From an uncultured Armatimonadetes bacterium (GTDB lineage: Bacteria; Armatimonadota; UBA5829; DTJY01): 64,000 bases of DNA. The stretch is from the NCBI GenBank assembly GCA_963717145.1, contig OY970325.1:3264001-3328000 (forward strand). The letters are read 5' to 3'. The notes under the pieces were generated by a model that saw nothing but the letters and a program-made list of their open reading frames with translations, did no database searches and was not told the DNA's origin. The position numbers and the translations under genes are program-made. This document shows, one piece after another, positions 1 to 64,000 of this stretch (position 1 is the stretch's first letter; each line of letters begins with the position of its first letter).

Positions 1-366
1 TATCGGGCGGGTGTGCCGGAGACGATCAACGCCCTGTACAACCTCCGAAACGTGGCCATCAGAGTGAAGACTGTGCTGGAGAAGGGCGACGTGAACGAGT
101 TCGCCGAACTGCTGAACCAGAACTGGAAGCACCAGAAGCAACTCGATGCCAGCGTGACCAACGAGCAGATCGATGAGCTGTTCGAGGAAGCCTTCAAGGC
201 CGGAGCAATCGGCGGGAAGGCATGTGGAGCGGGCGGTGGCGGCTGCGTGCTGTTCCTGGCGGAGCCGGATCGCCGCGCAGAAGTCGAACTCGTGGTGGAG
301 AAGCTCGGAAGCCGCCTGATCCCCTTCAAGTTCGAGTTCGATGGTCTCCAGGTAACTCAGGGATAG
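1..366 (+). CDS. GHMP-family sugar kinase, C-terminal part (HddA-like); 5' end lies outside the window
   Basis: Frame is open from base 1; GHMP C-terminal glycine loop GAIGGKACGAGGGGC; 'NWKHQKQLDASVTNEQID' resembles HddA. Confidence 0.8.
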   Translation, partial: YRAGVPETINALYNLRNVAIRVKTVLEKGDVNEFAELLNQNWKHQKQLDASVTNEQIDELFEEAFKAGAIGGKACGAGGGGCVLFLAEPDRRAEVELVVEKLGSRLIPFKFEFDGLQVTQG

Positions 367-386
367 GAACTGAGAACACGGATACA

Positions 387-419
387 AAAAGGGGACCTCC
401 CGACGGGAGGTCCCCTTTT
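387..419. terminator. Bidirectional intrinsic terminator between convergent genes
   Basis: AAAAGGGGACCTCCC-GAC-GGGAGGTCCCCTTTT, a perfect hairpin with A and T tails. Confidence 0.85.
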
Positions 420-442
420 CGTTACTCTATGTCAAGGTAGGA

Positions 443-1315
443 CTATGGCGGGTCTACGCCCCAGCCCTTCCAACCTTCTACTCTCCAGAACGTCCCATTC
501 AGCGACTGCTGCTGCCATGGGTCGCTCGCCGGATTCGGGATGTCGTAGCCCTTCACATGCCCGTCCGCGTACAGGACGTTGATACTATCGTTGTGCGCCA
601 ACTGAGCCTCAGGATCGGTCGCCCTGCATCCGGACGTGCCGTCCCAGACGAGCGGAGCATCCGAAACCTTGTCCGCCTCAGCGATAGTCTGCCCGGCGAT
701 CCTCTTCTGAATGCCGCTTGGGCCCTTCACCACCGCGTTGAAGAAGTAGGTGGTCGATAGATCGGTACCCTTGGCAAAATCGGGCTTCTGGATAGGGAGA
801 ACATCTCCTTTATCCTCTCCATAGCCCTTCTTCTTAGGAACCGCTGGCCCCCACTTGTTGGCGCCCCAGTTGACCACCTTGCCGGCACAGTTCCATTCGC
901 CGTTCACTGTGGTCGCAGGGCAGACGAAGATACCTTGAGTCTTCACGTACTGAAGCACAAGATTCTGGAGCCACATGGCATCGGAGTCGACTCCATTGAA
1001 TGACTTCCGGGTGTTGTTGTCGAACCACTCCATGGGGTTGATTGATGATACCAACTCGCCTTTGAAATCGGTATCGGCGTCAATCGCAGGACCGAACCCG
1101 GAGACCAGGGGGAACTTATCGTCCCAGTCACTGGTATAGTTGTTGATTGCCAGACCTATCTGGTGTAGATTGTTCGAACACGAACTCCTCTGAGCTGCCT
1201 GTCTCGCCCTTGCGAATACCGGGAACAGGATGGCTGCCAGGATCGCGATGATCGCGATGACAACCAGCAACTCGATGAGGGTGAAGCCCTTCTCGTTTCG
1301 CTTCATGCTCTGCAT
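443..1315 (-). CDS. Prepilin-type N-terminal methylation protein with DUF1559 domain and H-X9-DG motif
   Basis: [31 protein letters not shown]-x-x-N-L-x-Q-I-G; [24 protein letters not shown] before the ATG at 1315. Confidence 0.9.
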
Positions 1316-1633
1316 GATAGACACCTCCGAATAAGAAATAAGTATGATAACAGTGATGCAGAAGGTGATTCATCTGCGCAATTATACGAGCTATCGGCGT
1401 TCTCCTCCTTTCTGCACAAGATTGTTCGACGCTGCGCCCGTCTTCAGTCCGGAAATACCATTAGCGCGCTCGAACGTGTGCGTGTGAATCTGGTAATAAC
1501 TAAGTACTATGAAAGTGCAGTGGTTCCTGAGCCGGCTCTTCGTCCGGTTGCTTTGCCGTCCGGAAGGAATAGACGCTTGAGGTGGTTTCCTGATCCGGAT
1601 ACGGCTTGCAGGGCTTTCTCCTGCACAGTTTCA

Positions 1634-1662
1634 ATCCTACCATACATTTCCCGGTGTGTCAA
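1634..1662 (-). promoter_or_regulatory. Sigma70-type promoter
   Basis: TTGACA-17bp-TAGGAT on the minus strand. Confidence 0.7.
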
Positions 1663-1763
1663 CACATTTGAAAACGTTTTCTTTTTGTGCCAACGCACCG
1701 CCGCACGGGTACATTTGTTCGATCGATCCACCGTAAGATTCGACTGTGCGGGCAATGAATCCT

Positions 1764-2768
1764 TCAAAGCCGGCTTTCGGAACTGACAGAGTTCTCAAGG
1801 AACATCTCGCGGACCAGTTTCCCCGTTGCATCCATGTTGGCGCGCACGTAGACGCCGTTACCGGCCAATGCAGGCAGGGTCTCCGTCCGTATCGCGCTCT
1901 GTGGCAGCGAACGGATGAACTGCGCGAGACAAGCGAACTGCGCCGGAGACAGGTCACTCCGTATATCCGTTCTTATTTTATCCAAAATCTTCGGAGCCCT
2001 AAACATCACCAGGGGGTCCGCCAAGCGAGCCTTAGCCGCCCGAAAGAACTCCTGTTGGCGCTTTATTCGAACGAAATCGGAGTCACCGTCGCCGGTTTTC
2101 GACTGTCGGTATCGTACAAAACCGATTGCCTGCTCACCATTGAGCATCTGCTCGCCAGGCTTCAGGTGTATGTGGAGGTGACCCCAGTTGTCATCGTAGT
2201 CGAGCTGCTTGTCGACGTTGATCTTGAGTCCCCCAGCCATGTCGATCGCCGTCTGGAATGCTTCGAAACCGACCAGTACGTAGTGGTCGGGCTTGACCCC
2301 GAGAAAGCAATCTACGGCCTGACACGAGAGTTCCGGTCCGCCATAGGCATTGGCATAGCTGATCCGACGCTTGCCACGATAGCCGGGGATCTCGACAACC
2401 GTATCTCGCGGGATGGACAACAGATTGACGGCCTTGTTGCGAAAGTCGATTCTGGCCAGGATGTTGCTGTCCGTCCGTCCGGGAGTATCCACGACGCGGC
2501 CCTGGCGATCGCGGTCCACGTCGTGTCCCATGAACAGGATGTTGACTCCATCCTGCCCGGGGAACGCCTCGCTCGGCTCATCTATGCCGGCAAGAACGAT
2601 CTGAACGGTGTCATGGACTGTGGGGGACGCCTTGTAGAAGTAGACGCCGATGCCTGCTGCGGTGGCAACAAGGAGTACCAGTATGGACAGCGACAGCCGC
2701 ACATACCTGATGCGTCTCTTCCGACCAGGAGTCGCGCTGTCTAGTGGAGATCCGACTGGTTCGCCCAA
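1764..2768 (-). CDS. LCP (LytR-CpsA-Psr) family cell-wall polymer ligase
   Basis: N-terminal TM helix; NILFMGHD, GRTDSNIL, LSIPRDT, FVRYR, SDFVRIKRQQ motifs. Confidence 0.92.
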   Translation of the reverse strand: MGEPVGSPLDSATPGRKRRIRYVRLSLSILVLLVATAAGIGVYFYKASPTVHDTVQIVLAGIDEPSEAFPGQDGVNILFMGHDVDRDRQGRVVDTPGRTDSNILARIDFRNKAVNLLSIPRDTVVEIPGYRGKRRISYANAYGGPELSCQAVDCFLGVKPDHYVLVGFEAFQTAIDMAGGLKINVDKQLDYDDNWGHLHIHLKPGEQMLNGEQAIGFVRYRQSKTGDGDSDFVRIKRQQEFFRAAKARLADPLVMFRAPKILDKIRTDIRSDLSPAQFACLAQFIRSLPQSAIRTETLPALAGNGVYVRANMDATGKLVREMFLENSVSSESRL

Positions 2769-2829
2769 GAACTTGCCTACCTTCCGGCGCTTTCAGGATG
2801 CCATTTGCCCCTGGCTGCCGATACCGCCG

Positions 2830-2858
2830 ATTATAGCGGGCAAGCCTACAAGAGTCAA
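2830..2858 (-). promoter_or_regulatory. Sigma70-type promoter of the LCP gene
   Basis: TTGACT-17bp-TATAAT. Confidence 0.7.
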
Positions 2859-2914
2859 GCAAACGTTTGTTCTGTTTGGTTGTCAAGGTACTTGAAAAGG
2901 GTCCTTTGTCCATG

Positions 2915-2942
2915 CTATCGGCATCTTTTCGAGGAATCTTTA
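2915..2942 (-). promoter_or_regulatory. Sigma28 (FliA/WhiG)-type promoter upstream of the LCP gene
   Basis: TAAA-16bp-GCCGATAG. Confidence 0.55.
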
Positions 2943-3079
2943 GGGTCGACGGACGGTGGCGATAGACAACACGGAGCGAGTATTCGAGTGAGCCGTTGGT
3001 TATCCATTGGAATCGCGCGAATATCTACAAAAGGCTGCGGCGCGATTAGGGCAACTTTCAAATTCTTTCACAACTTCCC

Positions 3080-3108
3080 TTTACAACCTCGCTCGCGCGT
3101 GCTAAACT
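3080..3108 (+). promoter_or_regulatory. Sigma70-type promoter with extended -10
   Basis: TTTACA-17bp-TAAACT preceded by TGn. Confidence 0.6.
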
Positions 3109-3269
3109 ATGGATGATGATGCGGTTTCATCAGACAGGGTAGTCCGTTCTGCCCCGCAGTACTGCCGCTGAGGCGGCCGCATGCGCTATCGGTTTACGAT
3201 AGCGAACCTCGCGTCACCCGACCACGGGGTTACTGCCCTCATGAGAAACAGAAGGAGCGCGTACTCCCG

Positions 3270-3812
3270 GTGAAAGTCGTTGAGATCTTATTCTACGACA
3301 GAAACAGGGTCAAGCTGGTCGTCGAGATGTCGGATCCGGCCCGATACTCGACGGAGCATGCGCCCCACATCCCTCGCTTGCTCTTTAAGCTCTTTCCTCA
3401 CCTGGCTAGACACCGCTGTGATAACGACAACGGGTACACATTCAAGAAGGAATGCCGCGCCACGGAGATACCGCACCTCTTCGAGCACCTGATTATCGAG
3501 CTTCAGGGCCAGGTCCAGAGGTCTCGAATCCTCAAAGGCGAAACCCAGTGGAACTGGCGGATCGACCCCCGAGGGCGCTTCCACGTCTACGTGGACTACG
3601 AGAACGAGCTGCTCGTGCTCGGTGCGATCAGGCTCGCGGAGAGGGTCATCAACGCGCTCGACGACCGGGTGATCGATCATCTGGACATGGAGAAGGAACT
3701 GGGGAAGCTGAAGGCCCTCGCCGATATGGGGAACACCGACAAAGTGGCCACTGCAGACGAGGCCACGGCTTCTCAACGCGTCTCCGAGGCGGCGCGAGCC
3801 GCCATGCAATAG
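3270..3812 (+). CDS. Stand-alone cyanophycin synthetase N-terminal-domain-like protein
   Basis: Aligns by eye to the CphA N domain: LFPHLARHRC...F...T.IPHLFEHLIIELQ...GET...GRFHVYVDYENE; AAGGAG RBS. Confidence 0.75.
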   Translation: MKVVEILFYDRNRVKLVVEMSDPARYSTEHAPHIPRLLFKLFPHLARHRCDNDNGYTFKKECRATEIPHLFEHLIIELQGQVQRSRILKGETQWNWRIDPRGRFHVYVDYENELLVLGAIRLAERVINALDDRVIDHLDMEKELGKLKALADMGNTDKVATADEATASQRVSEAARAAMQ

Positions 3813-4010
3813 GCGTGCAGGCCCCCTATCTGCGCCCCTCCTTACGAAGGAGGGGCCGGCCAGCAGGCCGGGGGAGGTTCCCTTGGCGATCTTGGCGGTT
3901 CCATCTCCCAGGCCGCGACGCAGAACCCCCCTCGGCCCAGAGGCGTCGAGAGACGCCGGAGGCCGTCCTCGGACGGACGCAGAGGCCGGTCCCCCATCGT
4001 AAGAGGGACG

Positions 4011-7000
4011 CTATGGCAGCAGAGACACTGCGAAGTTGCCCTTGACCTGATCGCCCTTTCGGAGCACGACCTGGCCCATGCGGCACTGATTCAGTACGTG
4101 AAGCTTGGCCCCTCCGTCCATGAGCGCCGGGCGAACGTGGGCGTCTTTGTCCGAGTCCACTCGGATCCCCGCGCCGGATGGTGAGACGAGCGACGCCTCG
4201 TAGATGTTGAACTTGATCGAGCGGAAGTCGGCCGTACCCATCTCGGTCTCATCGAGCGACCAGGGCCATTCCGGCTCCACGTTCCAACGCTCCTTGCCCC
4301 ACCTCTTGTCTCGATGCGCCTTCGCAGAGCCCTCAGTCCGGCTGATGCTCGCCTCGGGGTAGACGCCCCATTCCGACCATCGTCGCCAGTTGACCTCGTC
4401 GCATTCGGGCTTGAGCAGGAATTCGATACCCGCCTCGCGGGTGTTCGTCTCCTCGCCGGAATAGGTGTAGTCGCAGGAGACCCTGCCCGCTCCCTTGCGG
4501 TCGATCAGCCACGTGACCGATCCGGCGAAGTCCTGGTAGTGGTCACGGATGGTCAGCTTCAGGCCTTCGGGCACTTCCTCAATATCGGTTCCGTCGATCA
4601 CACGGGTTGCTGAGTCCGGAAGGTCAGCATAGTGCTGGGCGTTTCCCCCACTGAGCGCCGCGAGGTCACCGAAATCGTAGCGAGTGACATGGACTGCCGG
4701 GAACTTCATCAGCGCCGACGTGCCCTTCAGCTCGCCGGATGCCTTGTCGAGTGTCAGCGAGAAGCCCTCACCCTCGATGGAGACGACTTTGCCGTCATCC
4801 TGCCATTTCGGAGCGCCGGACGGCATGGGGATTACATGAGGCTTCTCCTGCCCCAGCGCGAGTTCCAGCGCACTGATCAGATCGGTCCGCGCATCGAATG
4901 CCCGGAGGATGAGCTTCTCGCCCTCCGCGGTCCCCTGAGGGATCGGGATCTCGATCGCACCCTTAGAGGCGGGCGCGAGGCTCACGGGGACCGCACCCTT
5001 GCTCCGGCCAATCTCCCACTCGAACCTGAGTGCGTCGAGGTTAGCGAAGGAGTACCGGTTCTCGACTGGAATCCTGACCACGGTCTGGCCCGGCTTGAAG
5101 TCCACATGCCGCTCGGGAAACCAGACCGGGCTGAAGATCAGCTTGGCCAGCCACCACTCGGGCTTCGGACGACGCCACCCGTCGATCAAGCCCCAGAAGC
5201 CGTGGACCCATGCATAGCCGACATGCTTGCCGCCCTCGAAGTAGAACGGCTCGTCGATCTCCGCCCATATCGCCGCGCCGATCACTCGATCCGAGTTCAC
5301 GATGCTCGACCAGACGCCGGGCCGCGCGCCGGGCTTCAGGAACGAGGTGTCGTAACTCGCAGAGTGCGCCTTCGCGAAGTCGGAATCCGGGTCGCTCTGC
5401 CCCATGCCCCACAATTCGCGGAGGCCCGGATTGATGCGCACGTCGGTCTGCTCGTGGCAGACGGGGAAGTAGTACTCGCCGAGGAGGATCGGCCGCGGAT
5501 CGCTCTTGTCGAGGTTGTCATAGGGCATCGACGGGTAGTGGAAGTTCACTATGTCGCAGATCCGCTTCGGGTCGGGATTGTTAAAGGTCGTCGGGCGAGT
5601 CGGATCCAGTTCCTTGATCAGCGCATTCGAGTGCTCGAACGCCTCGTTGAAGCTCGACTCGTTGGCGATCGACCAGATCACGATGCTGGGATGGGTGTGG
5701 TGGTAGTCGACCATCGCGGAGGTCGGCGTGAGGACCTCCACGGCATCCGTGAGGCCGTCGGTCGCTCCCACCCAGCAGAACGGCGCTTCGCACTCCACGT
5801 ACACGCCATACCGGTCGCAGGCGTCGAGCAGTTCCTGGGTCGGCGGATAGTGCGACGTGCGCAGGTAGTTCAGGTTCGCGCCCTTCAGCATCCTGACGTC
5901 CTGTACGGCGCGACGCATCGTGTCCGCGCGGCCTGTGAGCGGGTCGTGCTCGTGATGACACGCGCCCGCGAGCTTGACCCGCGCGCCGTTGACGTAGAGC
6001 TGCTCGCCTTTGACCTCGATCTCACGGAAGCCGACGTTTCGCTCGATCCGCTCCAGAAGCTTGCCGTCCTGTTTCAGTTCGAGGACGAGTTGATAGAGGT
6101 TCGGCTGCTCGGCATTCCACTTCAGTGGATTGGAGACATGCGCCGCGAGATCCGATTTGCCCGCACCGATCGTCCATTTCGACTGAGACAGCTCGACCGG
6201 CTTCCCCTGAGCATCTCGGAGCGACATCGTCAGTTCGGCGCCCTGCGGATTTTCGACGGTCAAGTCTACGCGCAGGTTGGCGCCACGGTAATCCTTGTCG
6301 AGGTCGGTGCTGATGTGCATGTCCCTGATGAGCGTCTTGGGCAGAGCGAAGAGTCTCACCGAGCGGTCGATCCCGCCGAGGTTGTGGAACGCGTAACCCG
6401 AGGAGTAAGACAGCCTTTCGGAGGTGGTCGCCACGGTCATATTCAGGTCGAGGCGGTTCACCTCGCCAGGTTTCGCCGTGTCCGTGATCTCCCACTCCAC
6501 CGGCGTGAAGAGGTTCTCGCTGTACCCCAGATCTTTGCCGTTGAGTTTGTAATTCGTGCCGGCGTGTATGGCGTCGAACCGGAGCATGATGCGGTATCCG
6601 GCCCACTCCTTCGGGATGGCGAATTCGTGCGCAACCGCGACCGGCTTCTCCTGCGGGATATCGTATCCCTGCTGCAGCCACTGCCCGGGGACCTTGAAGT
6701 CGCCCCATTTGCCGTCGCCCGGGTTGATCTTCCAGACGCCGTCGAGCAGCATCACGTTGCTCTCGAGGTTGGCGGTCCGCGTCGGTATCGGTCGGTATCG
6801 GACCGGATCGAAGAATACGTTCTCTGCCTTCACCATCCTGCTGATCTCCTTGCCGTCGTAAGTCGCCGTGATCTGTATGTCGCCGCCTCCGAGGCTCTCG
6901 ACAGCCTTTCGGTCGAAATTGAAGTCGCCGTTGGAGTCGGTCGTCGCGGTGAGCTGCTTCCCGGCGCGTGACAGGCGCACATCGACGCCCGGAAGGCCGT

Positions 7001-7598
7001 CGTATGCGAGATCGAGAGCACGCCCGGTAAGGTTCGAGCGGAGGCCTGATACGTCGCTCAATCGCGCTGTGACCGGCGGAGGAGCGCTCGCCCAGATCTC
7101 GATGATCGAGCAGGTGGCGTTCACGTCGCCGTGGATCTTCAGTTCGAGCTTCATCTTGCCATCCTGCGTGACCTCGCGCGGGAGCTTCATGATGAGCCGC
7201 ACCGCCTTCGCCTTCGGGAGCGCATACGGATCGTGGAGTTGGATGCCGTCGGCCCAGAGGCTCTGGACGCGGTTGTAGACGTGATCGCTCGCGTAGGTCA
7301 CGGCGATGACGTAATCGAGCTTCGGGTCGAGGTCGTCGTAGTTCGCCTTGACCTGGCTGTAGCTGAAGACCGCCGAGCGCGACTTCAGGTCGGCATCGGT
7401 ATCGCTCAGGTTGAAGGTCCAGACGTAGCTGTCGGTCATGTCCACGTGCGGCTGACGTGCCAGGACGCCGCAGTCGTCGTATGCGTAGAGATGGTAACCG
7501 GCGGGCACGGAGTCGATGGTGTAAGACATCGAAGGACCTCCCTGGGCAAGGACGCTCGAAGCGCTAAGGATCAGGAAACAGGCAAGTGTTCGGAACAT
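4011..7598 (-). CDS. Glycoside hydrolase family 2 (beta-galactosidase-like), secreted
   Basis: Signal peptide; VGFREIEV, NYLRTSHYP, HPSIVIWSIANES (acid/base), GEY (nucleophile), WGLIDGWRRPKP. Confidence 0.9.
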   Translation of the reverse strand: MFRTLACFLILSASSVLAQGGPSMSYTIDSVPAGYHLYAYDDCGVLARQPHVDMTDSYVWTFNLSDTDADLKSRSAVFSYSQVKANYDDLDPKLDYVIAVTYASDHVYNRVQSLWADGIQLHDPYALPKAKAVRLIMKLPREVTQDGKMKLELKIHGDVNATCSIIEIWASAPPPVTARLSDVSGLRSNLTGRALDLAYDGLPGVDVRLSRAGKQLTATTDSNGDFNFDRKAVESLGGGDIQITATYDGKEISRMVKAENVFFDPVRYRPIPTRTANLESNVMLLDGVWKINPGDGKWGDFKVPGQWLQQGYDIPQEKPVAVAHEFAIPKEWAGYRIMLRFDAIHAGTNYKLNGKDLGYSENLFTPVEWEITDTAKPGEVNRLDLNMTVATTSERLSYSSGYAFHNLGGIDRSVRLFALPKTLIRDMHISTDLDKDYRGANLRVDLTVENPQGAELTMSLRDAQGKPVELSQSKWTIGAGKSDLAAHVSNPLKWNAEQPNLYQLVLELKQDGKLLERIERNVGFREIEVKGEQLYVNGARVKLAGACHHEHDPLTGRADTMRRAVQDVRMLKGANLNYLRTSHYPPTQELLDACDRYGVYVECEAPFCWVGATDGLTDAVEVLTPTSAMVDYHHTHPSIVIWSIANESSFNEAFEHSNALIKELDPTRPTTFNNPDPKRICDIVNFHYPSMPYDNLDKSDPRPILLGEYYFPVCHEQTDVRINPGLRELWGMGQSDPDSDFAKAHSASYDTSFLKPGARPGVWSSIVNSDRVIGAAIWAEIDEPFYFEGGKHVGYAWVHGFWGLIDGWRRPKPEWWLAKLIFSPVWFPERHVDFKPGQTVVRIPVENRYSFANLDALRFEWEIGRSKGAVPVSLAPASKGAIEIPIPQGTAEGEKLILRAFDARTDLISALELALGQEKPHVIPMPSGAPKWQDDGKVVSIEGEGFSLTLDKASGELKGTSALMKFPAVHVTRYDFGDLAALSGGNAQHYADLPDSATRVIDGTDIEEVPEGLKLTIRDHYQDFAGSVTWLIDRKGAGRVSCDYTYSGEETNTREAGIEFLLKPECDEVNWRRWSEWGVYPEASISRTEGSAKAHRDKRWGKERWNVEPEWPWSLDETEMGTADFRSIKFNIYEASLVSPSGAGIRVDSDKDAHVRPALMDGGAKLHVLNQCRMGQVVLRKGDQVKGNFAVSLLP

Positions 7599-7801
7599 AG
7601 TCACATCCACGTCATAGGATATAGAATCTCGGCGTTACCTTATCACATGACGGGACTCTGGTCAACAGTGCGTGGTATAATGGGCCGACCGACACATGGA
7701 CCTACCGACAACGAATATCGAACGAATAAACGAATGACCTATCGGCGGGCGATTCGTTTATTCGTTTGAGCATTCGTTGTCGGTCGACTTGGGGAGAACA
7801 C

Positions 7802-10800
7802 ATGAAACGCTGGATCGTCGTAGTTGCCATCCTTGCATGCGCATTGTCTCTTGCCGCTCAGGAGCCGAGTTGGAAGACGCTGGAGAGGCAGTTCCGCGAG
7901 ATGCCGATGGAGGCGCGTCGGCTCACCGGGCCGCTGTTCTGGCTTCACGGCGACGCCAACGAAACCAAGGAGCGGCTCGAGTTGTACCTCGGCAAGGTCG
8001 CGGAGGGAGACAACGGGAGCTTCTGCGCGGAATCCCGCCCGCATTCCGACTGGCTCGGCCCTCGGTGGTTCGATGACCTCGATATCTGTCTCCAAGCCGC
8101 GAAGAAACTCGATCTGAAGATGTGGATCTTCGACGAGAAGTGGTGGCCGAGTCAGACGGTGGACGGCAAGGTCCCTCCCGAGTATGCCGCGAAGAAGCTG
8201 GAGGCGTCGGCGTCCGTGGTCGACGGCCCGACGCACGTGTCCGAGTCGGGCTTCCGCGAGCACTTTGTGGCGGCGATCGCCGGGAAGCTCATCGGCGAGG
8301 CGGTTGATCCGAACTCGCTCATCGACCTGAAGCCGTTCATCAAGGACGGCGCGCTCAACTGGGATGCGCCCGAGGGCAGGTGGCAGATCATGAAGTTCAC
8401 CTGGACACAGGCGCCGCCCGCGCAGCAGAGGCCGCAGTTGATCGTCGACGGCGCGAGCAAGGACTGCGTGGATTGGTTCCTCAAGACGGTCTACCAGCCG
8501 CACTACGACCGGTTCAAGGACGACTTCGGCAAGACGATCGTCGGGTTCTTCTACGACGAGCCGGAGACCCAGGGCGATTGGGGCACGGAACTGAGCGCGA
8601 CGTTCTCCGAGCGTGGGATCGACGAGAAGAAGGCGCTCGTGGCCTGGAAGTTCAAGCTCGCGGGCGAGGAGCAGACCGCCGCGCGGTATGCCTACATCGA
8701 TGCGCTGGGTGAGACCTGGGGCCGGACGATGTACGGCGGCACCCTCAAATGGTGTGAGGATCGAGGCGTCTCGTTCATCGGCCACTTCATGGAGCACAAC
8801 GGCCTCTACCTCAAGCATGGGCTCGGCGCGATCAACCTCTTCCAGATGCAGAAGTACAACTCGATGGGCGGCATGGACCTGGTCGTCCAGCAACTCTGGC
8901 CCGGAGAGCGCAGGGACGGGATCTATCAACTTCCGAAGCTGACCAGCTCGATCTCGCACGCATACGGCAAGAAGGATGACCTGGCGATGACCGAGATCTT
9001 CGGCGCATACGGCCAGGGGATCACCTACCCGCAGATGAAGTGGCTCGCGGACTGGCATCAGGTGCGCGGGGTGAACTTCATGATCCCACATTCGATGAAC
9101 CCGAAGGCACCGAACGATACCGACTGCCCACCTTACTTCTACGCCGACGACGCCGAGCCCCGATGGCCGCTCTATCGCGTCTGGTCCGATTACAACAACC
9201 GCCTGAGCCTGATGCTCACCGGCGGGAAGCACGTCTGCCCGATCGCCTTCCTGTTCTGCGGGGAGAGCACCTACGTCGGGAAGGCGGTCACCCCTGAGGA
9301 CATGACCACGACGATCCAGGACGCGCTCTACGACTGCGACTGGCTGCCATATGAAGTCTTCGAGGGCGACATGGAGGTCACGGGCAGGGAACTCGCGCTG
9401 CGGGATGAGCGGTACAAAGTGCTGATGGTGCCGCCGGTCGAAGCGATCCCCTACCCCACGCTCGTCAAGGTCAAGGAGTTTTTCGACGCCGGCGGAGTTG
9501 TCGTCGGCTACGACTTCCTTCCGAGCAAGTCGGCCACCAGCGGACGAACGATCGAGCCCCTCGTCAACTCGATCTGGGGATCCCGGGAGCCCGCATTGGC
9601 CGTGAAGAGGACGAACGGCAAGTTGGGCCGATCCTATCTACTGCCGGCGGACATCACTCCCAAGGAGTTCGCACGGGTGCTTGCGGATTTCCCAGGAGTC
9701 CCGCCGGTGATCGAGGTCGTCGAGGGCAAGACGGACAACTGGCTGCACGTGCTCCACCGTGTCAAATCCGGACGTGACGTCTACCTGATCTGCAACCAGC
9801 AGCACGAGGGAGAGGCCAAGCGTTTCCGTCTGCAGGCTGCTTGCGACGGATGGCCCGAGCGCTGGGACCCGATGCGCAATGAGGTCACGAGTGTGCCCAC
9901 TGAAACTGATGAGCATGGAGCAACGACATTCGAACTGACGCTTGAGCCGATGGAGAGCGCGCTGATCGTCTTCACCCGCGACGGCGGACCAGACAGGCCG
10001 CGCGCGATCACCTACTCGCAGCCGAAGTCGGTTATCCCCGTCACCCGCACGAACCCCGCCGGGCCGGAGGTCCGAGACTCGTCGCAGGATTTGTTCGAGT
10101 GCCCCTGGGTCTGGTACCCGGAGGGCGACCCTCGGGACAATGCATTCCCCGGCACACGGTGGTTCCGGACCGAGATCGAGATCCCGGCGGGACGGACGAT
10201 CACACAGGGGCGATTCCTCATCAGCGCCGACAACGAGTTCGTCTTGTACGTCAATGGAAAGCGCGCCGGGGCGAGTATCGCGGGCGGCGATTCATGGAAG
10301 ACGCCGCGCGACCTCCAGATCAAGAGGCTCCTGAAGCCGGGTGTGAACGTGCTTGCGATTGCGGCGACCAACGGCTCGGATGAGCCGAATCCCGCGGGAC
10401 TCATTGGCCGCTACTGGATCGGCCTCGATCAGGGCTCGCCGATCGAGGGACGGATCGATCGCACGTGGAGATGCTCCAACGTCGAGGTAAAGGGTCTGGC
10501 ACATCGCGGGATTCGATGCCAAGGGATGGCAGCCTGCGAAGGAGATCGCGAAGTACGGCGATGCTCCGTGGGGCATGGTCAGTCAGCGGATCAGCCCGGC
10601 GGACCCGTTCGTCGGCAAATGCACGGTGGGTTCGAAGGTGGACCTCAAACGCTCTCGCGTCTATCTCGAGATGGATGGAGTCCGCGAGGGGGCAAGCGTC
10701 AAGGTCAACGGCGTATTCGCGGGCGGAGTGATCGGCAAGCCGTTCCGCCTGGAGGTGTCGAAGTTCCTCCGACTCGGCGCGAACACGATCGAGATCGAGC

Positions 10801-10838
10801 CCTACGCGCCGGAGTCGGTACGCCTGGCGGTATACTGA
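7802..10838 (+). CDS. GH106 / alpha-L-rhamnosidase-like glycosyl hydrolase; single frameshift near 10496, probably an assembly error
   Basis: Signal peptide; WIFDEKWWPS, FFYDEP, EIFGAYG, RGVNFMIPH; C-terminal ISADNEFVLYVNG; continues in the frame of ORF 10575..10838. Confidence 0.75.
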
Positions 10839-10921
10839 GACCGGCTGCAGGGAACGTGCCGCCGTCCCGTTCCGCCGGCGGCGCAAACACAACGTTCGTG
10901 CCGGAGTTGTACTCCGGCACG

Positions 10922-12814
10922 TCACCCCTTGCTGTCCGCCACCCTGCCGAACGCGCCTGACAAGACATCGGAATCGATGATGCACTGCATCAGGTGGTGC
11001 TTCAGATCGGCATCGAGCGACTTGAACGGCACATTCGACGCCTCGTGAATCGCGCCCTGGTAGATCTTCCATCGCTGATACTGGTTCCTCTCCATCTCCG
11101 CGAGATCGAGGTAGGTCCTGGTGAGCAGAATCCGCGCATCGGGCGACGCTCCGAGCCTGACCGCGTTTTGCAGGCACGCGACCGCCTGGGCGATCTCCCC
11201 GGTCCTCAGGTACTCCCGCGCCGATCCGAGCCACGTCTCGGCGTTCCTCGCGGTCTTCTCCTGAGACAGCAGGCCGGTGACGTAGACCTGGTAGCTGCCG
11301 GACAGATCGCAGAGCACGGCGAGCTTCGTCCCGTCGGGCGACCACCGAGGCGTCTGCTTCCGGCCCACGACCGGCGGCATCGGCACGGTCTCGGCGATCT
11401 CTGGCCTATAGCCGGTGTAGGGCTTCATGGGATTCCGCTTCCCGGAGAGTGCGGTCAGCCGGATTGTCCAGCCGAAGGTTGGGATGTCCTCCATCGGCCT
11501 GCGATAGTCCCGCACGGCCGGCTTCGTCTCCTCTGCGCTCGCGATCACCTGTCTTGAGGGGTGCCATGCGAACGGCAGCGCGCGGGATGCCACCGGATGC
11601 GGGCTCGCAGGCCCGCTTGTAGGCTCGAACAGGTCCAAGGGACGGTATGTTGCCACAACATCAAAGTAGCCTCTTCCCAAAAACTCGATGGCGAGATATC
11701 GTCCATCGCATGACCAGGCACTCCGACCGTGTATTGTGTCCGTACCGTTGCAGTAGCTCAGCCGTTCCTTGCCGGTACGAAGGTCCAGAGCAAACACATA
11801 GCCATCGGGCTCTCCGCCACTGTTGGCGTAGGCAACAGTTTGGCTGTCGGGCGACCACGACAGGTACGAATCGTTCCAGCAATCGATCCTGCGGACGCCG
11901 CCTCCGCTCACACTGCTCAGTGTCACCAACGTCAGATATGCGAACTCACCCCGGAGTATCTGCCGTACGGAAACATAGCGCCCGTCCGGTGACCACTGCA
12001 CGTAGTCAGTGGCAGAGACCTTGGACGGCTTTGTTTCGACCTCCTCCCCGCTTTTGAGGTATTCGGCATGGTAGAGCCGATGCATCTTGTCGGTACCTGG
12101 GTCGAGCGTCCAGAGTTCGGTGCGCGTGGTGAAGCCCACGAGCCGGCTGTCGGGCGACCATGTGACGTCCGAGATCGGCTTGTCGAACTCGTGGAGTGTC
12201 TGCTCGGCGGTTTCGGTGTCCACGACCATTATCCCGCCCCAGACGACCGCAGCGACCGACTTCCGATCCGGCGAGAGGCAGGGGACGCTCGCCCGGGCCA
12301 TCGGAGCGCGTGCGAGGAGTTCCGGCGGGCCGTGGAGGTCTTTGCGGTAGATGCCCTTCAGCGTCGAGTAGACCAGCGTGTCGTCGTCGAGCCACTCGAA
12401 CCAGCGGACCTCATCGTCAGACTCGGTGACCTTCCGGGCGACGAGCGGTTGGAGCCATGCATGCGTCCCCTTCGGAACATAGTCTTCGGTCGGAACATCA
12501 TAGTTGGCGGTGATGATCGGCGGCGACTTCAGGGTGCGGCGGAACTCCTGCTCGAGTGGGGCGGCATCCGGGCGCGCGAGCGACTTGTCCCCCCTGAGCA
12601 GTTCCTCGACATCGCCCGGCCCGGCGGACCCCGATTTCAGTATCGCGGCGAGAATCTCGTCAGCCGATCTCGGCTTCGGCACGAATGACGGGGCGGTAGG
12701 CACTGTCTCCACCGGCTCGTACGCAGGCGCTCTGTGCGCGAGATGCCACGCGGCGGCGAAGGCGATCAGTACAACCAGAATACCGATCAGAACGGTACCG
12801 CGCGAGATACGCAT
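10922..12814 (-). CDS. Membrane-anchored TolB/WD40-like beta-propeller protein with a C-terminal TPR-like region
   Basis: N-terminal TM helix; repeated WSPDS/WSPDG blades; RBS AGGAGG before the ATG at 12814. Confidence 0.75.
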   Translation of the reverse strand: MRISRGTVLIGILVVLIAFAAAWHLAHRAPAYEPVETVPTAPSFVPKPRSADEILAAILKSGSAGPGDVEELLRGDKSLARPDAAPLEQEFRRTLKSPPIITANYDVPTEDYVPKGTHAWLQPLVARKVTESDDEVRWFEWLDDDTLVYSTLKGIYRKDLHGPPELLARAPMARASVPCLSPDRKSVAAVVWGGIMVVDTETAEQTLHEFDKPISDVTWSPDSRLVGFTTRTELWTLDPGTDKMHRLYHAEYLKSGEEVETKPSKVSATDYVQWSPDGRYVSVRQILRGEFAYLTLVTLSSVSGGGVRRIDCWNDSYLSWSPDSQTVAYANSGGEPDGYVFALDLRTGKERLSYCNGTDTIHGRSAWSCDGRYLAIEFLGRGYFDVVATYRPLDLFEPTSGPASPHPVASRALPFAWHPSRQVIASAEETKPAVRDYRRPMEDIPTFGWTIRLTALSGKRNPMKPYTGYRPEIAETVPMPPVVGRKQTPRWSPDGTKLAVLCDLSGSYQVYVTGLLSQEKTARNAETWLGSAREYLRTGEIAQAVACLQNAVRLGASPDARILLTRTYLDLAEMERNQYQRWKIYQGAIHEASNVPFKSLDADLKHHLMQCIIDSDVLSGAFGRVADSKG

Positions 12815-12977
12815 GGTCGTCGCCTCCTGAAATGGCTTACGTCCATATATTCCCGGAAGTTTCAGACCACAGACACCATGGCGCCCAAGATGTCCCCCTT
12901 GCGAAGGGGGACCGGCCTCTGGGCCGAGGGGGTCTGCTCTCTCGCGGGGCAGGAGATCGGCGGGGGCTCGCCTAAGT

Positions 12978-14771
12978 GTGGAGTATCCACATCCCAGGAA
13001 GGTTGTTTTGACTAGACTTACGCTGATCTCGCTGACCGTTGCCGTACTGCTCGCCGGGCGCCTGTTGTCCGATGGTTCGCCGGAACTCAAGTTCAAAGAG
13101 GACTTCATCCGCGGGCTGGCCGCCGCCGTGCCGGGTATCATGAAGACTCAGGACCCGAAGTCCGGGCGCTTCGGGACGGGGATCTGGATCGTGACCGATC
13201 AGAACGTGATGTTCACCCTGGCGGTCGCTTGGGCCACTGAGTCCCCCGATAACCCGTATCACCACGATCAGAAAGTCCTCTACTCCATCGTCATCGCCGG
13301 TGATGCGCTGATCGAGGATGCCGACGTGAACGGCCAGTGGGAGTTTCGCAAGAAAGACGGCTCGACCTGGGGCAAGATATACATGCCGTGGACGTACGCC
13401 GCCTGGATCAGATCGTACGCACTTGTGCGCGAGGGCATGACGACCGAGGAGCGGAAGCGCTGGGACGAGGCTCTCATCCACGGATACACGAATATCTCGA
13501 AGACGCAGCTTGCGAAGGTCCACAACATCCCGGCGTTCCACGCGATGGGGCTCTACATCGCCGGAAGGGTTTTCGACCGACCGGAATGGCGCGATCAGGC
13601 GAAGGAGTTCCTCGGCAAGGTCATCGCCGAGCAGGATCCCGCCGGTTTCTGGTCGGAGAACTACGGACCGGTGGTCATGTACGGCTCGGTGTACACCAGC
13701 GCGCTCGGGATATACTACGCGGTCTCGCGCGACGAGTCGGTCATGCCCGCACTGGAGCGCGCTACCGGCTTCTACGCGAACTTCATCTACCCGAACGGAG
13801 CGGCGATCGAGACGGTCGACGAACGCAATCCGTACCACGGGTCCGTGCGCTGGCCGAACGTTTCATTTACACTCACTCCCGAGGGACGCGGCTTCGTCAG
13901 CCGGCAGAAGGACCTCCTGGCGCGGAAGGACCTGCCGATCTCGGCCGACAACATGGCGGACTACATCGCCTACGGGCAGGAGGGCTCGACAGCGTTGACG
14001 GCGGCGCAGGAGATCGACCGGACGTTCGTGCTGAGCGATGGGCAGGCGCTGATCCGGCGAAAGGGGCCGTGGTTCGCCTGCCTCTCCTCCTACTGCTGCT
14101 CGATCCCTAAGAGCCGCTGGATTCAGGACCGCCAGAACCTGGTGAGCATCTACCACGACAAGTGCGGGCTGATCCTCGGCGGTGGGAACACCAAACTCCA
14201 ACCGCTGTGGAGCAACTTCACGGTCGGCGACATCTCGCTCCTGACGCACAAGCCGGGCGACATCGCGCCGAACTTCACGCCGACGGGACCGCTCTTCCAC
14301 GTGCCGTCGGAGGCGTCGATCAAGCAGGACGATCCGGTCGGGCTGAACCTGACCTACGGCGAGGAGCGCTGCCACATCTTCATCGAGCCGATCGATGACG
14401 ACACGGCGCTCATCCACATGCGATCGACCTTGCGCTCGGGGATGCCGATCGAGGGGCACATCACGCTCATTCCGCACCTCGGTCAGACGCTACGTACCGG
14501 GAAGGCTACCGAGCGGATCCTGGGCGAGGACGCGTTCACCCTGACGAGCGAGGAGGCCGGCGGATGGATCGCACACGGTGGATGGAGGCTCTCACTGCCG
14601 GAGGGGTCGAAGGTGATCTGGCCGGCGCTCCCGCACAATCCGTATCGCAAGGACGGCTCGGCAACCGCGGGAGAGGGGCGGATCGTGATCTCGCTGCCCT
14701 TCTCGCCGGACCATGAGGAATATGTGCTCGAGATGGAGATCGGTGACCGATCACCGATTACAGATCACTGA
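12978..14771 (+). CDS. Secreted hypothetical protein; helical N-part and beta-rich C-part, possibly carbohydrate-active
   Basis: Long ORF with genome-like codon use and a signal-like N-terminus; family not confidently recognised. Confidence 0.6.
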   Translation: MEYPHPRKVVLTRLTLISLTVAVLLAGRLLSDGSPELKFKEDFIRGLAAAVPGIMKTQDPKSGRFGTGIWIVTDQNVMFTLAVAWATESPDNPYHHDQKVLYSIVIAGDALIEDADVNGQWEFRKKDGSTWGKIYMPWTYAAWIRSYALVREGMTTEERKRWDEALIHGYTNISKTQLAKVHNIPAFHAMGLYIAGRVFDRPEWRDQAKEFLGKVIAEQDPAGFWSENYGPVVMYGSVYTSALGIYYAVSRDESVMPALERATGFYANFIYPNGAAIETVDERNPYHGSVRWPNVSFTLTPEGRGFVSRQKDLLARKDLPISADNMADYIAYGQEGSTALTAAQEIDRTFVLSDGQALIRRKGPWFACLSSYCCSIPKSRWIQDRQNLVSIYHDKCGLILGGGNTKLQPLWSNFTVGDISLLTHKPGDIAPNFTPTGPLFHVPSEASIKQDDPVGLNLTYGEERCHIFIEPIDDDTALIHMRSTLRSGMPIEGHITLIPHLGQTLRTGKATERILGEDAFTLTSEEAGGWIAHGGWRLSLPEGSKVIWPALPHNPYRKDGSATAGEGRIVISLPFSPDHEEYVLEMEIGDRSPITDH

Positions 14772-14799
14772 TTACCGATGACCGATCACTGATTACTGA

Positions 14800-15300
14800 T
14801 CACTTCCGCCTCACCTGGTAGCGGATGTACACCTTCCGTTCGGAAGCGTTCGGGCGGGTGACGTACTCCTCCTCGTGCATGCCGGCGATCTCGCAGCCAC
14901 TCGACTCGATGAAAGAGCGCAGATACTCGATGGTCGGGCCTTCCTCACTGAACGGGCCGACGTGGAGTATCTGGGCGATCATGCCGTACTCCCATACCTC
15001 GATCCGCACCTCGGGCCGCTCGACCTTCGCGGGCAGCTCAGTCGTGCCGTCGGGGATCGGGAACGCCCATGAGACGGCCCTCGGGACCGCATCATCCCAT
15101 CGGGCGCGGAGGGCATGCACGCTGAAGTCGTCCTTGCCCTCTTTCCGAAGCTGGAATTTCAGGCCGTAGACCGCGCCATACAGCGCCTGGAGCACGTCCT
15201 CGTCTACCTCGCTCGGGACGCCCCTGCGATCCACTACGGCCATGGTGTACGACGGCAAGTCGAATATCCTCGGCTCCTTGAACCGCTCTTCTCCGGGCAT
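14800..15300 (-). CDS. GyrI-like small-molecule binding domain protein
   Basis: LYGAVYGLKF...AQILHVGPFSEEGPTI...HEEEY; AGGAGG RBS. Confidence 0.85.
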   Translation of the reverse strand: MPGEERFKEPRIFDLPSYTMAVVDRRGVPSEVDEDVLQALYGAVYGLKFQLRKEGKDDFSVHALRARWDDAVPRAVSWAFPIPDGTTELPAKVERPEVRIEVWEYGMIAQILHVGPFSEEGPTIEYLRSFIESSGCEIAGMHEEEYVTRPNASERKVYIRYQVRRK

Positions 15301-15459
15301 AGAGGTCACCTCCTGCAGGAGTCCGACCGGGCGGGCGTTGAAGCCCGCCCCTACAGAATGCGTTACACATGAGGCGGCGCGTCTCCTCCCGTTGGGAGGC
15401 GATCGGCCGACTGATGGAGAAGATCAAGTTGTGAAACAAACACCTGGAGAGGACACATA

Positions 15460-16431
15460 TTGAACAGGCATTTCGAACCACTACGGCCCAACCGCTTCGC
15501 GGGCGTGAACGACCGATACGAGTTCGCGCACGGGACGAACTCCGTGTGCGCGTACGATATCGGCACGCTGGACTTCGTGAAGGAGATTCCGGTCGGGATC
15601 GAGCCGGATTGCCATGCGACGTCGATGAGCAACCGGTGGCTCTACATGGCATGCGCCGACGGCCTGTGGTGCATCGACCAGGAGTCGCTCGAAGTGGCGA
15701 AGGTGCTGGACACCGGCCACGTCTACGCCACCAACGTCATGCCCGATGGGGACACGATGCTCCTGCACGACGCGTTCGGCGGGATCTTCGTCCTCAAGGG
15801 CATCGAGGACATGGACCGCATCCATATCGACAGACGGCTCGACGTGCTCGGGACGAATACGTGCCGCGACACGCTCGGCGGCAAGGGGCACTTCATCGAC
15901 GGCGGACGATACTATCTCTGCGCGGCGTGGAATCATGGGAAGCTGTTCACCGTCGATATGGAGAACGATTACGCGGTCGAGACGTTCATGGGCACTCAGG
16001 CGGAGTTGGCGATGGGCGACGACCTGGTGGTCAGCCGCAACAAATCGAAGGCATACGTCGCATGCTACCACTCACAAAGCTGGCTCGCGGTGGTCGATGT
16101 CACCCGGCGCGAGGTGATCAAGACGATCCCGACCGGTTCCGGATCGTGCGGTCTGACGATGACCAACGACGAGCGGTACGTCATCGCGTCGAACGATCAG
16201 GACGACTCCATCAGCGTGATCGACACGGAGATCGACGAGGTGGTCGCCACTCCGTGTACGCGTGAAGGCTTCGATAACCTCGGAATCACCGGCTACATCC
16301 AAGGGATCAGCATCGGGCGGAACGATGAGGTCTACGTCTACGGCTGCTCGGGAAACGGCGCGCTCGTGCGGTTCACAGATATTGCATCGAGCGGCACTTG
16401 GAGGATATCGTATCCCGGAGGGAAGCTGTGA
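15460..16431 (+). CDS. YncE/YVTN-type beta-propeller protein
   Basis: KEIPVGIEP, VIKTIPTG, DDSISVIDT repeats. Confidence 0.75.
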   Translation: MNRHFEPLRPNRFAGVNDRYEFAHGTNSVCAYDIGTLDFVKEIPVGIEPDCHATSMSNRWLYMACADGLWCIDQESLEVAKVLDTGHVYATNVMPDGDTMLLHDAFGGIFVLKGIEDMDRIHIDRRLDVLGTNTCRDTLGGKGHFIDGGRYYLCAAWNHGKLFTVDMENDYAVETFMGTQAELAMGDDLVVSRNKSKAYVACYHSQSWLAVVDVTRREVIKTIPTGSGSCGLTMTNDERYVIASNDQDDSISVIDTEIDEVVATPCTREGFDNLGITGYIQGISIGRNDEVYVYGCSGNGALVRFTDIASSGTWRISYPGGKL

Positions 16432-17780
16432 CAAGACTCAGATCGGCACTAATCACGGTGGGATGCATGCTCATCGCAGCAGTTAGCGCATCGGCCGGGA
16501 TGCCGGAGCGCGTGGTGCTCGATAACGGGCTGGTGGTGATACTCGCGCCCATTGCCGGATCGGGCCAGGTGGCGATCGAGTCGTTCTACCGGACGGGGTT
16601 TGTCGACGAACCGGAGGGAATGCCTCAAGCGTCACACCTGGTCGAGCATCTGGTCTGCCAGTCCGCTACCAAGAGCTTCAAGGCCGGCGAGTCCTTCGAA
16701 CTGCTCAATGCGGGCCGCATGACGAATGCCGAGACGATGGCCTGTTTCACTCACTTCGACTACGAGATACCGTCCGCCGACCTCGAACTGGCGCTTCAGG
16801 TCGAGGGCGAACGGCTCTCCAGTCTCAGCATCACCCAGGATGTCATCAGCAGGGAACTGCCCAAGTGCTACGCGGAGGCCGCTCAGGTCGAACGCAACCC
16901 AGAGTTGGACATGTACAAGTTCGCCTTCGCCGCGCTCGGACAGGCGTGGCGGTACAAGGTGACCTCGGCCACGGTGAAGTCGGGCCTTGAAAAAGCACCC
17001 CTCATGAAGATCGATGAGTACCACAAGTCGCGGTACCAGCCATCCGGGGCGGTCCTGACCCTGGTCGGGGACTTCGATCGCGTCGGGGCGCTCGCCATGG
17101 CGAAGAAGTACCTGGGGAACATCCCCTCGCAGAAACTCGTTCCGGCGAAACCGATCGAATGGGAGAAGCTGCCGAGCAGGACCGAGGTGAAATGGGATTC
17201 CGGCCTGCGGGCGGTCTGCATCGCATTCCGTCCCGCCGGCGATGCGACCGACCGGCATCTGCTTCACACATGGGGAGGGGTCATTTCGCCGAAGCTCGCA
17301 TCCGACGAACAGATCACCAAGCTGGCGGACTTCGTCACCTGCTCGGACCCCGTCTGGACCTTGAACAGCCTGCCGTTCTTCATCTATGCCGTCCCGAAGC
17401 CGGCGGTCAGCATCGACGATCTGAGGAAGGCGCTGGAGTCGCACCTGACCGAGATGCTCTCGCAGCCTCAGACGAAAGATGATCTCGCTCAGGTGATCGC
17501 CATTGCCCAGCAGATCGGGAAGGCACCCGTACCCGCGAGGGAGGTGATCGTCGATGCGGCAAAGCAGATGTATCCCCTGTTGAACGCGAAGCAGGGGGAA
17601 ACGATGGTGATGGGCCAGATCGCGCTGGAGTTCGGCTTCGAGGAACTGATCACGCGCGGCGACCCGAACTACCTCTCATCCTCGGTGGGGAAGACTCCGG
17701 ATGCCGTCGTGGCTCGTCTCAAGGAGATGCTCGATCCAGGCAGGGAGTTCGTCACTGTGATACTGCCGATAAGTCAATAG
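16428..17780 (+). CDS. M16 (insulinase) family zinc peptidase-like protein, secreted
   Basis: LDNGLVVIL; G.SHLVEH inverted zinc motif; YQPSGAVLTLVGDFD; GTGA start/stop overlap with the upstream gene. Confidence 0.8.
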   Translation: MTRLRSALITVGCMLIAAVSASAGMPERVVLDNGLVVILAPIAGSGQVAIESFYRTGFVDEPEGMPQASHLVEHLVCQSATKSFKAGESFELLNAGRMTNAETMACFTHFDYEIPSADLELALQVEGERLSSLSITQDVISRELPKCYAEAAQVERNPELDMYKFAFAALGQAWRYKVTSATVKSGLEKAPLMKIDEYHKSRYQPSGAVLTLVGDFDRVGALAMAKKYLGNIPSQKLVPAKPIEWEKLPSRTEVKWDSGLRAVCIAFRPAGDATDRHLLHTWGGVISPKLASDEQITKLADFVTCSDPVWTLNSLPFFIYAVPKPAVSIDDLRKALESHLTEMLSQPQTKDDLAQVIAIAQQIGKAPVPAREVIVDAAKQMYPLLNAKQGETMVMGQIALEFGFEELITRGDPNYLSSSVGKTPDAVVARLKEMLDPGREFVTVILPISQ

Positions 17781-17827
17781 GCTGATGTATCCGAAGCCGG
17801 CCACCCATTTCGCCTTAACACCGATTT

Positions 17828-17854
17828 AAAGGAATTCCGGCGAGAGCGTCGAAT
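17828..17854 (+). promoter_or_regulatory. SigH-type promoter candidate
   Basis: AAAGGAATT-11bp-GTCGAAT matches the Bacillus SigH consensus. Confidence 0.45.
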
Positions 17855-17896
17855 CATTGATCCGTACCTGAGCACAGCACTGATCGGAGTACGGCA

Positions 17897-20054
17897 GTGG
17901 GTGCATTCCTGGACAAGCACCAGAGCACGGTCATCGTCCTCTGCCTCGCGACCCTTACTCTCGCAGTTTTCTTCCAGGTCACAGGGCATGAGTTCCTCAA
18001 CTACGACGACAACCTCTACGTCGCTGCGAATCCCCACGTCAACAGCGGCCTGAATTCCGCGAATGTGGCGTGGGCGTTCGGCGCCTTCCGCGCCGGGAAC
18101 TGGCATCCCCTCACATGGATCTCCCTGATGCTCGACGCGTCGGTCTTCGGGAAAGAAGCCTGGGGCTTCCATCTCATGAATCTGCTGCTCCACATCGCCA
18201 ACGTGCTCCTGCTCTTCGTCCTCCTAAGCCGAATGACAGGACTGGCATGGAGAAGTGCGTTCATCGCCGCTCTCTTCGCGATCCATCCGCTGCACGTCGA
18301 ATCCGTCGCATGGATCGCCGAGCGGAAGGACGTCCTGAGCACGCTGTTCTGGCTGCTGACGATGCTCGCGTATGTCGGCTACACGCGCAGGCCCTCGTTG
18401 CCGAGGTACGCCGGCGTCGTGGTGCTCTTCGCGCTCGGACTCATGGCGAAACCGATGTTGGTGACGCTTCCGTTCGTCCTGCTGTTGATGGACTACTGGC
18501 CGCTGGGACGAATCAGCGCGTTCCGTAGGGGAGGCCTTCGACGGCCTCCCGCTACGGGCGACCACGGAAGGGTCGCCCCCTCGGAAACCGGGAGGCCGTT
18601 GAAGGCCTCCCCTGCGGCACTCATCCGGGAAAAGGTCCCGCTCCTGATCCTGGCCGCCGGATCGTGCATCGTCACCTACACCGCCCAGCAAGCAGGGGGC
18701 GCGATGGCAGGTTTCCATGGCGTACCGTTTGGGCTGCGGGTGGAAAACGCGCTTGTCTCGTACATGATCTACATCGCAAAGACGCTGGTTCCGATCCGAT
18801 TGGCTGTCTTCTATCCCTACTCCGGGTCGATCCCATCGTGGGAGATCATCGCGTCGATCATGCTTCTGGCGGGGATATCGTATGCGGTCTATCGGTTGCG
18901 AAACGGCAGGCCCTACCTGGCCGTCGGATGGTTGTGGTTCCTCGTGACGCTCGTGCCGGTGATCGGGCTGATCCAGGTCGGCCAGCAGTCGATGGCGGAC
19001 CGGTACACGTATGTGCCGCTCATCGGGTTATTCATGATGGTAGTGTATGGGAGTATGGGAGTGTGGGAGTATGGGCGAGGGCGGCCCGACACGCCCAAAC
19101 CCCCATACTCCCATACCCCCATACTCTCCCTCGTCGCCATTGCCGTTCTCTCGATCCTCTCCTGGCGGCAGGTCGGATTCTGGCGGGACGACCACACACT
19201 GTTCACGCACGCGCTGGCGGTGACGACGCGCAATCACCTGGCGCACGCGAACCTCGGGGTGGCCCAGTACGACGCCGGCAATCTGGACCAGGCGCTCGAT
19301 CACTTCCGGCAAGCGGTGGAGATCAAGCCGAACGAAGCCGTGGCCCAGTGCAGCCTTGGGACGGTCTTGATGAAGCTTAACCACACCGACGATGCCGTCG
19401 AGCATCTCGAGGCGGCCGTTCGCCTCAACAACGACCTGGAGGAGGCGCATAACAACCTGGGTGTTCTCTACTCCGGCCAGGGTCAGCATGAACAGGCCGT
19501 CACTCACTATCGGGAAGCGCTTCGGATCGACCCGGACAGTGCTGACGCTCACTTCAACCTGGCAGCAGCCTTGGCCGCATCCGACAATCCTCAGGATGCG
19601 ATCAGGGAATACTGCGAGGCGATCCGATTGAATCCGGACGATCCCGCAGCGCACAACAACCTCGGAGGCATCTACGCTCGGCTTGGGCGAAGGCAGGATG
19701 CCGTGGTCGAGTTCAAGGTGGCGCTGAGACTGAGATCCCCAGAATGCGAGCGCCATAGCGAATCTCGAAAAGGCTCTCGGCGGCAGGGGCCGTTCCGATG
19801 CGGCGTCGGAGAGCAAGCTCGGCGATGAGGCGATGCGCACGAGCGACTGGGGTGGAGCCATCAAGCACTACTGCAGGGCGCTGGAGGCCGAGCCGGGTCG
19901 GGTGCAGATCCGAAACAACCTGGCGGCGGCATACTACTTCGGCGGCCTGTACGACCAGGCGTGGAAGCAGATCCGCCTGTGCCGAAAGTACGGTGGCACG
20001 CCCAGGCCGGAGCTTGTCAGGCTGCTGTCCGAGAAGACGCCCGAGCCGCAATGA
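17897..20054 (+). CDS. GT-C-like multi-TM protein with C-terminal TPR repeats (TMTC-like); frameshift near 19734
   Basis: NYDDNLYV, WHPLTWIS, HPLHVESVAWIAERKD, ADRYTY, TPR repeats (AHNNLG); the frame after 19734 continues DPQNASAIANLEK into ORF 19833..20054. Confidence 0.85.
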
Positions 20055-20192
20055 AGGCCAACCGGCAACGAATGTCGAACGAATAAGCGAATCATGCCCA
20101 TACCACTTGCACGATGCGCCGACGACAGGAGTCGTCAGGGTATCACACACGTGGCGGAGGGTTGCCGGGTAGAATTCGGGAGGAAGAGACAT

Positions 20193-21584
20193 ATGGCACA
20201 TGAGATATCGAGAAGAGAATTCCTGAAGGGGTCGCTGGCGGGGGCGGCGTGCCTCGGACTGGGCGGGCTGTCGATCCCGGCGCTCGCCGGGTCGCAGCGG
20301 AAGCCGAACTTCGTCATCATCTTCTGCGATGACCTCGGCTACCAGGATGTCGGCTGCTTCGGGTCGCCTTTGATCAAGACCCCGAACATCGACCGCATGG
20401 CCGCTGAAGGCATGAGGTTCACCGATTTCCATTCCGCCGCGCCGGTATGCACTCCGAGCCGGGCCGCGCTGATGACCGGGTGCTATCCCCAGCGCGTCAA
20501 CCTGCCACAGGTCATCAACTACAGCCACACGATCGGCATCAGTTCCAAAGAGATCACCATGGCCGAACTGCTCAGGGGCCAGGGATACGCGACGGCCTGC
20601 ATCGGGAAGTGGCATTTGGGCTGGCAGAAGGAGTTCCTCCCGACGCGGCACGGTTTCGACTACTACTACGGCCTCCCATACAGCAACGACATGAAGTATG
20701 AGGATGATCGGCTTGCTCCGTTGATCCGCGGCGAGGAGATCCTCGAGCACCCGGCGGTTCAGGAAACACTCACCCAGCGGTATACCGATGAGGCGATCCA
20801 GTTCATGACGAAGCACAGGGACGAGCCGTTCCTTGTTTACCTGCCGCATACCTTCCCGCACAAGCCGCTCCACGTATCGAAGGAGTTCGCCGGCAAGTCC
20901 GCCCGCGGCCTCTATGGCGATGTGGTGGAGTGCATCGATTGGAGCACCGGCCGAATCATGGACGCGATCAAGGAGTTGGGCCTCGATGACAATACCGTGG
21001 TGGTATTCACATCGGACAACGGGCCATGGCTGATCATGAAGGAAGAGGGCGGCAGCGCGCTTCCGCTCCGGAAGGGCAAGGGTACGACCTGGGAGGGCGG
21101 TATGCGCGAGCCGACGATCATGCGCTGGCCCGGGCACATCCCGGCGGGTACGGAGTGCTCCGAACTGGCTACGATGATGGACCTCTACCCGACCTTCGCC
21201 GGGCTCTCAGGCGCGAAGTTGCCGACGGACCGCGTGATCGACGGGAAGGATATACGGCCGCTGATGGAGGGCAAGCCGGGCGCGGTATCGCCTTACGAGG
21301 TGTTCTACTACTACAGAGCGGATGAGCTTCAGGCGGTCCGCTCGGGCAAGTGGAAGCTCGTCCTGCCGCACACGGATCAGCCGGACAAGGAGAGTATCCC
21401 TCTGTCGCTCTACAACCTCGACGCCGACATCAGCGAGGCGACGAACGTCATCGACAAGTACCCGAGCATCGTCGCGCATCTGCAGAAGTACGTCGAGCAG
21501 GCGAGAGAGGACCTTGGAGATAAGACGACCAATGTCGTCGGCAAAGGCCGACGGCCTTGCGGGCAGCTTGCGCCGGCAAAGTAG
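20193..21584 (+). CDS. Arylsulfatase-family sulfatase with Tat signal
   Basis: SRREFLK Tat motif; DDLG; CTPSRAALMTG; GKWHLG; FTSDNG. Confidence 0.95.
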   Translation: MAHEISRREFLKGSLAGAACLGLGGLSIPALAGSQRKPNFVIIFCDDLGYQDVGCFGSPLIKTPNIDRMAAEGMRFTDFHSAAPVCTPSRAALMTGCYPQRVNLPQVINYSHTIGISSKEITMAELLRGQGYATACIGKWHLGWQKEFLPTRHGFDYYYGLPYSNDMKYEDDRLAPLIRGEEILEHPAVQETLTQRYTDEAIQFMTKHRDEPFLVYLPHTFPHKPLHVSKEFAGKSARGLYGDVVECIDWSTGRIMDAIKELGLDDNTVVVFTSDNGPWLIMKEEGGSALPLRKGKGTTWEGGMREPTIMRWPGHIPAGTECSELATMMDLYPTFAGLSGAKLPTDRVIDGKDIRPLMEGKPGAVSPYEVFYYYRADELQAVRSGKWKLVLPHTDQPDKESIPLSLYNLDADISEATNVIDKYPSIVAHLQKYVEQAREDLGDKTTNVVGKGRRPCGQLAPAK

Positions 21585-21756
21585 ATAACCGCCAAGACGC
21601 CGGGAACGCCAAGAAACCCTGGACGTGACGCGGGCTGGAGTACAACTCCAGCCCGAACACATGGTTTGTTCCGTTCGTCCCCAACGACTGTTCGGGCTGG
21701 AGTTGTACTCCAGCCCGCGCCCCTATCTCGCGGCGGGAGCGGCCGTTCCCTGCGGA

Positions 21757-22776
21757 TCATTCCATGGCCTTGCTTCTCTTTTCCCGCTTATCGAGGAGGC
21801 CCTTGACCTCCGGGTCGTCCGGGATCGAGGCGTCGATGTGGATCACTTCCCCCTTGCAGCTCATCAGCGTGTACTCCCCCGACTTGGGGTCGCGACGGAA
21901 GATCAGCTTCGTGCGGCCCACGTATTCCCCATATGCGCCGGCCTGCACGACCGGCACTGCGCCGAGCGAGAAAGCCGTGCGTCGACCCGCGGAGACCATC
22001 GTCGGGGTCCTCAGCAGCGTATGAGAGTGCGCGCCGAGGATGATGTCGATCCCCGGGACCGCCTGCGCAAGCTGCGTGTCAGGGTTCACTCCAAGGTGGC
22101 TCAGCAGTACGACGATATCCGCCTGCATCCTCATCTCAGGGACGAGCTTCGCCGCGACCTCGATAGGCGGGAGTGTCCTGAGACCGAGTTCCGGCACCCC
22201 AATGTACAGCGCGGGGTTCGCGTCCGCCACATCGTTCATCAGTCCGAAGAAGGCGATCCGCACGCCCTGCACATCCTTGATCGTGTAGGGCGGAAGGAAC
22301 GTCTCGCCACTCGCCGTGTTGACCATGTTCGCGCAGACCCAGGGGAAGTCCGAGTGCTCGATCATGGCCCTGAGTTGCGGACCGCTCAGTTCGAAATCAT
22401 GGTTGCCAAGGACGGCCGCGTCGTAACCAGTCGCGTTCATGACCGCCACGTCGGCGAGGCCCTGATATCCTCGGCCACCGAAGGGATGCTTCCTGTACGT
22501 AGTATCGCCGGAATCGGTCAGCAGGACAGGTGTGCTCATCTCGTCGCGGACTCGGCGGATGACCGTCGCCCGACGAGATGCGCCGCCGACGCCATCGACC
22601 GTGGGGACGCTCTTCGACGGATCCTGCTGGATGTCCCACGGGAGGAGGCGCGAGTGTACGTCGTTCGTCGTGAGGAAGGTGATCTCGAAGTACAGAGGCT
22701 GCGGGCCCGATACCACCGTCGACGGGACGACCAGTGCGATCAGGAGCAGGACTGCAATACCGCATTTCGATTTCAT
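21757..22776 (-). CDS. Secreted 5'-nucleotidase-type metallophosphoesterase (N-terminal domain only)
   Basis: TNDVHS, DSGD, LGNHDF, LSHLG, GAHSH motifs. Confidence 0.85.
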   Translation of the reverse strand: MKSKCGIAVLLLIALVVPSTVVSGPQPLYFEITFLTTNDVHSRLLPWDIQQDPSKSVPTVDGVGGASRRATVIRRVRDEMSTPVLLTDSGDTTYRKHPFGGRGYQGLADVAVMNATGYDAAVLGNHDFELSGPQLRAMIEHSDFPWVCANMVNTASGETFLPPYTIKDVQGVRIAFFGLMNDVADANPALYIGVPELGLRTLPPIEVAAKLVPEMRMQADIVVLLSHLGVNPDTQLAQAVPGIDIILGAHSHTLLRTPTMVSAGRRTAFSLGAVPVVQAGAYGEYVGRTKLIFRRDPKSGEYTLMSCKGEVIHIDASIPDDPEVKGLLDKREKRSKAME

Positions 22777-22782
22777 TGCCAA

Positions 22783-23466
22783 CTACTCGATCACCCTGGT
22801 CTCGATGCTGCCGCTTCGAGTGGCTCGCTGCGCCATCATCGGAACGCCGAAGTAGCTCGGATAGGCGGTCTTCGAAGTATTGATGTCGAGAATCGTGGCG
22901 ACCTGCGCCCTCCCAAAGATGTGCGTCGTATACATGAGGTCGCTGCTGTTCGGACTGTGGCCGCCGATCCCGAGCGCATGCCCCAACTCGTGGGCGATCA
23001 GCGCCTGGATATCAATCGGAGCGGTCGGGCCTTCGGAATCGCTGATCGCGATCTTGATGGTGGCGGAGAACATCGTGCCGGAATCCGAGAAGAAGTTGAA
23101 GCTCGTCCGACCGTAGGTGCTTCCTCCAAGCTCACTCTGATCGACGAACCGGACCGTGACGTCCGCTGATGGCGACGTGACCACTCGGATCATCTGCAAC
23201 TCGCTGTTCCATTCGTCGGCACCGTCATGCTGAACGGTTCCATAGTTGGCGAGCCAGTTGGCGGGGAGTTCGAACCTGGCGGTCATCGGCAGGTGGTCCC
23301 AGTGGTAGAGCGCTCCGTCGAGCGCCGGGACGTAGTTCGGCGTGAAGAGCGTGGCGTCGATCACCCATCCGCGGATGGATGAAACCCCTCCGCCGCATCC
23401 GACGAGCGATGAGAGCAGCGCGATTGCCGCCAGTACGAGCAGAATCCGAGGTACCCGTGAGGTCAA
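22783..23466 (-). CDS. Matrixin (M10-like) zinc metalloprotease lipoprotein
   Basis: Lipobox LVGC; HELGHALGIGGHS; Met-turn DLMY; GAGGAG RBS before TTG. Confidence 0.85.
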   Translation of the reverse strand: MTSRVPRILLVLAAIALLSSLVGCGGGVSSIRGWVIDATLFTPNYVPALDGALYHWDHLPMTARFELPANWLANYGTVQHDGADEWNSELQMIRVVTSPSADVTVRFVDQSELGGSTYGRTSFNFFSDSGTMFSATIKIAISDSEGPTAPIDIQALIAHELGHALGIGGHSPNSSDLMYTTHIFGRAQVATILDINTSKTAYPSYFGVPMMAQRATRSGSIETRVIE

Positions 23467-23650
23467 GTGCTCCTCCCCAATTGGTATGCAGCCGATTCCC
23501 ATGTGGGCGCGGGGGGTTCGAGCCACAGCATCACAAGCTGCTGAGCATAGTGTATCACGGGGACAGAGGATTTCGCAAGCCTCGGAATGAAGGTCTTGGA
23601 GCAGTCGAGCGTCAAATGTGGTGCGAGTACCTTTGGTATCGGAGGACATT

Positions 23651-24319
23651 ATGAAGCCACTCGTGTGTGTAATCGCCTTGTGCATCATCAGTTGCACGTC
23701 TGTCTGCATGGCGGACGCCCCGGTGACGCCGAAGGAGCCGACCGCGCTGGAGAAGCAGTACCAGGCCGACCTGGAGCGGATCGCCGCGGCCATCATCAGT
23801 CTGTCCGAGACCAAGAGCCGGCTGCTGGTCGATCAGGCATCGGGCGCCCAGCCGACGGGCTTTCTCACGCGTCATATCGACTGGGGCAATATGCCGTTTG
23901 TCACCGTCTACCCGGTGTCGGCGCCCGTGCTCACGAACCTGAAGGACGTCGGTCCGGGCCGGGTCTTCGGGGCGGTACGGATTCTGCCTGAGAGCACGAA
24001 CCCGGAGAAGGCATCGACCGCCAAGCCGGGGGTCTACCTGCTGCTCAAGTTCGACGAGCGGTGGCTGGGAGTCCCCAAGGAGGGCAAGCCTCGGTACGGC
24101 GTCTGCCTCGTGGAGGTCTCGGGCGACGCGAGGTCCGGCTTCACGTACAAGAAGGCGCTCGATACCTATGGGACGGCGGACTCCTCACCGGTGAAGATCA
24201 CCTTTGGCGAGGCTGAGGGCGGTCCAACTCGGGCGAGGGCCAGGCTGCTCTACCCGCAGGAGAAGGACATGATCCTGTACGAGTTCGTCGTGGACCTAGT
24301 CGGGCTGATCTTCGTCTAG
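23651..24319 (+). CDS. Secreted hypothetical protein
   Basis: GGAGG RBS; signal-like N-terminus; genome-like codon use. Confidence 0.65.
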   Translation: MKPLVCVIALCIISCTSVCMADAPVTPKEPTALEKQYQADLERIAAAIISLSETKSRLLVDQASGAQPTGFLTRHIDWGNMPFVTVYPVSAPVLTNLKDVGPGRVFGAVRILPESTNPEKASTAKPGVYLLLKFDERWLGVPKEGKPRYGVCLVEVSGDARSGFTYKKALDTYGTADSSPVKITFGEAEGGPTRARARLLYPQEKDMILYEFVVDLVGLIFV

Positions 24320-24573
24320 CGGGAGCGTCGGTGGTAGCGGAACCAGAGGGCGAGGTCGGCGGTCACCATCAGGCCGTTCAGGGCATAGAGCCAGACGACG
24401 GCGTCCGGCCGGAAGATCAGCTTGTGGGCGATCCCGCCGGCGTATCCGACGATGACGAGCGCGAGGAAGATCGGGCTCTTCCCGACGACGTTTTTCGTCT
24501 TCCAGGTCCGATGGAGGGAGCACGGCCAGCTCGCCCCGAAGCACAGAAGCATGATGATCTCGAATGGACTCAT
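24316..24573 (-). CDS. Small PQ-loop/SemiSWEET-like membrane protein
   Basis: FEIIMLLCFGASWP...KS..F; three hydrophobic helices. Confidence 0.7.
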   Translation of the reverse strand: MSPFEIIMLLCFGASWPCSLHRTWKTKNVVGKSPIFLALVIVGYAGGIAHKLIFRPDAVVWLYALNGLMVTADLALWFRYHRRSR

Positions 24574-24642
24574 TGTGGACTCCTGTTGCGTGCTGAGTCC
24601 ATTATAGCGCAAATGCCTCGTTGGCGTGAGCGCTCGTCGGTC

Positions 24643-25200
24643 TCAGGTAGTCCCGGGGACGGGATGATAGGCGGAGTAGCCTTCCGGGGGCGGCTGGGCG
24701 TTCCTCATGCGGATGATTGAATAGCCGAGCGTGGAGTGGATCACCGACTCTCTGAGCTTCCAGAGCGAAGGCATCATCCTCAGCTCCACGTTGTGACCGG
24801 CAATCTCGGACACGATGTCCGTGATCTCCGTCTCCCCGGCAGGTCTCACAGGCTCGCGTGATATGTAGTAACCGGCGATGTCGTCGGCGAGCGCAAATCC
24901 TGCGGGGTTGAACTCATACTGGTAGATGCGCTCCGCACGGATTCGCTCTACCCAGGCGCTCTCCACGGCGATCACCCGGTCGGCGCTGGTGTGGCCGAAG
25001 AAGCGCTCGACATCCGACGGGTCGGTGTCGTCGCGGACGTAGAAGGTCACCCTGGGGCAGTCTCTCGGGAGCAGGTAGTTGGGAAGGTGCTCGCGGTCTA
25101 TCGCCCAGACGACAGCCTCCTCCTCGAAGCCGTGCCCGCCGGTCCGCGGCTCAAACACCTCGATCCCCGCTTGATCGCTGATGTGGTAGAGATTGGTCAT
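24643..25200 (-). CDS. DUF6886-like hypothetical protein
   Basis: LYHISD..I.VFEPR, VWAID...NYLLPRDCPRV, SIIRMRNA. Confidence 0.7.
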   Translation of the reverse strand: MTNLYHISDQAGIEVFEPRTGGHGFEEEAVVWAIDREHLPNYLLPRDCPRVTFYVRDDTDPSDVERFFGHTSADRVIAVESAWVERIRAERIYQYEFNPAGFALADDIAGYYISREPVRPAGETEITDIVSEIAGHNVELRMMPSLWKLRESVIHSTLGYSIIRMRNAQPPPEGYSAYHPVPGTT

Positions 25201-25225
25201 GGCTCCAGTCATATCCCAGCGCTTA

Positions 25226-25618
25226 CTACTCGAGCCAATCCTCGATCTTGAGGCTTGGGATTCGGAGAAAGCCCTTGTCATGGGTAACCAGCGTCAGGCC
25301 GTGGCAAAGAGCGGTCGAGGCGATGAAGAGGTCGTTGTCTTCCAGGAGTTGGCCGGCAGCCCCGAGTTGTGCCTTCAGGACACCGTATTCGAGGGAGACT
25401 CTTGCGTCGACCGGGAGGATAGTGGCATCACTCATGAAGTGTTGAAGCCTGAGTATCTCCTGGGCGGGACGCGAGCTGTGCATGGCACCGTAAGCCATCT
25501 CGCCGATTGTGACAGCCGATACGTATACCGTGGATTGGCCGAGCGCTTGAATGCGATCGGTAACTCCTCGCCGTGTAGCCAGGAAATCCACGCAGACGTT
25601 AGTGTCAAGTAGGTACAC
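25226..25618 (-). CDS. vapC: PIN-domain toxin (VapC)
   Basis: YLLDTNV, TIGEM, NDLFIASTA, LVTHD acidic PIN residues. Confidence 0.92.
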   Translation of the reverse strand: MYLLDTNVCVDFLATRRGVTDRIQALGQSTVYVSAVTIGEMAYGAMHSSRPAQEILRLQHFMSDATILPVDARVSLEYGVLKAQLGAAGQLLEDNDLFIASTALCHGLTLVTHDKGFLRIPSLKIEDWLE

Positions 25619-25624
25619 TTCAGG

Positions 25625-25813
25625 TTATCTCGATGACCGTCGTGAACTGAAGATCTCGTGCTTGATATGCTCGATCTCTTCGTCCGTCATGTGGCTCCAA
25701 AGACCGGCGGATCTCATCAGCCTGGCGGCGGTACCTTTCGGTGGCAACGGGGATCGCTTGGGTGTTGTCTTCCCCTCAGAAAGCTTGTCGTGTTTTGCGG
25801 CTGTTCGAGGCAT
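25625..25813 (-). CDS. Probable VapB-type antitoxin
   Basis: 62-aa ORF directly upstream of vapC; AGLWSHMTDEEIE-type C-terminus; RBS GGAGG. Confidence 0.7.
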   Translation of the reverse strand: MPRTAAKHDKLSEGKTTPKRSPLPPKGTAARLMRSAGLWSHMTDEEIEHIKHEIFSSRRSSR

Positions 25814-25904
25814 AGAATGATCCCTCCGTTCCTATTGTACCACACCATCCGAGAAACGCAAATGGCTGGCAACTTGTTGGATGGTTGGGAATACCGCGCA
25901 CGCT

Positions 25905-28707
25905 TCAGAGTGGCATCGGTAGTGAGCCCTTCACCCAAGAAACATGCTCAAGATCGTCCCATAGCCATCGGTAAGCTAGGTCTGTCGCGGGTGTGGGGCC
26001 GAACACCCTTACGCCTTCGTGTCGCCGCCGCCAACCAAGCCATGGGGCATTTGGTCTCAGCGTGGTCATCTTCTGCCGCAGAGATTCTCGAAGCTCATCA
26101 CATACGAGCTGTGTTCTGCATCCAATCTCGATGCAGACGCACTTGGCTTCAGTTGCCGGCAGAGGCTCGAGATGCCACATAAGCGTCGGTCCACCGGCAT
26201 ACCCCTTGTGCTCCTCTGTGTCACTAAGTATGCCCACCAAGACGTGCTGGCATTAACGCATAGGTATGCAGGTGCGTAGCGAAGCGCTCGAACCATGTAT
26301 CCACTAGCTGCGTGTATATCTCCATGGCTCCACTGTACACCGCCCGTGTACGGGATAGCAGGGCCGAAGCACTGTACGGACTCCAAACCCATGGAGCAGA
26401 GCGGTTCTCGATACTGAGATCAGAACCCGGCCAAGGCGGGCGCAGGTGATCCTCGCCACGCCTCACTAGATCGTCAAGATGACTCACCAATGGCTCAGGC
26501 TCGTATATGCTGCGCCCCAGCCCCAAGACTACTGTGATACTCTCGATTGGCTCAGGACTCTCTTTGCGTATCCTCCGGTTGGAGTTCTCTATCTCAGCAA
26601 TCTTGCGCTGCAGTTGCCAAATGGGAATGGGAGTGTCGCGCAACGATCCCATGTCCATGAGTGCCAGTGCCATCCTCCAAGCAGCTTCCTTCACAAAAGT
26701 CTCACAGTCTATTGGCAGAGCACGCTTCTTGAGTGCGCTGGATAGATTGGCAACAAGTTCTTCATGGGTCCACTGCCATGCCCAAGCCGACTGCTCACAG
26801 ATCGACGCCCACCTAATGCTGGGGTAGTCGCGTGATGGTAGATGGGGCCCTAGCTCAAGTTGGTGGACATCTTCCTTGTCGCCACCGGAATACCATGCAA
26901 CATCGAGCGACTGGGCATTTGTGGCGACGCCTACCGATTGCAGGGTGCCATCGCGTCTGAGCGGTGCAACTAGCTGTGCCAGAGGTCCAAGGCCTTTCAC
27001 CCACGCACCCATAGCTTCTCTTAACCTTCGCCCACACTCATCTGCGGTTGGCATTGCCCCTTCGGACGAAAGCCCCCTCTTGGCAATGCCCTCCGCAATC
27101 ACTTCAGCGGCAAATGCAGGACGTATCTCAGCAAGAGGTGTTAGCACACTTGACACGGCATCGTGGTTTCCCGTCGCGGCAAACACTGCAAGTGGGTAGC
27201 GCCAGCGATCAAGTCGCCGGGGATCTCCGATGATGGCCGATATACTCACTCCCGCTGTGCCAAGGCCCTGAGCGGCGAACCACTCGGCGAAGACGGGCAG
27301 CGCAAAAGACAACAGACCTGATCGTAGCACGACCAGGCGGGTATCGAGTAACGACTGCACCTCGATAGTGGTACCGATCTCCGAGCTAGGTACGGCTCCG
27401 CCTCTATCCGTGTTGAGAACAGCTAGTCGGATGAGATGGGTAGCCGATGTCCGAATGCCACTGGTAGCTCTAGCTAATGCACGCTCAACGACATGTGATA
27501 TCATCTCCCCTGTTGAGCGGGGCGAAGCCGCTTGGCGGCGTCTGAGAAACATCCCGTACAGGACTGCGAAAAGCGGATAGTGAACGGCCTTGCGCACAGA
27601 CGGCGGCAGGATGTTGAATGAGTATGAGGACGTCTCATCTCCGGTACACCAAGTGATCAGACTCGCTACTTCATCATCGGTCAGTTCTGGAACCCGCACC
27701 TTCTCTGCGGCCTGCTCCACCTCAGGCAGTGGACGGCTTGTCATGATCACCCTGGTAGATGGCCAAGTATCGGCGATCGCCCGCGCCTCATCTCTGAGGC
27801 TTACCAAAGCATCCGATCCTACCTCATCAAGCCCATCCAGCACGATCACAGCGCCCTTCAGACCGGGGTTGCCCAGAGGCCGGGCTGCCTCTTCTACTGA
27901 TGCTCGCAGTCTGCCGACCGCCGCCCTCAAGTCACCCTCAGTGAGGTACACAGGAATAGGTGATCCGGAATCGTTCTGTGCTTTTCGAACTGCACCCTGA
28001 AACAACCGTTCGGCAGCCAAGGATTTGCCCGCTCCGATGTCCCCAGTCAGCACAACAACGAGCTTGCCGGCGCACTTGTCAAACCAGTCTCCAGGCATAC
28101 CAATCGATGGATCGTCAGCCAGGCACGCGGCTTCCTGCTCGGACAGACCTACAGCCTCCCAGCGGGATATACAGCGCGCCCGTGAGTAACGCGCCAGTTC
28201 TGCTAGCTTGGCGGGATGGCTCAAGAGATCATGGAGATCTGGTCGGTCTTCGGCGATGGCTGTCAGAATGGGAGCGCAATTCGAGTCCAGGACCTGGTTC
28301 TTGGGAACAAGGACTCTCCAGCCCCTATCGGACGTAATATGCGCGACGTCTCTTGTAATGCGAACCCAATAGCAGCGGTCGCTGTTAGTGTCGCACAGCA
28401 CTAGTACCACCGGCAGCGAGTGATTGAGCCAGTAGTTGAGATGGGAAATGTCCTCACGATGAACGAAACCAGCGTCTGTCTCCTCCCGGAAACGGCTGCT
28501 GCCTGATCTGATCTGCAAGGCGATGAGCCGCCCAGTGGCCTGTGAGTCTCTCAGGAGTTCAATATGGGCGTCAATACCCTTGTCATTGACCGGTTGCTCC
28601 CTGAACATCCATCCCAGATCCTTCGTGATGATCCGATCGACTAGGTTGACTCCTATCCTATCTGTCTGATTGTTGACACTCGGGAACTCCAAAGACCAAC
28701 CCCCCAA
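25905..28707 (-). CDS. DUF4365 (PD-(D/E)xK-like) fused to a NACHT/STAND NTPase, putative defence protein; frameshift near 26240
   Basis: REQPVNDKGIDAHIE...ALQIRSG; Walker A GDIGAGKS; Walker B VIVLDGLDE; ORF 25905..26240 continues after LMPARL. Confidence 0.8.
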
Positions 28708-28781
28708 AGATCGCTAGATCACTGGCATTATACAGCGGACGCAGTCAACCGGCAATACCTCGGCACCAGCCGAACGAGAAG

Positions 28782-28809
28782 AGGCGAGCCCACCAGTGCG
28801 GGCTCGCCT
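28782..28809 (-). terminator. Hairpin terminator after ppdK
   Basis: AGGCGAGCCC...GGGCTCGCCT followed by a pyrimidine run on the minus strand. Confidence 0.5.
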
Positions 28810-28871
28810 TCCTGTACACTCCATGGTCTGACGAGACGCCACCATCGGGCGTACCGCGTCCCGTACCGCCA

Positions 28872-31566
28872 CTACTTATCCCGCTGGACGCCCTTGCCCT
28901 GGTCCTCGATGACGGCCTGGGCGGCGGCGAGGCGGGCGACCGGGATGCGGCGTGGGCGAGCAGGATACGTAGTTCAGGCCGAGCTTGTGGCAGAACTTCA
29001 CGCTGTCCGGCTCGCCGCCGTGCTCGCCGCAGATGCCGAGCTTGATCTTCGGGTTGACCGCCCGCGCGTCCTCGACGCAGATCTTCATCAGCCGGCCGAT
29101 GCCCTTCTGGTCGATGGTCTCGGTCGGGTCGGTCTTGAAGATCTGCTTGTCGATGTAGAGCGGCAGGAACTTGCCGGCGTCGTCGCGGCTGATGCCGTAG
29201 CCCATCTGGGTCAGGTCGTTGGTGCCGAAGCTGAAGAACGCGGCTTCCTTCGCGATCTCGTCGGCGGTCAGGGCCGCGCGCGGGATCTCGATCATCGTGC
29301 CGAACATGTAGTCGACCTCGACGCCCTCGGCCGCCATCGTCTTCTTCGCGATCGTCCTCGAGCTGGTCCTTGATGTAGGTCAGCTCGTTGACGGTGCCGA
29401 CGAGCGGGATCATGATCTCGGGATGAACGTCCATGCCGGCCTTCTTGACCTCGCACGCCGCGCCGATGATCGCGGCGACCTGCATGTTCACGATGCCGGG
29501 GAAGTAGATGCTGAAGCCGGCAGCCGCGCAGGCCGAGCATCGGGTTCTCCTCGTGCATCTCGTGCGACCTTCTTGAGCATCGCTTCCTTCTCGGCCAGCT
29601 CCGGCGCGTTCGGATTCTTGCAGCGAATCTCGGTGACCTCCACCATGAGGTCCATCATGCGGCGGCAGGAACTCGTGCAGCGGCGGGTCGATCAGGCGGA
29701 CCGTGACCGGCCTGCCGCCCATCGCCTTGAAGATGCCCACGAAGTCCTCGCGCTGCATCGGGAGCAGCTTGTCGAGCGCCGTCTGGCGGATCGTCTCGTC
29801 GTCGGCAAGGATCATGTCGCGCACGAGCGGCACGCGGTCGGAGCCGAGGAACATGTGCTCAGTGCGGCAGAGGCCGATGCCCTCCGCGCCGAGTGCGACC
29901 GCCTCAGCGGCATGCTCGGGCGTGTCGGCGTTGGCGCGGACGCCCAGCTTGCGGAACTCGTCGGCCCACGCCATGAACGTGCCGAAGTCGCCGGTGACGC
30001 GTGGCGGGCTCGGTTTCGAGCTCGACGTTGTAGACCTCGCCGAGGGTGCCGTCGATGGTGATGACGTCGCCTTCCTTGACGGTGACGCCGTTGGCGGTGA
30101 ACTGCGCGCTTGTCATCGTCGATCTTCAGCGCGCCGCAGCCGCAGATCGTCGGGATGCCGTACTGGCGGGCGACGAGCGCCGCGTGGCTGGTGCGGCCGC
30201 CGCGCTGGGTCAGAACGCCCTTGGACGCGAGCATGCCGCCGAGGTCGTCCGGGTTGGTCTCCTTGCGGACGAGGATGACCTTGTCTTGCCCTCGGCGGCC
30301 ATCTTGATGGCGGTCTTGGAGTCGAGCGCGACCTGGCCGGATGCGCCGCCGGGACCGGCGTTCAGGCCCTTGGCAATCGGCTTGGCGCCGCTCGGCGTTC
30401 TTGATCCTCGGGTTGCAGAAGCTGCTCGAGCGCCTCCGGCGGGACGCGGGTGAGCGCCTCTTCCTTGGTGATCAGGCCCTCGCTCGACCATGTCGACGGC
30501 GATCTTCACCGCGGCGACGCCGGTGCGCTTGCCCGGCGCGGCACTGCAGGATGAAGAGGCGGCCCTTCTCGATGGTGAACTCGATGTCCTGCATCTCGCG
30601 GTAGTGGTCCTCGAGCTTCTGCGCGATGTCGGCGAACTGCTTGTAGATCGTCGGGGAACTCGTTCTCGAGCTGGTCGATCGACTCGGGGTGCGCACGCCG
30701 GCGACGACGTCCTCGCCCTGCGCGTTCTTCAGGAACTCGCCGAAGAGCTTGTTCTCGCCGGTGGCGGCGTTGCGGGTGAATGCGACGCCGGTGCCGCAGT
30801 CGTCGCCCATGTTGCCGAAGACCATCGTCTGGATGTTGACGGCGGTGCCGAGGTCGTGGGCGATCTTCTCTCGGTTGCGGTAGATGACGGCGCGCTCGTT
30901 GTTCCAGCTCTTGAAGACGGCGATGATCGCCAGCTTGAGCTGCTCCATCGGGTCGGTCGGGAAGTCCGTGCCGGTGACTTCCTTGAAGTACGCCTTATAC
31001 TTGGCCGACGAGCTCCTTCAGGCCGGCGGCGTCGACTTCGGTGTCGAACTTCGCGCCCGGCTTCGCTCTTCATGGCGTCGAAGATCTTCTCGAAGTGCTG
31101 CTTCTTCGAGCTTGGGATACTCGTCGGAGAGGACGATGTCCGAGAACATCATCAGGAAGCGGCGATATGCGTCGTAGCCGAACCGCTCGTTGCCGGTCGC
31201 GGCGACGATGCCCTTGAGGGTATCGTCGTTCAGGCCGAGGTTCAGGACGGTGTCCATCATGCCCGGCATCGAGAACTTCGCGCCGGATCGGACGGAGACG
31301 AGCAGCGGGTTGGCTGCGTCGCCGAGCTTCTTGCCCATGTCCTTCTCGACATCGGCGAGTGCGGCGAGAACGTCTTCCCACAGGCCGTCGGGAAGCTTGC
31401 CGAGCTTGGTGTACTCGTTGCAGGTCTCGGTGGTGATGGTGAACCCGGGCGGAACGGGAAGACCGATATTGGTCATCTCGCACAGGTTTGCGCCCTTGCC
31501 GCCGAGCAGGTCCTTCATCGTCGCGTTGCCTTCACGGAACAGGTAAACGCGCTTCTTGTCACTCAT
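28872..31566 (-). CDS. ppdK: Pyruvate phosphate dikinase; many frameshifts, probably assembly errors
   Basis: [38 protein letters not shown] (phospho-His), [30 protein letters not shown] spread over several frames. Confidence 0.95.
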
Positions 31567-31704
31567 GGTAAATACCCCCTTCGCATGGCCGGCACTGAGG
31601 CACGGCCACCACATGTTAATTGATGATAGCATTTGGGCCAGACGCAGCAATAGGCCCTGCGATTCGGCCCGATATCGCAGGGCCACATATGAAAACACTC
31701 CCTG

Positions 31705-31787
31705 TGGAGTGCGGAAGCGAAGTCTGACGGAGCTTCCGCTTTGGATCGCAAAGCGGAAGCTCCGTCAGACTTCGCTTCCGCACTCCA
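31705..31787. repeat. Inverted-repeat (TGGAG-type REP-like) element
   Basis: TGGAGTGCGGAAGCGAAGTCTGACGGAGCTTCCGCTTTG and its reverse complement. Confidence 0.8.
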
Positions 31788-31795
31788 AACGAATG

Positions 31796-32644
31796 CTACC
31801 GCTTCGGCTTCACGGTTACAGCAACGGGCCCGACTGACGTCTTCGGCGCACTCTGAGATGTCAGGAAAGCCTCGAGCGCATACTCGCCGGCCTTGACCTG
31901 GCCGCCCTGGTTGTCCTTCTGAGGCCAGGCCGCAGTAAACGTCTTCTTCTCTCCAGGCGCTAACGTGATCGATGTCAGCATCTGAATAAACGACTTGCCG
32001 GCCGACCACCGCCAGATCTCACGACCGTTCGCCGTCGCGGCGAAATCGAACTGCTGGCCGGATGAGAACGCCAGCGTTTGGGATATCGGGCCTGTGTTCT
32101 CGACGACAAATGTCATCGGCACCTGTTCACCGGCCCGGTACTCCGGCTGTGCGACTTCCATCGTGAACCGCAAGTTGCCCTGCACGTTCGTTTTCCTCAC
32201 GGGACCAGGCGGTGGGCCGGGCATGGGACTCGGCGGAGTCCAGGGATATATCCGCTCGATCTCACTGATGTACCACGGACCTTCCCGACCGGGAGCGCTG
32301 GAACCAGAGAACAGTTTACCACGTATCTCGTCGCCCTGCAACAGGTAGTAGGCCGCGATGGCGCCGATGTTCCGCTTGTCGTTGAAATCGACCTTGCCGT
32401 TTGTCTTGTACAGGTAGTTCTCCGCGGTAATCTGGATCATCCTTTCCCTGACATCGAGTAATGACAGGTCGGAACTCTCATTGACTCGCAGCATGATTCT
32501 TGCCCCGGGGAACGAAAGCCTTTCGCCACCGAGGAAGGTCGCCCGGATCACGGAACACTGTTGGTCCGCTGAGGGAACCTGTGCCTGGGCCGTGCCGAAG
32601 AGGAAAACCAGTAGTGCAATCGGTGCGAGCAGTCTGATGCGCAT
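31796..32644 (-). CDS. Secreted protein with a C-terminal BsuPI (intracellular proteinase inhibitor)-like domain
   Basis: Signal peptide; LAFSSGQQFDF...WRWSAGKSFIQ...LAPGE. Confidence 0.8.
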   Translation of the reverse strand: MRIRLLAPIALLVFLFGTAQAQVPSADQQCSVIRATFLGGERLSFPGARIMLRVNESSDLSLLDVRERMIQITAENYLYKTNGKVDFNDKRNIGAIAAYYLLQGDEIRGKLFSGSSAPGREGPWYISEIERIYPWTPPSPMPGPPPGPVRKTNVQGNLRFTMEVAQPEYRAGEQVPMTFVVENTGPISQTLAFSSGQQFDFAATANGREIWRWSAGKSFIQMLTSITLAPGEKKTFTAAWPQKDNQGGQVKAGEYALEAFLTSQSAPKTSVGPVAVTVKPKR

Positions 32645-32662
32645 GATACTTACCTCCTTTGG

Positions 32663-33448
32663 CTATTTCTCCTGCTTGGCGCGGTCCCAGACCGCGTCCA
32701 TCTCCTGAATACTTAGACTCTCGATCGACCTCCCATGTTCGCGGGCGGCTTCCTCGATCTTTCTGAATCGCCGGGAGAACCGCTCGATCATGACTCGGAG
32801 AGCGTCCTCGGGATCGGCGCCGGTCCAGCGGGCGACATTGACCACGGTGAAGAGCAGATCGCCGATCTCCTCGAAGATTCGGTCGCGATCGTCGGCTGAG
32901 AGTTCGACTTTCAGCTCTCCGACCTCTTCCTCCAGCTTCTCCACGACGGCATCGAGATTCGGCCATTCGAACCCGGCTTTGGCGGCCTTCTTCGAGATCT
33001 CCATCGCACGGGCGAGTGCCGGCATCGCTTTGGGGACGCCGTCGAGGATCGAGGTCCGCTTCTCGTTGCCCTTCTCACGGCGCTTGATCTCCTCCCAGTT
33101 GTGGAGTACTTCTTCCGAGTCGCAGACTTTCGTCTCGCCGAAGACATGAGGATGGCGGCGGATCAGCTTCTCGTTGATGCTTCGGAGCGAGTCCTCGATG
33201 GTGAAGTCACCGCGCTCTGAGGCGAATTGGGCGTGGAAGACGGCCTGCATCATGAGGTCGCCGAGTTCGGAGCGCAACTCGTCCATGTCGCGGCCGTCGA
33301 TGGCTTCGAGGACCTCGTAGGTCTCCTCGAGGAGGTTCGGCTTGATGGAATCGTGGGTCTGCTCGCGGTCCCACGGGCAGCCGTTCTCGGCCCTGAGGCG
33401 GGCGATGATGTCGACCAGTTTTTCGAACTCGGCACCAGTATCGGCCAT
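32663..33448 (-). CDS. mazG: Nucleoside triphosphate pyrophosphohydrolase MazG
   Basis: GCPWDREQTH, EETYE, ELGD, KLIRRHPHVF, EEIGDLLF. Confidence 0.95.
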   Translation of the reverse strand: MADTGAEFEKLVDIIARLRAENGCPWDREQTHDSIKPNLLEETYEVLEAIDGRDMDELRSELGDLMMQAVFHAQFASERGDFTIEDSLRSINEKLIRRHPHVFGETKVCDSEEVLHNWEEIKRREKGNEKRTSILDGVPKAMPALARAMEISKKAAKAGFEWPNLDAVVEKLEEEVGELKVELSADDRDRIFEEIGDLLFTVVNVARWTGADPEDALRVMIERFSRRFRKIEEAAREHGRSIESLSIQEMDAVWDRAKQEK

Positions 33449-33463
33449 TGTGATCAGTCCTGT

Positions 33464-33562
33464 GCCCAGGTCGGGAGGGCGAAGCTCCGTCTGAGCCGCG
33501 AGGGATGGCTGGATACAGACGCTATCCCGGCTCAGACGGAGCTTCGCCCTCCCGACCTGGGC
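33464..33562. repeat. Inverted-repeat element between and overlapping the methylase and MazG genes
   Basis: 35-bp arms GCCCAGGTCGGGAGGGCGAAGCTCCGTCTGAGCCG and reverse complement. Confidence 0.85.
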
Positions 33563-34206
33563 GGAACGTACACGCTACTCAGGTGGTCGAACTCGCCTCG
33601 ATCGAGTTCGAAGAGCGGAACGGTCCGCGCCTCCATGCAGTCCGTACCCGCTCCGGTGACAATCGTGACCTCGAACTCGTCGGGGAAGTCCTCCATGAGC
33701 GAGAGCTTGACCTCAGATGCGATCGACCGATCATAGACCTGGTAGATCAGGGTCGGCGCATCAGGGTCGGGGCGGACCTCGCCCAGCGAGAGGGCATCGA
33801 TGATCTTGAGGCCAACGTCGAACCCGACGCCGACCGCTTCGAGCACCGGTTCGATGAAGCTCTCCGATCCGATGATCCGGACTTCGATCCCTCGCTCTCG
33901 GGCGCCGGCGATCAGGATACCCACCGACCGCTCCCCGACCAGAGGATGGCCCGGAACGGCGTACATGACGTCGCTGTCGGCGGCCTCGTCGAGCAGGCGG
34001 GCGGCGATCCCCTCGTACACTTCGTCGAAGCTCTCGGCGCTCTCATAGAGGCCGTCGAACGATATGAGTTTCACACCGCTCAGTTCGTCGACGACCGGAT
34101 GCCTGGCAGTACGCACAAAAACAGTGGGTGCGGAAAGGAGAAGCTCCCACGCACCCACTGATGTTTGCTCGCGATTCGAGGGGCCGAGGCCGACGATGGT
34201 GATCAC
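33532..34206 (-). CDS. YabN-type tetrapyrrole methylase-like N-terminal domain
   Basis: ITIVGLGP, RTARHP, YAVPGHPLVGE, SEVKLSLME, LFELDR...DHLSSVYVPP. Confidence 0.88.
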   Translation of the reverse strand: MITIVGLGPSNREQTSVGAWELLLSAPTVFVRTARHPVVDELSGVKLISFDGLYESAESFDEVYEGIAARLLDEAADSDVMYAVPGHPLVGERSVGILIAGARERGIEVRIIGSESFIEPVLEAVGVGFDVGLKIIDALSLGEVRPDPDAPTLIYQVYDRSIASEVKLSLMEDFPDEFEVTIVTGAGTDCMEARTVPLFELDRGEFDHLSSVYVPPRSGGRSSV

Positions 34207-34258
34207 CAGGCCGGCCTCGGAGTCCGTATACTCATCTGTTTTGCGAAACGGCCTCTCA

Positions 34259-35252
34259 CTACTTCTTGCCCGGTGCGGTCGGGGCCTTCGTAGGGCCCTT
34301 GTATCCGGGAGTACCGGGGGCCGGGTTCTTCGGCGTCAACTCGTCTTTGTAACGGTCGATCATGATCTGGATGTCGGCGGTCTCTCGGAACTTGTTGAGA
34401 TCGGCGTCAACATCCCACTTCTTCGCGCCCTGCTCCCGCATCATGCCTTCCAGGAGAAGGAACTTGACTTCAGCGAACTTCTGCACCTTCGACGGGTTGT
34501 GGCGCACGACCTTGAATATCGCGTAACCGGTCTGATCGGCGATCGGCTGAGTGTACTCGCCCTTTCTGGTGGCGAGGACTGTCTTCCACACCTTGAGTGG
34601 AAGCTGCGGGTCATTGGCATAGATCGGTCGGCCAAGCCGTCCGCCGGTGGCCTTCGAACCCTCGTCCGAAGAGCTGCCTGGCCACTGTGCTGAAGTCGAC
34701 GCCCTGCTTCAGCAACTGCATGGCCTTGGTGGCATCTGCTTGCTTCTCGCAGAAGATAGCGGCAACATCGGCATTCTCAGGGACAGTGAACTGGGTATCC
34801 CGATACTGATCGTAGTACGCCTTCACATCTTTCTCGGGGATATTGATTCCTCGAGTGAGAAGGTTGAAGTGAGCCTGCAGAATGCGAACCAGATCCTTGG
34901 CCTGGTCTTTGGTGAGCCCAGCCTGCTTGATCCTGGCTTGGAACTGAGGCTGCTTCTGCATCTGCGCATATCTCTCGTTGACCTGCGCGTCGGTCGGCGG
35001 GCACTTTTCCTTCTCCGCCAATCTCAGGAGCAACTCCTCGTTGATCAGGTCTCGCATGACTATGATGCCCGCCTCGACCTGTGACTCCTGGGAACCCATC
35101 GGCATGCGCTCAAGCCTGTTATAATACTCCTGACGGCTGATCTTGCGGCCGTTCACCTTCGCAACGGTGTTCTTGCCACAACCCGTCAGGAAGATAGCAA
35201 CCATGGCCGCCCCCAGGACCAGCACTAAGGCCCTCTTGCCTGCACTACTCAT
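34259..35252 (-). CDS. PrsA/SurA-like peptidyl-prolyl isomerase lipoprotein; frameshift near 34670
   Basis: Lipobox LTGC; VAKVNGRKIS; GVDFSTVARQ then SDEGSKATGG in the next frame; GYAIFKV. Confidence 0.85.
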
Positions 35253-35293
35253 ACTCGTGTGATCTCCTCTCGGTATTCGGATACTTTCGACTC

Positions 35294-36085
35294 TTAGTGA
35301 AACAACACAACGTCACAGGCCAAGTGCCCGCGCAATCTCAGGACTGCCTGTGTGTGCAATTGGTAGACCCTTGATTCGGAAACGGAAAGGACTTTCCCTA
35401 TTTCCTTGAACGTCAGACCCTCGTAGTAGTACAGAGCGATTACCAGGCGCTCCCGTTCCGGCAGGCGGTCTATCGCCGTGCCCAGGATCCGGCGCATTTC
35501 CTTGCCTTCGATCTCGGACGAAGGACCGGCGGACTCGTCATTGATCACGTCGGCAAGATGTATTCGCTCATTGCCGTCGGACCCGACGATCACATCGTCG
35601 AGCGACATCAGGGTCGCCCGACCGGTATCCGCGAGAAGGGAGTGAAGCTCATCGAGGTCGATCTCCAAGGCTGCTGCAACTTCCTCCTCGGTAGCCGGCC
35701 TGCCGATCTCCATCTCCAGACGCAGATAGGTCCGCTCGAGATTCTTCACTCGCTCTCGGACAGACCTCGGCACCCAGTCTTCTTCTCGAAGCATTTCGAG
35801 GATGGCGCCACGGATCAGGGCGATAGCGTAGGTCTCGAACTTGACCAGGCGCGTAACATCGAACTGATCCACAGCCTTGATGAGCCCGACTACCCCTGCG
35901 CTGACCAGGTCATCCCGGTCAACGTTCGGGGGGAGGCTCGTCACAACACGCCCAGCGGTGATCTTGACCAGGTAGGCGTACCGGGTGATCAGAGCATCTC
36001 GCGCGTGTTGGTCCCCATCGCCCTTGTACCGCTTCCAGAGGAGCTGAGGATCCGCGACTATTCTGTTATCATCTTTATTACGCAT
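35294..36085 (-). CDS. FliA/WhiG-family (sigma28) RNA polymerase sigma factor
   Basis: DDLVSAGVVGLIKAVDQFD, KFETYA, DWVPRSVR, LYYYEGLTFKEIGKVLSVSESRVYQLHTQA. Confidence 0.92.
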   Translation of the reverse strand: MRNKDDNRIVADPQLLWKRYKGDGDQHARDALITRYAYLVKITAGRVVTSLPPNVDRDDLVSAGVVGLIKAVDQFDVTRLVKFETYAIALIRGAILEMLREEDWVPRSVRERVKNLERTYLRLEMEIGRPATEEEVAAALEIDLDELHSLLADTGRATLMSLDDVIVGSDGNERIHLADVINDESAGPSSEIEGKEMRRILGTAIDRLPERERLVIALYYYEGLTFKEIGKVLSVSESRVYQLHTQAVLRLRGHLACDVVLFH

Positions 36086-36217
36086 GGGATAGGGCCGCGG
36101 GTTCCTGGACTGACCGGCTCGGGTTGAAATATTTATTCGCCCGTATCGGCAATTGTGTGAGGAACGACTCCGACGCGACAACACACGTCGCCATGCCGCC
36201 TCCCCACGCCACGGCCA

Positions 36218-36247
36218 ATTGTATACCGAGAACCGACAGTATGTCAA
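36218..36247 (-). promoter_or_regulatory. Sigma70-type promoter of the sigma28 gene
   Basis: TTGACA-18bp-TACAAT. Confidence 0.6.
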
Positions 36248-36286
36248 CCGAATAATACGCGACCCGGACTGCGGACTGCACAAGCC

Positions 36287-36444
36287 GTTGGGGCAGGAGT
36301 TCAACTCCTGCCCCAACCATGAGTCGTGTCGTTGGGGTAGGAGTTAAACTCCCGCCCCAACTATGAGTCGTTTGTTGGGGTAGGAGTTAAACTCCCGCCC
36401 CAACTATGAGTCGTTTGTTGGGGCAGGAGTTGGACTCCTGCCCC
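36287..36444. repeat. Tandem cluster of four palindromic REP-like units
   Basis: GTTGGGG(C/T)AGGAGTTnnACTCC(C/T)GCCCC(AAC) units start at 36287, 36331, 36374 and 36417; near-identical ATGAGTCGT linkers. Confidence 0.85.
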
Positions 36445-36478
36445 GGCTCAGGCACACGGACCCAGTGCCTGCGGCTTC

Positions 36479-37991
36479 TCACGCCGCAGGGCGAATCTCA
36501 TCCCTGAAGGCGGTCACGGGCTGCTCCCGGTGCATCTTCATCGCCTCGTGGTAGAAGTCCACATACCTCGACGCCTGAGCGCACCACGAGTAGTCACCGG
36601 CCAGCGCCGTCTCGATCAGCCGCTTCCATTCCTTCTTGTCGCCGTATGTCTCGACCGCGCGCTTGACGGTTTTCATGAGGGCCGAGGAAGTGTAGTCCTC
36701 GAAGACGAAGCCGTTCGACGACGGGTCGTCCGCCGAATAGTCCACGATGGTATCCGCCAGGCCACCGGTCTTGCGGACGATCGGGATGGTCCCGTATCGC
36801 AGGCTGATCAACTGGCCGAGCCCGCACGGTTCGAATCTCGACGGCATGAGGAACATATCGCTCCCGGCATAGATCTGCTGGGCCAGCCTCATGTCGAAAC
36901 CGATGTTGGCCCTCACCTGCTCGGGATGCTTGCGCTGGAGATCGGTGAAGAACTTCTCGTACTTCTGATCGCCGGTGCCCAGAACGACGATCTGGACGCC
37001 GAGCTTCATCATCCCCAGGGCAGAACGATGGATCAGGTCGAGGCCCTTCTGGTCCGCGAGGCGGGAGACCATGCCGATGACCGGGACCTTTGCGTCCACC
37101 GGAAGACCCATCGCCCTCTGGAGCGCGTTCTTGTTTCGTGCCTTGCCGCGGAAAATTTCCGTGGCTGTACTTGCAGGAGATGCGCGAATCACAGGCGGGG
37201 TCGAATTCCTCGTAGTCGATGCCGTTAAGTATCCCCCTGAGGCGGCCGAGATCATTCAGATAGCAGAGCAGCCCCTGCAGCCGGCAGCCGTACTCGTCGG
37301 TCTGAACCTCGCAGGCGTAGGTCGGGCTGACCGTGCTGACCGCATCGGAAAAGACGATCCCCGCCTTGAGGAAGTTGACGCGCCCATAGCACTCGAGCTT
37401 GTCCATGGTGTAGAGCCAGCCAGGGAGGCCGACCTCATCGAGGACCGAGTAGTCGAACTCGCCCTGGTAGGCCAGGTTGTGGATCGTGAACACGCTTGCG
37501 GCACGGGAGAGCGCCTCGTCGTGCGTGTAGAGCGCGCTCTTGTAGACCGGGAGCATGCCGGTGTGCCAGTCGTTGCAGTGGATGACATCCGGCTTCCAGG
37601 CAGGCTTCATGGCGCAGAGCATCTCCAGGACCGCCCTGGAGAAGAAGGCATACGGTTCGCTTCCCGGCATGTACACCGACTTCGAGTCGATACAGCCATC
37701 GAAATACGGCCCGCAGACGAGGTAGACCGGGACATCGCCGAGCGCGGTCTGCTTGACGGCGCCGGTCACCATCTTCCCACCCAGCGGAACTTGGAGGTCT
37801 TTGATCGTGGTCTTGACCCTGCAGTTCGGGTTATCCTCGATCATCTTGTAGCCGGGCATGACGATGCGCACATCGTGGCCCATTGCGGTGAGCGCCTTGG
37901 GGAGCGCTCCGGCGACGTCGGCGAGGCCGCCGACCTTGGCGAGCGGAGACACCTCCGCCGATACAAACAGAACTCTCAGCGTCTTCGGCAC
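36479..37991 (-). CDS. glgA: Glycogen synthase; frameshift near 37160
   Basis: KVGGLADV, HCNDWH, TIHNLAYQG, GILNGID, SRLADQKG, MPSRFEPCGL. Confidence 0.95.
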
Positions 37992-38050
37992 GTTTGTCCC
38001 TTTCTCAACAGGGGTCAGGGGCTAACACCCACACTCCCATACTCCGCCCC

Positions 38051-38416
38051 CTATTCCTTACTCAGTATCTGTATTGTCTTGAAAAGCTTGCGGCGGTTCA
38101 GCGGCTTGAGGATGAAGTCCTTGGCGCCCGCACTGATGGCCTCCATCGCGAGCGCTCGCTGGCCGTTTCCCGCGCAGATCAGGATCGCAGCGTTCGGATC
38201 CGTGTAGAGGATCCGGCGAACTGCGGCCGCGCCGTCGATATCCGGCAGTGCGGCGTCCATCACCACGATGTCGGGCCTCATCTTCTCGTACTTCTCGAGC
38301 GATTCCTGGACGGTCTTGGCCTCGCCGACCACCTGGCAGCCGATCGACGCCAACACGTCCCGGAGCGTCATCCTGTCTCCGAAACCGCCACTGACAATGA
38401 GAGTCCTTCTAGCCAT
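38051..38416 (-). CDS. Single-domain CheY-like response regulator (degenerate N-terminal acidic pocket)
   Basis: VVGEA, PDIVVMD, GAKDFILKP. Confidence 0.85.
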   Translation of the reverse strand: MARRTLIVSGGFGDRMTLRDVLASIGCQVVGEAKTVQESLEKYEKMRPDIVVMDAALPDIDGAAAVRRILYTDPNAAILICAGNGQRALAMEAISAGAKDFILKPLNRRKLFKTIQILSKE

Positions 38417-38679
38417 GATGCTAACCTCGATTCGATGCTGGCGCTATATCTTGGAATCGCCGGCGACCACAACGGATAGTAGCGGCGTCGGAAGTTCGTT
38501 CGTGATCGCCGGCGAAAATGTAAGACTGGCGCCAACCCTTCTATTCGATTATCGGCATAACCCGATTTTTCTGCATGGTTCCGCGAGGATGACGGCATCA
38601 TGTAGTTGTGCGATAACAATGAAACATCTCTCGGCCTCATGGGGTATAATATGATGATACAGAATGCGGGAGGTCGAGA

Positions 38680-39777
38680 ATGATGTCAGCGCGGATGCTC
38701 TTGCGGTTAGTGCTGGTGCTGTGCACGGCACTGTCAGTCTGTGTGCGTGTCAACGGTACTGAGGAGGAGACCTATGCGCTGCACTCGCCGAGCATATCAC
38801 CCGACGGCAAAACGATCGTCTTCGTGTCTGATCACAGGAACGGCAATCCCGATGTGTACCGCATCGGCATCGACGGAAAGGGCCTGAAGCGGCTTACGGA
38901 TGGGAAGGCGTGGTACTCGGATCCGGCATGGTCACCTGATGGTCGAACGATAGCATGCACCAAAGGTGACTACCCGAAGGAATCCGTCATGTTGATGGGA
39001 AGTGACGGCGGAAAGCCCCGGACCTTCACCAAGGGGAAGTACGATGAGGCCGAGCCTGCGTGGATGCCTGATGGAACCAAGCTGATCGTCACTACCTCAC
39101 GAAACGGCAATGCCGACTTGATACTGATCACGAGCAGTGGCGGAGAGGAACGCTGTGTCGCAGCCACCAAGGAGGCGGAGGTCAATCCCAACTGCTCGCG
39201 TGACGGGCAGTGGGTCGTATACGAGATACCGGATTTCAGCGTGGGCACTAGTGGTGACAAGTATCAGATACACATTTGGAAGAAGTCGCTGACCCAGGCC
39301 CATGCGCAACCAATCCAGCTCACGTCCGGGTTTCACGCCGATTCCGCTCCACGCTTCTCGCCTGATGGCACCAAGATCTGCTTTGCGCGCAGCCGGGATG
39401 TTGATGGAATCTGGATAGTGAACGCAGATGGTACGAACCCACAGCGCGTACCCATCGAAGCATTCGGGGCATACGATCCCAACTGGTCGCCGGACGGACA
39501 GAAGATAGTGTTCGTCCGCGAGACCGCAAATCCCGGCACTGAGACCACCCGAAAGGAGATCTACATCGTCAATCTGGACGGGACGGGTCTGACCCAGATC
39601 AGCAATATCTACCCTCTGTTCCAGGCGGCGAGCATCAATGAGACCGAGCCTTCGGTCGCGTCATGTGCCGTGGGTAGTAGGCCCCACGGCGGTCGGAACA
39701 GAGCCATTGCAGGCGGAGGGATCGGCATCGGCCTGGCCGCCATTGTAGCGAAGATGTTGCTCGTGAAACGAGGATGA
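38680..39777 (+). CDS. TolB-like PD40-repeat beta-propeller protein with signal peptide and C-terminal hydrophobic tail
   Basis: SPDGKTIVF, PAWSPDG, PRFSPDG, PNWSPDG repeats. Confidence 0.88.
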   Translation: MMSARMLLRLVLVLCTALSVCVRVNGTEEETYALHSPSISPDGKTIVFVSDHRNGNPDVYRIGIDGKGLKRLTDGKAWYSDPAWSPDGRTIACTKGDYPKESVMLMGSDGGKPRTFTKGKYDEAEPAWMPDGTKLIVTTSRNGNADLILITSSGGEERCVAATKEAEVNPNCSRDGQWVVYEIPDFSVGTSGDKYQIHIWKKSLTQAHAQPIQLTSGFHADSAPRFSPDGTKICFARSRDVDGIWIVNADGTNPQRVPIEAFGAYDPNWSPDGQKIVFVRETANPGTETTRKEIYIVNLDGTGLTQISNIYPLFQAASINETEPSVASCAVGSRPHGGRNRAIAGGGIGIGLAAIVAKMLLVKRG

Positions 39778-39811
39778 CATCGCCCTGAGACACGAACAGC
39801 GGGGAATGCAG

Positions 39812-39841
39812 AAAGGGACGCCCGGGCTGGGCGTCCCTTTT
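39812..39841. terminator. Bidirectional terminator between the TolB-like gene and rplA
   Basis: AAAGGGACGCCC-GGGCT-GGGCGTCCCTTTT. Confidence 0.8.
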
Positions 39842-39866
39842 GCGTATCGTATGTTGAAGTAGCGGG

Positions 39867-40571
39867 TTACTTCTCGGCGATGGCCTGGGCTTTCGCCACA
39901 TCGAGGTCGAGGCCGGGGCCCATCGTGGATGAGACGGTGATCCGCTTCAGATATCGTCCCTTGGCCGCAGTGGGGCGGGCCTTGATGAGCGCGGTGAGCA
40001 GAGCTGCCAGGTTCTCGACCAGCTTCTCGGTCTCGAAGGAGACTTTGCCGATCGCCATGTGGATCGTTCCGGCTTTGTCTACCCTGTACTCCGCGCGCGC
40101 TGCGCTCTTGATGTCCTTGATGACCCGCTCGACATCCATGGTGACCGTGCCGGACTTCGGGTTCGGCATCCTCGGGCCGAGGAGCTTACCCAGCTTCCCG
40201 ACCATGCTCATCACGTCGGGGGTCGCGACCAGGATGTCGAACTCGCGCCATCCGCCCTCGATCTGCTTCACTAGGTCCTCCGCGCCGACGACATCCGCGC
40301 CGGCATCGGTGGCCGCCTGGGCCTTGTCACCCTTGGCGAAGACCGCCACGCGGCGGACCTTGCCGGTTCCATGCGGCAGGGTCGTCGTGCCACGGACCAT
40401 CTGGTCGCCGTGACGGGGGTCAACGCCGAGCCGAACTGCGACATCGACGGTCTCGTCGAACTTCGCGTTGGCAAGCTCCTTGACGGTGGCGAGAGCTTCC
40501 TGCGGCTCCCATGACTTTCCCTTTTCCACCTTACCGGCTAACTCGTTGAATCTCTTACCATGATCTGTCAT
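39867..40571 (-). CDS. rplA: 50S ribosomal protein L1
   Basis: AKFDETVD, LGVDPRH.DQMVRG, LPHGTGK, MPNPKSGTVT, SSTMGPG. Confidence 0.98.
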   Translation of the reverse strand: MTDHGKRFNELAGKVEKGKSWEPQEALATVKELANAKFDETVDVAVRLGVDPRHGDQMVRGTTTLPHGTGKVRRVAVFAKGDKAQAATDAGADVVGAEDLVKQIEGGWREFDILVATPDVMSMVGKLGKLLGPRMPNPKSGTVTMDVERVIKDIKSAARAEYRVDKAGTIHMAIGKVSFETEKLVENLAALLTALIKARPTAAKGRYLKRITVSSTMGPGLDLDVAKAQAIAEK

Positions 40572-40585
40572 TGCGATTCCTCCTT

Positions 40586-40621
40586 GTGGTTTCTTTGCGG
40601 TCCGATAGACAGACCTCCCAC
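40586..40621 (-). promoter_or_regulatory. Putative L1-binding autoregulatory leader upstream of rplA
   Basis: GUGGGAGG...GCAAAGAAACCAC directly before the AAGGAGG RBS, resembling the Firmicutes rplA leader. Confidence 0.6.
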
Positions 40622-40664
40622 GCTACCAAACACTGGCCGGCACTGAGGCACGGCCACTACGGGA

Positions 40665-40731
40665 TGTCATTCTGAGCGAAGCGAAGAATCCGGCGGCGGG
40701 AGCCAGATTCTTCGCTTCGCTCAGGATGACA
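40665..40731. repeat. Inverted-repeat element (TGTCATTCTGAGCGAAGCGAAGAATC type)
   Basis: Near-perfect inverted arms between rplK and rplA. Confidence 0.8.
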
Positions 40732-40741
40732 GAAACATAGG

Positions 40742-41167
40742 CTAGGCCTCGATCTCGATTCCGGCCGATCGGGCCGTACCCGCGATGATCTTCATTGCCG
40801 CCTCGACATCGTTCGCATTGAGGTCGGGCATCTTCAGTTCGGCGATCTCCCGAAGCTTGGCCTGGGAAACCTTGCCGACCTTCTCGCGGTTGGGCACGCC
40901 GGAACCCTTGGGGATGCCCGCGGCCTTCTTGAGCAGCTCGGATGCGGGCGGAGTCTTCAGGACGTAGGTGAACGAGCGGTCTTCGAAGACGGTGATCTCG
41001 ACCGGGACGATCGTGCCCATCTGAGGCGCGGTCTTCTCGTTGTACGACTTGATGAACTCCATCATGTTGATGCCATATTGGCCCAGTGCAGGACCAACAG
41101 GTGGTGCCGGCGTGGCTTGCCCCGCAGCGATCTGGAGCTTAACCACTCCCATTACTTTCTTAGCCAT
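40742..41167 (-). CDS. rplK: 50S ribosomal protein L11
   Basis: [34 protein letters not shown]. Confidence 0.98.
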
Positions 41168-41217
41168 TCTGAATCCTCCATCGACGTTATCGTCGCTCTA
41201 CGCGTTCCCGAAAACAC

Positions 41218-41326
41218 GTTGGGGATGGAGTTGGACTCCATCCCCCGAAGTTCACAGGGGATGGAGTCCAACTCCATCCCCAACGTGTTTTCGGGGTCCG
41301 GGCGACCGTGGAAGGATCGCCCCTAC
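41218..41326. repeat. REP-like palindrome pair plus a GTAG-type REP
   Basis: GGGGATGGAGTTGGACTCCATCCCC twice in inverted orientation, then GGGCGACCGTGGAAGGATCGCCCCTAC. Confidence 0.8.
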
Positions 41327-41335
41327 AGGTGCAAA

Positions 41336-41860
41336 CTATATCTTCTCGACCTGGGTGAAGTCGAGTTCGACCGGGGTATCTCTTCCAAAGATCGAGATGA
41401 GCACCCGAAGCTTTTCCTTCTGGATGTTGACGTCCTCGATCGTCCCGGTGAACTCGGCGAACGGGCCGGACATGACGCGCACGACCTGACTCTTCTCCCA
41501 GAGCACTCTCGGCTTCTGGCGAGGGCCTTCGACGGCCTCCAGGATGTTGGCGACTTCCTTGTCCTGCAGCGGCACGGGCTTGTTGCCCGAACTGACGAAT
41601 CCGGTGACACCCGTCGTGCTCTTCACCAGGTACCAGGTCTGGTCATCGAGCACCATCTCGATGAGAACGTAGCCGGGGAAGATCTTCCGGGCGACTTCCC
41701 GCTTTTTCCCGGCGCGCGTCCGCAACTCCTGCTCCGTGGGGATCAGTATCCTGAAGACGCGATCCTTCAGACCCATCGATTCCGCACGGCGCTCGATGTT
41801 CGTCTTTACCTTGTTTTCATGCCCTGAGTACGTGTGTACTGCGTACCAGTGCCTTTCCAT
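41336..41860 (-). CDS. nusG: Transcription termination/antitermination factor NusG
   Basis: WYAVHTYSGHENKVK, FPGYVL, GPFAEF, IFGRDTPVEL. Confidence 0.98.
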   Translation of the reverse strand: MERHWYAVHTYSGHENKVKTNIERRAESMGLKDRVFRILIPTEQELRTRAGKKREVARKIFPGYVLIEMVLDDQTWYLVKSTTGVTGFVSSGNKPVPLQDKEVANILEAVEGPRQKPRVLWEKSQVVRVMSGPFAEFTGTIEDVNIQKEKLRVLISIFGRDTPVELDFTQVEKI

Positions 41861-41910
41861 AATCAGCCTCACGATGTCGGCAGATGCGACCGTATTGTGC
41901 AGAGCGTTGG

Positions 41911-42126
41911 CTACCAGCCGAACTTGGCGGTTGCCCAACCGAGAAAATAGTCCAGTCCGCCGATCCAGGCGGCGACCACCAGGACGGCGGCAAGCACCAC
42001 CATAGTCGATTTCCTGACCTCGTCATAGGAGGGCCAGGAGGTCTTCTTCAGCTCTACCCAAACTTCGCGGAAGAATTTGATTACTCGCAGAAAGAATCCT
42101 TCGTTCTTGTTGGCGATAGTTGCCAT
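41911..42126 (-). CDS. secE: Preprotein translocase subunit SecE
   Basis: FFREVWVELKKTSWP followed by a TM helix; position upstream of nusG. Confidence 0.95.
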   Translation of the reverse strand: MATIANKNEGFFLRVIKFFREVWVELKKTSWPSYDEVRKSTMVVLAAVLVVAAWIGGLDYFLGWATAKFGW

Positions 42127-42233
42127 TCTAATCATACCCCCCGGCGGTTCGCTCGGACGAACCACAAAAATGCTCCTCTGCACTGCCGCAAGGTCCGGCG
42201 CAGGGAGCTTCCTCTAGTCCTGTATTGATGAGT

Positions 42234-42309
42234 TGGCAGGGGCAACAGGGCTCGAACCTGCGACACCCGGTTTTGGAGACCGGTGCTCTACCAACTGAGC
42301 TATGCCCCT
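42234..42309 (-). tRNA. tRNA-Trp (CCA)
   Basis: AGGGGCATAGCTCAGTTGGTAGAGC...CTCCAAA...GGTTCGAGCCC...GCCA. Confidence 0.97.
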
Positions 42310-42374
42310 CCGTATTCCGCATAGATGTTACCACATCGGACTGAGATTGTAAAGCGCGAGCCTCGGAGGCCCTG

Positions 42375-42438
42375 TAGTGGCCGCGCCTCAGTGCCGGCCT
42401 CGGACGCGGAATGGCCGGCACTGCGGCACGGCCACTAC
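42375..42438. repeat. GTAG-type REP inverted pair; further copies at ~31586, 40634, 60039 and 60077
   Basis: GTAGTGGCCG(T/C)GCCTC(A/C)GTGCCGGCC consensus. Confidence 0.85.
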
Positions 42439-42447
42439 AACATGCCC

Positions 42448-42609
42448 CTACTTCGCCTCGCGGTGTACGCTGTGCTTGCGGCACTTCTTGCAGAACTTCT
42501 TCAGCTCGATGCGGTCAGGATCGCTCCGTTTATTCTTTGTTGTCGCGTAATTCCTCGACTTGCAGTCCTGGCAAGCCAAGGTGATCACAACTCTGGCGTC
42601 TGTTGCCAT
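42448..42609 (-). CDS. rpmG: 50S ribosomal protein L33, zinc-binding form (absent from the ORF track)
   Basis: Manual translation [53 protein letters not shown]. Confidence 0.97.
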
Positions 42610-42731
42610 GTACGGTCAAACCTTCCTAAGATCGCCCCCGATGTTGGGGACGAAAAGACATGCAGCCCGGAGCCATGACGGGCATGAAGCCCCAGGCTAC
42701 ATATCTTCATTTCCTTGTGTACTGACTTACC

Positions 42732-43946
<1,215 letters not shown>

Positions 43947-44046
43947 CTCTTATCGCCTCCCAATGATCAGCGTAGTATCGAGAGCTCAGAAGTCCGGAGC
44001 ACGCTCGACTCGCTGCCTCCGAATCTACCGCTCTGACTATACTAAA

Positions 44047-44121
44047 TGGAGCCCACGATGGGAATCGGACCCATGACCTCCTCTTTACCAAAGAGGTGCG
44101 CTACCTCTGCGCTACGTGGGC
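44047..44121 (-). tRNA. tRNA-Thr (GGT)
   Basis: GCCCACG acceptor stem, anticodon loop TTGGTAA, encoded CCA. Confidence 0.93.
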
Positions 44122-44286
44122 ACGCTTCGTGCCTGAAGCGACTAACGAACCGTGGGAGCCGTTGAAGCCTCCCGGAGGCCGTGAAGGCCTCCCCTACGGA
44201 TGACATGGTTAATGGAATGGCGAATGGTCGATGAAAGCTCGGGCCATCCATGGACCATCGGCCATAAACCATCAACCATTTGTTAA

Positions 44287-44372
<86 letters not shown>

Positions 44373-44419
44373 ATATCAAATTCGAACTTCGAATCTCGAA
44401 ACTCGAAATTCGAAGTCTA

Positions 44420-44495
44420 TGGAGCCGACGATGGGACTCGAACCCGCAACCTGAGGTTTACAAAACCCCTGCTCTGCCAATTGAGCTACGTCGGC
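44420..44495 (-). tRNA. tRNA-Thr (TGT)
   Basis: GCCGACG acceptor stem, TTTGTAA loop, GGTTCGAGTCC, CCA. Confidence 0.96.
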
Positions 44496-44496
44496 A

Positions 44497-45132
44497 TCAA
44501 TCTCCTATGTGCTGGCCTATCTTACGCTTTGCACGCTGAAGAGCGTTGTCCACCGATTTCGTATGGCACGCAAGTGACCCGGCCATCTCCTGATACGACA
44601 TCCCCTTCAGGTAGCACTTGAGGACCTCGGCCTCCAGGCGGCTGAGTTCATCATCCATGCCGCTCAGGAGGTACTTCCTGACCTGCTCGTCCAGGAGCGC
44701 TCTTTCGGGATCGGCCACGCCGTCGTCCGGTATGACGTCGATCAGAGCGCCTTCGGGCTCGCCATCGACAACGGATCCATGGAGCGAGATGTACCGGTTC
44801 AACGGGACGTGTTTCTGCCTGGTCGCTGTCTTCACGGCGGTGATTATCTGCCGAGTTACGCATAGTTCCGCAAACGCGCGGAAATGCGACAACCGATCCA
44901 TGCGGAAATCCCGAATCGCCTTGTAGAGGCCTATCATGCCCTCTTGGATCACATCCTCGCGATCCGCCCCTGCAAGGAAGTACGATCTGGCTTTCCCCTC
45001 GACCAGGCCCTTATACTTGCTCAGAAGGTGTTCCGTTGCCTCGTCGCTTCCGTGCTTTGCGCGCCGGACGATCTCCTCGTCCGCCATGCCTCGGAAGCCG
45101 CCGAGCACACCGTAGTCGGACATCCTATCCAT
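44497..45132 (-). CDS. sigH: SigH-like RNA polymerase sigma factor
   Basis: KARSYFLAGADREDVIQEGMIGLYKAIRDF, FRAFAELCVTRQIITAVKTATRQKH, KSVDNALQR. Confidence 0.93.
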   Translation of the reverse strand: MDRMSDYGVLGGFRGMADEEIVRRAKHGSDEATEHLLSKYKGLVEGKARSYFLAGADREDVIQEGMIGLYKAIRDFRMDRLSHFRAFAELCVTRQIITAVKTATRQKHVPLNRYISLHGSVVDGEPEGALIDVIPDDGVADPERALLDEQVRKYLLSGMDDELSRLEAEVLKCYLKGMSYQEMAGSLACHTKSVDNALQRAKRKIGQHIGD

Positions 45133-45260
45133 CAACACCACGCTCCCTGACCGGAGTCTAGTAAGCCTCCTGTGGGACCTATGCTCCCAACCGCATACGA
45201 AACCAGTATTCACTTTTATGAGTGTCCGGCCAAACCACCGCCGAACACTCACGTTCGTAC

Positions 45261-45289
45261 ATTATAGGGGCGAGTGTGCGGGTTGTCAA
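45261..45289 (-). promoter_or_regulatory. Consensus sigma70 promoter for sigH-tRNA-tuf
   Basis: TTGACA-17bp-TATAAT, a perfect match. Confidence 0.85.
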
Positions 45290-45323
45290 TACCCTTAGGA
45301 ATCTTTTCGGATCCGCAGGCCTC

Positions 45324-45440
45324 GACCGACCCTCACCCCCGCAGACCGTAGGGGCGATCCTTCAACGGTCGCCCGTCGCCTGAATTCGCGGGCGACCGTT
45401 GAAGGATCGCCCCTACGGTCTGCGGGGGTGAGGGTCGGTC
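45324..45440. repeat. Perfect ~52-bp inverted repeat containing GTAG-type REPs
   Basis: GACCGACCCTCACCCCCGCAGACCGTAGGGGCGATCCTTCAACGGTCGCCCG and reverse complement. Confidence 0.9.
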
Positions 45441-45455
45441 CAGATTGAGGGACTG

Positions 45456-46781
45456 TCACATTTCGGCGGGCTTGGGGACGGCGACTATCCGGCTCTCCGG
45501 CGCATAGTAGTCCTGAGATACGAGATCCCGCGAGACCTCCTGGCCGTACTCCTTGATGACCCGGTAGACGCTTACTCTGTGACCGGAGCGTCCGCCCTGC
45601 TTCACTGCTCGTCCTCCAGGATCGAGACCGGCGTCGACCTGCGTCACAGTGCGGGCGCCGATGATGCTGTGGCCCTGCGTGACGATCTCGACTTCTCGGC
45701 CCTCCTGTTTGCCGCCGAACATGGTGACGTTGACGGTGCTTTTCCCGACGGACGCGGAGATGTAGATCGGCATGTCGGTATCATTCTTGAACTTGAGGTC
45801 AATAGTAGGCGCGACGGTCGCATCCCGTCCAACCGGGGCGTACACCACAGGGCGGGAATGATGCGATCTCTTCACGATCTGCAGGTTGGCGAGCAGGGCG
45901 GCATTGTAGACGGTGGTGGAAACCTGGCAGACGCCGCCACCTGTGCCGGACTCTATGCGGCCCTCGACAAACATCTTGGCATCCCGGAACCCGTATTTCT
46001 TGTCGCGCGGGCCGACGACCTTGTTGTAGCTGAACACCTCGCCGGGTTTCAACAGCGTGCCGTCCAAGGCACGGCAGGCCACGACGAGGTTGTGGCTTCG
46101 GTCGCGCTCCCAGGAGTTGTATGAGGTCGAGTAGGAACCGATGACGCCGTCGATCCCTTCGAAATCGGATGCTCTGAGCTTGGGAGCGGCGGTTTCGACA
46201 ACCAGGTCGATCTCCTTCTCCCCGGAGTTCACCGACCGTAAGATGCGGGCCAGGCTCCGGGCGGTATCGACACGAACGCCCGGTTTCTCGGGCTCGACAG
46301 CGATGATGTCACCGGAGAGGACCGGCCTGGCGTCAACGGGCTCGCGATCGATCGTTTCGGCCGTCTTCCGAAGGAACTCGGATGCCGTTTCCCTGTCGAA
46401 TCGATACACCATCGGGAGTTCCGCAGGACGCCGTCTGGCTCTCAGTACCTCGGCCAGGCGGTGCAGGATGCTCCCCTGCCTGCCGACATGATAGGCAGCC
46501 TCGGCGCTCGCATAGACGTCGGGCGTCGCCCCGATGTCGGCAAGAGTTGCAGCCCGGGAGTCGCCGGCATATCGTAGCACCACATTCTGCGTGGGGAAGT
46601 CGGAAGTCCTGAGCGACAGGAGCTGCGTGGCCTGGTGGATGGTCATGTTGCTGAGATCAGCGCCGCCGACGTGGACGCCCGGGTGGACTCTGTCGCCCGC
46701 GAGCAAGGCAAAAGCCGTGCCCGCGAAGACGGCGACGATGGAAACCCCGATGATGACTGCGATCTTGAACCTGCGCGACAA
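45456..46781 (-). CDS. VanW-family protein with peptidoglycan-binding and G5 domains
   Basis: LKPGEVFSYNKVVGPR, GGGVCQVSTTVYNAAL, YAPVGRDATV, DLKFKN. Confidence 0.92.
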   Translation of the reverse strand: MSRRFKIAVIIGVSIVAVFAGTAFALLAGDRVHPGVHVGGADLSNMTIHQATQLLSLRTSDFPTQNVVLRYAGDSRAATLADIGATPDVYASAEAAYHVGRQGSILHRLAEVLRARRRPAELPMVYRFDRETASEFLRKTAETIDREPVDARPVLSGDIIAVEPEKPGVRVDTARSLARILRSVNSGEKEIDLVVETAAPKLRASDFEGIDGVIGSYSTSYNSWERDRSHNLVVACRALDGTLLKPGEVFSYNKVVGPRDKKYGFRDAKMFVEGRIESGTGGGVCQVSTTVYNAALLANLQIVKRSHHSRPVVYAPVGRDATVAPTIDLKFKNDTDMPIYISASVGKSTVNVTMFGGKQEGREVEIVTQGHSIIGARTVTQVDAGLDPGGRAVKQGGRSGHRVSVYRVIKEYGQEVSRDLVSQDYYAPESRIVAVPKPAEM

Positions 46782-46821
46782 TTCCGTACCTGCTTAAGCC
46801 AAACAAAAGACCCTCCGCCGT

Positions 46822-46927
46822 CTCAGACCCACCCAACCCGCGTTCGGGCAGGAGTTGTACTCCTGCCTGTCCCACCTGGCGGGCAGGAGTACAACTCCTG
46901 CCCGAACGCGGGTTGGGTGGGTCTGAG
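46822..46927. repeat. Long inverted repeat containing GGAGT-nnn-ACTCC palindromes
   Basis: CTCAGACCCACCCAACCCGCGTTCGGGCAGGAGTTGTACTCCTGCC and reverse complement. Confidence 0.88.
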
Positions 46928-47006
46928 GACGGTGAAAGGCCTTGAACCTTCTACTGTCTAATATAGCACGATTTGCGGGCGTGGACAAGCGCGGGATTGC
47001 GCGGTC

Positions 47007-47357
47007 CTATGGGGCGACGTGTTTGCCGCCAATCGAGCAAAGCGGATCCTGATTGACGGCGGCTATGGTATACACGCCGCCTGCCGGACACGCGGGCATG
47101 TCCTTCAGGTAGGTCGGGTACAGGTCGTCCCACTGAGCAACTGCGGTGATGGGCTGCTTGCTATCCATCGCCCACGACTCTTTGGCGTACTTGATCTGCC
47201 TTAGCTGCGCGCTGCACGTCTTTGCCTGCGACCTGTCTCGAGCGCCGATCCAGGCAGGTACTGCGAGCCCGACCAGCACGGCCATGATCAGAATCGTGAT
47301 CATGATCTCGACGAGCGTGAACCCTTTGTTGCCGCTCAGATGAAGTTTTCTTGCCAT
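47007..47357 (-). CDS. Type IV pilin/pseudopilin (ComGC-like)
   Basis: KGFTLVEIMITILIMAVLVGLAVP; PACPAGGVY...PLCS. Confidence 0.88.
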   Translation of the reverse strand: MARKLHLSGNKGFTLVEIMITILIMAVLVGLAVPAWIGARDRSQAKTCSAQLRQIKYAKESWAMDSKQPITAVAQWDDLYPTYLKDMPACPAGGVYTIAAVNQDPLCSIGGKHVAP

Positions 47358-47399
47358 CACTATAGCCCCGGAGGTAAGCGGGGAGCATACCCCTATGTG

Positions 47400-47498
47400 A
47401 AAAAGCCTCCCGATGCTCCCGGCCGATGGCCTGAACGCGCGGTTCGGGAGGACTCTCTGGAACTTGCAGGGCCGGAATCCCTTGCAGGATTCCGGCCC
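47400..47498 (-). terminator. Hairpins and terminator between the two pilin genes
   Basis: GGGCCGGAATCC..GGATTCCGGCCC hairpin, then CCTCCCGA...TCGGGAGG followed by CTTTTT on the minus strand. Confidence 0.5.
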
Positions 47499-47518
47499 CA
47501 AATCCGAGTCAGGCCACT

Positions 47519-47902
47519 TTACAGAACGTGGTCGTCGCTTGTCGTACCGGCGTCGTTTGCGCCGATATCACAGGTCGGGTCGGTGCCTACCACATCCTCG
47601 GTATACGTTCCGCCCGACGGACAGACAGGCGTTGCCTTGATGTAGTTACTGGCTCCCACCAGGTCGGCCAAGCCGTTGGGAATGGCGGCCCCTGCGGCGG
47701 CCTTGTTGTCCATCGCCCACTGTTCCTTCGCGGCATCGATCTGCTTCAGGTTCGATACGCATGCCTTAGCGCGGGACGTCTCCCTTGCCTTGATGAAGTT
47801 CGGCACTGCGATCGCGAGCAGGATGCCGATGATCAGGACGACGATCATGATCTCGATGAGGGTGAAACCCTTCTCACTGCGTCTCTCTCTGATTGCCTTC
47901 AC
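47519..47902 (-). CDS. Type IV pilin/pseudopilin (ComGC-like), probable major subunit
   Basis: KGFTLIEIMIVVLIIGILLAIAVPNF; PVCPSGGTY...PTC; AGGAGGT RBS before GTG. Confidence 0.9.
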   Translation of the reverse strand: MKAIRERRSEKGFTLIEIMIVVLIIGILLAIAVPNFIKARETSRAKACVSNLKQIDAAKEQWAMDNKAAAGAAIPNGLADLVGASNYIKATPVCPSGGTYTEDVVGTDPTCDIGANDAGTTSDDHVL

Positions 47903-48236
47903 TAATACACCTCCTGAGAACTTGTGCTGACGCTGCAGCAATTGGGAAACCCGGCGTCCGCTCAATCCTTTGACTGGACACCGCGTGAAGCTCTCTATCC
48001 ACAAGTAATATGGCTATATGGCTTCATGGGGATTCTTCCATACCCCCGCGAGGCCTTTCACACGGTTTTTTCGTGGGGCCTCCGCTACCGGTGGAATTGC
48101 TTCAGGAGGATTATCGGCGGGCAGGGGGGAGGACATTAGACCTTGGACTTTGGACCTTCAACCTTAGCTCATCGGTTGCCCCGCCTTCAGGCCAAGGTCT
48201 GAAGTCTGGAGTCTAAGGTCTGGAGTCTAGCGTCTC

Positions 48237-50174
48237 CTACGGCCAGAAGGCATACGTCTGCGTGTGGAGAACAATGCCGACGATCGTCCACAGGCTGCCC
48301 ATCACGCATTCACCGAGGATCAGGCCGAGGAAGAGAGGCACAGCCGTGCGGTAGGTCCTCAATCCGCCGTATCGCAGAAGCATCAGCTTGATGAACCATG
48401 CGATCAACATACATATCCAGAGCTGGTGCATGGACCAGGTACTCGAGACGGCAAACCCGACGGGATGGAATGGGAACCAGAAGAACCGCATCCTGAGCGC
48501 GTTGAGCAGAATCGTGAACACAAAGCCTACGATGATCGCGTAGGTGATGTTCGTGCTCGGAATCTGCACGCCTTTCAGCCAGCCATCCAGCCTGTTGAAC
48601 GGCTCTCCGCCGAAGATCATCGGAACGGTCGGCGGCGCAACCTTCGAGACCGCGCCGACCTGATAGCAGATGTGAAGCTGGGACCAGAAGCTGGCGATCG
48701 TGCCCGCGACGACCGCAATCATGATGGCGATGAACAGCTTGCGGTAGCTCATCGAGGCGCGCTCGGCCATCTTGTAGCCCTCGAGTTGGAACGGCATCGG
48801 GTGCGCTCGATAGGCACGGTTGAACCAGAACATCATCGAGAGGACGACGAGGTTCTGCGGGCTGAGGTGAGCTGGTCCGATCACCGACGCCAGGATGATA
48901 TCGGGTCCTGCGCCATGGAGGTCGTGAGCGGGCGGACCGAGTTCGGCGCGCATTCGGGTGATGGCGATCGACATGGCAAAGTATATGGCGAAGAATGCCA
49001 CTATCAGCCAGAGGGACATGCCCATGGCATACACGAATGCGACGAGCAGAAGGCCGCCGGCCATCGCACCGAATGCGGCGGTCCGATATCTGATCGGCTC
49101 GGTCTCATCGTCCATGTCGCCTGCGCCGGTGAACACGTGGCGCATAACCGCCGATAAATGCTTGCGGCTCGACCATATGGCGAAGAAGAATATCCCCATG
49201 TACGCGCCAAAAGACTGCTCGCTGACATACGGGAAGCGGGGAATCTCGTTCCATCCCCTGGCGGCGGCGATCACGAGTTCGGCCTTCCAGAAGAGGTAGA
49301 AGAACCATGACGAGAACGAGAGGTCGAGCGGCAGAAGCGTCCCCAGCCCGATCGCGAAGGGGTAGAAGGAGATCGGGCAATATCCGATGGCATTCCAGGG
49401 AGCTGTCGTGATGTAATTGCTCAGGTTGATCTCTTTGATCATGAGCCCCGGAACGGACGGATAGAGCACGTGCAGTCCCTGGATCAGATCGATTGCGACC
49501 GCTGTTCCAATTCCCATCCAGAGCAGCCGGTTACGGAAGAAGCTCGTCTTTTCGGCCGACATATCGAGCGGGAGTTGAACCAGCGGGTACGTCAGCTTCT
49601 CGCGCTCCGTCCACTGCTTCCTCAGCAGCACGGTCAGGCAGAGCATCACCCAGAGCAGGACGATGATGAACAACGTCCACATCATGACCGGCATCGCCCA
49701 TACCATGAGGGTGTGCCGAGTGTAGAGCGTGCTCGCGCCCTGGTAGAAGCCCTTTATCGCCTCAGGATCGCTGACCGAGAGCCATTTCGGGATGTAGCCG
49801 AGGAAGAGGGCCGCCCACTTGTTCTCCGGAGTGGCGAACCTGAAGGGGTGCGGGATCTCAGGGACGAGCACCTGGATCATGTCGTGACCCGCGAGCGCGG
49901 ACGACAGGTTGATCATGATGTATATGGTGAGCATCTCGCCCTGAGAGAGGACGTACCTCGGAGCGATCCGCCGAATACCGGTGTTGGCGACGACAAGCAG
50001 GAGCAGGATGAAGACGGCGTTGTAGAAGAGAGAGATCGTCGTGGGGTGGCCGGCATAGCGCACGATCTCGGTGAGGAAAATCCAGTAGTTGTTGAATGGG
50101 ATGAGGATCAGGGCGATAAGAATTGCCCTGAGTGTCACGCCTGAAACGTTCTTTTCGGGTAGCTGCTTGTTCAT
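48237..50174 (-). CDS. DUF6785/DUF6784-type polytopic membrane protein
   Basis: LRKQWTEREKLTYPLVQLP, WFPFHPVGF, LLRYGG..Y..AVPLFLGLILGE; many TM helices. Confidence 0.8.
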   Translation of the reverse strand: MNKQLPEKNVSGVTLRAILIALILIPFNNYWIFLTEIVRYAGHPTTISLFYNAVFILLLLVVANTGIRRIAPRYVLSQGEMLTIYIMINLSSALAGHDMIQVLVPEIPHPFRFATPENKWAALFLGYIPKWLSVSDPEAIKGFYQGASTLYTRHTLMVWAMPVMMWTLFIIVLLWVMLCLTVLLRKQWTEREKLTYPLVQLPLDMSAEKTSFFRNRLLWMGIGTAVAIDLIQGLHVLYPSVPGLMIKEINLSNYITTAPWNAIGYCPISFYPFAIGLGTLLPLDLSFSSWFFYLFWKAELVIAAARGWNEIPRFPYVSEQSFGAYMGIFFFAIWSSRKHLSAVMRHVFTGAGDMDDETEPIRYRTAAFGAMAGGLLLVAFVYAMGMSLWLIVAFFAIYFAMSIAITRMRAELGPPAHDLHGAGPDIILASVIGPAHLSPQNLVVLSMMFWFNRAYRAHPMPFQLEGYKMAERASMSYRKLFIAIMIAVVAGTIASFWSQLHICYQVGAVSKVAPPTVPMIFGGEPFNRLDGWLKGVQIPSTNITYAIIVGFVFTILLNALRMRFFWFPFHPVGFAVSSTWSMHQLWICMLIAWFIKLMLLRYGGLRTYRTAVPLFLGLILGECVMGSLWTIVGIVLHTQTYAFWP

Positions 50175-50379
50175 TGAGAAATTCGAAATACGAGATTGGG
50201 CGAAAGAACACGAAAGCAAAGAAAGAAGCGGAAGCACGGGATGTTGGAGAGGGAGTTGGACTCCATCCCCCAGGCCAGTGGCAGAGGGGATGGAGTCCAA
50301 CTCCATCCCCAACACTCCCTCCCCAACATCCCGGTCTGTGTTTCCGTGCCCTTCTGTGTTTCTGTGCTCTCTCCGCTTC

Positions 50380-51723
50380 TTACGTTCCGCTGATGGTCAT
50401 TTCTGCGATCTTGAAGGTAGGGCTCACTATGGAGGACATGAACTTCGCGTCATTCGCCACCTGCTCGACGTTCAGCATCATGTCGAGCATGTTGCCGGCG
50501 ATGGTGACTTCGTGTACGGGGAACGCCAGTTCGCCGTCCTTGATCCACATGCCCGACGCCCCGACCGAGAAGTCGCCGGTGACGACGCTGACGCCATGGC
50601 CGATCGTTTCGGTGACATAGAACCCATTCGATATCCCCCGGATGATCTCCTCCGGCGAGACGTCCGCCTGCTGCAGGTAGAAGTTCGTGGGCCCGACGGA
50701 CGGCGTTCCGGAGTATCCGCGCCGGGAGTTGCCACTCGGGACTGCGCCGTACTTGCGGGCGGTCCGGGAATCATAGAAGTACATCTTGAGGACGCCGCCA
50801 TCCACAACTGTCTTGCAGCGGGTGAGCAGGCCCTCGCCATCGAACGGCATCGAGCCGACACCCGAGGGCATGAGCGGATCGTCTATCAGCGTGACCAGCG
50901 GCGATGCTATCCGCTTGTCCAGCTTCTTCTTGAGGAATGACATGCCCCTGTGCGCGCCGTCACCGTCGAGCGCCGAGAAGACCGATCCCCAGAGCAGCGG
51001 GGCGGCGGTCCAGTCGAAGACCACGGGCGCCTTCTGCGTCTCGATCTTGCGCGCGCCGAGCTTCCCGACTGCTCGCCTCGCGGCCTCCCGACCGACGTAT
51101 TCAGGCGTTTCGAGTTGGCTGAGGAACCGCTTGCCGGAGCCGTAGGAGCCGATCTCTTTGCCGCCATCCTGTTCCGCCAGCGGCGCACAGCCGATGCCGC
51201 ACCGAGTGCTCTCCCTCGAGTAGAGGATGCCGTTCGAATTGGCGATCACGGACGTGCCGGAGTCGTTGCCGAAGCTGGCGCCATAGCTGTTCGTGATGCG
51301 GCTATCATACGCGAATGCCGCGCTCTCAGTCTCGCGAGCCATCTCGATCTTACGGTCGGTCGGCATACCGGCGATCGACGGATCGAATAGGTCGAGCTTA
51401 GGCGCGACTCCGCGACCGGCTTCGGGCAGGCCGTTGAACCGATCGCGGCCGGCGGACCGGGCGAGTTGGACCGTGGTCTTCACCAGGTCCTCAATGACAC
51501 GGCCATCGAAATCGGTCGTGCTGGCGAAGGCCATCCGCTTGTCGACGAAGACACGGAGCCCGAGTCCCTTCGACGCCGACTGGGTGAGGGTTTCGACCTC
51601 CCCCATTCGGACGTTGACGTCGAATTCGTCGCCGGTCTGGAGGTAGACCTCAGCTTCGTCCGCGCCGGACCGCATCGCGGCCTTTACCACATCTTGTGCG
51701 AGTTGCCGATAATCCATCATCAT
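50380..51723 (-). CDS. pmbA: TldE/PmbA family protein
   Basis: GADEAEVY, PFDGEG, VTGDFSVGASG, VHEVTIAGN; no HExxH. Confidence 0.9.
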   Translation of the reverse strand: MMMDYRQLAQDVVKAAMRSGADEAEVYLQTGDEFDVNVRMGEVETLTQSASKGLGLRVFVDKRMAFASTTDFDGRVIEDLVKTTVQLARSAGRDRFNGLPEAGRGVAPKLDLFDPSIAGMPTDRKIEMARETESAAFAYDSRITNSYGASFGNDSGTSVIANSNGILYSRESTRCGIGCAPLAEQDGGKEIGSYGSGKRFLSQLETPEYVGREAARRAVGKLGARKIETQKAPVVFDWTAAPLLWGSVFSALDGDGAHRGMSFLKKKLDKRIASPLVTLIDDPLMPSGVGSMPFDGEGLLTRCKTVVDGGVLKMYFYDSRTARKYGAVPSGNSRRGYSGTPSVGPTNFYLQQADVSPEEIIRGISNGFYVTETIGHGVSVVTGDFSVGASGMWIKDGELAFPVHEVTIAGNMLDMMLNVEQVANDAKFMSSIVSPTFKIAEMTISGT

Positions 51724-51896
51724 ACCTCTAGAACACAGATGACACGGATGAGGCACAGATAGCACAGATAGAATGCCGGAGACTTGGAGTAACGGATGTT
51801 CGCTGGATGTATTTCCAGTTCTCCACTACTCCGGTACTCCATCACTCCCATTCCCAATCCTCTGTGTCATCCTCTGCCATCTGTGTGATCTGTGTT

Positions 51897-53346
51897 CTAC
51901 TCCGTAGCGGTTCCCCCGACGGTCATCTCGGAGACCTTGACGGTCGGCATGCCGACGGTCGTCGGGCGCCCTGGCCGCCTTTGCCGCATGTGCCGATCCC
52001 CGGGTCGAGCTTCAGGTCGGAGCCGACCATCACGACCTTCGTCAGGACGTCCGGCCCGTTGCCGATCAGGGTCGCGCCCCTGATCGGCGACGTGAGCTTG
52101 CCGTTCTCGATCAGATAGCCCTCGGTGATGCTGAAAGTAAAGTTGCCGTTCGTGATATCTACCTGACCGCCGCTGAAGTTCGCGGCGTAGACCCCCTGCT
52201 TGACCGACTTGACGATCTCCTCCGGGTCGGATTCACCGGCCTCCATGAAGAAGCACGTCATGCGCGGGATCGGGTAGTCGTGATAGCTCTGACGCCGGCC
52301 GTTGCCGGTGAGCGGAAGTCCGAGCAGCCCGCCGTTCAGACGGTCAGTCATGTACCCGCGAAGCACACCGTTCTCGATCAGCACCTTTCGCTGACCGGGA
52401 GTGCCCTCGTCGTCTATGTTGATGGTCCCCGAGCGCCGAGGATGGTGGCATCGTCCACCAGGGTGCAGATGTCGGTGGCGACCTTCTCCCCCAACCTGCC
52501 CGCGAAGATGCTCATGTTCTTTCGGATGAAATCAGCTTCGAGCCCGTGTCCGACCGCCTCGTGGAGCAGCACCCCACCCCATGCGTTCTTGATGACCACC
52601 GGCATCATCCCCGCGGGCGCCGGCACTGCATCGAGTTGAACGACCGCGATCCGAGCGGCTTCCCGACCGATCTCCTCCGGGGAGACCGCGTCGAAATACT
52701 CCATGCCGACCCGTCCGCCGCCTCCGTAGCTCCCACTGCGGCAAATGTCCTTCTCCGTCGCCAGGCATTGCATCCCCATGCGGATCATCGTCTGGCGGTC
52801 GGCGACCCAGAGTCCTTCGGAGTTGGCGACGACGATCTCCTTCGCCTCGTCCGAGAACGCGGCGTCGACCTGCTTGATGCGATGGTCATAGTCATAGGCA
52901 GCCTTGTTCGCGCGCTTAATGAGCGATATCTTCTGCTTGACCGGGCTTCCCGACGGGTCGATCTCGACGGTATAGAAGTTGGGGGCACTCTCAGGAGTGA
53001 TGCTGATCGGGCTCTCATGACCCGATCCGGCGGCGATGAAGGCGGCGGTCCGAGCGGACTCGAGGAGGCTCTCCCTGTCAAGGCGGTCGGAATAGGCATA
53101 TCCGGTCTTCTCGCCGGAGAGCACGCGGATCCCGACGCCCTGACTGACGCGCATCTCGGCGGACCGGATCTTGCGTTCCTCGAGGGGGATATTCGTACTC
53201 TTCGACCGTTGGATGTAGACCTCCGCGAAGTCGCCCCCGCGGCTCAAGGCGGCGGAGAGGAGCTTCTCGATCTCTTCCTTTGGCAGCAGAGCGGAGACTT
53301 CGAGTTCGGGTGCGATTCTGCTCGGCGAACCGGCTGTCAGTTCCAT
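51897..53346 (-). CDS. tldD: TldD metalloprotease; frameshifts at ~52430-52390 and ~51965
   Basis: [39 protein letters not shown]. Confidence 0.92.
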
Positions 53347-53446
53347 GTGGCATCCCTATTCGCAAAGGTAATGGACAACGGGTGAATGTTAGCAGAACGC
53401 CTCAACCTTCGTCAAGCTCAGGCCCTGGCGCGGGTGCATTTCCGCA

Positions 53447-53590
53447 GAGTGGGTCAGCCTCGCGTTATGCCACCAGAGTGGCTACTCGAGGAGAACGGTT
53501 GGGTGGTCTGCCAGGCTTCCCAAGCCCCAACCGTCTAGTCTCGAGTAGGTTTCTCTGGAAACCATAACGAGAGACGGTCGCCACCCACTC
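53447..53590. other. Structured repeat / candidate ncRNA, copy 1
   Basis: Four-way fold with hairpins GCCAC-CAGA-GTGGC and GGTTTC-TCTG-GAAACC; homologous to 55624..55746. Confidence 0.7.
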
Positions 53591-54254
53591 AACTCGAATG
53601 CACCCCCCTGGCGCCGTCCTCAACGACGAAGATGCCGGTGTCGGCCATCAGATTGGGGAGGAAACTGACGACGTGGCATTGGCCCTCACCGGTCGTGCGC
53701 AGGGGGATCTCCTTGAGGATTCGGAGGTCGGCTACCCGGCAGAAATCGCGAAAATCGGCCAGTGTCGCCAGGTGGATGTTCGGCGTGTCGTACCATTCGT
53801 ACGGAAGCCTGGGACTCTTCGGCATGCGGCCCATGATCCCAAGCTGAAATCTTATCCGGAGGTAGCCGAAGTTCGGGAAGCTGATGATGCACTTCTTGCC
53901 GACCCGCGCCATCTCCTTGATGAGGAACAGGGGCCGCTGGAGAACCTGGATCGTGTTCGTCAGGATCACGTAATCGACGGACTGGTCTCCGTAATCCGCC
54001 AGTCCCTCGTTGAGGTTTCCGTGGTGGACGTTGAAGAGCCCCTTCGCAACGCACGACTGGATGCATTCTTCGGACAACTCGATCCCCTCGGCGCGGACGT
54101 TCTTGAGCGCCTTGAGAGCCTTTAGCAGGTCGCCCTCGCCACATCCGAGGTCCATCACCCGGCTGCCCTCGTCGATCAGGTCGATGATGACCTTGTGCTC
54201 GGGTGCCAGGTGCAGGACGGAGCCGTCTTCGTTCATTGTGGTTTCTTCGGCCAT
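53589..54254 (-). CDS. metW: Methionine biosynthesis protein MetW
   Basis: VMDLGCGEG, ISFPNFGY, LPYEWYDTPNIH; adjacent to metX. Confidence 0.93.
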   Translation of the reverse strand: MAEETTMNEDGSVLHLAPEHKVIIDLIDEGSRVMDLGCGEGDLLKALKALKNVRAEGIELSEECIQSCVAKGLFNVHHGNLNEGLADYGDQSVDYVILTNTIQVLQRPLFLIKEMARVGKKCIISFPNFGYLRIRFQLGIMGRMPKSPRLPYEWYDTPNIHLATLADFRDFCRVADLRILKEIPLRTTGEGQCHVVSFLPNLMADTGIFVVEDGARGVHSS

Positions 54255-54276
54255 ACTAACCCTTAGGTAAGTCCCC

Positions 54277-54379
54277 ACCGTCAGTCCTGAGTGCGCCTCT
54301 GGGCGTGTAACGAAGGACGGCCTTACTGCACCGAGCCGTCCTTCGTTACACGCCCAGAGGCGCACTCAGGACTGACGGT
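54277..54379. repeat. Perfect 45-bp inverted repeat between metX and metW
   Basis: ACCGTCAGTCCTGAGTGCGCCTCTGGGCGTGTAACGAAGGACGGC and reverse complement. Confidence 0.9.
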
Positions 54380-54396
54380 TGCGCAGAATGACAGAG

Positions 54397-55539
54397 CTAC
54401 CCCTTCTTGTACCCGTGCTCCAGGAAATTGCCGATCAGCCGGGTGAGCTGACCCGCCTCCAACAGGAACGCATCGTGCCCGTAGTCCGTCTCGATCTCCG
54501 TGTAGATCGCGTCGACGTTGTTGAACCTCAGGGCGCTGATGATCTCCTTCGACTGATAAGACGGGAAGAGCCAGTCGGACGAGAATGAAATCACCAGGAA
54601 CTTCGATTTCGAGCCCGCGAACGCCTGCTTCAGCGTTCCGAACTGCTGCCCGAGGTCGAAGTAGTCCATCGCCTTGGAGATATACAGGTATGAGTTGGCG
54701 TCGAACCGCTTCACGAAGCTGTCGCCCTTGTAGCGCAGGTAGCTCTCGACCTGGAACTCGGTGACGAAATCGTATCCATACTCGGCCTTGTCCTGCAGGC
54801 GTCGCGCGAACTTTTGGTGCATCGACTTGTCGGACAGATAGGTGATGTGCCCGATCATCCGCGCGATCGAGAGTCCCCTGTGCGGGATCGTCTTGCCATA
54901 GTAGTCGCCGCCCATCCAGTCGGGATCGGACATGATCGCCTGCCTGCCGACCTCATCGAACGCGATCGCCTGTGCGGAAAGGCGCGCGGTCGTGGCAATC
55001 GGGACCGCGAGGCGGACCATTTCGGGGTAGCTGCAGACCCATTGCAGGACCTGCATCCCGCCCATCGAGCCGCCGATAACGCAGAGGAGCTTGTCGATGC
55101 CGAGGTGATCGAGCAGCGCCTTCTGGGCGTTCACCATATCCTGGATCGTGACGACCGGGAACGACAGCCCATACGGCCGCTCGGTCTGCGGGTTGATCGA
55201 ACTCGGCCCGGTGGAACCCTTGCACCCACCGATGATATTCGCGCATACGACAAAGTACTTGCTGGTATCGATCCCCTTGCCGGGGCCGACCATGATGTCC
55301 CACCAGCCGCTCGGCTTCTCCTCGTCCGCGCTGCTGTAACCCGCTGCATGGGCGTCGCCGGAGAGCGCGTGGAGCACGAGGATGGTGTTGTCGCGGGCCT
55401 TATTCAACTCGCCGTAGGTCTCATAGGCGAGGGTAATCGGCCCGAGCTTCCGCCCGCATTCGAGTTCCATCTCGTTCGGCGGCTCGGCGAATGTGAAGGT
55501 CTTGGTCTCTACGATTCCGACGGATCCGTCCTCGATCAT
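54397..55539 (-). CDS. metX: Homoserine O-acetyltransferase
   Basis: [14 protein letters not shown] nucleophile, FDANSY, SSDWLFP, GHDAFL. Confidence 0.96.
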
Positions 55540-55545
55540 GGCGCT

Positions 55546-55575
55546 ATTATCCATGATTGGGGGCACGGTCGTCAA
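55546..55575 (-). promoter_or_regulatory. Sigma70-type promoter just before the metX ATG (possibly leaderless)
   Basis: TTGACG-18bp-GATAAT, 6 nt upstream of the ATG at 55539, with no RBS. Confidence 0.5.
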
Positions 55576-55623
55576 TCATTGGAGTGCGGCGTGTGGGAGG
55601 CGACTCCAGTCGGCGATGGCTCT

Positions 55624-55746
55624 GGTCAGCCTCTCGTTATGCCACCAGAGTGGCTACTCGAGGAGATCGGTTGTTCTGTTCCCGATCCCCAAAACCGTCT
55701 AGTCTCGAGTGCGCTCTCTGGAGCGTGTACCGAGTGACGGCCTGGC
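55624..55746. other. Structured repeat / candidate ncRNA, copy 2
   Basis: Hairpins GCCAC-CAGA-GTGGC and CGCTC-TCTG-GAGCG; same core as copy 1. Confidence 0.7.
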
Positions 55747-55757
55747 CGCGCAACCTG

Positions 55758-57710
55758 TCAGAAGTTGAACTTCCATCCGTGGACCATGAGGAAGATCCAC
55801 ACGTCGAGGACCGGATGCAGTATCGGCTCGTTCTCCCGGACGTACTGCTTCACCCGCTCCCAGTCCGCGACGGCGGTTTCCTTGTCGTCCCGCGCGCGAG
55901 CTTCGAGCGCTCGGGAGAGCATCGCGCAGATCTCGGCGTGATACCGCAGATACTCCCACGACCTCGACCAGCAGGGATTCGCCCTCGACCCATTCAGCTC
56001 GATCACCGGCATGAACTCCCGGATGACGCCGGGGATGTTACCCAGTCTCTCCGCTGCCTCGGGATCGACTGCGGGCTTCTCGCCGCGCATGTACACGGGG
56101 TCGAAGAGATCGGTGAGCCGTGTCAGATACGCCCTGCACGCCGCTCCGTCGGGGCCGAACGCGCTCTCGAAGTAGTCCTGAGCGATCTCATCGAACCCGA
56201 GGTCGCGCTTCCAGAGCGTCCGAGCCATGACGGTCATCGGCAGCCCGGTCGGGAGCCAGGCGCGCTGGACCTGGCAACTGCTCAGGCCGTTCAGCCCGAG
56301 GTCCCTCAGGCCCTTCATGTCGAGGCCGAGGATCCGGGCCGTCTGCATGTAGCCGGGGTCGTGGACGTGGTCCCACATGAGGTGGTAGTCGAAATCGAAG
56401 CTGTCGCCCTGGAAGAGTCTCTGCCACTCGCGGAGGAAAGCCACGTTCGCATCGACACTCTTCGGGAACTCGAGCTTGTTCCGCTTGAACTCGGGCAACT
56501 CCAGCGGCTGTAGGGGCGTGCCTTGTGCCGCCCGGCACGTCGGATCGGGCGGCACAAGGCACGCCCCTACAGCCTCGTCCACAAATGCCGAGCTGTAGGT
56601 CCGGGTGATCGGCGCAAACATCAGAATGAATCGGTCGGGATTGGCGAATCGCTCGTGCTCCGGCGGCCAAAGCAGGTCGACGTAGATCAGGAAGACGATC
56701 CGCGTGTTCAGCCCTCTGCCGGTCAGCATTTCGTCGAGTTCGTTCAGCATTCGGACGTAGAAGTCCGACGGGCGGGTATCCCGACACAACTCGCACTCGC
56801 AGTGATTGTTCACGCCGTCCGCGAGCCAGAAGTGCATGATGTCGATCTGCGGATGACCCTGGGCATAGTCGGCGATCTCCTCGACGACGATCCGGCGCGC
56901 CTCGGGGTTGCCGTAGCAGAGGTTGGTGTTCAGGGCGAATCCGCCGAAGAGTTCACGCTTGCCGTTGATCTCCGCGAGGTACTTTCGCGCCGACTCGGGA
57001 ATCTCGCCCTCGTACTTCACCCATCCCGTGCCGCTGATCCCGAACGGCTCGCAGGTCCATCCATGGCCGACCGCGTGATAGAGCAGGCCGCGTTTCTTGA
57101 TCTCATCGACCGCCCGCGCCGTATACTCACGCGCCTGCTCGATCGAGATCGGCTCGCTCGCCATCAGAGGATTGTTCTCGTGCGAGTACCAGCGGTCGAA
57201 GAACGTGTGTCCCTCGCGGAACTGGATGAAGTAGCCGTTCATCCCGACCCTGGGCAGCCATTCGATGTTGTCGCGGACGTGCTCGAAGCTGACCGCGCCC
57301 TCGATGCAGAGGCACCTGTGGCGGTAGGACGGCGTCTCGGATAGCTTGATCGGCGGAAGATCGGAGCGGGGGGGAATATGTTCACCGGAAGCGCCGGGAC
57401 GGACCCACCGGCATCCGAGTTCGGTCAGGTATCGGTAGACGGCCAGGAGGACGCTTCTGGGGTTGTTCCCGGCGATGAATCCTCGACCATCCGCCACGTC
57501 GATGCTGATGGCGTCATCCACGAGGGGATCAGCCACCGTCGGCATCTCGATCGCGAGGTCGGACGCCAGCCCGACGTTGATCCCCTCCGCCGACTTCCCG
57601 ATCGTGATCGAGGCATCAGCCCCGGTCATCCGCCCGAGGTACTTCGCCAGTTCCCCCGCGGCATACCGAACCGTCTGATGCTCCCCGATGCAGTTGACCT
57701 GAATGCTCAT
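55758..57710 (-). CDS. DUF4838-like putative glycoside hydrolase-fold protein
   Basis: YAAGELAKYL, LAVYRYLTELGCRWVRPG, HFWLADG.NNHCEC..C. Confidence 0.75.
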   Translation of the reverse strand: MSIQVNCIGEHQTVRYAAGELAKYLGRMTGADASITIGKSAEGINVGLASDLAIEMPTVADPLVDDAISIDVADGRGFIAGNNPRSVLLAVYRYLTELGCRWVRPGASGEHIPPRSDLPPIKLSETPSYRHRCLCIEGAVSFEHVRDNIEWLPRVGMNGYFIQFREGHTFFDRWYSHENNPLMASEPISIEQAREYTARAVDEIKKRGLLYHAVGHGWTCEPFGISGTGWVKYEGEIPESARKYLAEINGKRELFGGFALNTNLCYGNPEARRIVVEEIADYAQGHPQIDIMHFWLADGVNNHCECELCRDTRPSDFYVRMLNELDEMLTGRGLNTRIVFLIYVDLLWPPEHERFANPDRFILMFAPITRTYSSAFVDEAVGACLVPPDPTCRAAQGTPLQPLELPEFKRNKLEFPKSVDANVAFLREWQRLFQGDSFDFDYHLMWDHVHDPGYMQTARILGLDMKGLRDLGLNGLSSCQVQRAWLPTGLPMTVMARTLWKRDLGFDEIAQDYFESAFGPDGAACRAYLTRLTDLFDPVYMRGEKPAVDPEAAERLGNIPGVIREFMPVIELNGSRANPCWSRSWEYLRYHAEICAMLSRALEARARDDKETAVADWERVKQYVRENEPILHPVLDVWIFLMVHGWKFNF

Positions 57711-57839
57711 GCCGTCCCCATTCGTGTTCGGCCACCGAAGGCAGATAACCTAGCGCCTGTTAACCCCTCTTTACCGAAAACAACGCAACCCGGGTTTCCC
57801 CGTTATTCGTCCATTCGTGCGATTCGTGTTTCCCCCAGC

Positions 57840-58773
57840 CTACCCGCACGCCGCCTTGATATGCTCTATCCCAAAGCAGTGCTTCGCGAACAGGTAACCC
57901 TCGGTCGCCACCTCGCCGAACAGATCGGGGACGCCAAGCCGCTTGACCGGCGTCGGAAGCTGCTCCGAAAGGACCTCGCAGACCGCGCTCCCCGAGCCCG
58001 CCGATGATATTCTGGTTCTCGACACTCACGACCTTGCCGGTCTTCTTCGCCGACTCCACGAGGGTCGCCGCGTCGAACGGCTTCACTGAGGGGTAATGGA
58101 GCAGGTCGACGGAGACTCCGCCCGCCGCCAGATCGGCCGCCGCCTGGACCGCGAACTGCGTCATGTAGCCCGTGGTGACCAGCGTAACGTCCCCGCCGTC
58201 GCGGACCTTCACTGCCTTGTCCGGGTCGAAGCGATAGGTATCATCGAAGACGGCAGGCTGTTTCGCCCTGCTGAGCTGCATGTAGACCGGCCCCTCGTGA
58301 GCGGCCATCCACCTCAGGCAGGAGCGCAATTCGTACACGTCGCACGGCGATAGAACGATCATGTTCGGCATCGCGCGCATGATCGCCAAGTCCTGGAAGC
58401 ACATGTGCGTGCCCCCATTCGGACCGGCGGTGATTCCGGGAGCCGTGCCGACAACCTTGACATTGGTGTTCGCATAGGCCACCGAGATCGTGACCTGATC
58501 GTACGCGCGTCGGGTGGCAAATGGGGTGAAACTCGCGCAGAACGGGATCTTCCCCTCGACCGCGAGTCCGGATGCGATGCCGATCATGTCGGCCTCGGCG
58601 ACCCCGGCATTGACGAACCGGTCCGGGTGCTCCTTGACGAACGCCGGATTCGTCCCGGTCGCCTTGCTCAGGTCGGCCTCCATGACGACGATGTTCGGGT
58701 TCTCGTTCGCCAGCTCTATCAGTGTCCGCGCATAGACCGCGCGCATTTCGAGTTCATGTAAGTTTTCGCTCAT
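57840..58773 (-). CDS. Transketolase C-terminal (pyrimidine-binding) subunit; frameshift near 57993
   Basis: GVAEADM, RRAYDQ, GPNGGTH, VENQNIIGGLG then SAVCEVL in the next frame. Confidence 0.9.
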
Positions 58774-58841
58774 GTCGTTATCCTTTCAGAACACAGATCG
58801 AACAGATGAAAAAACGGATGGAACAGATGGGAATTTATGAG

Positions 58842-59049
58842 GAAGCCAGGAACGCAAGGAAAGTACCCTCCTGGATTCCTATCTTCCTGGTTTCCTGATA
58901 GAAGTCTTTTTCTGTGTCATCCTCCGCCATCTGTGCAATCTTCTAGGAAGAAGCCAGGAACGCAAGGAAAGTACCCTCCTGGATTCCTATCTTCCTGGTT
59001 TCCTGATAGAAGCCTTTATCTGTGTCATCCTCCGCTATCTGTGCTATCT
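58842..59049. repeat. Two ~100-bp direct repeats (period 108); related sequence at 61298-61406
   Basis: GAAGCCAGGAACGCAAGGAAAGTACCCTCCTGGATTCCTATCTTCCTGGTTTCCTGATAGAAG at 58842 and 58950. Confidence 0.9.
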
Positions 59050-59062
59050 GTGTTCCAATCCC

Positions 59063-59911
59063 TCAGTACGGCAGCGTGTATTCCGTCAGGTCCAGGGCGC
59101 TCATGTACTTGTCGTAGGCTTCCTGGTCACTCACCTTGATGTTATGGCTCGCGGGTGTGTTCTCGACTGCGCAGCAGCCTTTCGCCTTGATCGTGTGGGC
59201 GAGGATCATCACCGGCTTGCCTGTGATCTTCTTCGCATGGTTGATCGTCTTGTAGATGTCGTCCCAATCGTGGCCGTCCATCTCGAGGACGTGCCAGTTG
59301 AACGCGCGCCACTTGTCGGCGAGCGGCTCGAGGGTGAGGATGTCGTCGGTGAAGCCGTCGATCTGAAGCTTATTGTAGTCGCAGATCGCGATCAGGTTGT
59401 CGAGTTTGTTGTGGCCGCCGAACATCGCGGCCTCCCAAATCTGTCCCTCGTTGCTCTCACCGTCGCCGATGATGCAGAAAACCTTGTGCGCGCGGCCGTC
59501 CATCCGCGCGGCGAGAGCCATCCCGCACGCGGCGGAGAGTCCCTGACCGAGCGAACCGGCGGTCATATCCACGCCGGGAGTCCGCAGGCGGTCCATGTGG
59601 CTCGGGAGCAAAGTCCCGTCATCGTTCAGCGTCTTCAGCATCTCCTTGGGGAAGTATCCCTTGTAGGCGAGCGACACATATGCCACCGGCCCGGCATGCC
59701 CCTTGGAGAGCACGAGACGGTCGCGGTCCTGCCACTTGGGGTTCGACGGATCGACGTTCATCACGCGCCAGTACAGCGAGATCATGACCTCGACGAGGCT
59801 GAGCGCGCCTCCGAGGTGCCCCGATCCGGCGCGGCATATCATGTCGGTGATGACGTACCGGAACTCGCCGGCAAGCCGGTCGAACTCCTGACGATCGAAG
59901 TTATCTTGCAT
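59063..59911 (-). CDS. Transketolase N-terminal (TPP-binding) subunit
   Basis: GHLGGALS, DRLVLSKGH, GSLGQG, GDGESNEG, TIKAKG. Confidence 0.93.
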   Translation of the reverse strand: MQDNFDRQEFDRLAGEFRYVITDMICRAGSGHLGGALSLVEVMISLYWRVMNVDPSNPKWQDRDRLVLSKGHAGPVAYVSLAYKGYFPKEMLKTLNDDGTLLPSHMDRLRTPGVDMTAGSLGQGLSAACGMALAARMDGRAHKVFCIIGDGESNEGQIWEAAMFGGHNKLDNLIAICDYNKLQIDGFTDDILTLEPLADKWRAFNWHVLEMDGHDWDDIYKTINHAKKITGKPVMILAHTIKAKGCCAVENTPASHNIKVSDQEAYDKYMSALDLTEYTLPY

Positions 59912-60127
59912 GTGATTCTCCCTCATACTCATACTCGTACTCAAAACCGGGCGAAGCATTGGCGACTAGAGTCCGACAAATGTGCAATCCGACGGGCCAA
60001 TGCTTCGCCCCTACATGATCCCCATGGGCGCGTCCACCGTAGTGGCCGTGCCTCCGTGCCGGCCCTCGGCATGGCATGGCCGGCACGGAGGCACGGCCAC
60101 TACGGGTCGGCGGACGACGGAGGATTG

Positions 60128-61237
60128 CTACAGCATTTGCAGATAAAGCTGCTTCAACTCCTCGGCGCGAACCTGCCTGGGGTTATTATTCATCACGGGG
60201 TGGAAGCTTGCCTGCACGAGCGCATCGATTTCTCCCTCGGCGACACCCGCCTCGCGCAGGGTCGTCGCCAGGCCGGACTGCGACTTCAGTGAGGCAATCG
60301 CATCGGCCAGCGCATCCATATCCTTGAACCCTGCCGACTGTGCGAGTGCGACGCCTCGCTCGCCCATCTCCTCGCTGTTGAACCGGACGAAATGGTCGAG
60401 CGTCATGGCGCACGCGACCCCATGAGGCAGGTGATATTTGCTCGACAGCGGGTATGAGCACGCGTGGACCGCCGCGTTCTTCGGCAGTTGAAACGCCAGG
60501 CCACCGAGGAGCGCGGTCATCGACATGCCCTCGCGCGCCTCACGGTTGCCAGGATTGTCGAGCACGAGCGGGAAATGCCTGAAGAAGAGCCTCACCGCCT
60601 CCAATGCCATCAGGTCGCAGATCGGCTGATGGTTCTTCGACCAGTAGCCCTCGATCGCGTGTGCAAGCGCATCGAACCCCGTCGCGGCCGTCACTTTGGG
60701 CGGCATCGTGAACGTCAGCTCCGGGTCGATCAGCGCGACCCTGGGAAAGAAGTTGTCGTGGATCAGCGGCGTCTTGACGCCCTTCTCAGGGTCGTCGAGC
60801 ACGGCGATCGGCGTGACCTCGCTCCCGGTCCCGGCGGTCGTCGGGAGCGCGATCAGCGGGAGGTGGCGCTCGTCGAGCTTCTCTCCGCCGGAGTGATACC
60901 TGCTCGTCGGCCCACCTTGGACCGCCACCGAGGAGGCCGCCTTGGCACAGTCGAGGGCGCTTCCTCCTCCCAGCGCGATCACGACATCGGCGGAGTGAGC
61001 GTTGATCGTCTCCGCGAGCTTATCGACCGACGAAACGGTCGGATTCGGCTCGACCTCCGAGAAGAGCCGCGCATCCGGCCCGAGCATCTCGATGATCTCG
61101 GCGGTCGCGGGATATCCCTTGACCCCCGGATCGGTGACCAGGACCGCCCGCTTGCCGAATCGCTCGACGATCTCCGGGAGCGCCTTTCGCTCTCCGATTC
61201 CGAAACGTATCTCAGTCGGTTGCTTGTAGTTCCACAT
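60128..61237 (-). CDS. Iron-containing alcohol dehydrogenase
   Basis: GGGSALD.AK, PTTAGTGSE, DALAHAIE, H..S......HG. Confidence 0.93.
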   Translation of the reverse strand: MWNYKQPTEIRFGIGERKALPEIVERFGKRAVLVTDPGVKGYPATAEIIEMLGPDARLFSEVEPNPTVSSVDKLAETINAHSADVVIALGGGSALDCAKAASSVAVQGGPTSRYHSGGEKLDERHLPLIALPTTAGTGSEVTPIAVLDDPEKGVKTPLIHDNFFPRVALIDPELTFTMPPKVTAATGFDALAHAIEGYWSKNHQPICDLMALEAVRLFFRHFPLVLDNPGNREAREGMSMTALLGGLAFQLPKNAAVHACSYPLSSKYHLPHGVACAMTLDHFVRFNSEEMGERGVALAQSAGFKDMDALADAIASLKSQSGLATTLREAGVAEGEIDALVQASFHPVMNNNPRQVRAEELKQLYLQML

Positions 61238-61429
61238 GTTTGTCTCCAGAGAACACAGAAGCACAGAAGGGACACAGAAACACGGAAAAGGCTTTTCTCA
61301 GGAAACCAGGAAGATAGGAATCCTCCCCCGATGTTGGGGATGGAGTTGGACTCCATCCCCAACATCGCTCGTCTCCTTCCTGGCTTCCTATCTTCCTGGT
61401 TTCCTTCTAGAATTCCGTGTTCTCCATGT

Positions 61430-62281
61430 TCAGGCTTTGCCCTCCGAGCCGAGGGCACGGATGAGCGCCTTCATGTCGAGTTTCAGCCGGTCCTTGACCG
61501 CCTGCATGATCTTCCAGGGATGGCCCTTGTGATCGAGTGTGTCGGCGTATTCCTCGAAATAGGCGATGTAGTTCGCGCGGAAGCCCTCGCCGAAGTTGAT
61601 CTTCGCCATCCCCGCCGCCGCGAGTTTCGAGAGCAGGTCGTCGGGGATGCCGCACGTCCCATGCTGGACAAGCGGTACGGACACCTTCCCTTTCAACTCG
61701 CGGACGAGATCGAGGTCGATGTCATCCTGAACATCGAAGATGCCGTGGATCGTGCCGTTCGCCACCGCGAGCATATCGACGCCGGTCTGCTCGACGAAAT
61801 ACACCGCCTCAGCCGGTTCGGTGCAGCCGGCCTTCCCGCCGCCGGAATGGACTCCGCCTGCGACATGGCCGATCTCCGCCTCGACCGCGATACCCAGCGG
61901 CCTGACCGCCTCGATGACCTTCTTCGTCAGTGCGATGTTCTCCTCCAGGGGGAGATGCGAGCCGTCGATCATCACGCCGGTGTATCCGGCCCGGACGGAC
62001 GCCATCACCGAATCGAGGCTCATCCCATGATCGAGGTGCAGGGCGATAGGAACGGTGGCATTCTGAGCGAGGTGCCGCGCCTGGATCGCGCAGTACTCGA
62101 ACCCTCGATAGGCGACGTTCGGCTCGTAGGTCTGCAGGATGAGCGGCGACCGCATCTCCTCCGCGGCCTCGATCGCGGCCCGAGCGATGTCGTATGTCCC
62201 GCCGTTCGAGTTGAACGCCGGAACGGCATATCCGCCGTCCCGCGCCTTATCAACCAGTGTCTTCGTGCTGCGGAATCTCAT
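61430..62281 (-). CDS. Class II fructose/tagatose-bisphosphate aldolase family protein
   Basis: YAVPAFN, HLDHG, MIDGS, EAEIG, GTIHG, VQHG, KIN. Confidence 0.92.
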   Translation of the reverse strand: MRFRSTKTLVDKARDGGYAVPAFNSNGGTYDIARAAIEAAEEMRSPLILQTYEPNVAYRGFEYCAIQARHLAQNATVPIALHLDHGMSLDSVMASVRAGYTGVMIDGSHLPLEENIALTKKVIEAVRPLGIAVEAEIGHVAGGVHSGGGKAGCTEPAEAVYFVEQTGVDMLAVANGTIHGIFDVQDDIDLDLVRELKGKVSVPLVQHGTCGIPDDLLSKLAAAGMAKINFGEGFRANYIAYFEEYADTLDHKGHPWKIMQAVKDRLKLDMKALIRALGSEGKA

Positions 62282-62368
62282 GGAAAACCCCCCAAGTGTG
62301 TGGGAGTGTGGGGGTATGGGAGTATGGGAGTCCGGAGCACTCCCATACTCCCATACCCCCACACTCCC

Positions 62369-63229
62369 TTACTCCGCTTCTTCCCCCGTGTCAAGCGTGA
62401 TATTCACGAGCGGGGGGTCGGCGGCCAGGTCGGTGAGGATGACCTGCACGTTCGGATGCTCCTGCACCAGCGACGCGGGGCAGTCTTTGCTCACCGGCCC
62501 GAAGATCGAGCGGCGCATCGTGCCCGAATGCCATGTGCGCATGAACGTGAGGCAGATCTTCTTCGAGGCGAGGATCTCCTTCATGCCGACCGTCACCGCG
62601 CGCCTCGGGATAATGTCCCAGTCGCCGTGAGTGCCGCCCATCGCCATCTGCGTGCAGCTCTCGCGCGAGACGTTGTGGATCCGCGCCTGGCAGTTGCGTA
62701 CCCAGTCGAGGTCTTTCTCTGTCTCCTCGGGCTCGGGCGGATCGTTGAACGCCAAGTGGCCGCTGATTCCCACTCCGCCGAAGCAGATATCGACGCCGCC
62801 GTTCGACATCACCCGTTCGGTGTACTCCGCGAGCATTTCGGGGTACGGCCAGACGATGCTGTCCATCGAGAAGCCAAGCGCCGGATCAAGCTGCGAAACC
62901 AGCGACTCCCGCATAAACGCCTTGAAGCTCAGGGGATGCTCTTCCGTAATCGGGATGCAGCCCTCATCGAGGTACTCGTCCATCATGAACGCGGTGAGCC
63001 TGCCGAGTGAGATGCGCTCTCTGTTGCATAGATCGGCGAGCGGCTCGTACATGAGCGGCCCGACCGGTAGAATGAGCGCCGAATCGCGACCCGCCTCGTT
63101 GTTCGCCTTGATCGTATCGGCGATCAGGCGCGCGGCTGCGTGGTTCAGCGCGGCATGGTCCTTCACGATCTTATAGGGGAAGGGACAGCGCTCCTCGAAC
63201 TGTGCCCTCGTGATGTTGTAGCAGTCCAT
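62369..63229 (-). CDS. Glucosamine-6-phosphate isomerase/deaminase (NagB-like) family protein
   Basis: ILPVGP, MDEY, HPLSF, GGVGISGHLAFNDP; AGGAGG RBS. Confidence 0.85.
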   Translation of the reverse strand: MDCYNITRAQFEERCPFPYKIVKDHAALNHAAARLIADTIKANNEAGRDSALILPVGPLMYEPLADLCNRERISLGRLTAFMMDEYLDEGCIPITEEHPLSFKAFMRESLVSQLDPALGFSMDSIVWPYPEMLAEYTERVMSNGGVDICFGGVGISGHLAFNDPPEPEETEKDLDWVRNCQARIHNVSRESCTQMAMGGTHGDWDIIPRRAVTVGMKEILASKKICLTFMRTWHSGTMRRSIFGPVSKDCPASLVQEHPNVQVILTDLAADPPLVNITLDTGEEAE

Positions 63230-63367
63230 ATAGTCCTCCGCCTCCTGGTTGTGTCGCCCATTACTGTATAACATAAGACTGTTTTCTGTCAACCGATCGA
63301 AGGAGGCTCTTTGACTCCCAATCGCCGGTCGCGTACAATTGCGAAAGGAGTTGGGAGGCCGGTCGCG

Positions 63368-63886
63368 ATGACTTCTGAGACTACTACATATTGCGCCAGA
63401 CACCCGAAGAGGGAAACCGCCCTGACGTGCGCCTCGTGCGGCACGCCGATCTGCCCCGACTGCATGGTCGTGACGCCTGTTGGTATGAAGTGCCCGCCGT
63501 GCGGACGGAATGCTAACTCGCCGCTGACCAGGGTGGCGCCGCATCGGTTCGCCCTCGCATTCGTGGCTTCGATGCTGACGGGTGTCGGTGCGCTGATCCT
63601 CTCTGAGATCGGCCTCTTCGCGATCTTTCTGGCGACGATGTACGGCTACTTCGCAGGCGGGATCATCCTCAAGGCGTCGGGGATGAAGCGGGGACTCAAG
63701 CTGGAGATCGCCGCCGGAGTCGGAGTCGTGCTCGGGGCGGTGATTCCGAAGCTCGGTCTGTACCTGATGGCGCGACGTGCCGCGCCGACCGCCCACCTCG
63801 GGTTGATCGACCTGCTCGACCTCTACGCCTTGGTCGTGGTGGGAGTTACCACCGCCTGCGTGGTCTCGAAGATAAGGTACCTGTAG
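63368..63886 (+). CDS. B-box-type zinc-finger membrane protein
   Basis: CARHP..ET...C..C..PICPDC......G..C..C followed by four hydrophobic segments. Confidence 0.8.
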   Translation: MTSETTTYCARHPKRETALTCASCGTPICPDCMVVTPVGMKCPPCGRNANSPLTRVAPHRFALAFVASMLTGVGALILSEIGLFAIFLATMYGYFAGGIILKASGMKRGLKLEIAAGVGVVLGAVIPKLGLYLMARRAAPTAHLGLIDLLDLYALVVVGVTTACVVSKIRYL

Positions 63887-64000
63887 GAGTCCAGTGCCCG
63901 CAATCGTAATCGTAATCGGTCCGGGGCGAAGCATTGGCGATGCTCCCCGCAGGCCGGTTGCTACCCGATGGGCCAATGCTTCGCCCCTACATCCATCGTT

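Follow-up and report, generated by a model that had tools for sequence, protein, structure and literature searches.

What are the two related stretches of strongly paired DNA that bracket metX-metW in the window, that is, in the whole stretch of 64,000 nucleotides analysed here? A preliminary description proposed either a new structured ncRNA or a mobile element. The mobile half of this proposal is supported by the ends of copy 1, its 9-bp duplication, a copy number of about 30 and a relative that lacks the element at this site, while the RNA half found no support. Most probably (at a rough probability of 0.88), both stretches belong to one lineage-restricted, non-coding mobile repeat family, in which copy 1 is a MITE with ISKra4-type ends and copy 2 is a relative of its core; a candidate riboswitch or ribozyme is thereby struck from the list. 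The features around metX-metW are the following (positions in the window):

52414-53346, minus strand: TldD-like gene
53386-53415, minus strand: promoter-like site of the TldD-like gene, TTGACG-18-TAACAT
53423-53431, no strand: left copy of the 9-bp target-site duplication CCCTGGCGC
53432-53605, plus strand: copy 1, a complete 174-bp MITE with 88-99% identical copies elsewhere in the genome
53432-53454, plus strand: left terminal inverted repeat of copy 1 (20/23 bases as in the right IS end)
53452-53579, plus strand: core of copy 1, an inverted doublet of a ~48-nt REP-like unit
53583-53605, plus strand: right terminal inverted repeat of copy 1 (22/23 bases as in the left IS end)
53589-54254, minus strand: metW
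53606-53614, no strand: right copy of the 9-bp target-site duplication CCCTGGCGC
54270-54386, no strand: 117-bp palindrome between metW and metX, found at 89 loci genome-wide
54397-55539, minus strand: metX (the start codon is our own reading)
55546-55575, minus strand: promoter-like site upstream of metX, TTGACG-18-GATAAT
55591-55617, plus strand: REP of the TGTGGGAGGCGACTCCAGTCGGCGAT type, adjoining copy 2
55618-55748, plus strand: copy 2, core only

Both copies are present where they had been described, with 80% mean column identity and with the quoted sequence blocks and hairpins, and the identities given to metX and metW are borne out. Each copy also follows a minus-strand stop codon and stands ahead of a promoter-like site (53415-53386 and 55575-55546), as first proposed; these are the only two such sites within 53250-55850, one per copy. 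The genes surrounding the two copies form a run on a single strand. Some points needed revision. The limits originally set for copy 1 (53447-53590) are too short, the true element extending over 53432-53605 between the direct repeats CCCTGGCGC, and the pair around metXW is nothing special in itself, as 32 full-length core copies plus fragments occur genome-wide.

Copy 1 has the anatomy of a MITE. Its terminal inverted repeats measure 23 bp each and the flanking 9-bp target duplication is perfect. The right repeat matches the left end of a resident IS at 22 of 23 bases and the left repeat matches the right end of this IS at 20 of 23, the interiors of the two elements being unrelated. Copy 1 consists of 23-bp ends borrowed from the IS around an unrelated core of ~130 bp. 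The metW stop codon (53589-53591, minus strand) falls within the right terminal inverted repeat of the MITE, and through the insertion the tail of the protein changed from ...DGARA* to ...DGARGVHSS*; for annotation, this means that the five C-terminal residues of MetW are transposon-derived. In a ~90%-identical relative (contigs from runs X2 and X3), position 53421 is joined to position 53614 with no MITE between them; 41 other letters are found there, so that the site is a replaced one and not a precise empty site, which counts against the MITE reading.

The partner IS is 1433 bp long (11 end pairs at that spacing) and is itself flanked by its own 9-bp duplication. Its 431-aa protein reaches 274.5 bits with the ISKra4 family transposase model NF033572, whose cut-off is 205, and 43.4 bits with PF06782. 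According to the published account, the ISKra4 group corresponds to p-MULT 4 of the Mutator-like DDE transposases, its elements insert 13-17 bp from sigma-A promoters, and published elements have direct repeats of 8-9 bp and IRs of 18-39 bp (Guerillot et al. 2014, PMC3942029). Copy 1 resembles this group in that its ends match an IS whose transposase passes the ISKra4 model, in its 9-bp duplication, and in its position upstream of the -35 box at a distance of ~16 bp, its IRr-like end being on the promoter side. It differs from an ISKra4 IS in having no transposase gene, in its length of 174 bp and in its interior, which is an unrelated REP-like doublet.

These properties extend to the family. 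The 5.37-Mb genome contains 32 full-length core loci, plus fragments, and the elements at these loci are short (165-229 bp), non-coding and dispersed. Of the 32 copies, 19 are flanked by 9-bp direct repeats that differ at no more than one position; the other 13 lack a clean 9-bp duplication, which counts against the MITE reading. The IRr-like end points toward a gene start in 27/32 copies, the genes being called by our own codon-bias heuristic. When TTGACA was sought with at most one mismatch 14-17 nt outside the IRr-like end, it was found for 15/27 MITEs and 6/11 IS copies, as compared with 2/22 and 0/12, respectively, at the opposite ends and 262/20000 random positions. At copy 1, the -35 box lies outside the element, exactly 16 nt from its left end.

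We infer that the element is mobilised in trans and by the transposition chemistry of the IS. The Mutator-like DDE transposase of the IS would bind both ends of the MITE, cut the target with a 9-bp stagger and insert the element. The target point would lie ~16 bp upstream of a sigma-70-type -35 box with the IRr-like end promoter-side, in line with the published behaviour of the group; copy 1 landed in the last metW codons, ahead of the promoter of the TldD-like gene. A different account of this placement is co-option by the host: placed after one gene and ahead of the promoter that follows, the elements would act as insulators or as hairpins that stabilise or process RNA, comparable to Correia elements or mRNA REPs. 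The very stable hairpins between a gene end and the next promoter, and the location of the window copies within a same-strand gene run, would suit such a function. However, the published target choice of the transposase fully explains the placement, neither copy is followed by a terminator-like T-tract, and the relative manages without the element at the copy 1 site; we consider a host function improbable.

The family has a narrow distribution. Of the 151 genomes sampled from the phylum, 2 had a match to a covariance model of the core. In a metagenome scan, 20 contigs were retrieved, of which only 7 carried true members, all from one single project. An exact-pattern scan for the core in a named genome collection gave 0 matches, and a looser core pattern gave 2, neither of which was upheld by the covariance model. 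The related genome G006 carries the same core with other flanks, which counts against the MITE reading; with the query used, no ISKra4 transposase was found in G006 (an 80-contig draft) or in G001 (a draft).

Could the stretches instead encode a new structured ncRNA, antisense to the genes, that uses kissing loops or a switch between a rod and a four-way form, perhaps as a sensor of a methionine metabolite? Copy 1 does fold strongly, with predicted energies of -71.6 and -78.1 kcal/mol on its two strands (z -5.0 and -5.7) and 0/200 shuffles as stable on either strand, and its hairpin stems differ in sequence between copies yet remain paired. The G-U bias first noted is present in copy 2, which has 6 G-U pairs on the plus strand vs 3 on the minus strand, and among its REP-flanked relatives in G006, 6/8 are 4-11 kcal/mol more stable on the plus strand with more G-U pairs. 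Nevertheless, the two strands of copy 2 are equal in stability (-46.5 vs -47.1) and no strand is consistently favoured over 47 copies: the plus strand is more stable in 12 and the minus strand in 35, and outside this genome the numbers are 8 vs 9. In addition, some 30 copies sit beside unrelated genes, the element bears transposon ends and target duplications, the loops are complementary in 1/18 diverged copies, and the core was found in 2/151 genomes of the phylum. Searched against the Rfam 15 covariance models, the copies had no match, whether at the gathering score or with E relaxed to 10, and nothing tied them to SAM or methionine. The ncRNA reading is close to refuted and we give it a very small probability. 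The only Rfam matches obtained were microRNA matches on the 117-bp palindrome, which are spurious.

What, then, is the structured core carried by the MITE? It has a variable hairpin in the middle and an arm on either side of it, and each arm bears a tip hairpin of its own. A ~48-nt REP-like unit, which is already an imperfect palindrome and has a variable tip hairpin, is doubled here in inverted orientation, and the four-way fold first perceived follows from this nesting of dyad symmetries. There is homology between the core arms and those of the 117-bp palindrome (54270-54386), contrary to the initial view that the element is unlike the local REPs. In most copies the hairpin is preceded by GAGTAG, and copy 2 and its relatives have GAGTGC or GAGTAC. 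The second-hairpin stem reads GGTTTC/GAAACC in one copy and CGCTC/GAGCG in the other with the loop TCTG in both, as described, and stem pairing is kept among copies with covariation, which also affects an arm-internal helix (GTCTC/GAGAC, GTGTC/GACAC, GCTTC/GAAGC, GCCTC/GAGGC). No known step of DDE transposition calls for the conserved blocks or the covarying hairpins that the core contains, and this counts against the MITE reading.

The exact complementarity of the two loops, from which a kissing interaction had been proposed, holds in 29/32 near-identical copies of this genome. Among copies of related genomes it is kept in 1/18, clearly absent in 11 and not scorable in 6, and a failure of loop complementarity and stem pairing in further copies was what the preliminary description had named as evidence against its proposal. 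In palindromic copies, the first hairpin simply recurs as its reverse complement at the second position; complementary loops therefore arise as a by-product of the inverted duplication. The maintenance of stem pairing might be due to mutation and not to selection, since in a nested palindrome template switching at replication (quasi-palindrome correction) or conversion between arms transfers a change from one stem side to the other and so mimics compensation. In several perfectly palindromic copies, the left arm and the right arm are exact reverse complements, and in one such copy an A-to-G change appears on each of the four stem strands. There are also mixed copies whose right arm has the hairpin of the left arm, and the covariation is limited to short local stems. 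On the other hand, at least 8 unrelated stems occur at the second hairpin, which point-wise correction would hardly produce, and four G006 copies (L037, L039, L042 and L062) persist without the second hairpin. We regard a mutational origin of the pairing as possible but doubtful.

Copy 2 has no ISKra4 ends, no target duplication and no similarity to the IS, and for this reason the MITE mechanism is shown for copy 1 alone. Copy 2 is the only core-only copy in this genome and represents a core relative without IS ends, in a mosaic with a REP of the Y1-flanking type. The REP type beside it flanks a Y1-transposase gene at genome position 5159789-5160013, and the metX promoter-like site lies 15-17 nt from the outer end of this REP. 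We rejected promoter targeting by REPs of this kind, as a TTGAC box near the outer end was seen only at that of copy 2 (n=15, by eye). A copy in a related genus has 87% identity to copy 2; the G006 copy nearest to copy 2 is non-orthologous, with neither metX nor its neighbour genes within the 3-kb locus. In four runs, no contig bridges copy 2, the contigs ending at 55589 and restarting at 55767.

REP, REPIN and BIME elements are moved by RAYT tyrosine transposases. The core resembles them in its short hairpin unit, in inverted doublets that form long hairpins, in its mosaics with REPs and in stems that vary yet pair; it differs in that its units flank no Y1 gene found, in that its head motif varies, and in that one subfamily has DDE-type ends and 9-bp duplications. 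The core might therefore be REPIN-like in origin and moved as ssDNA by a Y1/RAYT-type or unknown enzyme, the ISKra4 ends having been captured later, which would give the family two routes of movement. Such an origin would account for the arm homology with the 117-bp palindrome family (89 loci), for the GAGTAG followed by a hairpin in both arms, for variable tip stems that remain paired together with a covarying arm-internal helix, and for IS-end-less copies that in two genera have an identical junction to bona fide REPs; the genome also has 7 Y1_Tnp matches. Yet no tip hairpin exists outside the core copies in this genome, core arms flank 0/9 of the Y1 loci examined (G000 and G006), the head tetranucleotide is inconstant (GTAG, GTGC or GTAC), and the copies showed neither a target nor a junction signature of Y1 transposition. 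This origin, which does not exclude the MITE explanation of copy 1 and is compatible with it, seems to us rather unlikely. Free-standing REP hairpins with a RAYT of their own were considered separately and rejected in this genome, where the tips are confined to cores and the Y1 loci have no arms.

The one point of wider interest is that a REP-like doublet forms the interior of the MITE and is found without IS ends as well. The core may even be a self-standing, structure-selected doublet that has been packaged twice, once in DDE transposon ends and once with tyrosine-transposase REPs, a view that we hold to be distinctly unlikely. If true, a single non-coding module would be found on two unrelated mobilisation systems, and its covarying hairpins could serve a step common to both, for example single-strand folding that brings the ends together.

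Returning to the MITE reading of copy 1, the words "MITE" and "miniature" are absent from the main text of the article on the ISKra4 group (PMC3942029). A full-text literature search, judged on titles and abstract openings, found no ISKra4-associated MITE of this kind and gave nothing relevant on a MITE in Armatimonadota. Copy 1 and its relatives offer a clean natural case, in a little-studied phylum, of promoter-targeted and oriented ISKra4-type insertion by a non-coding passenger. Other short repeats have a comparable form: the Correia elements of Neisseria and the ERIC/IRU repeats are imperfect palindromes of ~100-170 bp near genes that form rods when transcribed, and the Correia target duplication is TA. 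By this general description, the family shares with them the scattered, rod-forming imperfect palindromes and differs from Correia elements in duplicating 9 bp rather than TA. The metXW region is a mosaic of at least three kinds of repeat, and for annotation the intergenic "structures" in it are to be read as repeats.

We confirmed the two stretches around metX-metW (NCBIfam scores of 533.6 and 226.9 bits, respectively) as they had been described, with a mean column identity of 80%. Common to both copies are, in order, GGTCAGCCTC-CGTTATGCC, a GCCAC-CAGA-GTGGC hairpin, CTACTCGAGGAGA, AACCGTCTAGTCTCGAGT, a second hairpin whose stems differ between copies 1 and 2 and whose loop is TCTG in both, and CGAG-GACGG. 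Copy 1 folds far more stably than its shuffles, at -71.6 kcal/mol (z -5.0) on one strand and -78.1 kcal/mol (z -5.7) on the other. Neither copy matched Rfam, whether gathering scores were applied to all of the window or the limit was relaxed to E 10 for 53300-55900; the sole matches in the latter search, to microRNA models, fall on the palindrome at 54270-54386 and were rejected as spurious. Four minus-strand tRNA genes at 42237-44495 are the window's only Rfam matches at gathering scores.

Copy 1 is an ordinary miniature inverted-repeat transposable element (MITE) of an ISKra4-group insertion sequence (IS). Used as a query against its own 5.37-Mb genome, it returned 63 matches, and a profile of the core (the inverted doublet of REP-like units, or arms, common to both copies) picked up 32 loci of full length, distributed over both strands, as well as fragments. 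One fragment locus (C1:4329497-4329874) consists of 5.6 tandem repeats (95% matches) of a 68-bp unit made up of the core's left arm and half of its centre. When copies were aligned with their flanks, the element proved longer than first bounded, starting with GGGTGCAT and finishing with ATGCACCC, and most copies were bracketed by a 9-bp direct repeat (at most one mismatch in 19 of 32); a recognisable IS-type end was missing on at least one side in 5 of 32. The main features are as follows.

53432-53605: copy 1, a 174-bp MITE with the 9-bp repeat CCCTGGCGC on either side.
54270-54386: the metW-metX intergenic palindrome, near-perfect and 117 bp long, from a family of 89 genome loci.

Insertion of copy 1 took place in the final codons of metW, whose present stop codon (53589-53591, minus strand) sits within the element's right end. 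The MetW tail now reads ...DGARGVHSS*, and ...DGARA* after in-silico removal of copy 1 and one repeat; the MetW profile match stops short of this altered tail. A ~90%-identical relative, seen in two sequencing runs of one soil sample (X2 and X3), has contigs that join 53421 to 53614 through 41 other letters, showing that the MITE is absent there; the site is replaced, and is not a precise empty site. None of the contigs in the runs compared spanned copy 2. In contigs of a further run, X5, the MITE right end (53605) is joined to the left end (53432) with 9 other letters between, in the form of two different 9-mers at a depth of 8-9; this junction could reflect repeated insertion in tandem at a single promoter target, a circle formed during transposition such as has been reported for related elements, or a cycle in the assembly.

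The partner IS was recognised from the same end motifs, which also form 11 pairs exactly 1433 bp apart. At one such locus (L031), the unit carries a 431-aa ORF and has its own 9-bp duplication, GACACCTGC; the protein matches NF033572 (ISKra4 family transposase) at 274.5 bits (cut-off 205) as well as PF06782. The MITE right end is identical to the IS left end at 22/23 bases and the MITE left end to the IS right end at 20/23, with no similarity between the two beyond the ends.

We then considered target choice, with genes called by our own codon-bias heuristic (4223 genes, 86% of the genome). By these calls, 27 of the 32 MITE copies point their left (IRr-like) end towards the start of a gene. 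The counts of TTGACA boxes near each end type were as follows.

TTGACA box (at most one mismatch) 14-17 nt outside each end type
MITE left ends: 15/27; at exactly 16 nt, 10
IS right ends: 6/11; at exactly 16 nt, 6
MITE right ends: 2/22; at exactly 16 nt, 2
IS left ends: 0/12; at exactly 16 nt, 0
Random genome positions: 262/20000

This placement agrees with the behaviour of ISKra4-group elements reported by Guerillot et al. 2014 (PMC3942029): insertion 13-17 bp from sigma-A promoters, oriented so that IRr ends up beside the promoter, 8-9-bp direct repeats and 18-39-bp inverted repeats. The preliminary description had each copy lying in front of the promoter predicted for the following gene, and a consensus scan indeed found just two promoter-like sites within 53250-55850, one for each copy. 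Given the match with the published targeting, this position is explained by the transposase and not by a function of the element. The site at copy 1 (TTGACG-18-TAACAT, 53415-53386) lies exactly 16 nt off its end, upstream of a TldD-like gene. That gene (52414-53346, minus strand) covers only the first ~300 of 481 TldD profile positions and is followed by a separate 153-aa ORF (51923-52384, minus strand); it may be split or frameshifted. Elsewhere in the genome, two MITEs and one IS (C1:2240966, 2676133 and 1489040) have a near-identical outward flank at the IRr-like end, ...GTGTTGCCTCATTTA(G/A)CTTTGTTACCGAAACGCCATTCGTTGC, implying a repeated target region that was struck three times or was duplicated with its insert.

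Copy 2 has neither IS-type ends nor a target duplication; it is a TIR-less (lacking terminal inverted repeats) relative of copy 1's core, set in a REP mosaic. Its left flank, TGTGGGAGGCGACTCCAGTCGGCGAT (55591-55617), is a separate REP (15 copies genome-wide); at C1:5159557-5160271, four copies bracket a Y1_Tnp gene (35.7 bits, 5159789-5160013) in the classic RAYT arrangement. Copy 2 is the only core copy of this REP-joined kind in its genome, and the same REP-core junction recurs in G006, a genome of another genus in the same family, where such copies also finish in a second REP or a 117-bp-palindrome unit; the G006 copy closest to copy 2 (87% identity) is at a non-orthologous locus. Between the outer end of copy 2's REP and the promoter-like site of metX there are 15-17 nt; by-eye inspection found such spacing at this REP alone (1/15), and we read it as a coincidence or the remnant of an older insertion. 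The -10 box of this site stops 6 nt ahead of the assumed ATG (both within 55539-55575), a spacing that could mean a leaderless metX transcript or a mis-called start or promoter.

Each core arm aligns with the reverse complement of the other, and both align with the homologous arms of the 117-bp palindrome, in which a variable tip hairpin is set inside a conserved frame; the element had been called unlike the local REPs, which is therefore wrong. This nested symmetry is also what gives the element its four-way appearance. Full-length intergenic loci of the palindrome family lie between same-strand genes in 54 of 72 cases, and no transposase partner was found for it. The arm unit (~48 nt), ACCGTC-(T)AGTC-TCGAG-TAG-[tip hairpin]-ATAACGAG-AGACGG, can fold on itself, and its internal helix covaries (GTCTC/GAGAC, GTGTC/GACAC, GCTTC/GAAGC, GCCTC/GAGGC). 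Across 24 diverse copies, with 500 shuffles per model, an arm-local model paired 95.4% of cells with 20 two-sided changes vs 4.2 in shuffles (0/500 as high), and the rod/four-way model first proposed paired 92.7% with 16 vs 6.5 (0/500), counts that related sequences may raise above shuffles even without any structure. The central CTACTCGAG/CTCGAGTAG helix of the rod/four-way model showed no compensatory change in these copies. Of mild remaining interest, the MITE interior is a REP-like doublet that exists also without IS ends, and its hairpins keep pairing as sequences vary.

The tip loops are exactly complementary in 29 of the 32 copies of the window's genome, but these copies hardly differ from one another. 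G006 and a second related genome (G001) supplied 18 further copies, whose loops were complementary in 1 and not in 11, with 6 unscorable (hairpin lost or not extracted), leaving the suggested kissing-loop RNA unsupported. The second hairpin has at least 8 different stems and is absent from four G006 copies; in fully palindromic copies the two hairpins are reverse complements of each other, so complementary loops follow from the inverted duplication itself.

The core is narrowly spread: of 151 genomes sampled from the phylum, its covariance model under stricter filters matched 2 (the window's own and G006), a BLAST-type search gave matches in 3 of 41 close relatives, and true members in a metagenome collection amounted to 7 contigs, all from one project. 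As for the G-U bias said to favour a + strand RNA, copy 2 does have 6 vs 3 G-U pairs on that strand, but its two strands fold equally well. The more stable strand was + in 12 and - in 35 of 47 copies (8 vs 9 beyond the window's genome). The REP-flanked G006 relatives of copy 2 favour the + strand by 4-11 kcal/mol in 6 of 8 cases, a preference that may come from shared descent.
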